From Carcharhinus longimanus (Eukaryota): DNA of 64,000 nucleotides. Made by a program: the position numbers and the translations under genes. Every line of letters begins with the position of its first letter. The stretch's first letter is position 1. The notes under the pieces were generated by a model. It was given only the letters and a program-made list of their open reading frames with translations. It searched no databases and had not been told where the DNA came from. Shown here in pieces: positions 1-64,000 of the stretch. The stretch lies in assembly GCA_030264375.1 (NCBI GenBank), contig JASCQW010000072.1, positions 27,589,049 through 27,653,048 on the forward strand. Reading direction: 5' to 3'.

Positions 1-179
1 TCAACCAAGAAATCATGATGAAGTGTCTTGTCCACCAAAGTTACACACAAATTAATCAGCTGATGCAGAAATGCATCCCAGGGTAAAGAAGTTCTGCACA
101 AATTCCAAATACTCAGTAGTTATATATTTTGTTTGTTCCAACAATACTGTTACTTTTCAGAGCAATACAGAGACACAGA

Positions 180-560
180 GTTTGTTGCAGCAGCATATCT
201 CATGGCACACTCCATTTGTTAGGTGCACATGCATCATGATGCTGTTAAAACCCCGTGTCAGAGTCTTAACCATACAATTCACAGACATTATAGCACCAAA
301 TTTCAATAGTATTTGTAATGACATTCGAGACAGCATCAACAATTGAGCTTAGGGTCTGTGCCAATGATGAACTCTAGTTTTCTGAAGCGATCAAAGGGCA
401 TCGCAGATTTGGATCGCAGGTCAGCTGCCCACACCTTACCAGCTATTTCAAGAATTCTCGAACGACACAATAAAATGGTAGTGCAACACAAACAGCATTC
501 ATCGGCATTCTGGTCTTCAAAAACTTCATTCCTGGAACTTGGCAACAGAAGATGATCAAG
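180..560 (+). mobile_element. Possible very old L1/Tx1-like ORF2 C-terminal relic
   Basis: Frameshifted pieces (W..TNSI / SAFWSSKT; TLVF..RASQIW) loosely resemble the Tx1 C-terminal region WRTINSVKDALWSARN. Highly decayed. Confidence 0.2.
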
Positions 561-1327
561 TTCTTCTTTCTCTTCCATTGACACCTACATTTGGCATGAC
601 AAAGTTCTTCAAGGGATTAAACACCATGTACATCTGACCATAGGCCTTCGACAGCACCTGCTCCACCCTTTCTTCCCATGTAACCCATTAGCTCCCCTCT
701 GTGTGTTTCTCCAAACCAAAGGTGGCAACTCTCTTTTGCTCCACCCTGTCAAACATTACATCTAATGCTCTCCTAGTGACCTTGTATGCTCCTCTGCCAC
801 TCTTTCAGACAATGGCAAAAATAATCTTCAAGGCACGTAAAATGCAAGTACCCTTTTAATGCAAAGCAGCTTCTATTTTGTGCTGTTGCAATGAATAACC
901 TGCCCATTCTGAAACATGATGCACCCATTGCTATAGAATGCTCGAAAAATATTCAATTGAGGGCACTTCAGAAAATACCAAGTTACCCTTCCTACATACC
1001 TGTGCCATGAAGTGCAGTTGGACCTTTATGAGTCTGCCACTACTGAATCCATAGTGATAAATCTCCCCAATATTATTATAAAATATAACATGAATTTGCA
1101 TGAAGTTATTTCAAACAATACAGAAATTTTCATTATTTCAAATTCAGCTCTTTAGTTCATATACTTACATGATATACAAGTAAAGCAGTTTTCTTATATA
1201 AAACTAGTCAGGGGATATACAAAGTGAAATACTTTCTGTCAAAAAAATATTTTTGGCTTATTTCTGAGGAAGAAAATATCGACTTGGCAGAAGTTTGCCC
1301 TGTGATCCCAGATTACTTCTGGCGAAT

Positions 1328-1582
1328 GAACATAAGAACATAAGAAATAGGAGCAGGAGTAGGCCATCTGGCCCTTCGAGCCTGCCCCGCCATTCAATAA
1401 NNNNNNNNNNNNNNNNNNNNNNNNNNNNNNNNNNNNNNNNNNNNNNNNNNNNNNNNNNNNNNNNNNNNNNNNNNNNNNNNNNNNNNNNNNNNNNNNNNNN
1501 TCCTACTATCCTTTCTGAGCGGGAAGAGTCTCTCCACCTCTATCCTATCCATCCCATTCATCATCTTATACATCTCATACGT
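1328..1582 (-). mobile_element. CR1/HER1-type LINE 3' end (young), spanning a gap
   Basis: Minus strand ends GGCCTACTCCTGCTCCTATTTCTTATGTTCTTATGTTC, a CR1 3' stem-loop plus short tandem tail; near-identical copy at 49672-49735. Confidence 0.8.
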
Positions 1583-1678
1583 CTCAATGAGATCTCAATG
1601 AGATGAATGCTAACTAAAATCGTTAGAGATACTGAACTAATGACTACTGAAATTCCAAACTCAGTCTCCCCACATCTC

Positions 1679-2125
1679 GGGTGGAATTTTACAGCGAAGT
1701 GTCACCTCAGATAGGAAAAGGGGACGGTAACCCGCTGGCATATTTTTAAATTTTAAAAATGTAAGGGGCAGATTCCACACCAAAAGGCATCCTAACCCCC
1801 ATTCCCTAACCCAAATCCTGCAACGGAATTCCCCAATCCGGCCATGGAACTCCCACTCCCTCCCCCAACACAACTCAAAAAACAGAACTCCACCACTCTT
1901 TTCCCCCACCGAACTTCCGCCCTTGTCTGACTGCAGAACCACCACCCTAACAGAAACCCCTCTCCTTCTGGGGGCAGAACTTGGGCACAGCCATCTTCCC
2001 CCCGGGGGCTGTACTCACCCTTAGCACCTCCATAGGGTTCTGCTCACCAGGTACGCGTCATGGGTGACCTGTCGTGATTCATGTCATGAGGGACCTGTCA
2101 TGATTCACGTTAGCAAGCCTCCACC
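1679..2125. mobile_element. Decayed non-autonomous DNA transposon (MITE-like)
   Basis: Starts GGGTGGAATTTTAC like other MITE termini here; contains a 26-bp tandem duplication at 2056-2107. Right end unclear. Confidence 0.35.
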
Positions 2126-3485
2126 CAGATGTGAACGGATAATTTAACATGGTGTAAAGGACAGATAATCATATTCAATTTTTGCAATTGGGGATTCATC
2201 ATTGGCTGTGGCCGAGGACAGTTGATTGAGGGAATCCCACCAGTGTAATAGCTGTTTTGGGACTCTCTCCCGATTCTCCCTTTGCTGTCCCTGTTCCCCC
2301 CATAATAATCAAACTGTCTTCTCCTATGGAAGTTCACAATACTCAATTTTCCAAATTTACTGGCCAGTTATCTAAATTTTTGCAATGTGGAAAGTTATGA
2401 TGAGGTTTAAAGGTTATTGGGCAGGGGGATAATAATCCCGGGCGCTAGAAGCAATTCACTTCCCATTTTAAAGTCAGACATCCTGTCCTTCTTATGCAAT
2501 ATCTGATTTGCTGTGCAATGTAAACAAATCTTGTAGTTGTGAGGACTTTTTTTCAACTTCTATAAGTTCCCCAGTGCACATTTATAATGGCAACTACTAA
2601 CATACAGCTACTGTCAAGGCACGATTACACTAAACACTAAAATTCTGCGGTGTTGTTCATGGACAGTTATTGAGTAAATTTGTTTTTAATATATACAAGT
2701 TGCCAAGCTCCCTTCAAGTGTTTAGAGTTTGCAGTGGCAGTGATGTGGTAAAATTACATGGAAAACGATGATAAACAACTTACACTGGTGGCACAAAGGC
2801 ATGACCAAAATCTGTAACCTTTTATAGACAGGGATTGCAAGTAGGTAACGTTTTAAACAAGTTTTAAGCAAAATCTTACTGAAAGAAAAACATTAATACC
2901 TACGTTGAAGTGAAACAAAAACGGAAACAGGAGAACATGTGCTTATAGCAGAGATCTCTCTGCATCCACTATAAATGAAAATTCAAATGCATTTAGTCGG
3001 CTTTTTCTAATTCCATTATCTAGATTAGCCATTTTTATCTCAGGATGAAATTAGTGATGAGAATTTTGTTTTGCACTGTTAAGACAACAAGCCTAAAATT
3101 TCAAATTGATTTCACCCAATATAATTGATTCGTTGATTGCTTATGATTTCTTGATTGATCTGGTCCATATTTGAAAATAATTATACCAGAGTATGCTTCC
3201 AAAAAGATGAGTTAGCCTGTAATATTTGTTGCTTGTAAACTCCAAAATGTATCAAAGCTTTCCCTAAACTAGGTGAGCAAGCAAAGGAATATAATACCAC
3301 TGTCAAATACAGCAATATATTTTAGCAGTCCTTTGAAGACGATTTGTCACCTTCACATGTCTAAAATTAAACTTCAATGAGATGCGACAGACCACAGAAA
3401 GACAAGCATGACAAAGATTGACAATATGAATTTCCAACATGCTCAGTTTCCACATAGTTACTAACTAGTTTTCTCTGGAAACACT

Positions 3486-4192
3486 GGCTGAAATTTTACC
3501 AGCACGTCACAGGCCCATTGTCAAGATCAAACGCAGATCTCAAGCTTATGCAGGCGAACAACAGGATCGCAGTGGGAATGTTACCTGTGATGACCAATTA
3601 AGTGAAATCACCAGCTCACTGTCCCATTAAGAGTGGCAGTCTGCCTCTCGAAGCTGTCAGCCCAATCAGAGGACTGGCAGGCCAGCACTGCCACCGATAG
3701 AGGAGTCTGCTGCCAAGGCTCTGAGAAAGAGGGAGTGCCTCCATGTCGAGTCTCTCAAAGGGCTGGAGACAACCGGTTTGGATTTGCAGGGGGCTAAGCA
3801 GGCAGGTAAGTGCCATAAATTAGAGGGACACAACTCCAATGGCACTGCCTGAGTTGGAGGGGATGGCCATTGCCACCTAGAGCCCTCATGTGTGACCAAA
3901 GCCACTGGGAAGGAAGTAATGAGGATGCTGGGAGATCACCTTGATGTACTTTGCAGCATCCTCAGTCAATGGGAAGAGGTTCCTGATATCAGTAAAATGC
4001 ATGTTAATAGGCCCGTTAATTACTTTAATTGGTTGTCTGCCTCTGATCAGAGGGCATCTGAGCTGCTGCCATTCCTGATTTTCAAAATAGACTGCGTTAG
4101 CAGAATGAAGTTGAGCTTTCCTCCCAACAGCTTTTGCCACCATTTCTTTCTGCCTCCCAGCCCATCTCCAGAGGGCTTCTAAAATCTAAGCT
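3486..4192. mobile_element. Harbinger-type non-autonomous element (~700 bp)
   Basis: Imperfect TIRs GGCTGAAATTTTA...TAAAATCTAAGC; subterminal inverted CCAATTAA/TTAATTGG; GC-richer than flanks. Confidence 0.5.
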
Positions 4193-4485
4193 ACATTTTA
4201 CTGTCATAGCCATGTCAACATGATTCATGTCAAGAAATAACATTTTACATTTACGCTTTGTTTAAAAAAATGTAGTAGGATAAAGAGATCGATGGCATAG
4301 CAACTTTAGAGCACTACACTTCCCATCAGTGTTACAAATCTGAATGCCTACCTCAGCCAACCTTCAAAATACTGGAAAGTATTTAGCACTGCATGGCTGG
4401 ACACTAAAATTAGGTCACATATGCAAGTATGGAATAAGAAATGTCAATTTGGTTCATCAAACAGGAACAAACGCAGAGCAATAAC

Positions 4486-5037
4486 ACAGAACCAGGGTTC
4501 ATAGTCTAAGGATATTGGATAAACCTTTTAGGACTCAGATGAGGAGAAATTTCTTCATCCAGGCAGTGGTCAGCCTGTGGAATTCACTACCGCAGAAAGA
4601 GGTTGAGGCCAAAATATTGTAGGTTTTCAAGGAGCCAGATATAGTTGTTGGGACGAAAGGGATCGAGGATATTAGACAGCGAGGGGAAGGCGGGATCAGG
4701 CTGAGTTGGAAGATCAGCTATGATCATAATGAATAGAGTAAAAAGTCTGACAACACCAGGTTTTAGTCCAACCTATTTATTTGATAATATTCTCACAAGC
4801 TTTNNNNNNNNNNNNNNNNNNNNNNNNNNNNNNNNNNNNNNNNNNNNNNNNNNNNNNNNNNNNNNNNNNNNNNNNNNNNNNNNNNNNNNNNNNNNNNNNN
4901 NNNGTTGGACTAAAACCTGGTGTTGTCAGACTTTTTACTGTGTTTACGCCAGTCCAACGCCGGCATACCCACATCATAATGAATAGCACAGCAGACTCAA
5001 AGGGCCAAACGGCCTATTATTCTTATCTTCTATGTTT
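4486..5037 (+). mobile_element. CR1 LINE 3' fragment interrupted by a fold-back element
   Basis: Encodes FRTQMRRNFFIQAVVSLWNSLP (CR1 ORF2 C-terminus); 3' UTR ending GGGCCAAACGGCCTA...TTCTATGTT resumes after 4972. Confidence 0.8.
4737..4972. mobile_element. Penelope-like fold-back short element, copy 1
   Basis: Perfect 36-bp inverted arms (4737-4772 / 4904-4939), tail CCAGTCCAACGCCGGCAT, 14-bp flanking duplication ATCATAATGAATAG (4723-4736, 4973-4986). Centre is an N-gap. Confidence 0.75.
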
Positions 5038-5710
5038 TAATATGCCGCAACAAACTAAAACTTGAGATCCTTGAATCTTCCTCCTTATCAAACAAAATAC
5101 TCATCTACCAATTTTCTCTATAAGCACATTACTCAAACATGACCAGTCACATGATACTAGCAACTCTTTCAAAAGACCCAGTAGTACGTGAATTACCAAG
5201 CTCCATGGAGTTGGTGATGATCTATACCAAACAATATAACCATTAAACCTGTTTGAAACAGGCATTTATCGGGCTGTTCTTTCTGAAAATTGCGATCGGT
5301 GCTTTTGCCAGAAACCTATTCAACATGTGCACAATCTATTTGGTGGGAGAGGGAATCATGAGATTTGTTGGCTCTGGGGATTCACACTAGTTCTGTGAGT
5401 ACAGCACAATCTGAAATACTTGCTTAGGCTTTCATTAGGCAGCCATTCTAGCAATACATGGAAACTCAGTTCTGAGAACCTTCAAAACTATTGTTAAAAA
5501 TATCCTTGCTGCTGCTTGTCAATGATGTTTGAAGACAGGGTATTTGAAACTGCATGCAATATGACAGACTTTCAGCTTAACTTTCTTTGGGGAACATTCA
5601 ATTCCTATGACAAACAGGAAATGGAGATGAAGATCTAATGGGTCAGATCTCCTCAATCTATTATGAGCCCTTGGGACTTCCCCACAATATTGTAACAGTA
5701 CTCAATATTT

Positions 5711-6002
5711 TAAAGTTTATTTATTAGCAACAAAAGTAGGCTTGCATCAACACTGCAATGAAGTTACTGCGAAAATCCCCTACTTGCCACACTCTAGGGG
5801 AATTTAGCATGGCCAATGCAACTATCCAGCATGTCTTTTGGACTGTGGGAGGAAACCAGAGCACCTGGAGAAGCCCATGCAGACACAGGGAGAACATGCA
5901 GACACGTGGAGAACGTGCAGACTCCGCACAGACAGTGACCCAAGATGGGAATCAAACCTGGGTCCTTGGCATTGTGAGGCAGCAGTGCTAACCACTGTGC
6001 CA
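5711..6002 (-). mobile_element. tRNA-derived V-SINE (HE1-like head) with tail type B
   Basis: Minus strand: A-box TGGCACAGTGG, B-box-like GGTTTGATTCC, V-domain, tail GGGGATTTTCGCAGTAACTTCATTGCAGTG...AATAAATAAACTTTA. Internal 19-bp duplication near 5878-5922. Confidence 0.85.
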
Positions 6003-6089
6003 GGAACGTAAATAGTATAAGTAGTGGGAAAAAAAACATTTCCAATCTACTGTCTGACTCTCTTTGCACCCACGTGTATGCAAAAGACA

Positions 6090-7230
6090 GGATGCCTCAA
6101 TAAATCTAGTTGAGCCTTGCGGCATGGCCGTCATGTAAAGATGGAGAGTAGAAAAATCTTTCATTTTTCTACACGGCTCAGGTCTCTTATCTTTGACCCT
6201 GTAGGTCAACTGTGTGGTTTCTCTTTGAAAACCATCAAGAATTGAATGTCTCTCTCGTGTCTTGGTAACCAGAACCGGATATAGATCTTGTCGAGTTTTA
6301 GCATGTCTTCCTCTGACTTGGAGTATAAATTTATCAGTGCCTGGTTCTGAGAAAGGATATTGGTGATGCAGTTACAACACATGCTTGAAACAGATAACCC
6401 AAACACAAGACTTCATTAATATTAACTGATTAACTTCCAGAGCTTACGCTTCATTCACAGGCAGTTTTGTCCATTCATCAACATGAATGTGCCATAAAAT
6501 CAGTAAATAAGGGGTCAGCTGGAGCACTATGGAGATGGTGAACCATTTCTTCTCCTGGCTCCATAGTGATGATTTTTAAAAACGTTTCTATGAAACCTTA
6601 CCTGGTACAGGTGGATATAATGGTCTTCAGTGACTGAAGAACGTCAGGTGGAGAAAGTCTGCCTCCTGTCTACTCTGCAATATCAAATTTAATAGAAGGA
6701 GATAAAAAGAAATGTATGCCACTAATTCGCAGATGTGAGAAGCCTTACAATTGATTTAGGCTGTTGCCAGGGTTGCCTCAAAAATCGCCTGAAGCAATAT
6801 CGTACCAGGCATCTCTGCAGTATCTTTTCGACATGGGACATTGACCCAATGAGTTCCAATCTGTCCCATCTGAGTACATAATTTACCATTCCACTTGGTA
6901 TGTTAATTGCTGAAGTGATTTGTTTAGAGTTTCTGAATTCAAATTGTTGATGTAAACTGAAAGCAGTAATGTGTTGAACTCTGAACTAGTGGCCTGTCAA
7001 ATACTTCGAGAAGTCCAGGTATAAGACTTTCCACCATCGACTTATAATGTCACATCCTCAACAAGACAAGGGGTAGATAACTTAAATTTAGTGAAAATGA
7101 AAACTGGATGGTTTCTTGGAAATAGCCAACGTGGGATCTTGTCACCTCTCCAGTCAATGGCTTAGATCCTTGCCCCTTCTACAAGATTATACACTATATT
7201 TCTATCCTGAATAACGATTCACACTGCTTA
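6090..7230 (-). mobile_element. Ancient CR1-clade LINE RT relic
   Basis: Minus strand near 7000-7030 reads VLYLDFSK (CR1 VYLDFSKAFD); remainder heavily decayed. Confidence 0.45.
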
Positions 7231-7231
7231 C

Positions 7232-7443
7232 TTGGTGTGGAGCTTTTTGCCCCAGTACGCTATTTTGCAGTGCCAGAGGTGGCCCTTCATTGACTGGTGG
7301 CGGGATCCTTTAGCCCTACTGCTGTCGATGGCTTATTCCGTAGCTTGAACCATTCTACGGCCAGGGAACTTGCCATGAGGGGAGGTGGTCACCACTGGCA
7401 GGACCCATATCCCGCCAGCGGGATGAGCCAGAATACTACGCCC
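7232..7443. mobile_element. Short MITE (related to 9882-10051)
   Basis: Internal inverted TGGCGGGAT / ATCCCGCCA; ends ...ACGCCC. Confidence 0.5.
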
Positions 7444-8423
7444 TTGGTTACTGTTGTACGTATAATCTCAAGTTTCAGACCCAAAATATCTATGATCTTG
7501 AAGTACAAGGATTCATGGGAACACCACCTTATACAAATTCTCCCCCACGCCACTCACCATCCTAACTTGGAACTATTGCCGGTGACACCAAAATCCCATG
7601 AAGGAATAAAAAATTATTTTTCCTTTCCAATAAACAAATACTAACTATGTTCAACAACTCCTTAATTGCAAGGGTGGCAGGGGGAAGAGGATGGTTAGCA
7701 GATACCTTATAATAAATTAATGCTTTGCTGCCATACTATTTTAAATGTTCTTTGGAATCAAAATAATACTAGCCAAAACCCTAGTTTTTCCCAGCAGAAT
7801 TTGAACAGCATTTTTGAAGATTGTAACGCAGGCCTATGAAAGTTAGCAAGGAAGTCAATGGGATGAAAATTGGGACTGTAGCTGAGATAATTGGTCTCCA
7901 TCAGCTACAACCATCTTCTTGGACAGGTTTCCCTTTGACCCTCATTGACTTCAACTTTGCTAAGGCTCCTTGCTGGGATCTCAGGTTGAACATTGGCTTG
8001 ATGTCAAGAACAGCTGCTCTCCACTCTTCTTGGTACTCAGTTCTTGCATTCATGTCAGAATCAATTCTGCAGTGATCTCTGCTGTTGAATGATTCTGTCG
8101 GAACCCATAAAGAGTGTGCTGACATCAGCCAATTCAGGTATAGGTGTAGTTCCCTTAGGTGCAGGTGTGCTGCAGTCCCCCAACAGGGACTACGTTAACA
8201 TCCACAGTTGTTTCATGTTCATGTCATTAATGCTTCAAGCACCTGAAGCATTACCCTGGGACCTCCCTGATGGTATCTAAATATATTCCTTAGCAACCAA
8301 TATAATCTTCAGAAAATAAATTTCATATTCATACACACCACATCAGATTCTATTTACTGGTGTACTTTCCCTTTGAAAAATTGCTCAAATACAAACATTC
8401 TAAATCGCACAATATAAAACACA

Positions 8424-8561
8424 GGGCGGGACTGTCCAGTTTCACCAACCTCAAAATCGGAAATTCCTGCTCAAGATCATAAGACCTTTAAAATGGTCCA
8501 TCAAATTGTCCATTCCGCCTGTAAAGAATCCTACAGTGGGCAGGACTGGAAAATTTGCACC
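8424..8561. mobile_element. ~140-bp MITE
   Basis: Imperfect TIRs GGGCGGGACTGTCCAGT / ACTGGAAAATTTGCACC; core GACCTTT..ATGGTCC resembles copies at 10460 and 22872. Confidence 0.55.
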
Positions 8562-9819
8562 AAAGTATTTAGAGTTATTATTCATCCACACTAAAGAAAA
8601 CCACTATGAAATATACTGCACTTATTTACGATGGTTTTTTTTCATCTTGTTGCCAGATGTATTTTTAGCTTATGGTATAACAAGGATGCAAAATCAACAT
8701 TAGTGGGGTATGATTTATAAGCCCACTTTACTGCTGACCACCACAGGTCACGTCCAGTCAAGCAAGCCAGCTGACTTAACAGACGTCAATCTGATTACAC
8801 AGGTTTTGGTGCTGATTATATTGAAAGAGGCGCAGCCTTCCTGAAGAAGTAGCCAACAAAGTTTTAACAGTTTACATATGATACAATGATGGAAATGACA
8901 TTGGAATCTGGTTCTGTAATAGTCGATTCTCTCACTAAGTAACAGAATGTCCATTTTGAAAGGCCAAGAACACTGAGGTACAGTTTATTTGCAGCACCAT
9001 ACTTCTGCAGCTGTCAAGATAAAAATGGCTGAAGGGCCCTCTCTCTTTATCTGCCTCTCCTTGGTTTTCTGTACAATATGTTATAATTATGATGAAGAAA
9101 AGTTAATGAAGCCGAGGACACCCTGGAGTCCCTTCAAGCATGACCTCGCCCTGTGTTCCCTTGCCCCAACTCTCAGTATTATACACCGGATCTCCTGCTT
9201 TCTCACTCCCACATACCAGCTTAGATGCTTTCAGCTGAGGGCAATTAGGTGGTGTTCATGAGGATGTGGCACTGGATGATACCCCAGAGGCCAAGAAAAC
9301 CAAAGGAATGGAGAGAAAAGGGAGTGGGTGAGGATAAGGCTGTCCATTGCTTTAGGGTCATTAGACCCAAACCTCATACATACTCCTTGGATGGGATTTT
9401 ACAGCCTCACTGGTCCCAAAATCATAAAATCCCACCCAGTCAACAGACCGTTCCATGTTCCACCCCTAGTCTTGGTTTTTCACTTCACCAATGTGGAGCA
9501 AAGTGTTCTCCGGCTTAATGTTACACAGAAGTCCAGGCAAGGCACAAGAGTGAAGATGGAGAAAAAGGGACATGGAAGTGAGGACTCTGCTCAAAGCACT
9601 TCCACTGTCTGCCCCAGTCAGTTTGTCAGTGCCCCACCTTTTGGCTCTTGTTCTGATGGGCTGTCTTTGTTGGGGCCCTCAAAGGCTCCAAAGCCCAGAA
9701 GACATCTGCCAGGAGCATCTGAGGGAAGAGGTATATACACAGTCGGCACCTACCTCTGGTGAAAGCACAGGGCTGCAACACCTAGGAGTAGTACAGAAAG
9801 GAAAAATATAGAATTGTAA

Positions 9820-10135
9820 TTAAAACAGACAATGCTGGAAAATCTCAGCAGACCTGGCAACATCTGTGAAGAGTGAAACATTGGCTGGAATTTTCCAGCC
9901 ATTTCCGTCAGCGGGATCTTCCAGAAGATCCTGCCAATGGCAAACCCTGATGCAGGTTCCCTGGCAGTGATGGGTGCAAACAATGGTGAGACCGGAAGAT
10001 CCTGCTTGCCTCCGCTGTTGCAAAAACATGTCACAGGGGTGGGGATCCTGCTGAGAATTAGCGTCAAGTCCTATGAGACTTCAGCAGAACCTTTCTTTCA
10101 GCATTTTCTGTTTTTATTTCAGATTTACAGCATTG
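9820..10135. mobile_element. Second Penelope-like fold-back family, interrupted by a MITE
   Basis: Inverted arms AAAACAGACAATGCTGGAA (9821) / TTTCAGCATTTTCTGTTTT (10097-10115), tail ATTTCAGATTTACAGCAT. Confidence 0.55.
9882..10051. mobile_element. Short MITE nested in the fold-back element
   Basis: Starts TGGCTGGAATTTTCCAGCC; internal GCGGGATCTTCC / GGAAGATCCTGC inverted pair. Confidence 0.6.
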
Positions 10136-10459
10136 TTTTTATTATAGTAAATAATTGGAGTTGCACAATGGAAGGCACATGAACAGTTAACACATTGTTA
10201 GATTGTTAGGTTTCTGCTTCATTTTTCTGTAAGACTAAAGCTGTTTGTTTGCATGATTTTCTGTATTGTCCTTTTTTTGTGTTACCTGGCAAGTAACTTT
10301 CATTTGTAAAAATGAACAATGGGTGTTTGTACAGTGATGCTTTGTTGATTGTAGTTTAGTTTTTTTTAACTGGGAGAATGGGAGACCAGATTTTGACAGC
10401 CAGGTGAGTTCATTCCTTCATCCTAACTAAAGCATGCCAAAATTAAGCCACCATATGCA

Positions 10460-10590
10460 CCCATGGATTTTCCAGCTGTGCTTGCCCCAAAACTGGAAAA
10501 TCCCGCCCGAGGTCAACGGACCTTTGCATGGTCCGCCCTCCTGCCCGCCATGGGAATCGCATGGTAGACAGAATGTGAAAATACAGAACC
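10460..10590. mobile_element. ~140-bp MITE
   Basis: ATTTTCCAGC.GTGCT.GCCCCAA.ACTG.AAA..CCGCCC..GGTCAA.GGACC.TTGCATG aligns with 22872-23004. Confidence 0.65.
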
Positions 10591-10635
10591 CACCCACCCC
10601 CACCCCACCTCAGTGTGTTCAGCATTCCTGGAGCT

Positions 10636-11342
10636 GCAGTTCTTGCTGTTGCATTATGCCGTGCAAGGGTCAGCACACCTCTATCATTCTGCAATAGCTG
10701 GACTAGTGCATACTGATGGGTGCCCCACTGGTTAGCCACTGGAAGCATATTTTCAGTATCCTGATTATGTTTAACGAAAGCTTTCATGTTCAGTTGGTTT
10801 TGATTGAATCTCTCTTTGACTGCTACAGGATCAAAGCATCTCCATGGCATCTCCATAGAAATCTTGCATAAACATGGAAGATGACCTTTATTGGGTTTCA
10901 AATGAGCTGCTCATTGAAGTATTTGTGATTAACAAAGACTCCAGAGTGATCTGGGGCTGGGCTATCACACATACACTGTCCATGATTCGCTACACGTGTG
11001 GATGCCAGTCAGAGCCGCACAGTCATTCTGACTGGTCTTGTTGGTAGCAAACTGTGCATAATTCCAGGTCCTAACATGCATAGTACTGGTCACCTGTTTG
11101 ATGCATTAGTGTGCAGAAGATTGCAAGGTTCTGCAAATATCTCCTGCAGGTCCCTGGATGGAGTAAGAGGCAAATAAATTAAAGGCAATGGCATATTTTG
11201 CAACTACTGATAATGCGTGCCCACCTGCTCCATTTGACAGGAGGCTGCAAGTGTGCTTGGATGTGTCCAGGAAGCTGATCCTCTGACTAAACCCAGTGTT
11301 AGAGGCATTGCCTCCTGCAAGTTGCATCCCTATGCTGAACAC
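10636..11342 (-). pseudogene. PIF/Harbinger (HARBI1-like) DDE transposase relic
   Basis: GGHALSVVAKYAIAFNLFASYSIQGPAGDICRTLQSSAH*CIKQVT matches the Harbinger N-terminal HTH region; downstream IRILKICFQWLTSG..HQY..CRMIEVC*PLH matches IGxLKxRFRCLDxSGGxLQY...CCxLHN. Contains stops and frameshifts. Confidence 0.8.
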
Positions 11343-11578
11343 ATATGAAGCAGTAGGCTGAAGAGAAGGTTGCAGTTATTCCTACTGCTCACCTTGGTCC
11401 TTAAATGAAGCCCAAGGTAAAGCTGCATTCATGCTGCACTGCTGCCCTGCTATTTCATAGATGCTAAGTGTAGACCAAACACACACAACTCCAGATATCT
11501 CCAAGGTATTGGAAATAACCTCCAAGGTAGCACAATCTCAGAACAAGTGCTGTCAGCAAAGTTCTTTCACTTAGGAAG

Positions 11579-11681
11579 GAATCGTAGAATCACAGAATTC
11601 CGACAGTGTCGGAGACCATTCAGCCCGTTGAGTCTGCATTGATAACAGTCCTACCCAGGCCCTATCCCCGTAACTCCACGT
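11579..11681 (-). mobile_element. HE1 SINE 3' tail fragment (CR1-type tail)
   Basis: AATCGTAGAATCACAGAAT..ACAGTG..CCATTCAGCCC..GAGTCTGCA..CCCAGGCCCTATCCCC is the reverse complement of the tail at 25170-25250. Confidence 0.7.
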
Positions 11682-13075
11682 AGGAAGGTAGTTGTGTAGC
11701 CTGTGTACTTAGAGGAAGTTTTGACTGCTGTTGGTTCAGCTCCTCAATCCCTATTGTTCTCTCACTTTGCTTTCACTGATGAGTTCCAGGACATCTGAAA
11801 AACCCTCGGCATTCAATTTAAAAACACAAAACCACTGCCAATTGCCTTTTGTTTATAGTAACATTGGAAACACCTCTCCTAGGGGATATACACCATGTAG
11901 CCAAATGCACTGACATTAAAGCTGAAAGTAAATGGGTTGCTGCCAGAAATTTCAATTCTTTTAGCTTGCTCCTAAATTCACTCACCTGTTTGGCTAAAAT
12001 TTCCCCCAACTTGCTTCCAGCTTCCCTTCTCCATTGATAAGTGCAGCTTTTTCTATTTCGTGGCCTACCACTTAATCTTAATTACAAAAATGAGTGAACT
12101 AGATGAAGGCCAGCAACCCAGAAGTGTGTACCTTGTATGATGGGAGAATGGAAGTAAGAGATTTAACGTTATTCTGTTGAGGTTTTTGAGCCATGCAAGC
12201 CAGTAATTGCTGTTTGTGTGGCTGGACGCAAGACTACTCGATTGCGACCTACTGCCTCACCAGCACCCCTAATCAGAATGCATTCTGAATGATTACTTGA
12301 ACAATCTATTTTAGTGTGTGAAGAGTGCGGGTGTTCAGCAAAAAAGGAATGAGTGTGGCATTTTTGTTATTTTGACCGCTTTGATCAGTTCTTAAGCATT
12401 GAGTGCAATTCTGGAGATAACGTAGTTGACACTCGGTGCTTGTGCCACCTCCTTCCTCATACCACAGGTAATATCTTTGGAAGGAAGGTTTACGTTCATG
12501 GGTGCCCAGTACACTGTCTTTGCACTATTTCTTTTAAGAGCTTCATGCATGAAAAATTGTGACATCTTCTTCTTTTGCTCCGTGTTATATCTTGGCTTTC
12601 CTTGTGCCAACTGATCCGGAGTTAAACATTCTTGAAACGCAGCACAAAAACATTGCTGACACAAGCAGCCAAGCTGACTAACAGTCAAAGTGAGCAAAAC
12701 AATGTTCCTTTCTTACCTGCAGCTGTAGTTGTTGAAATCCTCAACTGGAACTAGCGTTTCCAAAGCTGCTTTCCAATTTCCATGCACCCCAGCGAATTAC
12801 ACCCATTTTCTGAGTTACTACTCCAGTGTATATGCCAATGAGCTCATCAAGGGACTGCTCATGTAAATACTCATCCTACCATCAGCAGGTGCAACTATTT
12901 TCCACTGGAATGAAAGTGGAGCAGTGTTAAAATGTAACTCACTGCATAAAATTTCAAGACAAGGAGGTTAATTGCACATGACACAGCTTGTCTGTCCCTG
13001 GTGAAAACATTGAGGTTTGCCTAAAACACAAGTAATTTTGAGGTGTCTACACAGTCGTAATTTCACGAAAGACCA

Positions 13076-13830
13076 TGGCCGGAATTCTTCCAAAAAAATT
13101 CTAAGTGTCGAATTCATGTGAAAGCTGGAGTAATTCATGCTGTTTTTTTTTTCAATGGGAGTTCAGAGGAGAATCTCCCACATTCAGTGGGCAGGGCCTA
13201 TTCCCGCTGGAGAGGCCGGCAGCATAGCATTGAGTGGGGCACTACACATGCACCACTCTGCCAGCACTGGGATCGGTGCACGCACAGTGGTCCCTGACTG
13301 CCAGCCTACCAATTGCTGGCCAGCTTCGTGATCCCTACAAAGCTGTACGTGAGACCTCCACAGCCCAACTGCTGGCCCCCACGACCATTGCCGGACGAGC
13401 CCTCCCCTGTCCCCCCAACACCCTGATTCCACCCCCCCAANNNNNNNNNNNNNNNNNNNNNNNNNNNNNNNNNNNNNNNNNNNNNNNNNNNNNNNNNNNN
13501 NNNNNNNNNNNNNNNNNNNNNNNNNNNNNNNNNNNNNNNNCAACCTTCGCAGCAGGCTGATCCACCTAACAAACCCCCTCCCACTCTGCCCCCTAGCCCT
13601 GCCGCCTTGGTACTGCTCCATGGCTGATGGGCAGTGGCCCAGGCATTGGCACTCTCCCTGTTGGGCCGTGCCACTGGCAGAGGCTGGTGCTGCCAAGGTG
13701 GCAATGCCAAGCGGCATCCCCCGCCAATCTTGTGGGGGGGCACCAATTGCCCCCCTTCACTCCACCGGGGTTGGGTCGCAAGCTCCCCGAAAGTAGGGAG
13801 TTATGCTAAACCCCGCTGGAGGGGCCACAG
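13076..13830. mobile_element. GC-rich non-autonomous DNA transposon spanning a gap
   Basis: Starts TGGCCGGAATTCTTCC; sharp GC rise; GGCA/TGCC-rich repeats also seen at 49550-49660. Confidence 0.55.
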
Positions 13831-14029
13831 TGACAAACAGGGCTCACGATTAAAACTGTAACGCTACTTTTTTTTCTCAGCTACCTGCTTATTTTTTGAG
13901 CTCTTGTAGATCCAGTGTAATTGCAATTTCAAGCAGGTGAATTTTTATAACTAAAGAGAGGTTGCTATCCTATACAGTATAGATGGATAGGCAACATTAT
14001 GGTCAATCTTTCTTGATAGAGCTATTACT

Positions 14030-14450
14030 TGGATCTTGTCAGCACTGAAGATACACACCATTTATCCAGCCACTGTCTAATTTTGTCTACATCCACCTGC
14101 AGTGATTCAGATGCTACTCGATTTCAGATGAAAACTAAACTACTCTCTAGAGGGTGGCTTCATCAGAAAAGAGAACAATGTTACTTTTGCTGATACCAAT
14201 CAGATCATTAATGAAGATGTGAAACAGAAAGAGATCAAGCATAATTTTCAAATTGACCTCCGTGTAGATATTGCACAAAGACAAGAAATATCCATTTATA
14301 ATGATCTGGTTTGCTCCCTCAAAGTCACAGCCATTTCAGCAGTTCAACAGATATGTTACAAGGAGTTAATTTTAAATGTGAGGCTGTAGCATCACATCCT
14401 ATCACACAGTCTTGACTATTGCTCTAAATTTCTTTGTTTGATGACAAAAC
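14030..14450 (-). mobile_element. Ancient CR1/L2-clade RT relic
   Basis: Minus strand LFHIFINDLIGISKSNIVLFSDEA corresponds to the RT motif LFxIxINDL...xFADD. Confidence 0.55.
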
Positions 14451-17400
14451 TTTGGGGCTGTCAGCATGTAGTTAAAACGTTATGACGGTCTATTCATTGG
14501 TGGAGATGCTGAAGACGAGTTGAAACAGAGTCCAGGCATCCATAAATAATTGGGGGGTGGGGGGAAGGTATTGTGGTGGTGGTGGTGGTTAACACCTTGC
14601 TTTTCTTTGCTGCAAAGTGGCCACTCTTATCTTCCTTTGGGCTTACCACTAAATGATTGGAGTGCCCCTGTGTATTAGGTGATTCGCAAATGTGCAAACC
14701 TCATATGCAAATAAAGTCTACAAATATCCATTGACATTTAGAACAACACTGCAGTGCATGTGCCATGCATGCTCTTCCCTGTATCGGCCAGATAGGTCCA
14801 ACCAGACAGAAGCTCAGCAAATAAAGTTTAATGTATTGTTGTGGAGAAGACAGAAAACAGTGTGCTCCTCTGGTTTTAACAAAAGAAAAGTTGCTGGTTA
14901 ATGTTCTTTTTGGTTTTCCTTTGTTGTACTTGACTGGTTTATTGCAATATCCGGAACATATAAGAAACAGCCATGCGCCTGTGCTGTCTAGAGGCTACAG
15001 TGCTTACAGTGTCTGTCTTGAAGAGAGAAATGGATCAATGCCTAACTGGGACAGTGACTATATTATACAAGAGGTAGGTACCAAACGTTATGGTCAACAT
15101 GGCCTTCTAGATCAGTACTGATTGCCTGGAAAGATCGTGAAGGTATTTTTTTCATATTTTTACCCCTAAAATTGGCCTGGGATTTTTGATTTGGCTTTTC
15201 ACTATTGCATGGCAACTGGAAAAATATGTAGTCTCATGAAATGAGGCATAAAGAATGACAAAGCAATGGGATAGTTTTGATTACCAGCTGGTCTTTTTTG
15301 GCATTATTGTCTATCTGTATATTTTTCAGGAATTATTTTGATGGCTTCCCGGATAGTTTGGATAAGATTCTTTTTCACTTTCACAAAGAAGGCAGTTTAT
15401 TTTCAGCAACACAAAATCAAACTTTGAATGCTGCAAAATGTCCATTTGAAGGAAAAATATTTTCACGACTTTGTAAAATTAGTTCCCAAGTTAGTAATTT
15501 GTGTAATAAGATGAGAATGTTAAGTATTTATAAGTTGTTGCTGTTGTCACATTTAATGTTTAAAATTCTTGTACTGGGGAGACTCCCAACCACATTTAGG
15601 ATTCACAAATACACAATTATGTTATTTGCATCTTATAAAGAGCACAGGAAAAAAGAAACAAGATCTAAAGGGCTTTAGGCTGAAAGAATGCAGATATAAG
15701 TTTCTTCTCAAGTATGAACAATGCGAAAGAGTGGTCTTGTCAGAATGTTGAATGCCTCTCAAGTGGTGGGTGTAGGTGCCATCTGAAGGGCATTAAAAAG
15801 GAAATACTTTTCCGTTTTAACCTAGCTGTCTAAACTGATAACCAGGGTCCTTTATATTATTTTCTCAAGGTCGTGATCACTGTTCATATGTGAACACAAA
15901 TACTTTGGTTCAAAGTGATTCCAGACTGCTCTGTAAATATTTTACAACAACTAATTCAGGTAACACGCATGTGCAAGCTCATCAAAACTGGCTGTGTTTC
16001 ATGTTATAGCTGTGCATCTCCCCAACCTCCAGGAAAGCTACATAAATCTGCTGACAAAGTGGCATTTTGAAACGCTTAAGAGATGAAACAAGGAAAGTGC
16101 ATTAAGTAAAGGTTTCATTGTTTTCCTTGCAATAGAGTTTTTCCCATTACTTACTGACAGTTTTCTTTCAGGCATTAAGGCTAATACCTTCACATCATAT
16201 GCCAAATTATCTCCAAGTGACACAAATGTACTTCTTGCCTTTTTCAATAGCACTAACCTTTGAAATGAGTGGATACTCTTCTCTTTCACTCTTCTAGATT
16301 GTTACCAAATAGGAATGATATTTGATTTGAATTAAAGGTTGTCTAATTCTCTGGAATGGTTGTAATTAGATTAATAGGTGAAAGAGCTTGAATTTGGGTA
16401 CTGTGATAGTCCTATCAGGTTTATACATTAGACATTTTTTTTCAAAAACAACTAGTTCATCAAATTGTAGAAGTCAAAAAAGGTCATCCAGCCATCTAGC
16501 TCACCCAATTATTGTGTCACCTTTACATTCAGAATGTACACATAACATTTACATCCTTTTCATGCTCTTGTGCCAAGGTGGTATTCATCTACACCTGTCA
16601 AATCAATTACTTGTCCATATTCAAAAGGAGGCACTCGTTTCTGTACATTAACAAACCTAAATATTAACCAGTTAGTATTAAGCGTATACCCTCACTTTAG
16701 CTGTGAGTCATGCCCCCTAGTTCTCTTCTCAGAAGCACAATGTGGTAAATTGAATCAACTCCTTTAACAATGTGTTATTTCTATAAACAAATCCTTTCCA
16801 ATGCCAAATGCCTTTTTTTAGCAGCACAGTGGCCAGAACTGGAATAGTAAATAAGCATTTGAAAATGAAAAGCATGTGTAAAAATACAGCAAGGCCAAAA
16901 ATGGATTTCACGTGAACAATATTAATGATATCTCATTTTAATAAATTATAGACAAATACTTTGGAATCTTAAAAAAAAGTAATTACAAAACATTTATACT
17001 TCAAATTGTCAGCTTAACAGGTATGAACATGCAGACTGAATTAAGATTTTTATAATGGCAATTGATCACTACAGAAACATTATATGGGAAAAAGTATCAG
17101 CTAAATTTCCAATATATTCTACTAAGTCCAACTTAACCCAATCTAATCTGATTGATTACATATGTCTGTTACAACTCAGTTTCGAATTAGAGTCAATTAA
17201 AACCTGGTAAAAGCTATAAAGAATACGGCAAAATACATAGCATTTTCATAAACATAGTGAATAAAAAATAGAACAATGGGTAGGTCTGAACCAAGCATAT
17301 GTTTATCCAATCAAAGACTGTACCATAAGAATGGGATTACCTACTACAGAAATAAACCTTTAAATTATATTTTTTCTTAATGAGCCTGTTAAGCATTATA

Positions 17401-17810
17401 TTTCAAGCAATTGCTTTTTATATTCAACAAAGGGTTGCAACATTTTCCTTGTATTCTAGCACCAATAATTTACTACTGTTTCTCCCCAAAGGCCATGTAT
17501 TACCAGGTATTATCATTTATTGTTTATTCTGGATCAAGAATCAATCATATTGCAAACAAAAATACTTCATACATGTTGCTTCATGCTGCTTTGATGGCAA
17601 TGTTGTATTATATTTTCCCTTAAATTATACTTTTTGAAAAACTTAATGAGGGTAATAAAATGTAATAATAGGGAACCACTGTGCATAAATAGCTCAAGAC
17701 TTAAACAGCTAGTTTCTGCAATTGTTTACTTTGAATAATAACTTAATTTAGTTTTCAAAAATGGATTAAAGCAATGGACTTTTTTTTTTACAGCTATCAT
17801 AGAACATGCT

Positions 17811-18440
17811 GGGATTGATTTTAACCCTGCTAACTCAGTGGAATTTAGGGAATTGAAATCGAGTCGATTACTTTGAACTCAACCTTCCCCATAATTTCCG
17901 ATTTTAACTTGCAGGGTTCCATAGGTGGTTAAAGTGCCCACCTAAAGCAGGAGGGGATCTGATAAATTTTTGAAAGTGATGGTCATAATATGTCAAAAGT
18001 ACCTTGATTAAATTTCAGTGGGGGATCGGAGTGAGGAAGGCCTCAATGGTTTTCCTGCTAGGCTAAAACAACTCAAAAGCTGTTCTGTGGACAAAAGAGA
18101 CCCTAAAAGATTATGTCCAAGATTTTCCTTTATGGGGTCAATAGAAACAGAAGTTTTCCTCGAGACCTATGAGGAAAGTCGTGGCCTTCTCCTCAGACTC
18201 ACCTCCCTTTTTCCTGACAGACCCTCACAAAACTCCCATTCACTTCGCTCAATTGCAGGTTGACCCAGATGGGTAATTGTCCTGCAACCCTTTCCTGCCC
18301 AGACTAGGCGGGAAGGGGACGGGTGGATTCTGAATGATATCCAAGGGTTAAACTACCCTAGGCCTGAAACTTAGGCTAGCAGGTGCACTTTGCACTTGTC
18401 CATCTTCCCGCTTCGCAGAACCCAGGGTTAAAATCAACCC
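17811..18440. mobile_element. 630-bp non-autonomous DNA transposon with clear TIRs
   Basis: Left GGGATTGATTTTAACCCTG; right CAGGGTTAAAATCAACCC (reverse complement GGGTTGATTTTAACCCTG). Confidence 0.75.
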
Positions 18441-18544
18441 AGTTCATCAATTTAAAATCAAGTCAATGTTCTCGAGTCTAGAGTCTCATCCTTCATAACA
18501 AACACGTTCAGTTTATGTTACAAGTAGGTGCGAAATCAAATAAT

Positions 18545-18561
18545 GTGGCCCTCTGGTGGAA
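18545..18561 (-). promoter_or_regulatory. Candidate CTCF-binding motif
   Basis: Minus strand TTCCACCAGAGGGCCAC matches the CTCF core CCACCAGRGGGCRC closely, in otherwise AT-rich unique DNA. Confidence 0.4.
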
Positions 18562-21500
18562 AATAACATATTACATCTGAAGTGCCCAAGACAAAAACTG
18601 AAGACTTATAAATAATAAAGCTGATTAGCATTACTTTATTTAAAATTAAGTAGGAAGATATTTATCAGCAAAAGAATGCATTATTATTATATCACATCAT
18701 TAAAATCCAATATACTCAGGCACAAGAATGTCTGCATAAATGGAGAATAATTCATGTGAAATTTGTTTTCAACACTAAAAGATTAAAATCACTAAAAAGC
18801 GTTTCAGAATATATTTCACTGTCCTAAAAAATAGCTTTTGCATTAGATAATGTGAAAGGTGTGATGAAAACGAAATAAGAANNNNNNNNNNNNNNNNNNN
18901 NNNNNNNNNNNNNNNNNNNNNNNNNNNNNNNNNNNNNNNNNNNNNNNNNNNNNNNNNNNNNNNNNNNNNNNNNNNNNNNNNNNNNNNNNNNNNNNNNNNN
19001 NNNNNNNNNNNNNNNNNNNNNNNNNNNNNNNNNNNNNNNNNNNNNNNNNNNNNNNNNNNNNTTCTTGCATCATGACTTAATACCTAAAAGTGATTAAGAA
19101 GCATCAATTAACACTCTCGTTACACCTTTACACTTCCATTATCAAGATGGTCCCATTCTGCCAATTACAGAGGCAGTCCCAGAACAGAAGGGAAAAGCGT
19201 GGTACAGTCTTCCAACAAATAAATGTCTTAAAGAATTGCCTAGCTGTTTTTTTTTCTCTTCTTAAAGTACATGCAAGACATTATGTTTCTAAATTTCCAG
19301 CTAACATACCTTTATCATTTTTTTTTGAACTGCAAAATACATCAAGTTGCAGGACATTTCATGATTAAAAAATATAAACAATTTAATTTTTTTTTGCCTT
19401 GCACTTAAAAACACCTCATATTGAGAGCACAAATTCAAACACTATTTTATGTATTATCCAGCTTCGACAGCCGTGAATGACTGTAGCTTATTTAAAATAT
19501 TCAGTATCTTGATTCTGTCAGTATTTTACAGCATTCTTTATGAAAGACTGTTGTTTAATGATGCACAGCTAATCATACTAAATTAAAATTTTGTAAGTGA
19601 GTTACAAATCATGCAGTATCAGCCTGTGATAAATAGTGCAAAGGGCTTCCTTTTTGGGTGACTAAATAAAATTTTGCCTCAAAGGCATTTGAAGAAAAAA
19701 GCCCTTGCTGAAAACATCACAGATATTGCCTAGTTTTAAATCTACTGGCTGATATTCATTTATTTTTGTGACATTTAAAACATTTAATACTGTCCTTCGT
19801 CGGAAGTAATTAAGCCCATNNNNNNNNNNNNNNNNNNNNNNNNNNNNNNNNNNNNNNNNNNNNNNNNNNNNNNNNNNNNNNNNNNNNNNNNNNNNNNNNN
19901 NNNNNNNNNNNNNNNNNNNNNNNNNNNNNNNNNNNNNNNNNNNNNNNNNNNNNNNNNNNNNNNNNNNNNNNNNNNNNNNNNNNNNNNNNNNNNNNNNNNN
20001 NNNNNNNNNNNNNNNNNNNNNNNNNNNNNNNNNNNNNNNNNNNNNNNNNNNNNNNTTTGAGGCTAGCAAAGAGATGTCCTGCTAAGATCAGTTGAAAGCC
20101 TTACAGTAAATAAAATAGCCACAATGACCTCTCAAACTACAACCTGAGGATCTAGTAACTAGACACTACTGACTCTCGAGGTCACACATTTTCCCCAAAG
20201 GCCTTAAAACTTGAGTTAGCACATCGCACTGCAAACACAAAAACAAGCTCCACTTCGCCTTTTTTTAAAAAAGATAAAGTCCACTGTCATCTGAAGCTCA
20301 GACAGACATTCGAGATTACATTCCCCTTCTGCTAGTTAGATCAAATGGAGTTCACACTGAAAATGCATAAATGATAATTCTGATTACTAGGCCAATAAAA
20401 TCAGAATCAAATAATATTACTCACATTATTACTATAATTCTGCCCCACAACCACAGATAAAATCCACAAATCATATTCATGAATTGAATTTTTAAAACAT
20501 ATTTACACAACAAAAGGTGGACACTCCTGAACACAACAGAAGCTTCATTTTCCACTACTCGCCAGGTGTAGTTGAAAACGTACAGGATACAAACAAAATA
20601 AATAGGCAAGTAGTTACACAAAAGCTGACAGCCGCTTTAGCTACAGTAAACAACTGCTGAACCAGATGTGTTTATGAACAAACAGTCCAGGTTATATTTC
20701 TTATTGAACATTAACCAAAAAGATAATAGGAATGGAAAATGTGACACATGATGTTGACGGCTCTTACAAGAGAAGAATAAAGCAAGCATATTTTCAAAGC
20801 CCATCACGAATGATCACTCACATATATTGCACATTGTACAGGCAAAGTATTTTTAAAGATTTAGAAGGCGGGGGGAAAGCTGGATTAGTTTTGCTGTGGG
20901 TTAGCCACAGGACACAATTCTTTTTGAAAAAAGTAACTGAAGGAATCATTGGAAAAATAATTGCATTGTCAACAATACTATCTTCCACACAAACCACTGC
21001 CACTTTACGATAATATAGGAAAACCACAACACCATTGCTTGCATATGTAGTGCTTTCTGGTGGGGAGAAATACATCAAAATTAAAAGAAAGGTCTGCCAC
21101 ATCTGGAGTCACAACAAGATGACACTGACTGCTTGATTTGCCAATTGGAAATACATTTTTTGGTGTCTATTAAGTTTGTTTAGAAATTGAAATTTACACT
21201 GGCAGTGATAGGATGATTTTTCGGAATATTAATGGCCTGGGAGAGAGGGAGTTCCTTTTAAACTCAGTGGCAATTTACACAAATTTTATAAATATTTGTT
21301 GAGGGAGTTCACTGCTGTTCAAAGCAGATATTCTTAACTCCCTCGCACCCTAATAATCGCTTGACTAGTGCATTGCTATTGTATAACAAATGAAGGAGTT
21401 GCAAAACTTCACTTCCATACAGCAACGAACTCCTAAATTACACGGTCAATCAGATAATTTTGAAAAAAATTGCGTAGGGGACGTTCATTCATATTTTTAG

Positions 21501-22074
21501 GAGGATTAAATACTTCAATATTGTGAATGTGCACAGTTGAGTTAGTTGAGGAAATGTGCACATTTAAATCAAAATTTATTCTACTAATGACTGAGATGTT
21601 TAGGTTTTAGATTATCAAGGTTTCTGTTTATTTTAATACTCTTCTTTGGACATCAAACTATTTCAAGTTTCCATTGTAATAAATTCATCCTTCTAGATTT
21701 ACAACTTTTTCTCACTCCATCTAAAACCTCAGGGCTTAATGCTTCTCACTGCATCTTTTAGTTTTTTGTTTTTTTTGTGTTGCTTTCTGTTTTGTTCAAA
21801 CTTGAAAAACAGGAGAATTTGCTCTTATGAACTGGGCAAACTTATCCTCAACAGATTGCAGACTTAAATCCTGGATAAGATATTCAAACATGTTGCATGA
21901 CCATTTGGATGAACTCTGTATCTAGCCAGTGCCAACACTCTGCTCATTGGCTGGGAGATTCAGCAGGGGACCATTATCATTAAGTGGCAAACAGCATTTC
22001 AAGATTGTCAGCACTGTTTAAAAACAGCCTACCTTAAATGAACTATGTTGAGGCTAGAATCATACTTGACATGG

Positions 22075-23240
22075 AAAACCTGGCAAACAAGTGGCAAGAA
22101 AGCCACAAAGCTTTTCAATGCGACACTGAGGGCTTTGATGTAAGGTGGTGGATACAGGACATTTCCCCTTCTGTATCTACAGGGTTGGGTCACTGATGTG
22201 GACGGAGTTGATCCTCCAGTTACACAGTCAAAAGGTAACTGGAACAAATAACTGTGAAGTTACCTCACTTGAATGGCCATAATCAGTGAATGCATCTTCA
22301 AGTGCCATTTCTTAGCAACTGCACCAGGAGCCTTAGCCCTCACTCAAATCAGCACACCCCATCGCTCAGCTACCACGATCTCTATCCATCAGCCTCATAC
22401 CTAACATTCATAAGCTGCATCTTACCCACTTGTATTGCTGCAAGCCCCAAAGTCACATCTTACAGCTTGCACATACTGCCAACTATTCAATCAGGACAGC
22501 CACATCACTCAAATAAATTCCATAACACTCATTGACACAGTTGCCTCTCTCTTGTAGGACAAAAGAGATAACTAAAGAATGACATTACATATCCTGACCC
22601 CCAATGCAAGGGACAAAAGTGACCATTTTTGGGATGGTCATTTCTGAGGTTGTAGCCATGGACAGGGATGAAACCAGTTGAAGATGATGGTATCTTTTTA
22701 CTTAGTCCTTCTTATAATATTCCATTTCCCTCCCATATCTTTTTTTTCCCATTTACAAACTGCTGATAGTCTAAATGTAGAGCGGTAATGGGCACAATAT
22801 GGCTGCAGACCAGGTCAGCATAGCTAGTTCACGGGAGGGGCAAACGTTTAGCATCAGCCTGTAGACATTCAGGGCACAATTTTCCAGCCATGCTCGCCCC
22901 AAGACTGAAAACCGCCGCCCAGGGTCAATGGACCATTGCATGTTCCGCGCCCCAACCCTGCCTGCTACGATTCTTGTGGCAGGTGGATACGGGAAAATTC
23001 TGCTCTCAACCTACAGAAAAACACTAATAGTTATGCACAAAAAAAGTGGTGCACTGGGAAGCCTATCAGAAAAACTGTGGTCAATGCCAAGGACCAGGAC
23101 AAACTTGGCATAAAGCTTTGTGAAGAGGTTGGAGCTCATTTTTTCCAGCATGTAATTGGTGATCAACTCTGTTCTGCCAACCCTAATGGACAACGATACA
23201 GCAGCCCCCAATATCAATGCTGAAGCAAAAGGTCAGGATG
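22075..23240 (+). pseudogene. Harbinger Myb/SANT-like (ORF2) gene relic, apparently intron-containing
   Basis: ATKLFNATLRALM..RTFP..KGNW resembles the Harbinger Myb/SANT start APRFSDxxLxxL; acceptor CTCTCTCTTGTAG at 22557 and donor GATG/GTAT at 22690. Faces a transposase relic on the minus strand. Confidence 0.5.
22872..23004. mobile_element. ~140-bp MITE
   Basis: TIRs GGGCACAATTTTCC / GGAAAATTCTGCTC; same family as 10460-10590. Confidence 0.7.
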
Positions 23241-23329
23241 GTTAATTAAGTTTTATATGCAAAATGGAAAATTTTGTTTAATAAATTTGTTTTCTAATGT
23301 ATTGGGCCCTCGAGTTTACTAGAGCCCAA

Positions 23330-24440
23330 AGATCAATTGATCTCAGCCTTGATTGTACTCAACGATCGAGTACCCATAGCCCCTTAGCTAGATATTTCCA
23401 AAGATACCAACTCTCTGATTGAAGAGATTTCTCCTCATTTCAGTTCTGCCGGCCAACCGCTTAGCCCAAGACAAAGAATGTTCTAGACTGTTCAGCCAGA
23501 GAAATGTATATCCCATCAAGCCCTTTTAGATTCAAATGTTTCACTGAGATCATCTCTCATTCTTGAAAACTCCAGACAGCTTAGATCCAACCTACTCAAA
23601 TTCTTATAGGTCAGTCCTTTCACCTCAGGAATCAATTTAGTGAATATCTGTTGCATTCTCTTGAAATATATCATTCCTAAGATATGGGGTACAGAACTGT
23701 ACTCACTGTCTCAGGTGTGGTCTCATCAAAGACCTATACATTTGAAGTAAGACTTGCTTTGTCTTGTACTCCAGCTATATAGCCCATTCTAAAAAAGAAG
23801 TTAAAGTGTCCTTCCCGAATTGCCAAATAAAAAGGTGGTGGTGAGCTGCCTTCTTGAACCGCTTCAATGTCATGTGGATACACTCATGCAGATAGGGATG
23901 GTACTTCAAGATTTTCACTCAGTAACAGTGAAGGAAAAAATCATTCGGCATCCTAATTGCCTGGAGTACTTGCATGCAACTCTGTGTGATTTGTATATAA
24001 AGACACCCACATTTAATAGTTTCTCACAATTTAAAAAATGTCCTCTTTTCAATCTTCCCGCACACCTCATCTTTTCACACATTATATTCCATATGCAACC
24101 TTCTTGCCCACTCGCTTAACCTATGCATATCCCTTTGCAGATTTTTTTTGTCATCCTCACAGCTTACTTTCCCATTTTGTTTTGTATGATCAGCAAACTC
24201 AGATGCAGTACATTTGATCCCTTTCTCTATATCATTAATGTAGATTGTAAGTAGCAGAGACACTGGCATTAATCCTTGTGGTCCATTAGTACAGCTTGCC
24301 AATGTATAAACAACCCATTTATTCCTGCTCTTTTTTTTGTCCTTTAATCAATTCTTTATCCATGCTAAGATATTACACCCAACGTTATGAGTCCTGATCT
24401 TCTGAAATAACCTTTTAAGTGACATTTTATCAACGGCCTT
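23330..24440 (-). mobile_element. CR1 LINE fragment (RT to 3' end), with another LINE 3' piece at ~23790-23940
   Basis: ORF 24075-24302: PQGLMPVSLLLTIYINDIEKGIKCTASEFADHTK...LQRDMHRLSEWARRLHMEYNV, a typical CR1 RT. Confidence 0.85.
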
Positions 24441-24957
24441 GATGATGAGGTTGTGCAGCATGCTTATGGCTACCAGAAATTGACACACATGCGCAGCCAA
24501 GTACTGTAGTGCCCTTCTGGATTAGATCAAGCAATGGAATCATTGAATGTGTGTGACAGTACAGCTTTACTGTTATGCACACCGTGCATCTGTGCATGGG
24601 TTACACAACTGAGACGCGAGTTGTCACCAGATTGCTTTTGTTGCTCAGTAGCCACCTTGTGCTTTACTAAGATGGTTCAAATGCCACTGGCAGAGCAGAC
24701 GGTACGACAGTTAACAAGGTACCAGGCTTCAATCTGATTGAATTGCTGCCTATGGTCACATAACAGCTGAATGTTAATGAAATGGAAACTCTTTTGGTTC
24801 TGGTATATAAGGCAGGGTAGACATATGGTGCCCACAAAGTGCATTCACTTAAAGACAACAAGGGAAGCCTGCAATTCTAGCAAACCTGGGTGTTTACTCC
24901 ACCTGCTTGTCTCTGGTAAGAGAAAATGAAATGTAGTTGCTCGCTTGGAATAAAGAG

Positions 24958-25252
24958 TGGCATGGTGGCACAGTGGTTAGCACTGCTGCCTCACAGCTCC
25001 AGGGACCTGGGTTCAATTGGGTGACTGTGTGGAGTCTGCACGTTCTCTCTGTATCTGTGTGGGTTTCCTCCCACAGTCCAAAGTGTGCGGGTTAGGTGCA
25101 TTTGCCATGCTAAATTGCCCCCTTAGTATCCTGGGATGCATAGGTTAAAGGGATTAATGGGATAAATATGTGGGGATAGGGCCTAGGTGGGATTGTTGAC
25201 AGTGCAGATCCAATGGCCAAATGGCGTCCTTCTGCATTGTAGGGATTCTAAG
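24958..25252 (+). mobile_element. Full-length HE1-type V-SINE with CR1/HER1 tail
   Basis: A-box TGGCACAGTGG, B-box GGTTCAATT, V-domain, tail GGCCAAATGGCGTCCTTCTGCATTGTAGGGATTCTA; TSD AAAGAG (24952-24957, 25253-25258). Confidence 0.9.
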
Positions 25253-25262
25253 AAAGAGACTC

Positions 25263-25559
25263 TTTTTTTTTTGTTTACTTTATTCCAATCCAATCAAGTC
25301 AAATTAAAGCCAATTCAGAGTCCCAACAAGTTGGGACATTCCCGATCCAAGATGACAAGACTGGGTTCTCACCTCCTGATCTACATGATCCAAGCTGATT
25401 GGAGGAGGTGTAGCTCCTCCTCCAAGACTTGATCTAATCTGCATCTTAGCCAAAAGGCCGAGATGCCGCTTTAAAAAATTGCTTCAAATGAAGCTGAAAT
25501 GTAATCCAATGACTTCAACCAAGTGCAGCATGTCGACACTACATTTGATCTTTGCCAAA
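25263..25559 (-). mobile_element. U2 snRNA-containing polyadenylated retroposon (SINEU-like), 5'-truncated
   Basis: Minus strand: TTTGGCAAAGATCAAATGTAGTGTC (22/25 to U2 nt 16-40), then TCTCGGCCTTTTGGCTAAGAT (21/21 to U2 nt 7-27), non-U2 body, AATAAA and A-tail; TSD AGACTC (25257-25262, 25560-25565). Confidence 0.75.
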
Positions 25560-26509
25560 AGACTCAATTACTTCATTTACACGACAATGGACAGCAAACT
25601 GAAAAGCTGCAAAATAGGTTCAATGCAACCTGCTAGTGCAACCATATTCAGCAGGAATTGGTTTGTCTGGAAGCCAAAGTCAAAGCAAAAGTCTTCAGAA
25701 CCTCCATACCACTGCCTGTAGGCTTTTGCAACTTGAACCGCGCATAGAAAGCACCACACACTTGCGAAAATGTTGCAATAGCCAGAAATAATCAACTAGT
25801 TACTAAAAAAATCCTTTTAAGTAATCATGGTGGGCTGTCTTTCCTCCAGCAGAATGTATGCTCAGCTGTGCGAGGTTATGAGAGGACCTTGGCTGCAGCA
25901 TGAGGCCCAAAATAGTAGCATTGGTATCAAATCAATGTTGCAGGCCGATTGACATCATTTATTTGCACTGCAAAATTCCCACAGACATCCACTATTTGTG
26001 TTTGTGCAAATGGTGAACCAATATGACTTCCAGCACTATTCACTCCACAAGTGTGCACGTGCACTGTGGGCGTCAGTTTGGAACTCTTAAGTGCATTCAC
26101 AGCACTCAAAAAAAAATCAATACTGATGAGCCCAATTTCTCTCCCATGGCCTCATTCAATTACATCTCCCAGCACTGGGGACAATGGTGATCACCATTTG
26201 GTCCCTTAGTCTATGGGTACATCTAAAATGTGCAATGGTACCTGTTAACTGGAAAGAACAAGACATCCTCATTGCAATGAAGTACAGGGTGTGGTGAGCT
26301 CACATGACTGGAGGCCCCTGCTCTGCTGAAGACAGGACTCCAAGACCACTTTTTCAAAAGAATACCAGTCCATACTTTAAATGTTGCTCATATCACAACA
26401 CGAGCACTAAAGGAAGAAAATTGAAACAAGTTTGCACTTGTCCACACCCTAAACCAATACCACAATATGCCAACAAAGGAAGTAACTTGGGTAGCTGCAG
26501 CACTGAGAA

Positions 26510-26660
26510 TATTATGAGGAATAAACATCGGAAGCAGCTACAGGGCTATAGGGAGAATGCAAAGCAGTAAAAGCAGTTTTGAATTGCTCAAGCAAAGAAC
26601 CAGCGTAAACACCATGCGCTAATTTGTCCTTCTGTACTGCAAACCTCCATGCCTCTAACC
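26510..26660 (+). mobile_element. Decayed CR1 3' end
   Basis: CAGGGCTATAGGGAGAATGCA...GCTC..GCAAAGAACCAGC...CCTTCTGTACTG; same layout as 50430-50540. Confidence 0.55.
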
Positions 26661-29600
26661 TATTAACAGCCCCACTGTCATCAGCTAGAAAGCATAATAT
26701 TACACAAGGGTATCAAATCCATTGGAAAATTAGCCAGTACCATCACCCACAAAAACATTCTTTCTGTAGCACTAAAAACACACATTCAAATGCAGACAAA
26801 TGATTTTTCTCCTTGCCACCTTAGAGGTAGTCTCCTGGAGTCAATCACCCGCCATTTATACAACAGGCACAACGGTCATTCAAAGTAGAGAAGATAAAAT
26901 TCTAAGTATACATTTGTAGTGCTGCATGTAAGTTTTTTTTAACATTAAAAAACAGTAAAATCATATATTTTAGCTTCATAAGAATAGTCAATGTATACAG
27001 ATGAAATAACAATGCCACACAATCCTGGCTGCGCACATCAAGATATTCCACTAGCACAAGGTTGAAAATGGAAAATAAATTTGTGGGGAAGGGGGTGGCA
27101 GTTGCCTGTTTCGAGCTACTGTCCAAGACCAATTTCACCCCCTTAATGTTGAAATTTTAACTTCTTTTTGCATCAATAGCTTTTTCATTAAGCTCAATCT
27201 GTCCTGGCTTCCAACCATTTGTACCCCTAAAGTGGCAACATCTTTATCTTGCTCCTCTTAATTTTAATTCACGCAAACCCTTTCCTCTGCTCTTGTTACA
27301 ATTAGATTCTGTCACAGACATCTTCAAAACAGGACTGAGAAAATGTGATTGATTAAACTAATTTAGCAGTAGGAGTGTAATAGAGAGGGAAAATGTTTGC
27401 CTTAATTGCATGCAAAATGATTATTATTGCTGAGAGAAAACTTTTCCTTTCCCTCTCTAAAGAATTTTTTTAAAATATACATTGAGAAAGTAAACAGACA
27501 AAAAAAACTGGATCAATATTAATTTAACTTCTGAAGGTGAAAGATAGCAACATGGAAATCCATACAGAAATGTTAACCAAATCATTACCGTTTATATTTT
27601 AATCTTGATATTTTAGCGATATTTAATAGTGATATTTTAATTATTTTCAATCATTTCTTGTTAGGTAAATTTATTGACAAATGATTTGAGCCCTCCTTTG
27701 GTTCAGTTTGATGACAGTAAGAAAAGTCCTTGAGATGTTCGGGAACTTTACTGGTGCTTTGGTTCATGTCTACAGTTGCCAATCCTACACATTTTGCTGA
27801 CAACACTGCAATGATAAATCTATCAACAATTATTTAAACTGTTCAACATATGTGTGTGCACACAAAACATGGCATAACTGACACTTTAGTTGTTTCCATT
27901 ATTCATTAGGTATGCAATCATTGTCCTCGTGAAAATCTCTCCTTATTGAGAAGGGAGAAGAGCTGTTTTGTCAGTCTGACTTAATGCCGAGAAGACTTGA
28001 TAATGCAATTTGATGTGACATGTCATCAGATTGTGCATTTGTAAACAAAAAATGTTTTTCAAAAGCTCTTTCTGTGAAGATGTTGCTCCTTTAACAGCCA
28101 TATTTTGTGGAATTTTGTATTTCAGTGCATCATGCACCATCACCTTTGTGATGTTCTGCTAATATTTCCATGAATGTCCTCTCAACGTGTTTATGAAAAC
28201 GCCTTTGCATTTTCCAACATTACTTCCATATTAACAGTTTGGTACTCCACTTTTCCAAGTTAAAAAACATTAAGATAGTGTACACGTATAACCCTTATAA
28301 ATCAAATTCTTCTGCGTAGATCAGAATATTTAATTAACAGTTATATAGAAACAGTATATATTTGCAGTTATATTTGCACAGATCAATAATGCAGGTTAAA
28401 AATGATTATTTCATTCAAGTTATTTCATGATCATACATGTACTGTGTCTCAGCCAGGAAAAAATATTCATTTTTGAGTGAAAGGTTACTTTTTCATAATC
28501 TTTAGTTACAAGATGTAGGCAAGAGTATACTATAAAACTATGTTTTTTTAACATAAAGACAGTTCTCAAATTAAATCAAAAATGCATTGTGAACAATCAT
28601 ACGTACATTGCCATATAAGTTACAATATCTCCTCAAAGATAACTACTATATTTTACATTTCAAAGTCTCGATCGTTGTAATTAATCTTACTTAGTGTTAC
28701 AANNNNNNNNNNNNNNNNNNNNNNNNNNNNNNNNNNNNNNNNNNNNNNNNNNNNNNNNNNNNNNNNNNNNNNNNNNNNNNNNNNNNNNNNNNNNNNNNNN
28801 NNNNNNNNNNNNNNNNNNNNNNNNNNNNNNNNNNNNNNNNNNNNNNNNNNTCATGCTATCTCTTGCAGCTGCAATTGTGAATTAAACATGCCTTACTGCA
28901 TATTATACTTCTGGACAAATTGTGCTCCCACGAATACTCATAGAACTTCATGTTTTTGCATCTACTACTGACCAGTACAGTGAGCTTGCTTTACGTATAT
29001 ATTCCATTTAAAAATCATTATTTATTGTTTACTGACATGTGCAGCTGCCATTATGTGATCCATTCATTAAACTAATGTTTAGAACTGTAGCCAATATAAT
29101 GAAAACAGCACTGATCTGGTCAACAAGCTTTTAGAGTCTGTTTATAGAACATTGCAAAATATTTGTTGAGTGGTGAAGTGTATTAGCTTTGTTGGTCTAA
29201 TGTAGCTGTGTGTGTCACCATGTGCATTGTTTGAGCTATTATTCTTTATTTCTTTAAAGCACAGCAGTTTATTTTTAACATTGTCTTTATTTCATTAGTT
29301 GTAGAAAGAAGTCCAAACCACCATAACAAAAAGCAAAACAGACTGAAGTTATTAGATATAGTTTTTAGGATTTATTCCAACAAAATATGAAATCATTAAT
29401 GCAGGATGACTATTTAAATAATGAAATGTCTTAAACTTTAAAATTAGAAGACACAGGGTTTGTTATGTTGGTGAAACAAGTTGATCATTGATTGGTAATA
29501 AATAGAATTGATGCACTTCAGGTTATGTCTCAATATTCTCTACTTGCACTCACCACCAAAGGCAACTACTATAATCAGCCCAGATTCTGAACTGAAAGCT

Positions 29601-29740
29601 AACATTATATATACAATAAACACGATATGGTGCAGCTGAAGACAAGTAGTTACCCTTTTACCACTAAATTATATCAGAAACAGTCATATCCAATATGTGA
29701 TCCTGATCCTTCTAACAGGTGGAAGAAACATGCTTCCAGA

Positions 29741-30485
29741 TGGGGTATTTTGTGGAGGTGACATGGGTCTTGTCCACTGGCTGGACCACCAGTGAGGTGC
29801 TGACCTGCCCTCTTTTTGGGAAGGCTCATCACATCACATGTCACTCAAGCACTTAACAGACCCAACAACAAGACATATCCAGGCTCAATAAGCCAAGGGC
29901 AGAAGTCCCACCTGCTGACAGTTGCCTGAGAGGTTAGCAGCACTTCTGTCCTCAGCTGCATAAGCAGGGAGGCAGTGGCTACTAGTGGTCTGACAACTGA
30001 GGCAGATCACCAAGGGACCCAGGCACAGATGACTGATGGTAGGTAGGGGCTCATGGAGTGGGTGTTGCAGGGATGGGGAGAGGGAGGAAGGTGATTAGCA
30101 GCAAGGGCAGGAGATGGTTTCCAGAGATCCCATCACCATTCCAATTTCAGGCCCTTGATCAGGTACTGAGTTTCTTCAACCAAGAAACCTCCCGAGAGTC
30201 CGCAAGCAAACCCACACTGGTTTGTCTGTCATTCTCCTTGCATGGCAAATCCCCCACCCACTGCAGGATTAATGGCGGTAGGATGAGGCCTTTAACAGAA
30301 CATTATTTGCCCACTTGAGGGTCTCAATTGGCAGCAGAGTTGGAAGGCCATTCATGGAATTTCCTGACAGACTTAATCAGGATGAAGGCAACAAGGTGGT
30401 GAGGTCCCCACCTTCCACCCTCCTGCCTAATTAAATACCCCACCATCACCAAACCTACTATAGGAAAAGGCATAGGATTATTCCC
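29741..30485. mobile_element. Decayed Harbinger-type non-autonomous element
   Basis: GC-richer block in AT-rich DNA with motifs (CACTTAA, CTCAATTGG, TAATTAAAT) like 3486-4192; weak TIRs. Confidence 0.45.
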
Positions 30486-31059
30486 TATAATTTTAAACAA
30501 AACTCTAAATTGCTTATTAAAAACATATAGAAGAAAAATACATCAATTAATAAACAAGAATACTGGTTAACTTAAAAAAGTTTCAAAACAATACAAGTTC
30601 CAAATATTAGCACTTCAAAGGAGAACCTTTGAACATTAGTCCTAGGTGACAATCATGATGTGTGAAATAATTCCTCACCATGTTCTTTTTCATACTCAAC
30701 ATGTGTAATGGCACAGCCTGATATATATTAAATATATACACACATACATACACACTGCACAATGGAAAATGTTGAAATCAAATGTATCCATTACAACTAA
30801 TTTCAATTGTTCCATTTCATTTTTTTCCCCACAATATGGTTGTAAAGTAAACTTTAATAAACTACTAACTGAGCAAATAAAATATTTGATTGAAACCAAT
30901 TAATTTATTTTCAAAATATAGTTGGCAAATACATCATTGTGGTTTCCCAGCCTCACTAAAAATTCATAAAGTTAAATAGAGCAACATTTTATGATCTGAC
31001 TTACGATGGAATCTTGTATCGGTCACAAACCCTCAATCAGGATGATGGTTCTTGATTTT

Positions 31060-31680
31060 GCATCAATTATGTATGCTTGTGAGAACCATTTTCATTGTTG
31101 TGTATGAACTGCCCAAAGCAATGTTGAAAAGTTTGTCCAGTCTCAATATTCCACTTAAAATTCTATTTGGGAGATATATTTCCCTTCCAGTTAACATCTC
31201 CTGCAGCTTGTGATCTGGCATTTTTTTAGACACCGCAGGATTGGCGTGCATTCCCTATATACCCTTTTGGTTAAATGTCCTTGATCAGGCAAGGCACACT
31301 ACACTCTACTGGCAAAAGAGCTGTGAATTGAACAAATCTGATGACTTGTCCCCGATTAACCAATTTCACGTTCACATGATTAAATGGCTCAATAATCAGA
31401 TTGCTGTAAGGTCAGTGCATTCCACCTGTCTCCACATGGCTCCTCATATGTGAAAACATAACGTTGAAACCTTCTGAATTTTGCGTGCCTGATACCACCC
31501 ATAGAAAACTCGTGAAATTCTAGTGGTTGAATTTCTAGTATTTCTGCCAGAATTTCTACTAGTATTTCAGGTTCTACTACCTGAAGAACAACGATAGCGG
31601 CTTTCCTTCCACCAACCAGTCTGTTGCTCCCATGTGCAATGCTACTACAATTAGAGCCAGGTATGTAGTACAGCACTGAC
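31060..31680 (+). mobile_element. Possible ancient RTE-X/L1-like ORF2 C-terminal relic
   Basis: Fragments IMYACE, ILFG, FWLNVL, PEEQR, LLLPC..IRARY in LINE C-terminal order; very decayed. Confidence 0.25.
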
Positions 31681-32069
31681 TGTTTCTTTTGGCCTAACTC
31701 AGTCAATATTAATTTGGCCACCACCTTCTCAATAATTCAGTCACCACCTAATTGAACATCAAATCATGTATATGTTAAAGCCACCAACCAGGGTGGATGC
31801 CTATGTTAGACAAATCTACCCTTCTCAGCAATCATAAATAAATAGCCTTTATACATGAGGAAGTACCTGGTCATTCTAACATCAGACACATACTCGATAG
31901 TCAGCCACTTATTCTCTGTGATGAGATGTAATTGTCATATCAAATTCTCTGCATTTGGTGTTAGTGTAAGGCCAGTGATGTCTAATGACAGTACTCAATC
32001 TCCCTAGTAATGTGCAAACCTTAGTTTAGATAGTATCTGCTTTGTGCCTCCACTCACTGTACATTCTTA

Positions 32070-32370
32070 TTCATTGTTGAGATGCAAGCATGGCAGGCAA
32101 GGGTGTTTTTTAATCACCCGCCTTTACTTCTAGGCCACTTTGATAAGCAGTTAGGCATCAACCATACTGGTGGGGGTCCTGGAGTCATGATAGACAACAG
32201 AACATGTAATAACAACAAATTTTCATTTCTAAGTGGCAATGAACAATTTGGGTTACCACAACAATTCAACAGCTTTGTGGTCACTTTAAATGATACCAAC
32301 TTGTTATTTCCAGGTTTTCATTCACACAACAATAAACCCTAAAAGGTGGGAACTCCAACCAACCTCTGGA
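32070..32370 (-). mobile_element. Old SINE-like element
   Basis: GGCCACTTTGATAAGCAGTTAGGCATCAACCATACT..CTGGAGTCA resembles a recalled shark SINE; its end resembles the LINE end at 53703-53770. Confidence 0.4.
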
Positions 32371-32659
32371 TAAAAAAAAATCAGTGGATCTGGCAGGTCA
32401 AATGTGAAAATTGACATAGGAATGTTGTGCCCTCTGCCACATTGCTGCCATTTTTACTTGTTGACCTTGGCAGGCAGGGAATGAGGGTATACGTTTAAGG
32501 TAGGTCAGGTGTTTCTCACACGTTGGCGCAGACTCAATGGGCCGAAGGGCCTCTTCCGCACTGTGTGACTCTGTGATAATAAAATGTATTCTGCTGATGG
32601 TAACGAATTAGATCAACTGCACCATCTATTCACTGGCCTTGTATTTAATCAGGTTGTCA

Positions 32660-32955
32660 TATAAACATACGAGAAAAGAGCAGGAGAGTAGGCCATTCAG
32701 CCTCTTGAGCCTGTTCCTCCATTTAATAAGATCTTGGCCTATCTGATAATAGTCTTAAATCTGCATCATTCCTATCCTCAACAACCTCTAATCCTCTTCC
32801 CACGCCCTTCTTGCTTACCAAGATTCCATCCCACCTTTGCCTTAAAAATATTGGAAGGCTCTGCTTCCACAACCTATTCGGGAAGAGAGTACCAAAGACT
32901 CAACTCTAGCTGAAAACATTTTACCTGAAATCAGTCTTAAATGGGCAATCCCTTG
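32660..32955 (-). mobile_element. CR1 LINE 3' fragment
   Basis: GAGCAGGAGAGTAGGCCATTCAGCCTCTTGAGCCTGTTCCTCCATTTAATAAGATC: older relative of the 1328 element. Confidence 0.75.
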
Positions 32956-33134
32956 TCACAATTAATTCAAGTGCAAGACAGTTCTAATCCTTCTTTTGCT
33001 CCAACATGTGCATGCATTGAGTCTACTGTTGCCGATGCCCTGTTGTTTTGATCCTGTACTAAAACTCTCTTCACATTATTGTCCTGTTCCTTTGCAGTCT
33101 CCAGTTTAATCATTTCTAACTAATATACTAGAAT

Positions 33135-33672
33135 TATCGACTCCCCAAAGCCTGCCCACCATCTGCAAGGTACAAGTCAGGAGTGTGATGGAATATTGTC
33201 CTGCCTGGATGATTTGGATGAGTGCAACTCTAATAATACTCAAAATGCTTGATACCAGCCAGCACAAAAAGCAGCCCACATGATTGGCACCCCATTCACC
33301 ACTAACACACAGTGGCAGCAGTGTGTGCTAGCTACACGATGCACTGCAAGAACTCACCTAGTCTCCTTAACCAGCAATTTCCAAACCCATGGTTAATCTT
33401 ATTATGGCAAGAGCAGAGATACCTAGCAATACCACCATTTGGAAGTTTCCCTCCATTCCCCTCACCTTTCCCACTTTGAAAAATATTGCCTTCACTTGCC
33501 ACCAGATCAAAGTCTTGGAACTTCCCTCTCTGACAGCACTTTCAGTGTACCTACACCACAGGGACTGCAGATGCCCAAAAGGTAGCCCACCACCACATTG
33601 TTATCAAGGGCAACTGGTGATGGGCAATAAATGCAGTTCTATCCAGTGAAAACCACATCCCATGAATGAATT
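33135..33672 (+). mobile_element. CR1-clade LINE 3' fragment (second family)
   Basis: KVQVRSVMEYC motif; ends GATGGGCAATAAATG...CCACATCCCATGAATGAAT; homologous to 53703-54200 in reverse. Confidence 0.75.
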
Positions 33673-33925
33673 TTTAAAATGTTCTTTCCTTTAAGGTGTT
33701 GTTAATTACAACTATGTTTTGGCATTGAATCTGTTTGGAATCAGTTTCTGAATTTCTTGTCATAGTGATCATTATTCACTTTTGGTAATTTAGATCAAAT
33801 CTTGAACAACTAGTTTTTTGCCTGATAGTCATATTCATCCTAGAGGTGCCATCAACAGTGAACTCTTTACGAAAATGCTTTATTCATGCTTGTCAATAAA
33901 GAACCTCTGATAAATCAGAAACATA

Positions 33926-34047
33926 GGCAGGAATTCTCCAGCCATTCACTTCCTGCTGCCGCTACCAATGAGAGTGGAGAATTTGGCACTCAGCCAAATC
34001 TCCATTCCCTGTAATGGGACCAGAGAATCCCAACTGCGGGCTGGCCC
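33926..34047. mobile_element. Short MITE
   Basis: GGCAGGAATTCTCC...GAGAATTTGGCACTCAGCCAAA; reverse-complement homologue of 51019-51387. Confidence 0.65.
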
Positions 34048-34053
34048 ATAATA

Positions 34054-34216
34054 TGTGGTAGTTTTGGGTTTACACGAAGAACTTTATTGAAAGGATGCTA
34101 ACACTACAGGCTACCAGTGACATTTTCAATGAGGTCACGTGATCAGTCTCAAGTGGTCCCTGTTTCGCTGCAAAGCTGCTAGTGAGAAATATGTCAAATA
34201 ACATGAATACACAACA
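34054..34216 (-). repeat. 3' LTR of Gypsy element
   Basis: TG...CA termini, minus-strand AATAAA, shares CGAAGA..TTTATTGAAAGG.TGC and GCAAAGCTGCTAGT...AAATAA.ATGAATACA.AACA with 38180-38376. Confidence 0.8.
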
Positions 34217-34539
34217 CTTTCCTCTCTCTATAATTCAAAGGTTCCTGACATCAATAACAGTATAACATTATCAATATAAACAGTTAATAAATAACAACAG
34301 TCAATAGGTCAGATGTTCTGGGGCTGTCACTCTGTTGGGTTGTTGGTGAACCTCAGGCATCTGCTTTCTGGTATTTACTGCAACTTCTGGCTCTATGGCT
34401 TGGTTTGGATATTGTCCATGGTTGTCTCAGCTGGAATTGACAATGTTCTGGGGTTGACTCGGTGTTGAAGTGTTCTCAACTGGGGTACTGCCTTCTCCAA
34501 TTGGTCCATCAACATTCCCATGCAGATTTGACAGATAAT

Positions 34540-36511
34540 ACTTTGTGTAAATGTGTAAACTGACAACAGCAGTGTCCACACTTCTGCATCCTGCTTGCTT
34601 CCAGTGATGGAATCCCAGTATGGAGGTCCAAAAATCGCTGTTAGTGGACAACGGTCCATCAAAAAAAGTAAATTGCCCTCAATGCAGGAATTGATAAAAA
34701 GGTTTCATTCCAAAAATGATTCCTAATGCTTCTTTCTCCATCTGTGCATAATTGATTTATGCTTTATTCAAGGACCTTGATGCAAAAGCAATCAGTTTCT
34801 CTTCACTTGTGGGCATTGTGTGGGGAGCCACCATCCCACAACCTGATGCTTCACATGCCAGATGCAAGGGTAAATTTGGATCAAAGTGTGTCAGGATTTC
34901 TGACTTCAGTAGTGCCTTCTTTACTTATACAAAGAACTAACCCAACTAACCATTTCCATTTTCAGTTTAGACAATAAATTATGAAAGGGTTTAAGAATGG
35001 TTTGATTTGATTTATTGTCACATGTATTAGTGTACAGTGAAAAGTTTTGTTTCTTGCATGCTATACAGACAAAGCATACTGTACATAAAGAAGGGAAGGA
35101 GAAAGATCAACTCAATCCAAGGTAGGTCCATTCAGAAGTCTGATGGCAGCAAGCTGTTCTTGAATCAGTTGGTACATGTCCTCAGACGTTTGTATCTTTT
35201 TCCCGGTGGAAGAAGATAAAAGAGAGTACCTCCAGAGTGCATGGGGTTTTTAATTTTGCTGGCTGCTTTTCCAAAGCAGCGAGAAGTGTGGACAGTGTCA
35301 ATGGATGGGGGGATGGTTTAAATGGTGGACTGGGCTTCATTTACGGCCGTTTGTAGATTCTTGTGGTCTTGGACAGATCAGGAGCCATACCAAGCTTTGA
35401 TACAACTAGAATTTCAATGATGCATCTGTAAAAGTTAGTGAGAATCATAGCTGACATGCCAAATTTCCTTAGTTTTCTGAGAAAATGGAGGCAATGATGG
35501 GCTTTCTTAACTATTATGGTAGCATGGGGAGGACCAGGCCAGATTGTTGGCGATCTGGACCCCCAAAAACTTGAAGCTCTTGACCATTTCTACATTATCA
35601 CTATTGATATAGACAGGGGCACATGCTATGCTTCCTAAAGTTGATAACTACCTCCTTTGTTTCGCTGACATTGAGGGAAAGATTATTGTCGCTGCACCAG
35701 TTTACCAGATTCTCTATTTCTTTCCTGTACTCAGCCTTGTCATTGTATGAGATCCAACCCACAATGGTGGTATCACAGCAAACTTAAAAACCGAGTTGGA
35801 GGGGAATTTGGCCACAGTCATCAGTGTATAAGGAGTATAGTAAGGGGCTGATGACTCAGCCTTGTGGGGTAGCCAAGTTAGGGACAAACATTCCATAATA
35901 AATTTAGTAGGACCAAGAAGATCAAAGGTGATTGACATTTTGAAGTGTAGATGTTTGATCAAAGATTAGAAAATTTTACGTGTGTCTTGCAGGACTCTCA
36001 ATCTTCTAATCTCTGGAATGTGGATCCAGAATGTGGAAATGTTCTTCCTCATTCTTTCCAGTTACTAAGATATTGTCCAAGTTACAGTGGACTCCTTATA
36101 ATTTGCTTCAAGTTTAATACATTGCATGTTGGAATAACACAGGTGCGGACGTGAAGCCAAATGGTCGTCTTTTGTATTGAAATAACCTTTGTGTGTCACG
36201 ATTGTCAAATATTGTTGTGAATCTGGATTCCCGTTCATCTGACTGAGGTCAATTTTACTGAAGTGTTGGCCTCCAGCCAACCCAATAAATAACTCATCAG
36301 AGGCAAAGGATATGGTTCCAGACAGTACAGGATTGATATTGACTTTTAAATCACCACAAATGCGAACCAATCCATCTTCCTTCATTACATGTACAATCAG
36401 TGTGGCCCAATCACTCATTAACAGGTTGAGGACTCCCATTTTGACCAGCCTCTCCAATTCTGCCTGTACCATAGGTCTGATTGCATATGGCACATAGCCT
36501 TTAAGCATCAT
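34540..36511 (-). pseudogene. pol: Gypsy pol relic (RT + RNase H), interrupted by Rex1
   Basis: VPYAIRPMVQAELERLVKMGV..SDWATLIVHVMKEDGLVRICGDLKVNINPVL..GGQHFSKIDLSQ; RNase H DAS..IAFASRSLNKA*INYAQMEKEALGIIFG. Confidence 0.9.
35002..35868 (-). mobile_element. Rex1/Babar LINE, 5'-truncated
   Basis: PQG*VISPLLYSLYT..VAKFPSNSVFKFA RT motifs; 3' tail TTTTCACTGTACACTAATACATGTGACAATAAATCAAATCAAA. Confidence 0.85.
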
Positions 36512-37099
36512 GCCTAACTTTTGTTCTTATTCATTAACTTAACTGAGATATCCATCAGCTCACCACTGAAGACAACGGTATGTGTCTTCAAGATCTTTGG
36601 TAGGCCTGATCTTGAGAATCTGCACTGAGATTTACTTCAGCCCAAATTAATCTGATCTTTTCCTGCCAGGTTCTTCTTCTTAGTTCTGGATAATTTCCTT
36701 TAACCATGTACAAGGACAAATCTGCACTGTCCATTCAACTGCACAATTACATGAATGCAGCCCCGCAATATAACCACTTCTCTTGTATAGGGTTTTAACA
36801 CTATTTCTGAGTGTTTCAGGGCAATATGTCAAAGCTTTCCTTGGTAAACAGTTTATTTTATCAATGAAACTGCAATTCCTATATCCACCTCCATTTTCAC
36901 TAATTATCCATCCAGTAAAGGAGTGACCCAGTGATGGTTTGTTGCAGTGCATTTAATGACAGTTCATCTTTGGACTGTGACTCAAGTCCTTTTTCACATC
37001 CTTTTACTACGTGGATACTTTCCCCCATTTGACTTTCCGTTTGAAGGATTTGGCTTTTGGTTTTTGTAATTCTGACCTGAAATTAGTTTCTTTTTCCAA

Positions 37100-37768
37100 C
37101 AAGCACGTTTGATGTGGCTTTTTTGACACAATTCCTGCACATGTCGTCTTTGGACCAACAATCTGCTGTTGAGTGCCTGGATTTTGCAATTTTATGTCCA
37201 CCAGATAGCAATTGTGGAACTGCTTATGTTTGACCAACATTTTCTGAATTCTTGTGCTCAAACTCAACTGTTGAGCTTCTATAGACGTTAATTCCATGGG
37301 TGCAGCAACTTTCAAAGCTTTCCTTTGGGTTAGGTTGTGTTCTGTTAACAATCAACTTTGAATAGCCTCATTCTTTTAGCCATAGACTAATCTCTCTCTA
37401 ATGGTGTCATTCAAGACGTCCCCAAATTCACAGTTTCAGCTAGTGTCTTCAAAGTAGCTAAAAACTGTATGATCCATTCACCTTCTTGTTGATTACACTT
37501 ATGGAACTTAAATCTTACAGTAATGACCAAAGATTTTGGTGACTAGTGGCCCTGTAATATTTTCACTATTTCATACTTGGCTTTTTCAGCTCTACAAGAC
37601 ATCACAGGAGGTTAAAGGTCACCCCGCCAGCTATGCTCAGGAAAGATGAAACTAACGTCTCTGCCATTATCTTGTTCACTTGGACAAGATAGTTGAAGTG
37701 TTCTGTAAATGAGCTCCATCACTTTGTAGTCTCATCAAAAAGTCCAGGGTGCCAAAAACTCTTGCCAT
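37100..37768 (-). pseudogene. gag: Gypsy gag relic
   Basis: WSSFTEHFNY..FLSIAG..RFKFHKCNQQEGE..LKTLAE.CEFGDVLNDTIRERLV..LLTEHNLTQRKALKVA, with stops and frameshifts. Confidence 0.85.
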
Positions 37769-38179
37769 TTTTACTGTGGAAAGGGTCTACAGGATCACAA
37801 TGGACCACAAATTTTCAGCACTATCTTCCTTCTTTTCTCCCCAGAACAAGGCAAACTTAAGCTCAGCGGGCCTTCCTTTGTGTTTTAGAACACCCCCTGT
37901 TGTTGCAGGGTATTTGCTATCCAGCTTGTTCCCAATGTTGCTACAGATCTTTTAAGTCAGAGCACATGACAAGCTCCTTTCGAAAGTTGCTTTCTCTTCG
38001 ATTATTTTTTGGTTCCTCCAATGGCTGCGACCACTATTCGGCACGCCTCCATCGCCAGTTTTCGTGTAGCGATGATTTTAATCATCGACTCTTTTGTTGA
38101 ATGTCTACAATGCTGTTGGACTTTTTCAGGTCTTTTCTTTTGGATGGCTGCAAGTTGGTCTGAGCCTCTTGTTACCAGT

Positions 38180-38376
38180 TTTCTATCTGGTGGTTTTAAA
38201 AGATAGGTTGAAGGCCTCGAAGATTTATTGAAAGGCTGCAAAGATAGGCTGCCCGTTTGCCCATGCAAACAACCAATGGCATCATCAGTGATGTTGTGAT
38301 TGGTGTCTTAACGTGCCCCTGTTCCACGGCAAAGCTGCTAGTAAGGAAACACTGGAAATAATATGAATACATAACA
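38180..38376 (-). repeat. 5' LTR of Gypsy element
   Basis: Begins TGTTATGTATTCAT on the minus strand (3' LTR: TGTTGTGTATTCAT); inner boundary approximate. Confidence 0.75.
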
Positions 38377-38380
38377 AATA

Positions 38381-38545
38381 TTATTCACTTATTGAATATG
38401 ACATGGAAACTTGCTGTGGGCAAATTGGCTGCCATACTTCCTACATTACACCAGTGATGAGACTTCAAAAAACACTTCATTCTGCAAGCATTCTATGATG
38501 TCTGGTGGACATAAAAAGTGCTATTAAATTGAAAATCTCCCTTCC
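38381..38545 (+). mobile_element. DeuSINE (SacSINE1-like) 3' fragment
   Basis: CTTGCTGTGGGCAAATTGGCTGCC..TTCCTACATTACACCAGTGA..CTTCAAAA..ACTTCATT; homologous to 53062-53200 in reverse. Confidence 0.7.
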
Positions 38546-40376
38546 TTTTAATCTCTGAAAGGATACTGAATTTCTATAATTTTTTTCTGATAGACAAAAG
38601 GAAATACCAAGTCTTCAGACCATATATTTCAGGTTGACGTGCTAATTGTTTGTCAGGAGGGCAGAATACACAAAAGGCACAGTGAAAAATACTTAAATGT
38701 TGGACTATATGCTTCAAATCATTACAAGTTACAAACTGTTCTGGACATGTAAAGAGTGCAGTGAAATAAGTAAGAGAAGGATATAAAACACCAGTTTGGT
38801 TACATGGTTGTCTTTGGTGTCCAAGTTGGCACAATATCTGATAAAAAAAAGGTATCCTTCACAATTAATCAAAAGTGCTCTATTTTGGATTAATTGATGC
38901 AGTTCCAACCAGAGACAAAAGGAATTTGTAAATGTAAATAACTTCAAAAACAATGAGCCTAATCAAACAAGATTTGACTTAATTAGATTTGGAACTCAGA
39001 CAGCTGTTATGAGTTCACTTTATGACTCAGAAACCAATTATTTCTTTCAAATTTTCAGTAAGCTCTCATAGCTGCACTTCAGCTTGCCAGCACCTTTACC
39101 TGACTAAAAATTCAATGAAAGAAATCAAATGCAGCAACATCTTTTATGAAGGATGATGGAGCCTCACATCTGTCAAAACAATTACTGTGTGTATTATATT
39201 CACAATGACAACATTTGGATTATCTTCTTTATAAACTGCAAAACAGTAAGCCAGATATTAAGAAGAATTGATTTGAGATTACCACTGCCCTGTTGCTAGA
39301 CATTATAGAACTGCTTTCGTCCCCATCATAGCAGTTAATTCAGAGAGGGCTATGCGGCAGTACAAAAGATATAGACCATAGAAACTGAGAAGCATTTGAA
39401 ATTATTTACTCCTTTAAAGAAAAACTTTAAAAAATGTGAAATTGAGAAGATAGTACTTATTTTTTATAAAATCACCACCTCCAATAGACTACCATAATAT
39501 CAATTCAAATTAGGATATGATTCCATTCGAACAGCCATCTAATACCTCACTTAAATGATCTTTCTTCCTGTGGGAGTCAAAACAGTGGATGTGGACTGGC
39601 TATTGAATTATGGCAGCTTTACTTCACAATCATTTGAGTGCATTTTCTAGCAGCGAGTTTCACTGCATAGAAAATAAGAGCAGGAATTTAGACTAGTTCT
39701 TTCTCTCACTGCCATCCCAATGGAGATCAACGAACGAAGTTCAAATTAAGCTCCAACCTGAAGCAGTCTTTACACAACACTACACAGTAAGTTAATCCAT
39801 CAACCGTCAAGTATTATCTTAGACCTTGCCTTGGGAACAATGGCGAGGCTAACAGTGCTCATTGTTACATTGGATTGAATCAAACAGCAACCTGGGCGAT
39901 TAAAAGTGGAATTCTGGAAGTTGTTGTATGGGCTACCCTACCCTGCTCCTCCATGGACCACTTTATAAGAATACTTCACCGTAGGTTCGGCACCGAAACC
40001 GATGAAGTTGCTCTACTTACCCACTAATTACTCTCTTAACATGATAGAAAACATTAGGGGTGGTTCATTCACATATAATTGTTTTTCATAGTGTAATAAA
40101 TCATAATTTCTGCCAACTTTTCTGCTATGTAAAATTACCTTTTGCAAGTATGGGACTTCATTCCTTCAAAACCTAATTACAGATGGTGTTTTTTTTATCT
40201 TTTTCATCTCTCTTGTTCTCTTAACTTCATCTTTCTTCCCCCTTTGTTTTGCTTTGTGTACAAGATTTAATCAAATTTATTATTCCTGATTTATTCCAAT
40301 GGCTTCACCGCTGTATGGCTTCATGAGAATTCTTCAATCTGATTAGCGAAAGATCCAAAGGTATGTNNNNNNNNNN

Positions 40377-40547
40377 TGCTAAAATTGCCCCTTAGTGTCC
40401 TGAGATGTGTAGGTTAGAGGGATGAGTGGGTAAAACATGTAGAGATATGTGGGTAGGGCCTGGGTGGAATTGTGGTCAGTGCAGACACGATGGGCCAAAT
40501 GGCCTCTTTCTGTACTGTAGGGATTCTATGGTTCTGTTCTTCTATGA
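40377..40547 (+). mobile_element. HE1 SINE 3' part (CR1-type tail)
   Basis: AAATTGCCCCTTAGTGTCC...GATGGGCCAAATGGCCTC..TGTAGGGATTCTATG. Confidence 0.85.
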
Positions 40548-40776
40548 TCTTCACTGCTTGTTGTTCTGTTTCCACATGCCACAGATCCCCTGTAGAGGAG
40601 GGTTCTATGCTGGATCAGACATCCAATGCCAGCAAGTTATGCTTGAAACCTTATGAAAACATTGTGGGCAGCTGTCAATGTAGTGAATGGCAAGCGCTAT
40701 TTCTTCTTCATCTCAGACTCCAAAATTTGGGCCAATATGTGCAAAAGTTAATGGAGCTAATTTAAGTCACATACAT

Positions 40777-41248
40777 TTAAAGTTTATTTATTCCTGTTAG
40801 GTTGGCTGGCCATTCCAAATTGCCCTTTAGTGTCCTGGAATGTGGAGGTTAGAGGGATTAGCTAGGTAAATGTGTGGGGTTGTGGGGATAGGACGTGGGG
40901 TGGGAATGTTGTTGGTGCGGACTTGATGGGCCAAGTGGCCTCCTTCTGCACTGTCAGGTTTCTAATGAAAAAAATTACACTGCAATGAACTTACTGCAAA
41001 AATCCCCTACTCACCACACACAGGCAGCTATTCGGGTACACTGAGGGAGAACTTAGCCTGGTCAATGCACCTATAGACTAGCAGGTCTTTTTGTCTGTGG
41101 GAAAAAACTGGAGCACCTGGAAGAAACCCATGCAGATATGGAGAGAACGTGCAAACTCCAAACAGATAATGACCCAAGCCAGGAATCGAACATGGATGTC
41201 TTGCGTTCTGAAGCAGCAATGCTAACCACTGTGCCACCACGTCACCCC
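40777..41248 (-). mobile_element. V-SINE with tail type B, interrupted by an opposite-strand HE1 fragment
   Basis: Head with TGGCACAGTGG and GTTCGATTCC boxes (41175-41248); tail B at 40977-41010; extreme end TAAAGTTTATTTATT at 40778-40792. Confidence 0.8.
40796..40966 (+). mobile_element. HE1 SINE 3' part (CR1-type tail)
   Basis: GTTAGGTTGGCTGGCCAT..AAATTGCCC..GATGGGCCAAGTGGCCTCCTTCTGCACTGT. Confidence 0.85.
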
Positions 41249-42289
41249 AATGTGATTTAACATTTAGCTCTATTAACATAAAATGAAGAAACCCATTCAT
41301 TCACTTTACAAAATAATGATCAATAGAAATATCAATAAAACCTGTATAAATGGTTTTTTAAATTATTTGTTTTCATATACCTTACAGTATCAAAGACGTT
41401 TTTAATCATTTTGCTTGTGTGGAATTTCTGTAGCATTACAAACAAGTAAATATGTAGGTCATATTCTGCCACTTCTAATGCTGACATCAAATGTTCAAAA
41501 ACAAACAAAATCAACTCTTCCAGAGATTGATCTGGAGAAGGTAATGGTAACACTATAAGTAGGAGAAAAGTAATAATGTCACATGTGACAGGTTAGAACA
41601 GATGTTCAGGTAGACAGTCCGCTTGATTCGAAATGTCGATAGCAATAGCTACAGTGGTACATTACTACACTCATGTTGTCCCAAGGGCAAACATTTTTAG
41701 TCTTTTTCAGGTCATTTGTGTTGAGGGATAACTAAATAGCTATCCCACTGTATGTCAACAATCCACTCCTGGTGCATTTTCTAAATGTATTGACAGTATC
41801 TGTAGAGACATGTGCTACATTACTTGTCCTTGCTGACAAAGCAGGATAGCATCTTTAAGTTGGGGATGGGACAGAATAGGTTTATGTCACAAGTAGAATA
41901 TGATTTTGTTTTACATATTTTTTCAGCATTGATTTGAAAACAGTTACAGTGCATTTTACAAACAGCACAATATGATGAAAAATGATTAAGTGGCACAGCA
42001 ATGTGCTTATAATTATATTTCAAAAATGCCCTTCCGCTGCAATTTGACATGTAGCGTATTTACATTCCTATGTGAAAATGCCAATTTCTTTCCTGTTTTA
42101 CGAACATAATACCAGTTCAGATCTACAAAAAGGTGGAGATCAGCTTCCTTCCACAATTTTTCTTAACTCAATAAGGTTCAAAATGGTGTGAACAATAATA
42201 GCAATGTTATAATAAAAGCATTAGAATGCCCAGAAAACTTCAAAACATTATTTTTTTGTAAATGACAAAGTGGCAACATAGGCTTAATA

Positions 42290-42888
42290 ACATGGTGAGT
42301 GGAGGGGTGGGTGGAAGACAACACCGCTCCCCCCCCCCGCCCCCCAACGTTCCCCAACCCCGGAAACAACACTGGTACAACATGCTGACCTACCACACAG
42401 AACTCTGAGGTAGGTTAATAAGGATCAAGTGGGACTACCGACCTTCACTGGGACGCAAGGCCCACCCTCTATAGCTGCTGGCCAATCTAACCGGCTAAAA
42501 AGTCCATCAGTCCCAGCAGCACCTAAAAAGGTGTCAGTGGCAGATACCAGGACTACCAGAGGAGCAAAAGATCAGAGCTCATGGATCCATGCAGCAGGTA
42601 AATCCAGGGTTTTGGGCTGGTCACACTAATGTTTTATGGTGTGGGTAGTATATTAACAGGATCAACTTCTTTGGCAACAAGCCAAATTGACAGTTGATTA
42701 TTCATTTAAATATGGCAGGCAAGCAGCCAACTAAGCCACCTGCCCACTCCTCATATTATGGCAGAGAGCTCTGAGGTGGGCAGGAAGGTGTTGGAATGTC
42801 ATCTGCCCTATTTCACGTGCCCTTCCTCACCTCCTCAGAAAACAGACCCTTCTGTTCCTTTCACCTGCCGAAAGATAAGTTTCAGCCC
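42290..42888. mobile_element. Decayed Harbinger-type non-autonomous element
   Basis: Ends TAAGTTTCAGCCC; internal GCTGCTGGCCAATC..CAGTCCCAGCAGCA resembles 3650-3690. Confidence 0.45.
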
Positions 42889-42947
42889 CATGCTCTTAGT
42901 GTTTCAGCAGTCGTCTCCTTAAATGTTAGGAAGTATTCGCAAGCTCA

Positions 42948-43398
42948 CAATCATAGAATCCTAACAGTGCAGGAGGAAGCCTCACAACACCAGGTTAAAA
43001 TCCAACCAGTTTATTTGATAGTAATCCCACAAGCTTTCAGAAACGGTGTTCCTGCGTTAGGTGTGGAACATCATTTATGAAAGCTTGTAGGATTACTATC
43101 AATTAAACTGGTTGGAATTTAACCTAGTGTTGAGAGACTTCATACTGTGTTTAGTCCAGTCCAACACCGGCATCTCTACATCATGACTACCATCAACACT
43201 GCAGAAGGAGGCCATTCGGCACATCGAGTCTGCACCGACGACAATCACACCCAGGTTCTATTCCCCATATATTCAACCTGTTAATCCCCTGACACTAAGG
43301 GGCAATTGAGCATGGCCAATCAACCTAACTTGCACATTTTTGGACTGTGGAGGAAACCGGAGCACCTGAAGGAAACACACGCAGATATGGAGAGAACA
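42948..43398 (-). mobile_element. HE1 SINE (CR1-type tail) split by a fold-back element
   Basis: Tail TCATAGAATCCTAACAGTGCAGGAGGA (42951-42977) continues at 43195 with AACACTGCAGAAGGAGGCCATTCGGC and the V-domain. Confidence 0.85.
42978..43194. mobile_element. Penelope-like fold-back short element, copy 2
   Basis: ~63-bp inverted arms (57/63 by hand count; 42977-43039 / 43078-43140), same tail as copy 1, imperfect 15-bp flanking duplication. Confidence 0.8.
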
Positions 43399-43794
43399 AA
43401 ATAAAATAGTTTCACAATTTTTCTCTGGCATTTTGTGGCAATCAGTTTACCACGGGAAGGAAATTCAAATACCCTCTCAGTGAAAAAAAAATTGAGGCGT
43501 ATAAAAGCTGTCTCACTGCTTTCATATTCAAGAAATGTTATGTAGGAAGACTAAAAAGGTAATACAAATAAATAATGTTTGACAGGTGCAAGGAACAGGA
43601 GTTTAAGTATTTAGCATTTACTCTGTACTCAACCTAGTTTCCCAATGTCACCAATTTTAATAAAACTTTTGTGGGACAATTGTAACTTTCTTTCTTTACG
43701 GCCTAACATTAGTATTAAAAACAAACATCCACCAGCACGAGAACACAAAACACCATCACTGCAAAACTTTTTCATCAAATATAGAACCAATGAA

Positions 43795-44092
43795 GGGGCA
43801 GCATGGTGGTATAGTGGTTATACCACCTGCCTCCAACCGTCAGGGACCCAGGTTCAACCCTGGTCTCAGATCACTGTCTGTTCTCCCCGTATCTGCATGG
43901 GTTTCCTCCACGTGCTCCGGTTTCATCCCACAGTCCAAAGATGTGTAGCTTAGGTTGATTGGCCATGCTAAATTTCCCCTTAGTGTCACGTTAAATATGT
44001 GGACTTAAGGGGATAGGGTCTGGATGAGATTGTTGTCGGTGCAGGCTCAATGGACCAAATGGCCTCCTTCTGCACTGTAGGGATTCTATAAT
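43795..44092 (+). mobile_element. Full-length HE1 SINE (CR1-type tail)
   Basis: GGGGCAGCATGGTGGTATAGTGG A-box, GGTTCAACCC B-box, CR1-like tail; flanking ACCAATGAA / ACCAAATGAA. Confidence 0.9.
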
Positions 44093-44991
44093 GGCACCAA
44101 ATGAATATACCTGATTTGGAACTTTCTGTAAATTACAAATAAAGATGTACACAGTTAATAGCCACTCTGATCAAAGGAATGTGTGTTTAAAGAGAAGATT
44201 CGATCAGCCATTGATTTACTCCTTGCACAGTACACTGTACAGTGTTTTCATAATGAAAACAATTAGGATAGGGGAAATTAATAATCTTGAACTGTTCCCA
44301 TTAAAAGGCTTCCGGTATTTTTATGAATGCAAACTAAACTTTCCTGCTTGCTTACAAATTATATTGACTTTGTACTTGTATACAAACAGGCAGAATTATA
44401 TTAATGATTACGATAAAGTACCTTGGAATTTGCATATAATTTAAGACACTGATGTATTTTGTTTTCTTCACTGTGCATTTGAAGGACACTAAAACCATTT
44501 TATATCAAGTGAAGTCTGAATGATTCAATATTTTTATTCCTTTTCTAAAAGCTTCAAACTTGTGAGTTCAGTAAAAGAAAATATACAGCGGGATTGGCAT
44601 TATAACAAAAAAAATGTTGGTTTCCTGTTAATTATGATTAAAAGCAATATTTAAAGTCAATGCAAAGAATCGCTATGTTGAATGAACTTTCCTCCAACTT
44701 GTACATGATTTGAGCTGAGCCAGTGAACGGCAAATGGACAAAACCAAGAATGTCACAAGGCAACAACGCAAAGAGGGACACAGAAAAGGAGCAATAGAAG
44801 GAAAGAAATAAGTAAGGAAAGAAACAAGAAGTAACAAAAAAGAAATACACTGCATGTCAGCATGATTGTGCTGCACTAACAAATTGCAGACATGGGAGTC
44901 GCGAGATTCATCAAGTAAAAGCTCCTGACAATACGAATTTGAAAATCACAAAGAAATAGGATAACAGGAGGGGATAGAAAAGTTTTTTTTA

Positions 44992-45287
44992 AAAAAGCTT
45001 TTTCATTAGTGTCCCAAACAGACTTACATTAACACTGCAATCAAGTTACTGTAAAAATCCCCTAGTCGTCATACTCCAGCGCCTGTTCAGGTACACTGAG
45101 GGAGAATCGAGCACGGCCAAAACGTCTAAATCAACACATCTTTCAGACTGTGGGAGGAAACTGCAGTAGCCAGAAGAAACCCATGCAGACATGGGGAGAA
45201 CATGCAAATTCCACACAGACAGTGACCCAAGGCTGGAATGGAACCTGTGTGTCTGGCACGATGAGGCAGCAATGCTAAGCATTGTGC
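44992..45287 (-). mobile_element. V-SINE with tail type B
   Basis: Minus-strand tail GACTAGGGGATTTTTACAGTAACTTGATTGCAGTGTTAATGTAAGTCTGTTTGGGACACTAATGAAA; same head as 5711-6002. Confidence 0.85.
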
Positions 45288-45849
45288 ATGTGTAGTTTAT
45301 CCACTTACAAAACTATATTTTTTTTAAACTTGTTGAAATTGCAAATAGTTTAAGGTCACAAATAGAATTGTCACTCAGTTGTATAATTTTTGTTCAAATG
45401 GATTCTATTTTATTTTTGACTCTGAGCCATAGAATCCAAAACTGCACGAGGTTCAACTGCACCAGTAAAGGTCTCAGCACAAATAGCTATGCCTGGCATC
45501 ACTGCCCAAGCTTGGGGTGGAGGAGTCATATATGTCTGAGTTCCCACTTTCAACCATCCTTTGCATGCTGCTATTGGCCAAGGAGGAGGTGTGGTTCTAA
45601 CAGTCCTTCATACTGACAGCCAAATTGCACACCGGAAGTATGTATACTTGCGGAAAAGCCTCCCGAATCAGAGTTTTCACCAATAAATCTACACCCAAAG
45701 TAGAAGTTATACCTTTATTAAAGGTAAAGGCAGATCATTGGAATAGAAACAGAAAAGAAAACCTTTTGTACGCACTTTCCATTGAAACCAACATTTTAAA
45801 ATCTAAACACAGAATTGAATGATACATATGTATTCTTCTAAAGTTAGCA

Positions 45850-45998
45850 CTGCTACTTTTTCCCCATAATGTTTGCTGGGAGTTCCTGGCCCTGTCATGG
45901 GGCAGACGGGGGGCATACGACAGGCCAGCCAAAAGTCCACTCACTTTCTGCAGGGCTGGAAGAACCTGGCGGGAGGTGGGACCGCAAAATCTCGGCCA
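45850..45998. mobile_element. Short MITE
   Basis: GC-rich short block ending GCAAAATCTCGGCCA; resembles the 140-bp families. Confidence 0.45.
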
Positions 45999-48453
45999 GT
46001 GTCAAACAGATACTGAGAAAGAACACACAAGGAAAAGTAAATACAGTTAGGAATCGATGAATCTGTTTACCTTGTCAGCATATATTTGTAATCATATGTC
46101 CCATCGTGTACTCATCACTCCTCCAACAGAAGCTGATTCTTCGTTATTATGCTGCTGAGTTTCAGAGCTATTTCCCAAATTCACTTCACTGAGCCAACAC
46201 GCCTGCTCTTCAAAATACACTTAAAAACTTTTCTCTGTTGCTCCAGCCTCCATCCCTACTTACACAGTCTGTTAAGTCTTCTGCTCAGCATCCTTTTCAG
46301 TTCCTTGTAATGCACACCGAACTTTCCTTCCTGTGAAGGACACAATGTAAATGCGCAACTAGCAACTGAAAAGGTTTTGCATTTTGCAAATTAGTCGGTG
46401 ATCCACAGTATGATACTGGATGATGAGTTAAAGTCAATCCTCAAAAAGTGGTCAAGAAAATACATCTTAAATGACAAAAGATTACAGCAAGAAAAATGTC
46501 ACTAAACCATCCAAATGCCATGAAAAAATTTATTTCATATTATACCACAAATGTATGTTGAACTTGTGGCCAGATTTTAATTTTAAGATGCAAAGTTTGG
46601 GTCAGAAAATCTCCTGGTGGGGCAAGTGCCAGGTATTACACCTTCTCCCATTACAAGTAGGGTAGGGGACGGGTCTGAGTTCACATTTTCAATGACAGTT
46701 TTAAGAGGCTATCAAAGGATTAGATGCCTTTGGTATGGTTGCAGATTACAAGTTTGTTTTTACAACAGATTGAATACTTAAGGGGATTTAAAATCTCTGA
46801 GCAGGTTTCATGAATGTTGTTTTCAGTACCAGGTGCTTCTGAGTGAGAATTCTATTGAATTGTTAGAAGTTTAATTTTTTTTTTAATCATTCATCTCCAG
46901 ATGGTTTCTAAGGGCTGCCCGTAATGGAAGCTGGATGAGTGATTATGGAGGTGGCATAAATGGAATGAAATGACATGGGGCCTGTTGAGAGAAAGAGGGC
47001 CCAACAGCCTTTTATAAAAGGAAGCCAAAGTTGCAGATTCACACTCCGTCTCTTCCGCGCGAACAAAAATAGGATCTACCAGGAATGGGAGCAGGATTTT
47101 AAAGGCCTCCAGAACTAGCGAGATTCTATGAAAATCCTGTTCTAGGTCTTCTTGGTTTAACAAATGTAAGTTCATCATTGTGCTTCCCTCCCTATTTTAA
47201 AGCCAACACTTGAAACATCTGGCTAATATACAATTACTACTAAGGATCGTTGATGTTAAAAAATCTACTAGTCACCAAGTGCAATCACAAGACGTATCAA
47301 TCTGTGCCTATGTTATTCTAGTCACAAAGTGAACAGTTCATTTGTATTTTCAACTGATGATTGTTACAATGTTAGAATTGCTGACAAAACAACGCTAACT
47401 AAATCCTGTCTGATGTATAACAATCAACTTGAATATCCTATTCCAAGAATGTGACATGGACAGTATTTTAAATAGCGTACAAAAGGTATAAATTATCAAG
47501 GAATGAATACAAAACTATTTTGTAAACCATTGCAAGCAGATCCTAATATAAACTATACTCTGACAAGATAGAAAATAAACTGATGTTAGAAGGGATGAGC
47601 AATAAAATAATTCCCTTTTAAACAGTTATACCTGAGCATATATTAAACAAACATGCTGCATCAAAATAAACCAATAATCTTGAAATTACAGTTCTTGAAC
47701 TAATCAGAAAACAAAGTTTAACTTCAAAAGAATTTACTTAGCAAAATAATCCATTGTCTGGAAAACTGCATCTCTTCAGCAGGGTCCTAATTACAGTATG
47801 TCATTTTGTATTTTTCATTTCGTAAAATGGTATCTGATATCTATTTGTAATATAACAAAATGAATGTGCGAATTTCTAGNNNNNNNNNNNNNNNNNNNNN
47901 NNNNNNNNNNNNNNNNNNNNNNNNNNNNNNNNNNNNNNNNNNNNNNNNNNNNNNNNNGAAGCTTTGACCATAGAACAATATAATTGTGCCATAACGTCAT
48001 ATGCAAAATTCTTAAAAATCAAAACATGCAAGCAATTCTCAGCTACGTTATTCTAACAATATGCACACGAGATATTACATTTAGGTTCTGATTCACTTAA
48101 CTAGAAGTCAGCTCAAGGGATTTAACACAAGGTTTCTATAAATTAAAAAAATAAAACTAAGGCAGCTACTGGAAAATAACAATACACTTCGATACACAAA
48201 CTATTAACAATCTGAAATTTAATGCAAATCGAATATGGAGCCAAATGGACAAAAGCACAAGTAGAAATGAACAAAACAATCTGAGGAAATGTGCAAATTT
48301 AGATTTTGCAGAAATTTAAAATTATCTTTGTTATAGAAGAATACCAGTTCATTAATGCACCAGCATATTTTAATTACACTTCCTTTCTTTCTCAATAACA
48401 TAATAGTAAATAATAAATAATACAACGTATAAATTGAAAAGAAACACATTTAT

Positions 48454-48455
<2 letters not shown>

Positions 48456-48488
<33 letters not shown>
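48456..48488. repeat. (AC)16 microsatellite
   Basis: Uninterrupted AC run. Confidence 0.95.
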
Positions 48489-48490
<2 letters not shown>

Positions 48491-49149
48491 GGGGCAAATG
48501 AATTCATAAAATTAGAATTGCATTTTCAATGTGACAAGAGTATTTAACTGATTCAATTATACAATAAGGTGCATTGCATTCCTTAAACTGTACAAATAAA
48601 GTGTGAAGCAAGATGTTAAACCATAGAATTTGTAATTGACTTTCCATGAGCAATTGTCATTGCTTGACTTTCTTGTGGATGCATTTGTCACAAGTAACCT
48701 TCCAATGGGGTGGGATTTCATTGTTTTGCAGTATTTTGTGAGCAATCAACATATTTTACATGTGAGCTGTAAGCTACAATACAATATTTTCAAAATTGCA
48801 ATATACTTATATGGATGTCTTAGAAATCTAAATTGATTCTCTGTGGAAGAAGGTAAATGTACAGTTGGAAACTGTATGAACAACTGCTGCTACCTTGAAT
48901 GGCAAGACACAAGTGTGATTCTTCGATTTATTTATCTACAAGACTACTGTGGAAGATAGGAAAAATACCATACAATTAGCACTAAATTGTAAACTTCTTC
49001 TATATTAGTTGTATTCATAATAAAAAGTGTATACAAACAAAACGACCTTGGATGCTCATGGCCAGAGGTAGCAGGACTGGTGGATAAGATTGTTCGGATG
49101 GCACGCAGGATAATTGAGGCATAGAATAGGGCTTATGTCAGAATGCTCC

Positions 49150-49550
49150 CATGAATGGAAAACTTTCGCAAAACGGAAAGACTGGATAGGCTGGGGTCTG
49201 TGTTGGAACAGAAGAGGCTCAGAGGAGATTTTATTGAGGGGTATACAACAATGAGGCCTAGATAAAGTGGAGAGGAAGTACCTATTTGTCCAAGCAGAGA
49301 GGTAGCAGAGCATTTAGAAAATCACAGTGCAATCAAGCAGAGCCAACACTGTTTTATAAAAGGAAAATCATGTTTGACAAAATTATTAAAGTTCTTAGAG
49401 AGTAGAAAACAGAACAGATAAAGATGTAGTGTATTTGAATTTCCAAAAAGCATTTGATAAGATGCCATATAAACGTTTTCTACACAAGTGCTCATGGTAT
49501 TGGGGTAACATATTAGCATAGAGGTGTGGTTAACATGTAGAAAACAGATG
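49150..49550 (+). mobile_element. CR1 LINE fragments
   Basis: LEQRRLRGDFIE and SQHCFIKGKSCLTKLLKFLE..VVYLNFQKAFDKMP CR1 ORF2 motifs. Confidence 0.8.
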
Positions 49551-49660
49551 TGCACCAGGTGAGTCGATCTTCCAGAGGGCAGAGGACCATGCCGAGGTAC
49601 CACCTGGCACCCATGTGACACTAGCTGGGCTAACCCTAGTGCTGGGGGGCAATGCCCAAG

Positions 49661-49735
49661 TAAGAACATAATAAGAACATAAGAAATAGGAGCAGGAGTA
49701 GGCCATCTAGCCCTTCGAGCCTGCCCCGCCATTCA
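49661..49735 (-). mobile_element. Young CR1 3' end abutting a gap
   Basis: One mismatch to 1328-1397 over the shared stretch. Confidence 0.8.
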
Positions 49736-50269
49736 NNNNNNNNNNNNNNNNNNNNNNNNNNNNNNNNNNNNNNNNNNNNNNNNNNNNNNNNNNNNNNNNN
49801 NNNNNNNNNNNNNNNNNNNNNNNNNNNNNNNNNNNCACTTGGGTTCCTTTGGGTCAGCATAGACAAGATGGGCTGAATGGTCCCCTTCTGTGCTGTGACC
49901 TTTCAATGGTTCCAATACTCCTGTGAAGTGTCTTGGGATATTTCATTACTTAAGAACTGCTTTATAAATATACATTGCTGTTGTTGAATATGATTTGTTT
50001 TGGTTGGCTTATTAATGTTTGTGTGCTTGCTTTGAGAGCATGACTAAGATCAACACTGCTAGCAGTCAAGGGAACCTGATATCTGGACAGACAACAGGAC
50101 AATACCATCAGTGAAATTAGAGAATACATACCAGATACTTAAGCTTTATGGAAGACAATCTGTTGAGTGGCACATCAGCAACTTGCAACTTGGCATGCAG
50201 CAAAACATCTCTGAGCACTTTAAAATAAGGAAGTAAAAGAGTTTGGTGATCTCTGAGAAAGAAGTGTAG

Positions 50270-50552
50270 AGACCAGGATAGGAACTTGATTGGCAAAAGT
50301 AGAAGTATGGTGAGGAAAAGTTTTTTCACCCAGGGGTGGTTGGAGTTTGGAACAAACTTCCTGAGAAGGAGGTAGAGACAGGTTCAATGGAGGTATTTGG
50401 AAGGGAATTGGATTGCTATCTGAAAAGAGAGAATGTACAAGGTTACGGGGATAAGGCAGGGGAGTGGAAAGAGGTAGAATGCTCTTTCAGAGAGCCAGTA
50501 CAGACTTGGTTGGCTGATTGGCCTCCTACTGTACTGTAATAATGTTGTGATT
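50270..50552 (+). mobile_element. CR1 LINE 3' fragment
   Basis: VRKSFFTQGVVGVWNKLPEKEVETGSMEVFGRELDCYL followed by CR1 3' UTR. Confidence 0.85.
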
Positions 50553-51018
50553 GTAATACTGAGGTCTTAAAATCAAAAAGAGAAATCCACATAAATTGCT
50601 ACTCTAATTACCTAGAGTATACATTTCTGTAGCAATATATGCCATTTATTTAAAAGCTAGGCATGAGTTGGTGAGATCTTTAGATACAAAAGAGTATGAT
50701 TGAACTTAACTGGATAAAAACATTCAACTCATCAATTCAGAGCACTTTTACATTTCTTGCTGTTTTTCTTGTTACAAACAACTTGACGTGGGTGGTTTGT
50801 AGTTTGTGCATGTGTAGTTCATGGTAGCAGCTGCACATGTGAAAAGGCAGCTATTTTCAAACAGATGCAACTTTTGTAACTGGGAAACCCAAAGCATGAC
50901 TTGTGGATAAGGCCTAAAGTTGCCAGAGTTATTTGAATTCATAGGGTATTCTTTTAGAGAAGCCAGGAATTGCTTTTGAAGAGCTCAGGTGCCTTTTGGG
51001 CAAGATCAGGGAGAAGTA

Positions 51019-51387
51019 AGGGCTGGAATTCTCTGACCTTTTCTGCAGCTGAGATTCTCCGGTCTCGCTGCAGTGAATGAGTTTTGGCTGAGTGCCAAAT
51101 TTTCTGTTCTTAGAGTCATGGAGATATACAGCAAGGAAACAGGCCCCTCAGTCCAACTCATCCAGGCCAACCAGGTTTCCTAAACTGAACTAGTCCCATT
51201 TGTCTGCATTTAGCCCATTTTCCTCTCAACCTATCTTGTCCATGTGCCTGTCCAAATGTCTTTTAAATGGTGTAATTTTACCCACCTCTTCCACCTCCTC
51301 TGGCAGCTCATTCCACATACAGACCACTCTCTGTGTGAAATGTTGCTGGCAGCAGTAGCAGGGCATACAAGACAAGAGAATTCCAGA
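51019..51387. mobile_element. Short MITE split by a CR1 insertion
   Basis: TIRs GGGCTGGAATTCTCT / AGAGAATTCCAGAC; the halves join to match the reverse complement of 33926-34047. Confidence 0.7.
51111..51342 (-). mobile_element. CR1 LINE 3' fragment
   Basis: Minus strand FHTESGLYVE*AARGGGRGG (out-of-frame reading of the CR1 FTQRVV..WNELP motif) and a CR1 3' UTR. Confidence 0.8.
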
Positions 51388-51849
51388 CAAGATGTCCCTT
51401 AGGGAAGGTCAGGTGCCCTTTGAGATTGTTAAGAATAATCATAAATATGAGTGAAAAATGGATAAACTCAGTGGAACTGTCAAACTGCCAAATCATTAAA
51501 TTATGAAGCCCTATAAACATTTGAAAAAATAATTCTGCTGTGGTTGCTTGCAATTCCAGTAGTTATCTGTTGACAGAGATTGAAGACTGTCATTGCAGGA
51601 TTAATACTGCATGACCGATTGCACAACTTTTCATTATAACAGTGAGAGAAGGTTCACAGTTTGATTGGCAGCTGCAATTAGTTAGTTATAAAGTCTTTGT
51701 TGTGGGGTTATGTTTTTTTTAAAGGGATTAAGTACTTGAATTAATTTAAATGCATAGAATGGATTTTTATGAGTTAATTTTTTTTAACAGTGCAGTCTAC
51801 AATAGATACTTAGATTTTATTTTATTTCATCTCACCATGGCTCCTGAGA

Positions 51850-52344
51850 ACTGTTCATAATGGATACTGGGTGAGATGGCATGTGGGTGTAAAGGCAAAG
51901 GGTGGTGTGTAGGTTGTCATGGATTGGCATTGTTACTTTAAAAGCCATGGTATAAATGGGAAGTTATGGGTTAGCACTAGGTTGTCATTGTTAGCTTGTC
52001 ATGGCACTGTTGTCGTGGGGTTTAAAGGACTAAGGGCAGGTAGAAGGGCATAGACAGTATGAAGGATCATGGGGTTAGTAGAGAGGCATAAGTTGGCAAG
52101 AAGGGCATGATGGACCATTGAAATGTGGGTAAGGTCATGAGGTGGCATCAGAGGGCATGCTTGGGGGTGGAGGTATGAATGGGGTGAGGAGTGTAACAAG
52201 TATTACAAACAAAGCATTTTTAAACAGATCACCTTGGCACCTGGCAGCCCCGTGGATGCCTCTGCATTGCTCCGGGGGGCAGAACCCAACTCTTAGAATT
52301 CTTCCCAACACTATGCTCCTGAGGCAGGACCGAAAATTCATCCC
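51850..52344. mobile_element. Decayed non-autonomous DNA transposon
   Basis: GGCAT-rich low-complexity interior; ends GAAAATTCATCCC (TIR-like). Confidence 0.4.
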
Positions 52345-53061
52345 TCTGCCTTTCTAGTTGTTTACTGCCCTGGGCATTTCTGCTATGATGCAGCCTAGAT
52401 TTAGATGACACATACACTCTTCCCAATCTAAAACATTTCAGCTGTAATTTACAATGATGGTCAATGCCACAATGTTACAACAGCAGAAAACACTTCTTCA
52501 TTACTGATAGAGCAATGTGTCCTTGAAATTTCAGGGCCATTGTACTTTACATAATATAATGTTATTGCCTATGCATATTCCTGAGTTATTGAACAGAACA
52601 GTGAAATATTTGCGAGTTTTATCAAATAATATCACATTTAATTATCACAGATAATATCACTCACCTGGAGCCTTCCACTAAGAAATCGTGAGCAAAGAAA
52701 CTCCTGCAGCAACTTTAATCCACACATCAAAAATATAAGGGTCATGAAGCACATATTTGACTGGTCTCCCAGATTCAAGTTTGATATTGGAATGCAAGAA
52801 CAATGATGAAAGAGCAAGGAGCCTGGGTTAAAAATATAGATCTGCTACGGCTAACAAAATAATACGGCAGACTCAGTAAGCCAAAACAACTGCTCCTATT
52901 TGAATATTCATATTTTCCAATTTACCATGGGATGGGCAATATATAATGTCTTGACATTGTGACATTATGTGGTCATATACGCAATGTGATGTTTTTGTAC
53001 CAAATTTCCTCCCATGATGCTTACAAAATCTAACTAGACGAGACATGGTACTCATCGAAAT

Positions 53062-53462
53062 ATATTTATTTACATCTTTTGCAACTTCAAGATGTCCCAA
53101 AGTGCTTTACAGCCAATGAGGTACTTCTGAAATGTAGTTACTGCTATAATATATAAATGCAGCAACCAAGTTGTACATAGTAAGTTCCCACAAACAGCAA
53201 TGTGATGATCTATTTTAATCTATTAACTGAGGGATAAATATTGGTCATACGACCAAGGTTAACTCTCCATCATTTCTTTCAAACAATGTACGGGTTATCT
53301 TACATCCACCTAGGAGATCAGGTAGGACTTAGTTTAATGTCTCCTTTGAAAGAAGGCACCTTTGATGGTGCAGTACTCCCTCATCACTGTGCTGGACTGT
53401 CGGCCTAGATTTTTGTGCAGTAGGACTTGAACCTTTCTAATTCAGAGGTGAGTACTACCACA
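53062..53462 (-). mobile_element. DeuSINE (SacSINE1-like), near full length
   Basis: Minus strand: B-box GGTTCAAGTCC, Deu-like GAGGGAGTACTGCACCATCAAAGGTGCC, CCAATATTTATCCCTCA, tail GTAAAGCACTTTGGGACATC. Confidence 0.8.
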
Positions 53463-53702
53463 TAAGACTGCACATAAAATGCCCACAGTACTTTCCAATC
53501 AATAGTCATGTCACTTTAAAGTCAATCTACAGTGATAGGATTACTTGAGTCATAAACAAAAGTGAAAGGTTGTCTCAAAGCTACTCTCCTAAGTATTGTT
53601 TAATGGCATCATCCAGACAGCCAAGAGCAGCGACTAAGTGAAGATGGAAGAGACCAAGACATTGAGAAACTTGCAATTATCATCTTGCATCATTTTAAAA
53701 CA

Positions 53703-55165
53703 TTTCTTATTCATTCATGGGACATGGGATTTTCTGGGTAGGCCAGATTCATTGCCCATCCCTAACTGACCTCAAGAAGGTGGTAGTTAGCTGCCTCGAA
53801 CTGCTGCAGTCCTTGAAATGCAGGAACACCCACAGTGCTGTTAAGAAGGGAATTTCAGGATATTGATTCAGTGACAGTGAAGGAATGGTGATATATTTCC
53901 AATTCAGGATGGTGAGTGACATGGAGGGAACTTTCAGGTGGTGATATTCCCATGTATCTGCTGCGCATGTCTTTCTAGATGGTAGTAGTCATGGGTTCAG
54001 AAGTGACTGCCTAAGGAGCTTGGTGAGTTGCTACAGTGCATCTTTTATATGGTACACACGTTGCCACTATGCATTGTTGATAGAGTGAACTTTTGTGGAT
54101 GTGGTGCCAATCAATTAGGTTGCTTTGTCCAGGATGGTGTCAAGATTCTTGTGTTGTTGGAGCTGCGCTCATCCAGGCAAATGCCTTGCAGATAGTGGAC
54201 AAGATCTGAGTGTCAGGAGGTGAGTTATTCACTGTAGGAGTCCAAGCCTCTGACCTGTTCTTGAACCCACAGTATTTATATGGTTGGCCCTGTTTCATTT
54301 CTGGTGAATGATAAACCCGAGTATGTTGATATTGGGGGATCCAAAGATGGTAATGTCATTGAATATCAGGGGAAGTTGTTTAGATTCTCTCTTGTTAGAA
54401 ATAATCATTGCCTGGCACTTGTGTGGCACGAATGTCACTTGCTACTCATTAACCCAAGCCTGGATATTGTGCAGATCTTGCTGCATTTGAACATGGGCTG
54501 CTTCAGTATCTGAGGAGTCACAAATGATTCTAAACATTGTGCAATCATCAGCGAACATCTCTATTTCTGATCTTATGATGGAGGGAAGTAATTGATGAAG
54601 CAGCCGAAGGTAGTTGGCCCTAGGACTCTACCCTGAGGAACTCCAACACTGATATCATGGAACTGCGATCATTAACCTCCAACAATCACAACCATCTTCC
54701 TTTGTGCCAGGTATTACTCCAGCCAGTGGAAAGTGTTCACCCTGATTCTCATTGACTTTAGCTTTGCTAAGGTTCCTTGATTCCACACTCGGTCAAATGC
54801 TGCCTTGATATCAAGGGCAATCATTCTCACCTCACTTGTGAAGTTCAGCTCTTTTGTCTATGTTTTAGCAAAGGATGTGATGAGGTCAGGAGCTAACTGA
54901 CTCTGGCAGAATCCAAACTGAGCATCAGTGAGCAGGTTATTGCTGAGTGAGTGTTGGTTGATAGCACTGCTGATGACCCCTTCATCATTTTACTGATGAT
55001 TGAAGTGGACTGATGGGGTAATTGGCTGGTTGGATTTGTGTATAGGACGTGCCTGGGCAATTTTTCACATTGCCTGATAGACGCCAGTGCTATAGCTGTA
55101 CTGGAACAGCTTGGCTAGGGCTGCAGTAAGTTCTGAAGCACAAGTCTTCAGTGCTATTGTTGGAA
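53703..55165 (-). mobile_element. CR1-clade LINE (second family), RT to 3' end
   Basis: Minus-strand ALDIKAAFD (~54790-54818), VPQGRVLGP (~54615-54641), MFADDC (~54540-54558); 3' end CCCATGAATGAATAAGAAA. Confidence 0.9.
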
Positions 55166-56373
55166 CGGCATCATCTGTCATTGGGAGGCTAGGATTACTC
55201 ATAGGCAGAAGCTCAATATGTTTCATGCATGGCTACACTAATGGACTCCATGAAACCAAGTGAGGAACAAGAATCTTCACCACATCAGCTGCCATGTGGT
55301 CAAGCAAAGGTCATCCGATTGTGGATGTCGGAGAAATGATCTGTAAAATCCCACTGACTGATTATCATATTCATGCCTGTAAACAAATATTACCTAATTG
55401 GGAGTTTCAACAGGTGGTGCTGCAGCTGAATAGTAACATAGAAATACATTCAAATTCACAAAGTAATCTCTTACATTTAGATATGTTACTTTGGGGAAAT
55501 GTTAAGCAGAAAACAAAGAACGTTGCATAAAATCAGTGGGGATTTATCCTGGGACGCTATCAAGAGACTTTCTGTGCCAGGGCACTGTCACCACAGCCTG
55601 CCCCCGCACTCCAGTCCCAGAGCACTCTCATGCATCTCCCATCTCTGATCCTTTACATGTACCTCCGGTGATACCATCACAGTAATAGACTAGTGCAAGC
55701 AGAGAGCTCTTTGTCCGCTGTTGGATAATAACAATGATAAAAGCAGAGCGTGAGATGAAGGGATAAAATAAATAAGTCCCTTCCTTCAAAAAAAATGTGA
55801 TCTGTATCATTAAAGAAACCTGCTTCCTAATTCAGATTTCAATCCCATTGTCATTGTGCTTCTTTGGGATCCTGCATTAGTACAGTGCCATATTTCCATA
55901 ATTAACAACAGGCTATGATGGTCATTTACAAGGTAACCTTGGGCAAACACATTGGAATTCACATGCAGATGTTACAATAAATCTTAAGCCATCTGCTCAA
56001 ACAGGGGGCAACCAAAATAGATGAAGTGCTTAAGCACAGACTGCATGCTCCTGGCAATAATTCAAAGAAATTTAAGACATATTGTTGAGGTTCTACTGTT
56101 ACCAGCTCCTGTTTTATCCTCCAGACATTTCCATTGCCTTTGCTAGCTCCCCTATGGACTTTTAGATGGCTGAGAATTAAATACCTGATCCAAATAAAGT
56201 TTCTGTTGGCAGTTACTGGATTTCATCAACAACTGCAGTGTGGGATTTGTTTTGCCTGCAAAGGACACCTTATCTTCTTTGACTGACCTTATGATGGCTC
56301 TTTAACATTTTACTTTAGATTAACCATTAGATTACTGACTAACATTTTCAGCTTTCAAAAATATATTAAGTAA

Positions 56374-56511
56374 GTAATCTCACAACACCAAGTTAAAGTC
56401 CAACAGGTTTATTTGGTAGCACGAGCTTTCAGAGCACTGCCTCTTCTTCACTCACCTGATGCTCCGAAAGCTCATGCTAAAAAAAAACCTGTTGGACTTT
56501 AACCTGGTGTT
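56374..56511. mobile_element. Penelope-like fold-back short element, copy 3
   Basis: Arms 26/27 identical (56384-56410 / 56485-56511); centre has CCTGATG..CCGAAAGC; flanked by TTAAGTAA on both sides. Confidence 0.75.
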
Positions 56512-56544
56512 TTAAGTAATTATGAAGACTATAGTAATATTAGT

Positions 56545-57035
56545 CTTTGCTGGAAGATGGCTGGACTTTAAAAATAGTAGGGAAATCTGATTACAAACGT
56601 ACAGGACATTGGTGAGACCACATCTACAGTACTGTGTATGGTTCTCTAGTCTCCTTACTTAAGGTAGGGTAGACTTGTATTTGAGGCAGCTCAGAGGAGG
56701 TTCACTTGGAGTTGTCTTTCGAGGACTGTCTGAACAGGTTTGGCCTAAACACACTGGAATTGAGAAGAATGAGAACAGATCTTATGGAACATGTAAAATT
56801 CTCAGGGGACTTGACAGTGTTGATGCTGAGAGGAAGATTCCCCTCATCATGGAATCTAGAAGTACAGGGCACAGTTTCAGAATTAATGATCTCCCACGTA
56901 ATACAGAGAAGGGAAAGGATTTCTTCTCCCAGAGGATCATTAATCTTTGGAAATCTCTACCTCTAGGTTGGATAGCTTCATTTTCCACTAACACAGACAC
57001 AATGGATCGAATGGCTCCCTTTTTGCAATGTAAAT
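56545..57035 (+). mobile_element. CR1 LINE 3' fragment
   Basis: YRTLVRPHLQYCVWF and LSFEDCLNRFGLNTLELRRMRTDLME; FFSQRIINLWKSLP. Confidence 0.85.
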
Positions 57036-57801
57036 TTTGAAAAATTCTACGTTGTTTTAGTTTGCATTGTCCGTCCCTAACGTTGTAATTTTCAGCAGAC
57101 ATTGAGATGGAACTTCCTGTATATTTTAGCCCAGAAACTTTGGAAACGGGGCATTAAACAAAGTATCAGCATTAAAAAAAAAGAAATTTGGGCACATACC
57201 TATTGCAGATAGAATTTTTCCTTGTTTTTAATGATAGATCTATAGATCACTGTACCCAAATACATCCTGAATCATTACAATGACTGTGATGCATACTTGT
57301 GAATTTTCTGCAATTACACAGTTTAAAATTTGAGAAATGTGTTAAGAAAACAGGTGAGAAGATGAAAAAAAGTGATTGAAAAGGGATCAGAGCCAGGATT
57401 GGAAAGAAAGACCAGAAAGAGGCACACACAAAAGGTGAGTGAATGATATCAGATATGTTTAAAAAAACTGCCAGCTGATCAGTGCGAGGTGATTGGAAGA
57501 ATTGAATATTTGAAAATTCAACACTTGGTGATAAACATGTGCAGAAAGAAAGCGGTTTACTGAGGCATGTTGCTTATATTGTCGTATTGCACCAACTCAA
57601 TATCATATTGGGCTTTTCCATCTAACCAGCAAAAGAAAAATTGTCAATATTAAGAGAAGATGGGGAGTGACAGAGATCCTGATAACTGTATGGAAGTGAT
57701 GATAAATAGAAATCCCAACCCTGAATCAGAATCTGGGAACAGAATGTAAAATTCCTGGCATGAAAATGTGGATTGGAGATTTTTAAAGCTATAGACAATC
57801 A

Positions 57802-58723
57802 TGTGAAATGGAGATGCCTTGCCATCTCTGAGACCTAGTTGCTGCAAGGCAAAATTTATAGGGGGGTGGGGGGGTACTTGTTTAATTGGGAAGAAGGTGC
57901 AAGATATGTACACCTGTAAATAATAGCGAACACATCTATGTTGACTATGGATAGACTGATAGTCTTCACATCCCACAGGGGGATGTTAGGAATGTCAGGG
58001 CTTTATAAATGGTTAAACTTTAAACTATCTATTAAATTCCAAGATAAAACAGAGTTGAAGATTCTAGAGGATAGCTAATTAGCATTTACACCTATGTGAT
58101 TAACAATGACAATAGCATTGGGTTTAGGAAAAAAACATCAATATTGGGTGGTGAGTTTCATAAGACACCACCGAAAGTCTCAGACAGCAAAAGAACAGAA
58201 AGATAGAGTCAGCCAGTACGGCAACTAAAGCAGAGAAAGTGCTGCCTTTAGAATCCACCATGCAGAAGGTGAGTAGGAACTTGCACTCAGACTGAACAGA
58301 TTTAGTGAGGATTTAAATTAGGCTGGAATATTTGCCTACCTCTGGCTAGGAGGAGGAATCTCCAGGGCAACTATGAAAGACAGTCCTGGGATTAGGAGCT
58401 AGCCAACTGGGAAAAGGAATAGGAAGCAGGCCACTGGGCGCAGAAATAGCTTTAGACTGGTTCCAGGAGAATAAAAGGATCTGCTTAAAGACAGAGTAAG
58501 TATAACCATGGTGCAGGATTGTTGGTTGTGCTTAAAGTCATATAGGAAATTTTTTCCTCAGTTTGAAATATAAATCTCCCACAAAAATGGTGTTACTCAA
58601 TATTGCTTCTAGTTTGATTACAGTAAAAATACTCAAACTTGAAGTCTTGTGTGATCTTTGTAGTCGATCACTGGAATTCAAACATCTTTTTAAAAGTTAT
58701 TGGTCTCTATGGGGACAAGAACA
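57802..58723 (+). mobile_element. Possible decayed solo LTR
   Basis: TG start, purine-rich interior, AGTAAA followed by a T-rich U5-like end and ..AACA; no convincing TSD. Confidence 0.25.
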
Positions 58724-58884
58724 CAATGTAAACATCACTACATCCATCTTACATATAACAAAAAGATGTCACAATATCATTCTCTGCTTCCATATCATAT
58801 TATGACTGTATTTACAGAAGAGCATCCACTATTGCACCAGTGACAATGTATTTATTTCCCACATCTACCATTTTATTATACTGT

Positions 58885-58990
58885 TAAGTTACAATAGCAA
58901 CAATACTTCAAAAGTACTTCACTGCTTGCAAAGTGCTTTGGGACAGCCCAAGGTTGTGAAGGGCATTATATAAATGTAAATTCTTTTTTT
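58885..58990 (+). mobile_element. DeuSINE/L2-type 3' tail fragment
   Basis: ACTTCAAAAGTACTTCA..AAAGTGCTTTGGGACA..TATATAAATGTAAATTCTTT. Confidence 0.6.
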
Positions 58991-59511
58991 CCATTGGACA
59001 TCTGCACAAAATCTGGATTTAGTCTTGCGCACCCTTACATACTAAAACATAAATCAAAACCACTAGGTCCACGCCATGTAAGAAATTTGCAGCCCGCCGA
59101 CGAGACACTCTATTTGGCTAAATTTACATTTATTAGGTTTGTAAACACAAACAGTTACATTTGATTGCCATGGCAATTCATTCCAATACAGTTTTCATTT
59201 TCAAAAACCCTATGGCACTCTTCATGGCTTCAATAACACATGCAATCTTACCCCCAGGTTATTCTCCACTTACTAGTTTCAGCACACAGCTCTGCACCCA
59301 GCCACTGTGGTTTCTTGGAAACAACTGGCTGGTGTTAAGGAGAGGGATGAGAAAGAATCGAGCCCCAATTCCCTTCCCTTATTGTCTGTAATCAAAATGT
59401 TTTTGTGTGCCTTAACCCCCGAGTGTATGGTCAAGTGGAGTAGCCAACAGCAAGCTTTTGCTGAAAAAAGGATTATTTATTCATGCATTCATCCTGAATG
59501 TCTAAACACTA

Positions 59512-60012
59512 TTGGCAGAATTCTCTCATTTTCACACCCAGTCTAAAGCTAAGGGACAGCTCCCCCAATGCCCCATTAGCAAAACAATTCTTTGTATTGG
59601 GGGCCCTAAAAATCAGATTCCCTGAACTGTCACTAAACTACCCCCGCCACTGCAGAACCCTCCTTCCCCCCTGCGGAATTCTTGCTCCCTTACTCCCTGG
59701 CACTGCCTGGGCCCAAGTGGCTATAGTCACCTGCGCACCTCTGGCTCGCCAGGTGCACTTCAGGACAGGAAATCCACTGGCATAAACCACATCTTGAGAA
59801 TGTGCAAGTTAGGTTGATTGGCCATGCTAAATTGCTAAGGTGTCAGGGAGATTAGCAGAGTAAATACTTGAGGTTACAGGGATATGGCCTGGGTGGGACT
59901 GTTGTCAGTGCAGGCTCGATGGGCCAAATGGCTTCCTTCTGCACTGTAGGGATTCTGTGATGATTTCCCATTCCTGCCACCAATCCTGCCTATCTAAAAC
60001 TGGAGTGGTAAA
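59512..60012. mobile_element. Non-autonomous DNA transposon with a nested HE1 fragment
   Basis: Starts TGGCAGAATTCTCTC; GC-rich interior resembling 1679-2125. Confidence 0.4.
59801..59963 (+). mobile_element. HE1 SINE 3' part (CR1-type tail)
   Basis: GTTAGGTTGATTGGCCATGCTAAATTG...GGCTCGATGGGCCAAATGGCTTCCTTCTGCACTGTAGGGATTCT. Confidence 0.85.
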
Positions 60013-60362
60013 TGTACTTATCACTCTCTCACACTCACATACTCAAGAAAATACAAAAAATTCAAATAGATATTGCACTTTTACAATTTATAAACAAAAG
60101 ACTAGTTTATAGTTCACATGTTCGGCTGGTCACAGGAAAACCAGTTGTTGAGAGCTCATTTTCACTTTGAACAGGCAGTTTGTGTGGTTTCCATAGCTGG
60201 AGCTGTAAATCTGGCATTATGGTAGGGTCACTTTGAAGAGATGGATGTTCAGCATGTCACAAATTTGGTCACTTGAAGTTTTCTCACCAAACGATCAGAT
60301 TTCTATACAAGTGGACTTGGAATAGGAATCAAGCTGTAAGACTTTAAAACTGAGCAGTCAAA

Positions 60363-60503
60363 GAATAGAATAGAATCATAGAATCCATACAACGCAGAAG
60401 GAAGTCAGTTGTCCCATCGAGTCTGTACCAATCACATTTCCACCCAGACTCTATCCCTGTAACCCCACATATTTATCCCTTGATACTAAGGGGCACCTAA
60501 CCA
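60363..60503 (-). mobile_element. HE1 SINE 3' part
   Basis: GAATAGAATAGAATCATAGAATCC..GCAGAAGGA..CCCATCGAGTCTG..ACTAAGGGGCA. Confidence 0.75.
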
Positions 60504-60835
60504 GTCCCCAGGTTTAAAAAGGCATAGGTGTTACTGCTTGATCTGCAGCTGGTATTTTTCACTGGGTGTTCTTCGCAGACTGACCAGTTCTTCCCTGGTT
60601 CTTGGGATAATTGAATTATTTATCCGAAGACAGTTTCATTCACATGATCAACTGCTACTGTCCACTGAGAATAGTTCGGAAGTCTCAATCCATTGCTACT
60701 TAATGGGAGATAGATAGATAGATTCATGCCTACTTGTGGTTAAATGGTCCCAGAGGTGTCTTGCTAAATTTTGGACTTGTCAATATGAAGTCTGGAAGTC
60801 TATTCACTAAGTTTTGGGTAAATCACAAACAAAAG

Positions 60836-60935
60836 AGGCAGGATTTTCTGGCTATGCTTGCCCCAAGGGAAGTAGGTCCTGCTCGAGGAACTTTGTTACA
60901 ATTCCTGAGGCGGACAGGATGGGAAGGTTCTACCC
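60836..60935. mobile_element. Short MITE (internally deleted 140-bp family)
   Basis: AGGCAGGATTTTCTGGCTATGCTTGCCCCAAG matches the starts of 10460 and 22872; ends GGAAGGTTCTACCC. Confidence 0.5.
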
Positions 60936-61682
60936 TAGGTGTAAATTCACCAGATGGGTTCTGCTTGTGTCTGTTCATTTAAGGGGAAGGCCCCCACCCA
61001 CAGTTATGCTTTCAGGAATTTTGCTTGGGACAGAAATTGCAAAAGTCATTTGACTAACAGCAGTCATCTTATATCATCTTCTTAGTGACTCTTTTTTTAA
61101 ATAAAGAAAAATTTTATTTAATTTTTGTTCTGAAAACTGAACTGAATGCAGACCACATTTTAAGGTATGAATCAGACATACCTTCACCAGGCATGACAAT
61201 AATTTATGGTTGTTGGAGAGTGATTTCCCTGTGTGTTCCTAACTTATCCTTAGATTTTATTGATTTGTATTTGCCTTTCCCATGAAACTACAATGGGATT
61301 GTGTGGCTGTTCTCTGGAAGAAGCTGGATTATGATGTGCAAGTTATACAATGGCCAGACAGATTTGATACATCAGCTGGTAATTTTCTCTACTTTTTCAT
61401 ATGTTCATACACCAAGATAATTAATTTTCATTTAAAAAATGGCTAGTTGTGTGAAAACTCCATCATGGTAAACAGTGCTGTATCAAAGGCAAGATTACCA
61501 ATGAATGAGATGATGGCTCCTTTGTGAGCTTTTAAATGCAGTTTATCACTGCCTGTTTCAAGCGGTCAGCCTACATTGAAACTTACACAAATTGTGACAT
61601 GCCTTTTTCAAGCAGATTCAGGCAGGCAAGCAAGCACATTGCAGTCAAGTGTAAAAGTACCAGATTAAATTTGGGTGTCGTC

Positions 61683-62098
61683 TTTGGTTCAATGGTAGTG
61701 TCCTTGCTTTCAAGTCAGAATGTCATGCATTCATGTCACATAGAAGAATTTGGGCACATCTTTAGCTGACAATGTGGTACCAAAAGAGTGCTGTACTGTT
61801 GGAGGTACCACTTTTAATTGAGGCATTATACTAAGGCCCTATCTTCCCTCTTAGATAGGATTCTATGACACTGTAAGATGAGTACGGAAGGGCTAACATT
61901 TATCCATCAACCAATACCTCTAACAGTTCAATTTGTTATTTATCGCATTGCTGTATATTGAATTTACTGAACACTATACAGCTGGTGCTTTCCTCAAAAT
62001 TACAAAAGTGACCCCATTTCAAAAACAAATAATTGGTTGTGAAGCACTTTGGAACGCTCTGAGATGATGAAAAAGTGCTATACAAATGCATGTTCTTT
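61683..62098 (+). mobile_element. DeuSINE (SacSINE1-like), near full length, diverged
   Basis: A-box-like TGGTTCAATGG, GAGTGCTGTACTGTTGGAGGTACC, CTAACATTTATCCATCAACCAA, tail GTGAAGCACTTTGGAAC..GTGCTATACAAATGCA. Confidence 0.75.
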
Positions 62099-62556
62099 TA
62101 TTATGAAATACTGATTCTACTTGTAAAAAAGGCATCCATGAAATTGGAAGGATAAATGTTAGTAGTAAGATGTTGACTTATATGTTCTACAATACACAAG
62201 ACATTTTAATGTCCTTTTTTCCCACTGAATTGAAGTATGGTTACACATAATGGTTCAGCTTTGCCACTATATGGAACAGACACCCAAGTAAATTATGTGT
62301 TCACGATAGGTACTGGTTACCTAATTCTGCAGATCAAGAAAACATACTGATAGGCAATCTGTTTTATTAACATTCCATCAGATTTCCTATTATCAGTGCC
62401 GTTATTTCTCAAAACACACACATATATATAAGAAAACTGGTATATTAATTTAGCACTATCTATTTCCAGTATTAGAAAAAAAAAGTTAACAATCCTTTCA
62501 GTCCTCAAAACACTAATGAATTCATTTTCACACTTCATCCTTTAGTCAAGACATAT

Positions 62557-63209
62557 AGGGCTGGATTTTCAATGCTGGGTCAGGAACCCAACATCCTGAG
62601 AAATTACAGGTCCTGACCCCTCGCCCAGGCTGTGTCAGTCTTACAACTTGGTTTTAATATAAGTGGCCTTATTAGCTGGAAGATGGGCGCAGTGTCCAAT
62701 TAGAGGCATCAAGTGCCTCCAGGCAGCGGGTGCTGCCTGCTTGGTGCCTTTACTTGGGGCAAAAGCACACAGTATTCAGGGTCAGAGTGGACAGCTCTCG
62801 GAAAGGCTACAGAGGTAGAACAAGATGGACAGTAGCCTTCCACAACCAGGTTAGGATCAGCACTTGTGCTGGCACGTGTTGGTCCTAGACTTGTTTCAAA
62901 GACAAGCCTGCAAAAATTTGGATCCTATCATGGATCCAACAGCTAGACACTGAGATACATACAGTCTTGCCTGACACAAGTTAAAAATTAGGCAGAAACA
63001 TAAAGACCCCTTAACAAACTCCTTAAGGAGCTTAACAAGCCATCAGTTGGCAGACAGTGTATATCCCCGCTCCCTCCAACCTGACATGCCTTTCAAGATT
63101 TGAAACTGTCCTAAAGACATTGAGATATGGATGATCTCTGGCACCCTGATTTTTCAAAATCCCACCCATACTGGTCCTGACCCCTCAGGCCTTTGAAAAT
63201 CCCAGCCCT
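62557..63209. mobile_element. 650-bp non-autonomous DNA transposon with clear TIRs
   Basis: Left AGGGCTGGATTTTCAA; right TTGAAAATCCCAGCCCT; subterminal GGGTCAGGA / TCCTGACCC repeats. Confidence 0.75.
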
Positions 63210-64000
63210 GATCGCTGATGTTGCTCCATAATTAAAGCTGTTTCTTGTTAGTTGTTAACAACTAAGCAGAGTCTAGCCCAAGTGGGGTCTCTTTGGGATC
63301 CAGGTGTTCCCAAGATATCACGCCTGTTATCGAAAGCTCAGAGACTATTCAATTCTCTGTGGTGGAGGTGGTAATGTATGAACCAGGTGGGTGTCCTGGG
63401 TTCCTTACCTCTGATGCAGACTAAGTACACACATAAGTCATAATGAATTCTGCAGCACCCATTGTTTTGCCTCTGCAAACAGTTAGCAATGCATAACCAA
63501 ATTTCTAGGTTACTGTGCAAGAAGTACAACTCATATTTACTGCCTAACGTAACAAGCTATCTTAAGTACAAGTAGTCTAAATATTGGGGGAAGGCTGACA
63601 GCCCCATAGCATGGGAAAAAAAACATAATATATTTTTAGAAAAAAAAGTTAAAGAAACAGCCGACATTAATTTCCAATGCATGATAAGTTTCTGTAAAAC
63701 TCTGAAACTATCAACATTTATCAATGAGAAAGAGCTTGTTCTTCTTTTTCAACAAGCAAATCTTTTTAATCACTCATTTTTAACACAAACAGAATTACTC
63801 CCTGAAATTTGATCATGTTGCTGATGATCATGGCAGCTTTTAGACATGTTTAAATATACGTGGAATATTCCAGATAAATTCACAGGATTGAAAATATAAC
63901 TTAGTCAAATATTATGCACCTAATGGTTAGAAGAAACTTTCGTCCAGCTTAGTTTCTTGTTTTAAAAAAGATATATGTTTCTATAATTTATCATCCCTTC

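Follow-up and report, generated by a model that had tools for sequence, protein, structure and literature searches.

A family of non-autonomous retroposons assembled from parts of U2 snRNA in a shark genome, probably mobilized by a U2-headed Tx1-type LINE and possibly transcribed from U2 gene promoters

The window, a stretch of 64,000 nucleotides from the genome of Carcharhinus longimanus (contig JASCQW010000072.1), carries at positions 25263-25561, on the minus strand, one copy, truncated at its 5' end, of a family of non-autonomous retroposons composed of U2 snRNA pieces. An earlier note, made from the letters of the window, had proposed just such a mosaic, U2-headed family, and its landmarks were recovered in a comparison with L031, the best U2 gene of this genome (188 bits in Rfam). 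The match to U2 nt 16-40 at 25535-25559 agrees letter for letter (22/25) and the head extends further, to nt 14 at position 25561; the second U2 segment is identical over nt 7-27 (21/21); and the reported poly(A) signal and A-tail (25263-25276) are present. U2 is the only Rfam family found in the element (a stem-loop I piece), with no match to 5S or 7SL, and no long open reading frame lies inside it. The parts are listed in Table 1.

Table 1. Parts of the U2-derived element in the window, in the order of the element from its 5' side, with the candidate target site duplication (TSD)
Feature	Position	Strand	Remarks
Candidate TSD, 5' copy (AGACTC on the plus strand)	25560-25565		2 nt shared with the U2 head; weak against chance
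U2 snRNA head, nt 14-40	25535-25561	-	5'-truncated here, nt +1 being reached elsewhere in the family
Diverged antisense copy of U2 nt ~13-39	25506-25531	-	Predicted to form a long hairpin with the head
Short hairpin and T/A-rich linker	25469-25494	-	Possibly the tail remnant of a first monomer, judging from old-subfamily tails
Second U2 segment, stem-loop I, with a perfect match to nt 7-27 (25443-25463)	25441-25466	-	Extended closing stem; heads the second unit
Hairpin module 1	25387-25435	-	Start like U2 nt 24-31, close like U2 nt 44-60
Hairpin module 2, duplicate of module 1	25344-25382	-	11-nt deletion in the window copy
U2 stem-loop IIb-like hairpin (25320-25337) and decayed stretch	25285-25337	-	Decayed stretch corresponds to the U2 Sm-site region in the old subfamily; significant only in the old subfamily and the sister family
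Short A-tail preceded by AATAAA (25279-25284)	25263-25284	-	Read from the sequence
Candidate TSD, 3' copy	25257-25262		Read from the sequence

Both copies of the 6-bp TSD proposed in the earlier note exist, but the duplication is weak against chance. Because its last two nucleotides overlap the U2 head and repeats of at least 5 nt occur in about 3% of shuffled flank pairings (1.85/60), it is plausible rather than strong. The claim that removal of the element restores a host transposase reading EVIESL was not confirmed; a stop codon follows two codons after EVIESL and another repeat lies beyond it. Nor did the searches bear out a transposase host: 14 stop-free host pieces gave no Pfam match (best E 0.046, under the cut-off), 12 read-through host frames likewise had no match in Pfam, and two host frames had none in the PDB (best E 0.19 and 0.48). 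The repeat that received the element is old, shows 66-82% identity to 25 other places, and spans 25562-26100 and 24570-24840 of the window; some of its translated words may recall the pol of LTR retrotransposons, for which the database searches gave no support. Just past the 3' TSD copy, another abundant repeat is inserted on the plus strand (24960-25245), which we take to resemble shark HE1/V-SINE.

The element belongs to a large family. A 24-nt body pattern with up to two mismatches had 3,331 matches in the 2.68-Gb genome and none for the control, a count that is a lower bound for the family, and a first search with the whole element gave 3,270 candidates. The best 39 other places share 89-92% identity with the window copy over nearly the full element, which measures approximately 310 nt with its A-tail. 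Complete copies (n=38) average 92.6% identity to their own majority sequence, and in 32 of the 38 the head joins the body at the same point within three mismatches. The window copy agrees at 273 of 284 positions with the majority of its 29 closest relatives, which themselves average 96.6%, and has an 11-nt deletion. The family falls into older and younger subfamilies. For the older one, 1,371 candidates were found, of which 30 loci have 89.6% identity to their own majority and an identical layout. The stretch or part of it also occurs, as near-identical words, in 20 sequencing runs from 12 studies and at least nine organisms, with no RNA run among those listed.

Structure at the ends was scored in a genome-order sample comprising 90 of 100 listed exact body-pattern matches (one already taken and the last nine were dropped). 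A U2 head was present in 55 copies and the 5' end was hidden by N in 24. The remaining 11 were classed as truncated, although two of them begin at U2 nt 3 and 7 and have internal deletions. The head is thus present in 55 of 66 resolved copies. Its starts range over U2 nt 1-25 and pile up at +1 (exactly +1 in 9/55), the start for which the earlier note had proposed to check full-length copies. With N runs very often inside family copies (24/90 sampled), incomplete assembly may hide part of the family and make it look older than it is. At least 97% of copies lie away from the U2 site, and 30 dispersed copies have no non-U2 flank in common at the junction; the supposed insertion at non-U2 sites therefore holds for most copies. 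The earlier note had counted single-copy status and copies devoid of TSDs or A-tails as evidence against a family. The element is multi-copy and A-tails are present, but most copies are without a TSD: 46 of 60 scorable copies have none of 5 nt or more, and a TSD of at least 9 nt occurs in 8 of 60, against 0.2 expected from shuffled pairings.

The spacer and body, taken in the earlier note as unrelated to U2 or perhaps LINE-derived, both look U2-derived. The first ~30 nt of the ~70-nt spacer form a diverged antisense copy of U2 nt 10-39: against the inverted head, 16 of 30 positions are identical and nine more are G-U-compatible, and the resulting 25/30 is reached by 2 of 2000 shuffles. In plain alignment the antisense arm is nearly exact in the old subfamily (0/1000 shuffles), borderline in the young one (36/1000), and not significant in the middle subfamily or the window copy. 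Similarly, a U2 origin of the 3' part of the body is not significant on its own in the younger subfamilies and the window copy, where 84 to 444 of 1000 shuffles reach the score, but it is in the old subfamily, in which this part aligns with U2 nt 40-105 (46/64; 2/1000 shuffles as good). A sister family, found at L218:322-536 (minus strand) beside a copy of the main family, consists of a single unit of ~230 nt with 2,890 candidates (e.g., L375-L404). It aligns with U2 nt 1-169 in near-colinear fashion, including the Sm region, and its agreement over U2 nt 44-160 (83/116) exceeds all 1000 shuffles. This sister is one remodelled U2 with a single hairpin module, a module common to the main family. 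Because the sister family and the old subfamily both align to U2, the second half of the element reads as a remodelled U2 as well. Sequence comparison thus suggests that the element is a head-to-tail pair of U2-derived units. Its second U2 segment, which the earlier note tentatively attributed to repeated LINE insertion, more plausibly heads the second of these units. Head-to-tail joints between separate copies are seen directly at four loci (L101, L350, L361, and L363).

In the predicted fold, the antisense arm pairs with U2 nt 13-39, covering the sequence by which U2 base-pairs to an intron's branch point. Subfamily majorities fold much better than their shuffles (z -4.4 to -7.9), as does one individual copy (z -5.4). 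Across the three subfamily majorities, three predicted pairs changed on both sides, seven on one side, seven are broken, 67 are unchanged, and one falls in a gap, so that covariation lends the predicted fold weak support.

A LINE that could serve as the partner is present in the same genome, with 1,405 candidates for one piece of its reverse transcriptase. Its domains are RVT_1, zf-RVT, and a ZCCHC3-type ORF1; APE fell below score in the two broken copies scanned, and relatives of the LINE carry an APE endonuclease. Among these relatives, the most identical pieces are from proteins of Heterodontus (57%) and Scyliorhinus (62%), and one relative is named Transposon TX1 protein. Among 30 loci with LINE 5' ends (two neighbours at one place), 16 carry a U2 head and seven a U3 piece, five of the latter together with U1. 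One LINE subfamily (L173, L174, L175, L178, L180, and L184) has at its 5' end a U1 piece, a U3 snoRNA piece that passes or comes near the Rfam cut-off, and then mostly U2 nt 38-52. Full-length LINE copies take the U2 head along to non-U2 sites, and most copies lie elsewhere than in U2. Family and LINE also adjoin: a family tail lies just upstream of the LINE 5' end in 3/30 loci, a LINE tail just upstream of a family copy in 2/66, and family copies stand at LINE ends in 3 of 20 loci taken for the reverse transcriptase. At one locus (L101), LINE, element, LINE, element, and again element follow one another in a train, and at another (L303) a LINE 3' UTR is joined at U2 nt 40, preceded by U2-type upstream DNA. 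An origin of the body from a LINE 3' UTR was rejected, as in the one LINE family tested only chance words of up to 10 nt were shared; the possibility that the whole sequence is a known LINE's 3' UTR, put forward in the earlier note, found no support there. The suspected link to Tx1-type machinery fared better, given that a Tx1-type LINE with U2, U1, or U3 heads abuts family copies. The common U2 site, the heads, and this adjacency are circumstantial signs from which we consider mobilization of the family by the local U2-headed Tx1-type LINE quite likely.

The common site is seen in the junctions with U2. The 3' target of Keno starts at U2 nt 38 (PMC6136364, available part), and the U2 site is described as common to Keno and Utopia (PMC4640811, available part). 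Two Rfam U2 matches (L059 and L060), found regardless of the junction, proved to belong to the family, each with U2 nt 38 directly behind its tail. A pattern composed of an A-run and U2 from nt 38 onward gave 10 matches, comprising five family tails, four LINE tails, and one ambiguous case. As this pattern itself fixes the junction, all 78 matches of a U2 nt 49-71 pattern were taken instead, of which 52 were U2-derived and 26 belonged to another repeat. Within the 52, family tails before long U2 sequence join at nt 38-39 in all eight cases (seven tagged by script, two of them placed by eye owing to small indels, plus L253), with none at nt 2-37; LINE tails join at nt 38 in four of five (L337 is ambiguous), and one sister-family tail does so too (L270). 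Thus, the link drawn earlier to the site of a U2-targeting LINE near nt 37-40 is borne out for family and LINE tails alike. Such tails followed by U2 nt 38 onward are infrequent overall (2/69 in the genome-order sample and 0/86 in four other sets, with two more by eye), and other junctions occur at U2 nt 29-32 (L097 at nt 29-30, L161) and, in tandems, at nt 2-8. Five plain U2 retrocopies without an element tail also start at nt 37-43 (L264, L334, L057, L344, and L247), and stalling of the reverse transcriptase may therefore help to set the nt-38 boundary. As a separate observation, an unrelated abundant repeat (26 of the loci L305-L335) contains a 21-nt word close to U2 nt 48-68, through chance or capture.

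The U2 3' flanks of tail-U2 copies have no derived variants in common, and their divergence at non-CpG positions is 6.7% versus 4.2% for the bodies (about 5.4% versus 4.3%, counted by hand, when L059 and nt 208 are dropped). Because the flanks are no younger than the bodies and have no common variants, insertion into older U2 retrocopies fits them equally well. An origin of these tail-U2 copies from one drifting master was rejected on account of the lack of common variants and the second U2 type of L059. That second type recurs at L061, L299, L303, L034, and L032, partly as short tandem units, and in L061 a bare A10 separates U2 nt 37 from nt 38. Two small contigs (L058 and L033) hold divergent-type U2 genes, one beside an apparent histone H1 coding end, possibly from a contaminating organism. 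In three similar small contigs (L046, L047, and L048), which may represent an amplified segment, the U2 copy passes directly from ~nt 155 into the 3' flank.

Several copies bear on transcription. One (L243) starts at U2 +1 and continues over the body and the tail to U2 nt 38-191 and the gene's 3' flank. In two others (L136 and L357) the tail is followed by U2 nt 38-46/48 and then by an A-run 15-19 nt past AATAAA, the spacing expected of a polyadenylated read-through RNA. Complete U2 heads number 361. Among the first 30 checked, 28 lead into the body, and no upstream DNA is common to any two of these or to any of them and three U2 genes. In the remaining two, the DNA upstream is of U2 type and the body is missing. 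These 28 headed copies, together with L243, L136, and L357, fit masters located inside U2 genes. In L189, 28 A>G against 2 T>C changes extend over head and body and spare an extra upstream head, indicating that head and body were likely one RNA. A pattern of this sort is expected from ADAR editing of the RNA before insertion, and L189 is likely hyper-edited. Family-wide A-to-I editing was rejected, since the A>G excess (p 0.013) is due to L189 alone and A>G and T>C rates are alike elsewhere. The search for a promoter-bearing master found three candidate places matching the upstream DNA of the main U2 gene, none of them with an element; the U2 array looks collapsed in the assembly, which makes this search weak evidence in either direction.

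Taken together, these observations suggest a cycle in which the LINE endonuclease would nick U2 DNA at nt 37/38, as Keno does, and a copy landing there in a working U2 gene would become a master. Its external Pol II promoter would then yield an RNA comprising U2 nt 1-40, the body, the A-tract, and sometimes the 3' half of U2. The LINE reverse transcriptase would prime on the A-tract, and most copies would be inserted off target and thus promoter-less. Template jumps would supply extra heads from U2, U1, or U3 and link copies in head-to-tail order, likely giving rise to the two-unit structure, and the antisense arm is predicted to hide the branch-point pairing sequence of U2 in the RNA. We lean modestly toward transcription of copies inside U2 genes from the U2 promoter. 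For the model as a whole, a U2-piece retroposon copied by a U2-headed Tx1-type LINE and transcribed from U2 gene promoters, the balance is nearly even and tips just slightly in its favor.

The same family and LINE could also be explained by masters behind unrelated Pol II promoters, the U2 head being maintained or replaced afresh when the enzyme jumps to cellular U2 snRNA as template, for which pairing with the antisense arm may act as a guide, and the nt-38 junctions stemming from dead U2 retrocopies or from stalling of the enzyme on U2 RNA. Extra U2 heads with variable junctions (L008, L131, L141, L151, L189, L199, and L229) and U1 and U3 additions (L005, L024, L223, and L283) show that jumps are frequent. 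Also in favor of this explanation are the identity of the majority head with current U2, the failure to find a promoter-bearing copy, and U2 3' flanks as old as the bodies or older. Such a route was favored for SINEU-2 (Kojima 2015; PMC4494074, available part). Nevertheless, the main head-body junction is fixed (32/38), unlike jump junctions, the edits of L189 span head and body together, the 28 complete copies have no 5' transductions, and plain retrocopies begin at less sharply defined positions than the nt-38 junction. We therefore consider this explanation unlikely, although it deserves serious attention. An ordinary SINE organization, with an internal Pol III promoter formed by U2-derived A-box-like and B-box-like words, is far less probable. 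A loose B-box pattern does match the start of module 1, but a strict A-box pattern has no match, and no tRNA-like part or 5S or 7SL match was found. The T4, T6, and T4 runs inside the element also argue against Pol III: T4 at the very start and T6 in mid-element should stop the polymerase, yet the copies extend over the entire unit and have their ends past AATAAA.

More radical departures would do away with the parasite or with the family itself. The source could be a few variant U2-like RNA genes with their own snRNA-type promoter and possibly a cellular role, the dispersed copies being processed pseudogenes. The folding far beyond shuffles, the near-colinearity of the sister family with U2 through the Sm region, and near-identical words in at least nine organisms are what this would lead one to expect. 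It accords poorly with the sequence turnover among subfamilies, with a two-unit mosaic that ends in a poly(A) signal, with ~50 plain U2 retrocopies versus thousands of family copies, and with copies that occupy the U2 site of the LINE and form trains with it; we regard it as improbable. The view that there is no family, only independent U2-LINE chimeric pseudogenes or LINE 3' fragments, can point to U2-headed truncated LINE copies (L303 and L097). It is contradicted by the fixed internal structure of thousands of copies, and, moreover, none of the 11 head-less, gap-free copies among 90 runs into a longer common element and the LINE 3' UTR has no match, which leaves it with hardly any credence.

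Should the preferred reading, in which copies inside U2 genes serve as masters, be correct, its fullest form would be a superfamily of self-renewing U2-gene parasites in sharks for which U2 is head, promoter, and landing site at once. The promoter would be regained on each homing to nt 37/38, the element's own branch-point sequence would be masked by the antisense arm so as not to poison splicing, and two-unit and one-unit families would each number thousands of copies. This fuller picture is offered tentatively, as one that we think has a lesser chance of being right than of being wrong. If true, it would constitute a second, independent origin of SINEU and an answer to how promoter-less, snRNA-headed SINEs are transcribed. 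SINEU transcription is puzzling because snRNA promoters lie outside the RNA; it was stated as an open question in PMC4494074 and described as still undemonstrated in PMC5786205 (available parts of both). The shark system offers a concrete test, as masters are expected at nt 37/38 of U2 genes with RNA starting at U2 +1. It also extends snRNA-headed SINEs past crocodilians to a lineage with near-identical copies in at least nine organisms. Furthermore, shark phylogeny could draw on the copies as presence/absence markers, and the LINE, which prefers U2 in part, lends itself to mapping of its specificity.

SINEU is given as found only in crocodilians in the available part of PMC4494074, and the corresponding parts of PMC5381603, PMC5786205, PMC4758252, and PMC7245038 name no SINEU outside them. 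No published report of such elements in sharks was found, the search covering publications; Repbase and Dfam, outside its scope, may hold them. The shark family is thus apparently an unpublished variant of the SINEU kind, the likeness being one of features. In common with crocodilian SINEU-1, -2, and -3 and Tx1-Mar, as described in the available part of PMC4494074, it has a U2-derived head, poly(A), a length below 500 nt, and thousands of copies, as well as recurrent 5' snRNA additions, internal T-runs, variable TSDs, and tandem copies. In both systems a Tx1-type LINE, in the shark the probable partner, has snRNA heads of its own, and the sister monomer is, like SINEU-3, a remodelled U2 (PMC4494074). 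Classical Pol III SINEs, in contrast, have a tRNA, 5S, or 7SL head with an internal promoter, which the shark element appears to lack. R2 elements have short internally deleted derivatives; the shark element is no deletion derivative of its LINE, and its gene is a Pol II snRNA gene rather than rDNA. The proposed logic, insertion into a transcribed multicopy RNA gene and use of its promoter, is nonetheless that of R2 and 28S rRNA genes (PMC4494074). Template jumps onto the 5' parts of snRNAs, known from U2 retropseudogenes and snRNA-L1 chimeras (PMC4494074), occur in the shark as well. Such chimeras arise independently, whereas here one fixed structure has been amplified from masters. With Keno and Utopia the family has the same 3' junction, at U2 nt 38/39 (PMC4640811 and PMC6136364, available parts), and the local LINE is like Keno and unlike Utopia in its Tx1-type domains and APE-bearing relatives. 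Unlike either, the shark element is non-coding, has no tail in common with its LINE, and is relaxed in specificity, at least 97% of copies being off target. Compared with SINEU itself, which prefers Mariner-N4 (Mariner-N4_AMi; PMC4494074), the preferred site of the shark family is U2 nt 37/38, its body, apparently derived from U2, includes an antisense arm that can fold back and a hairpin module present in duplicate, and U3 snoRNA pieces are among the additions.
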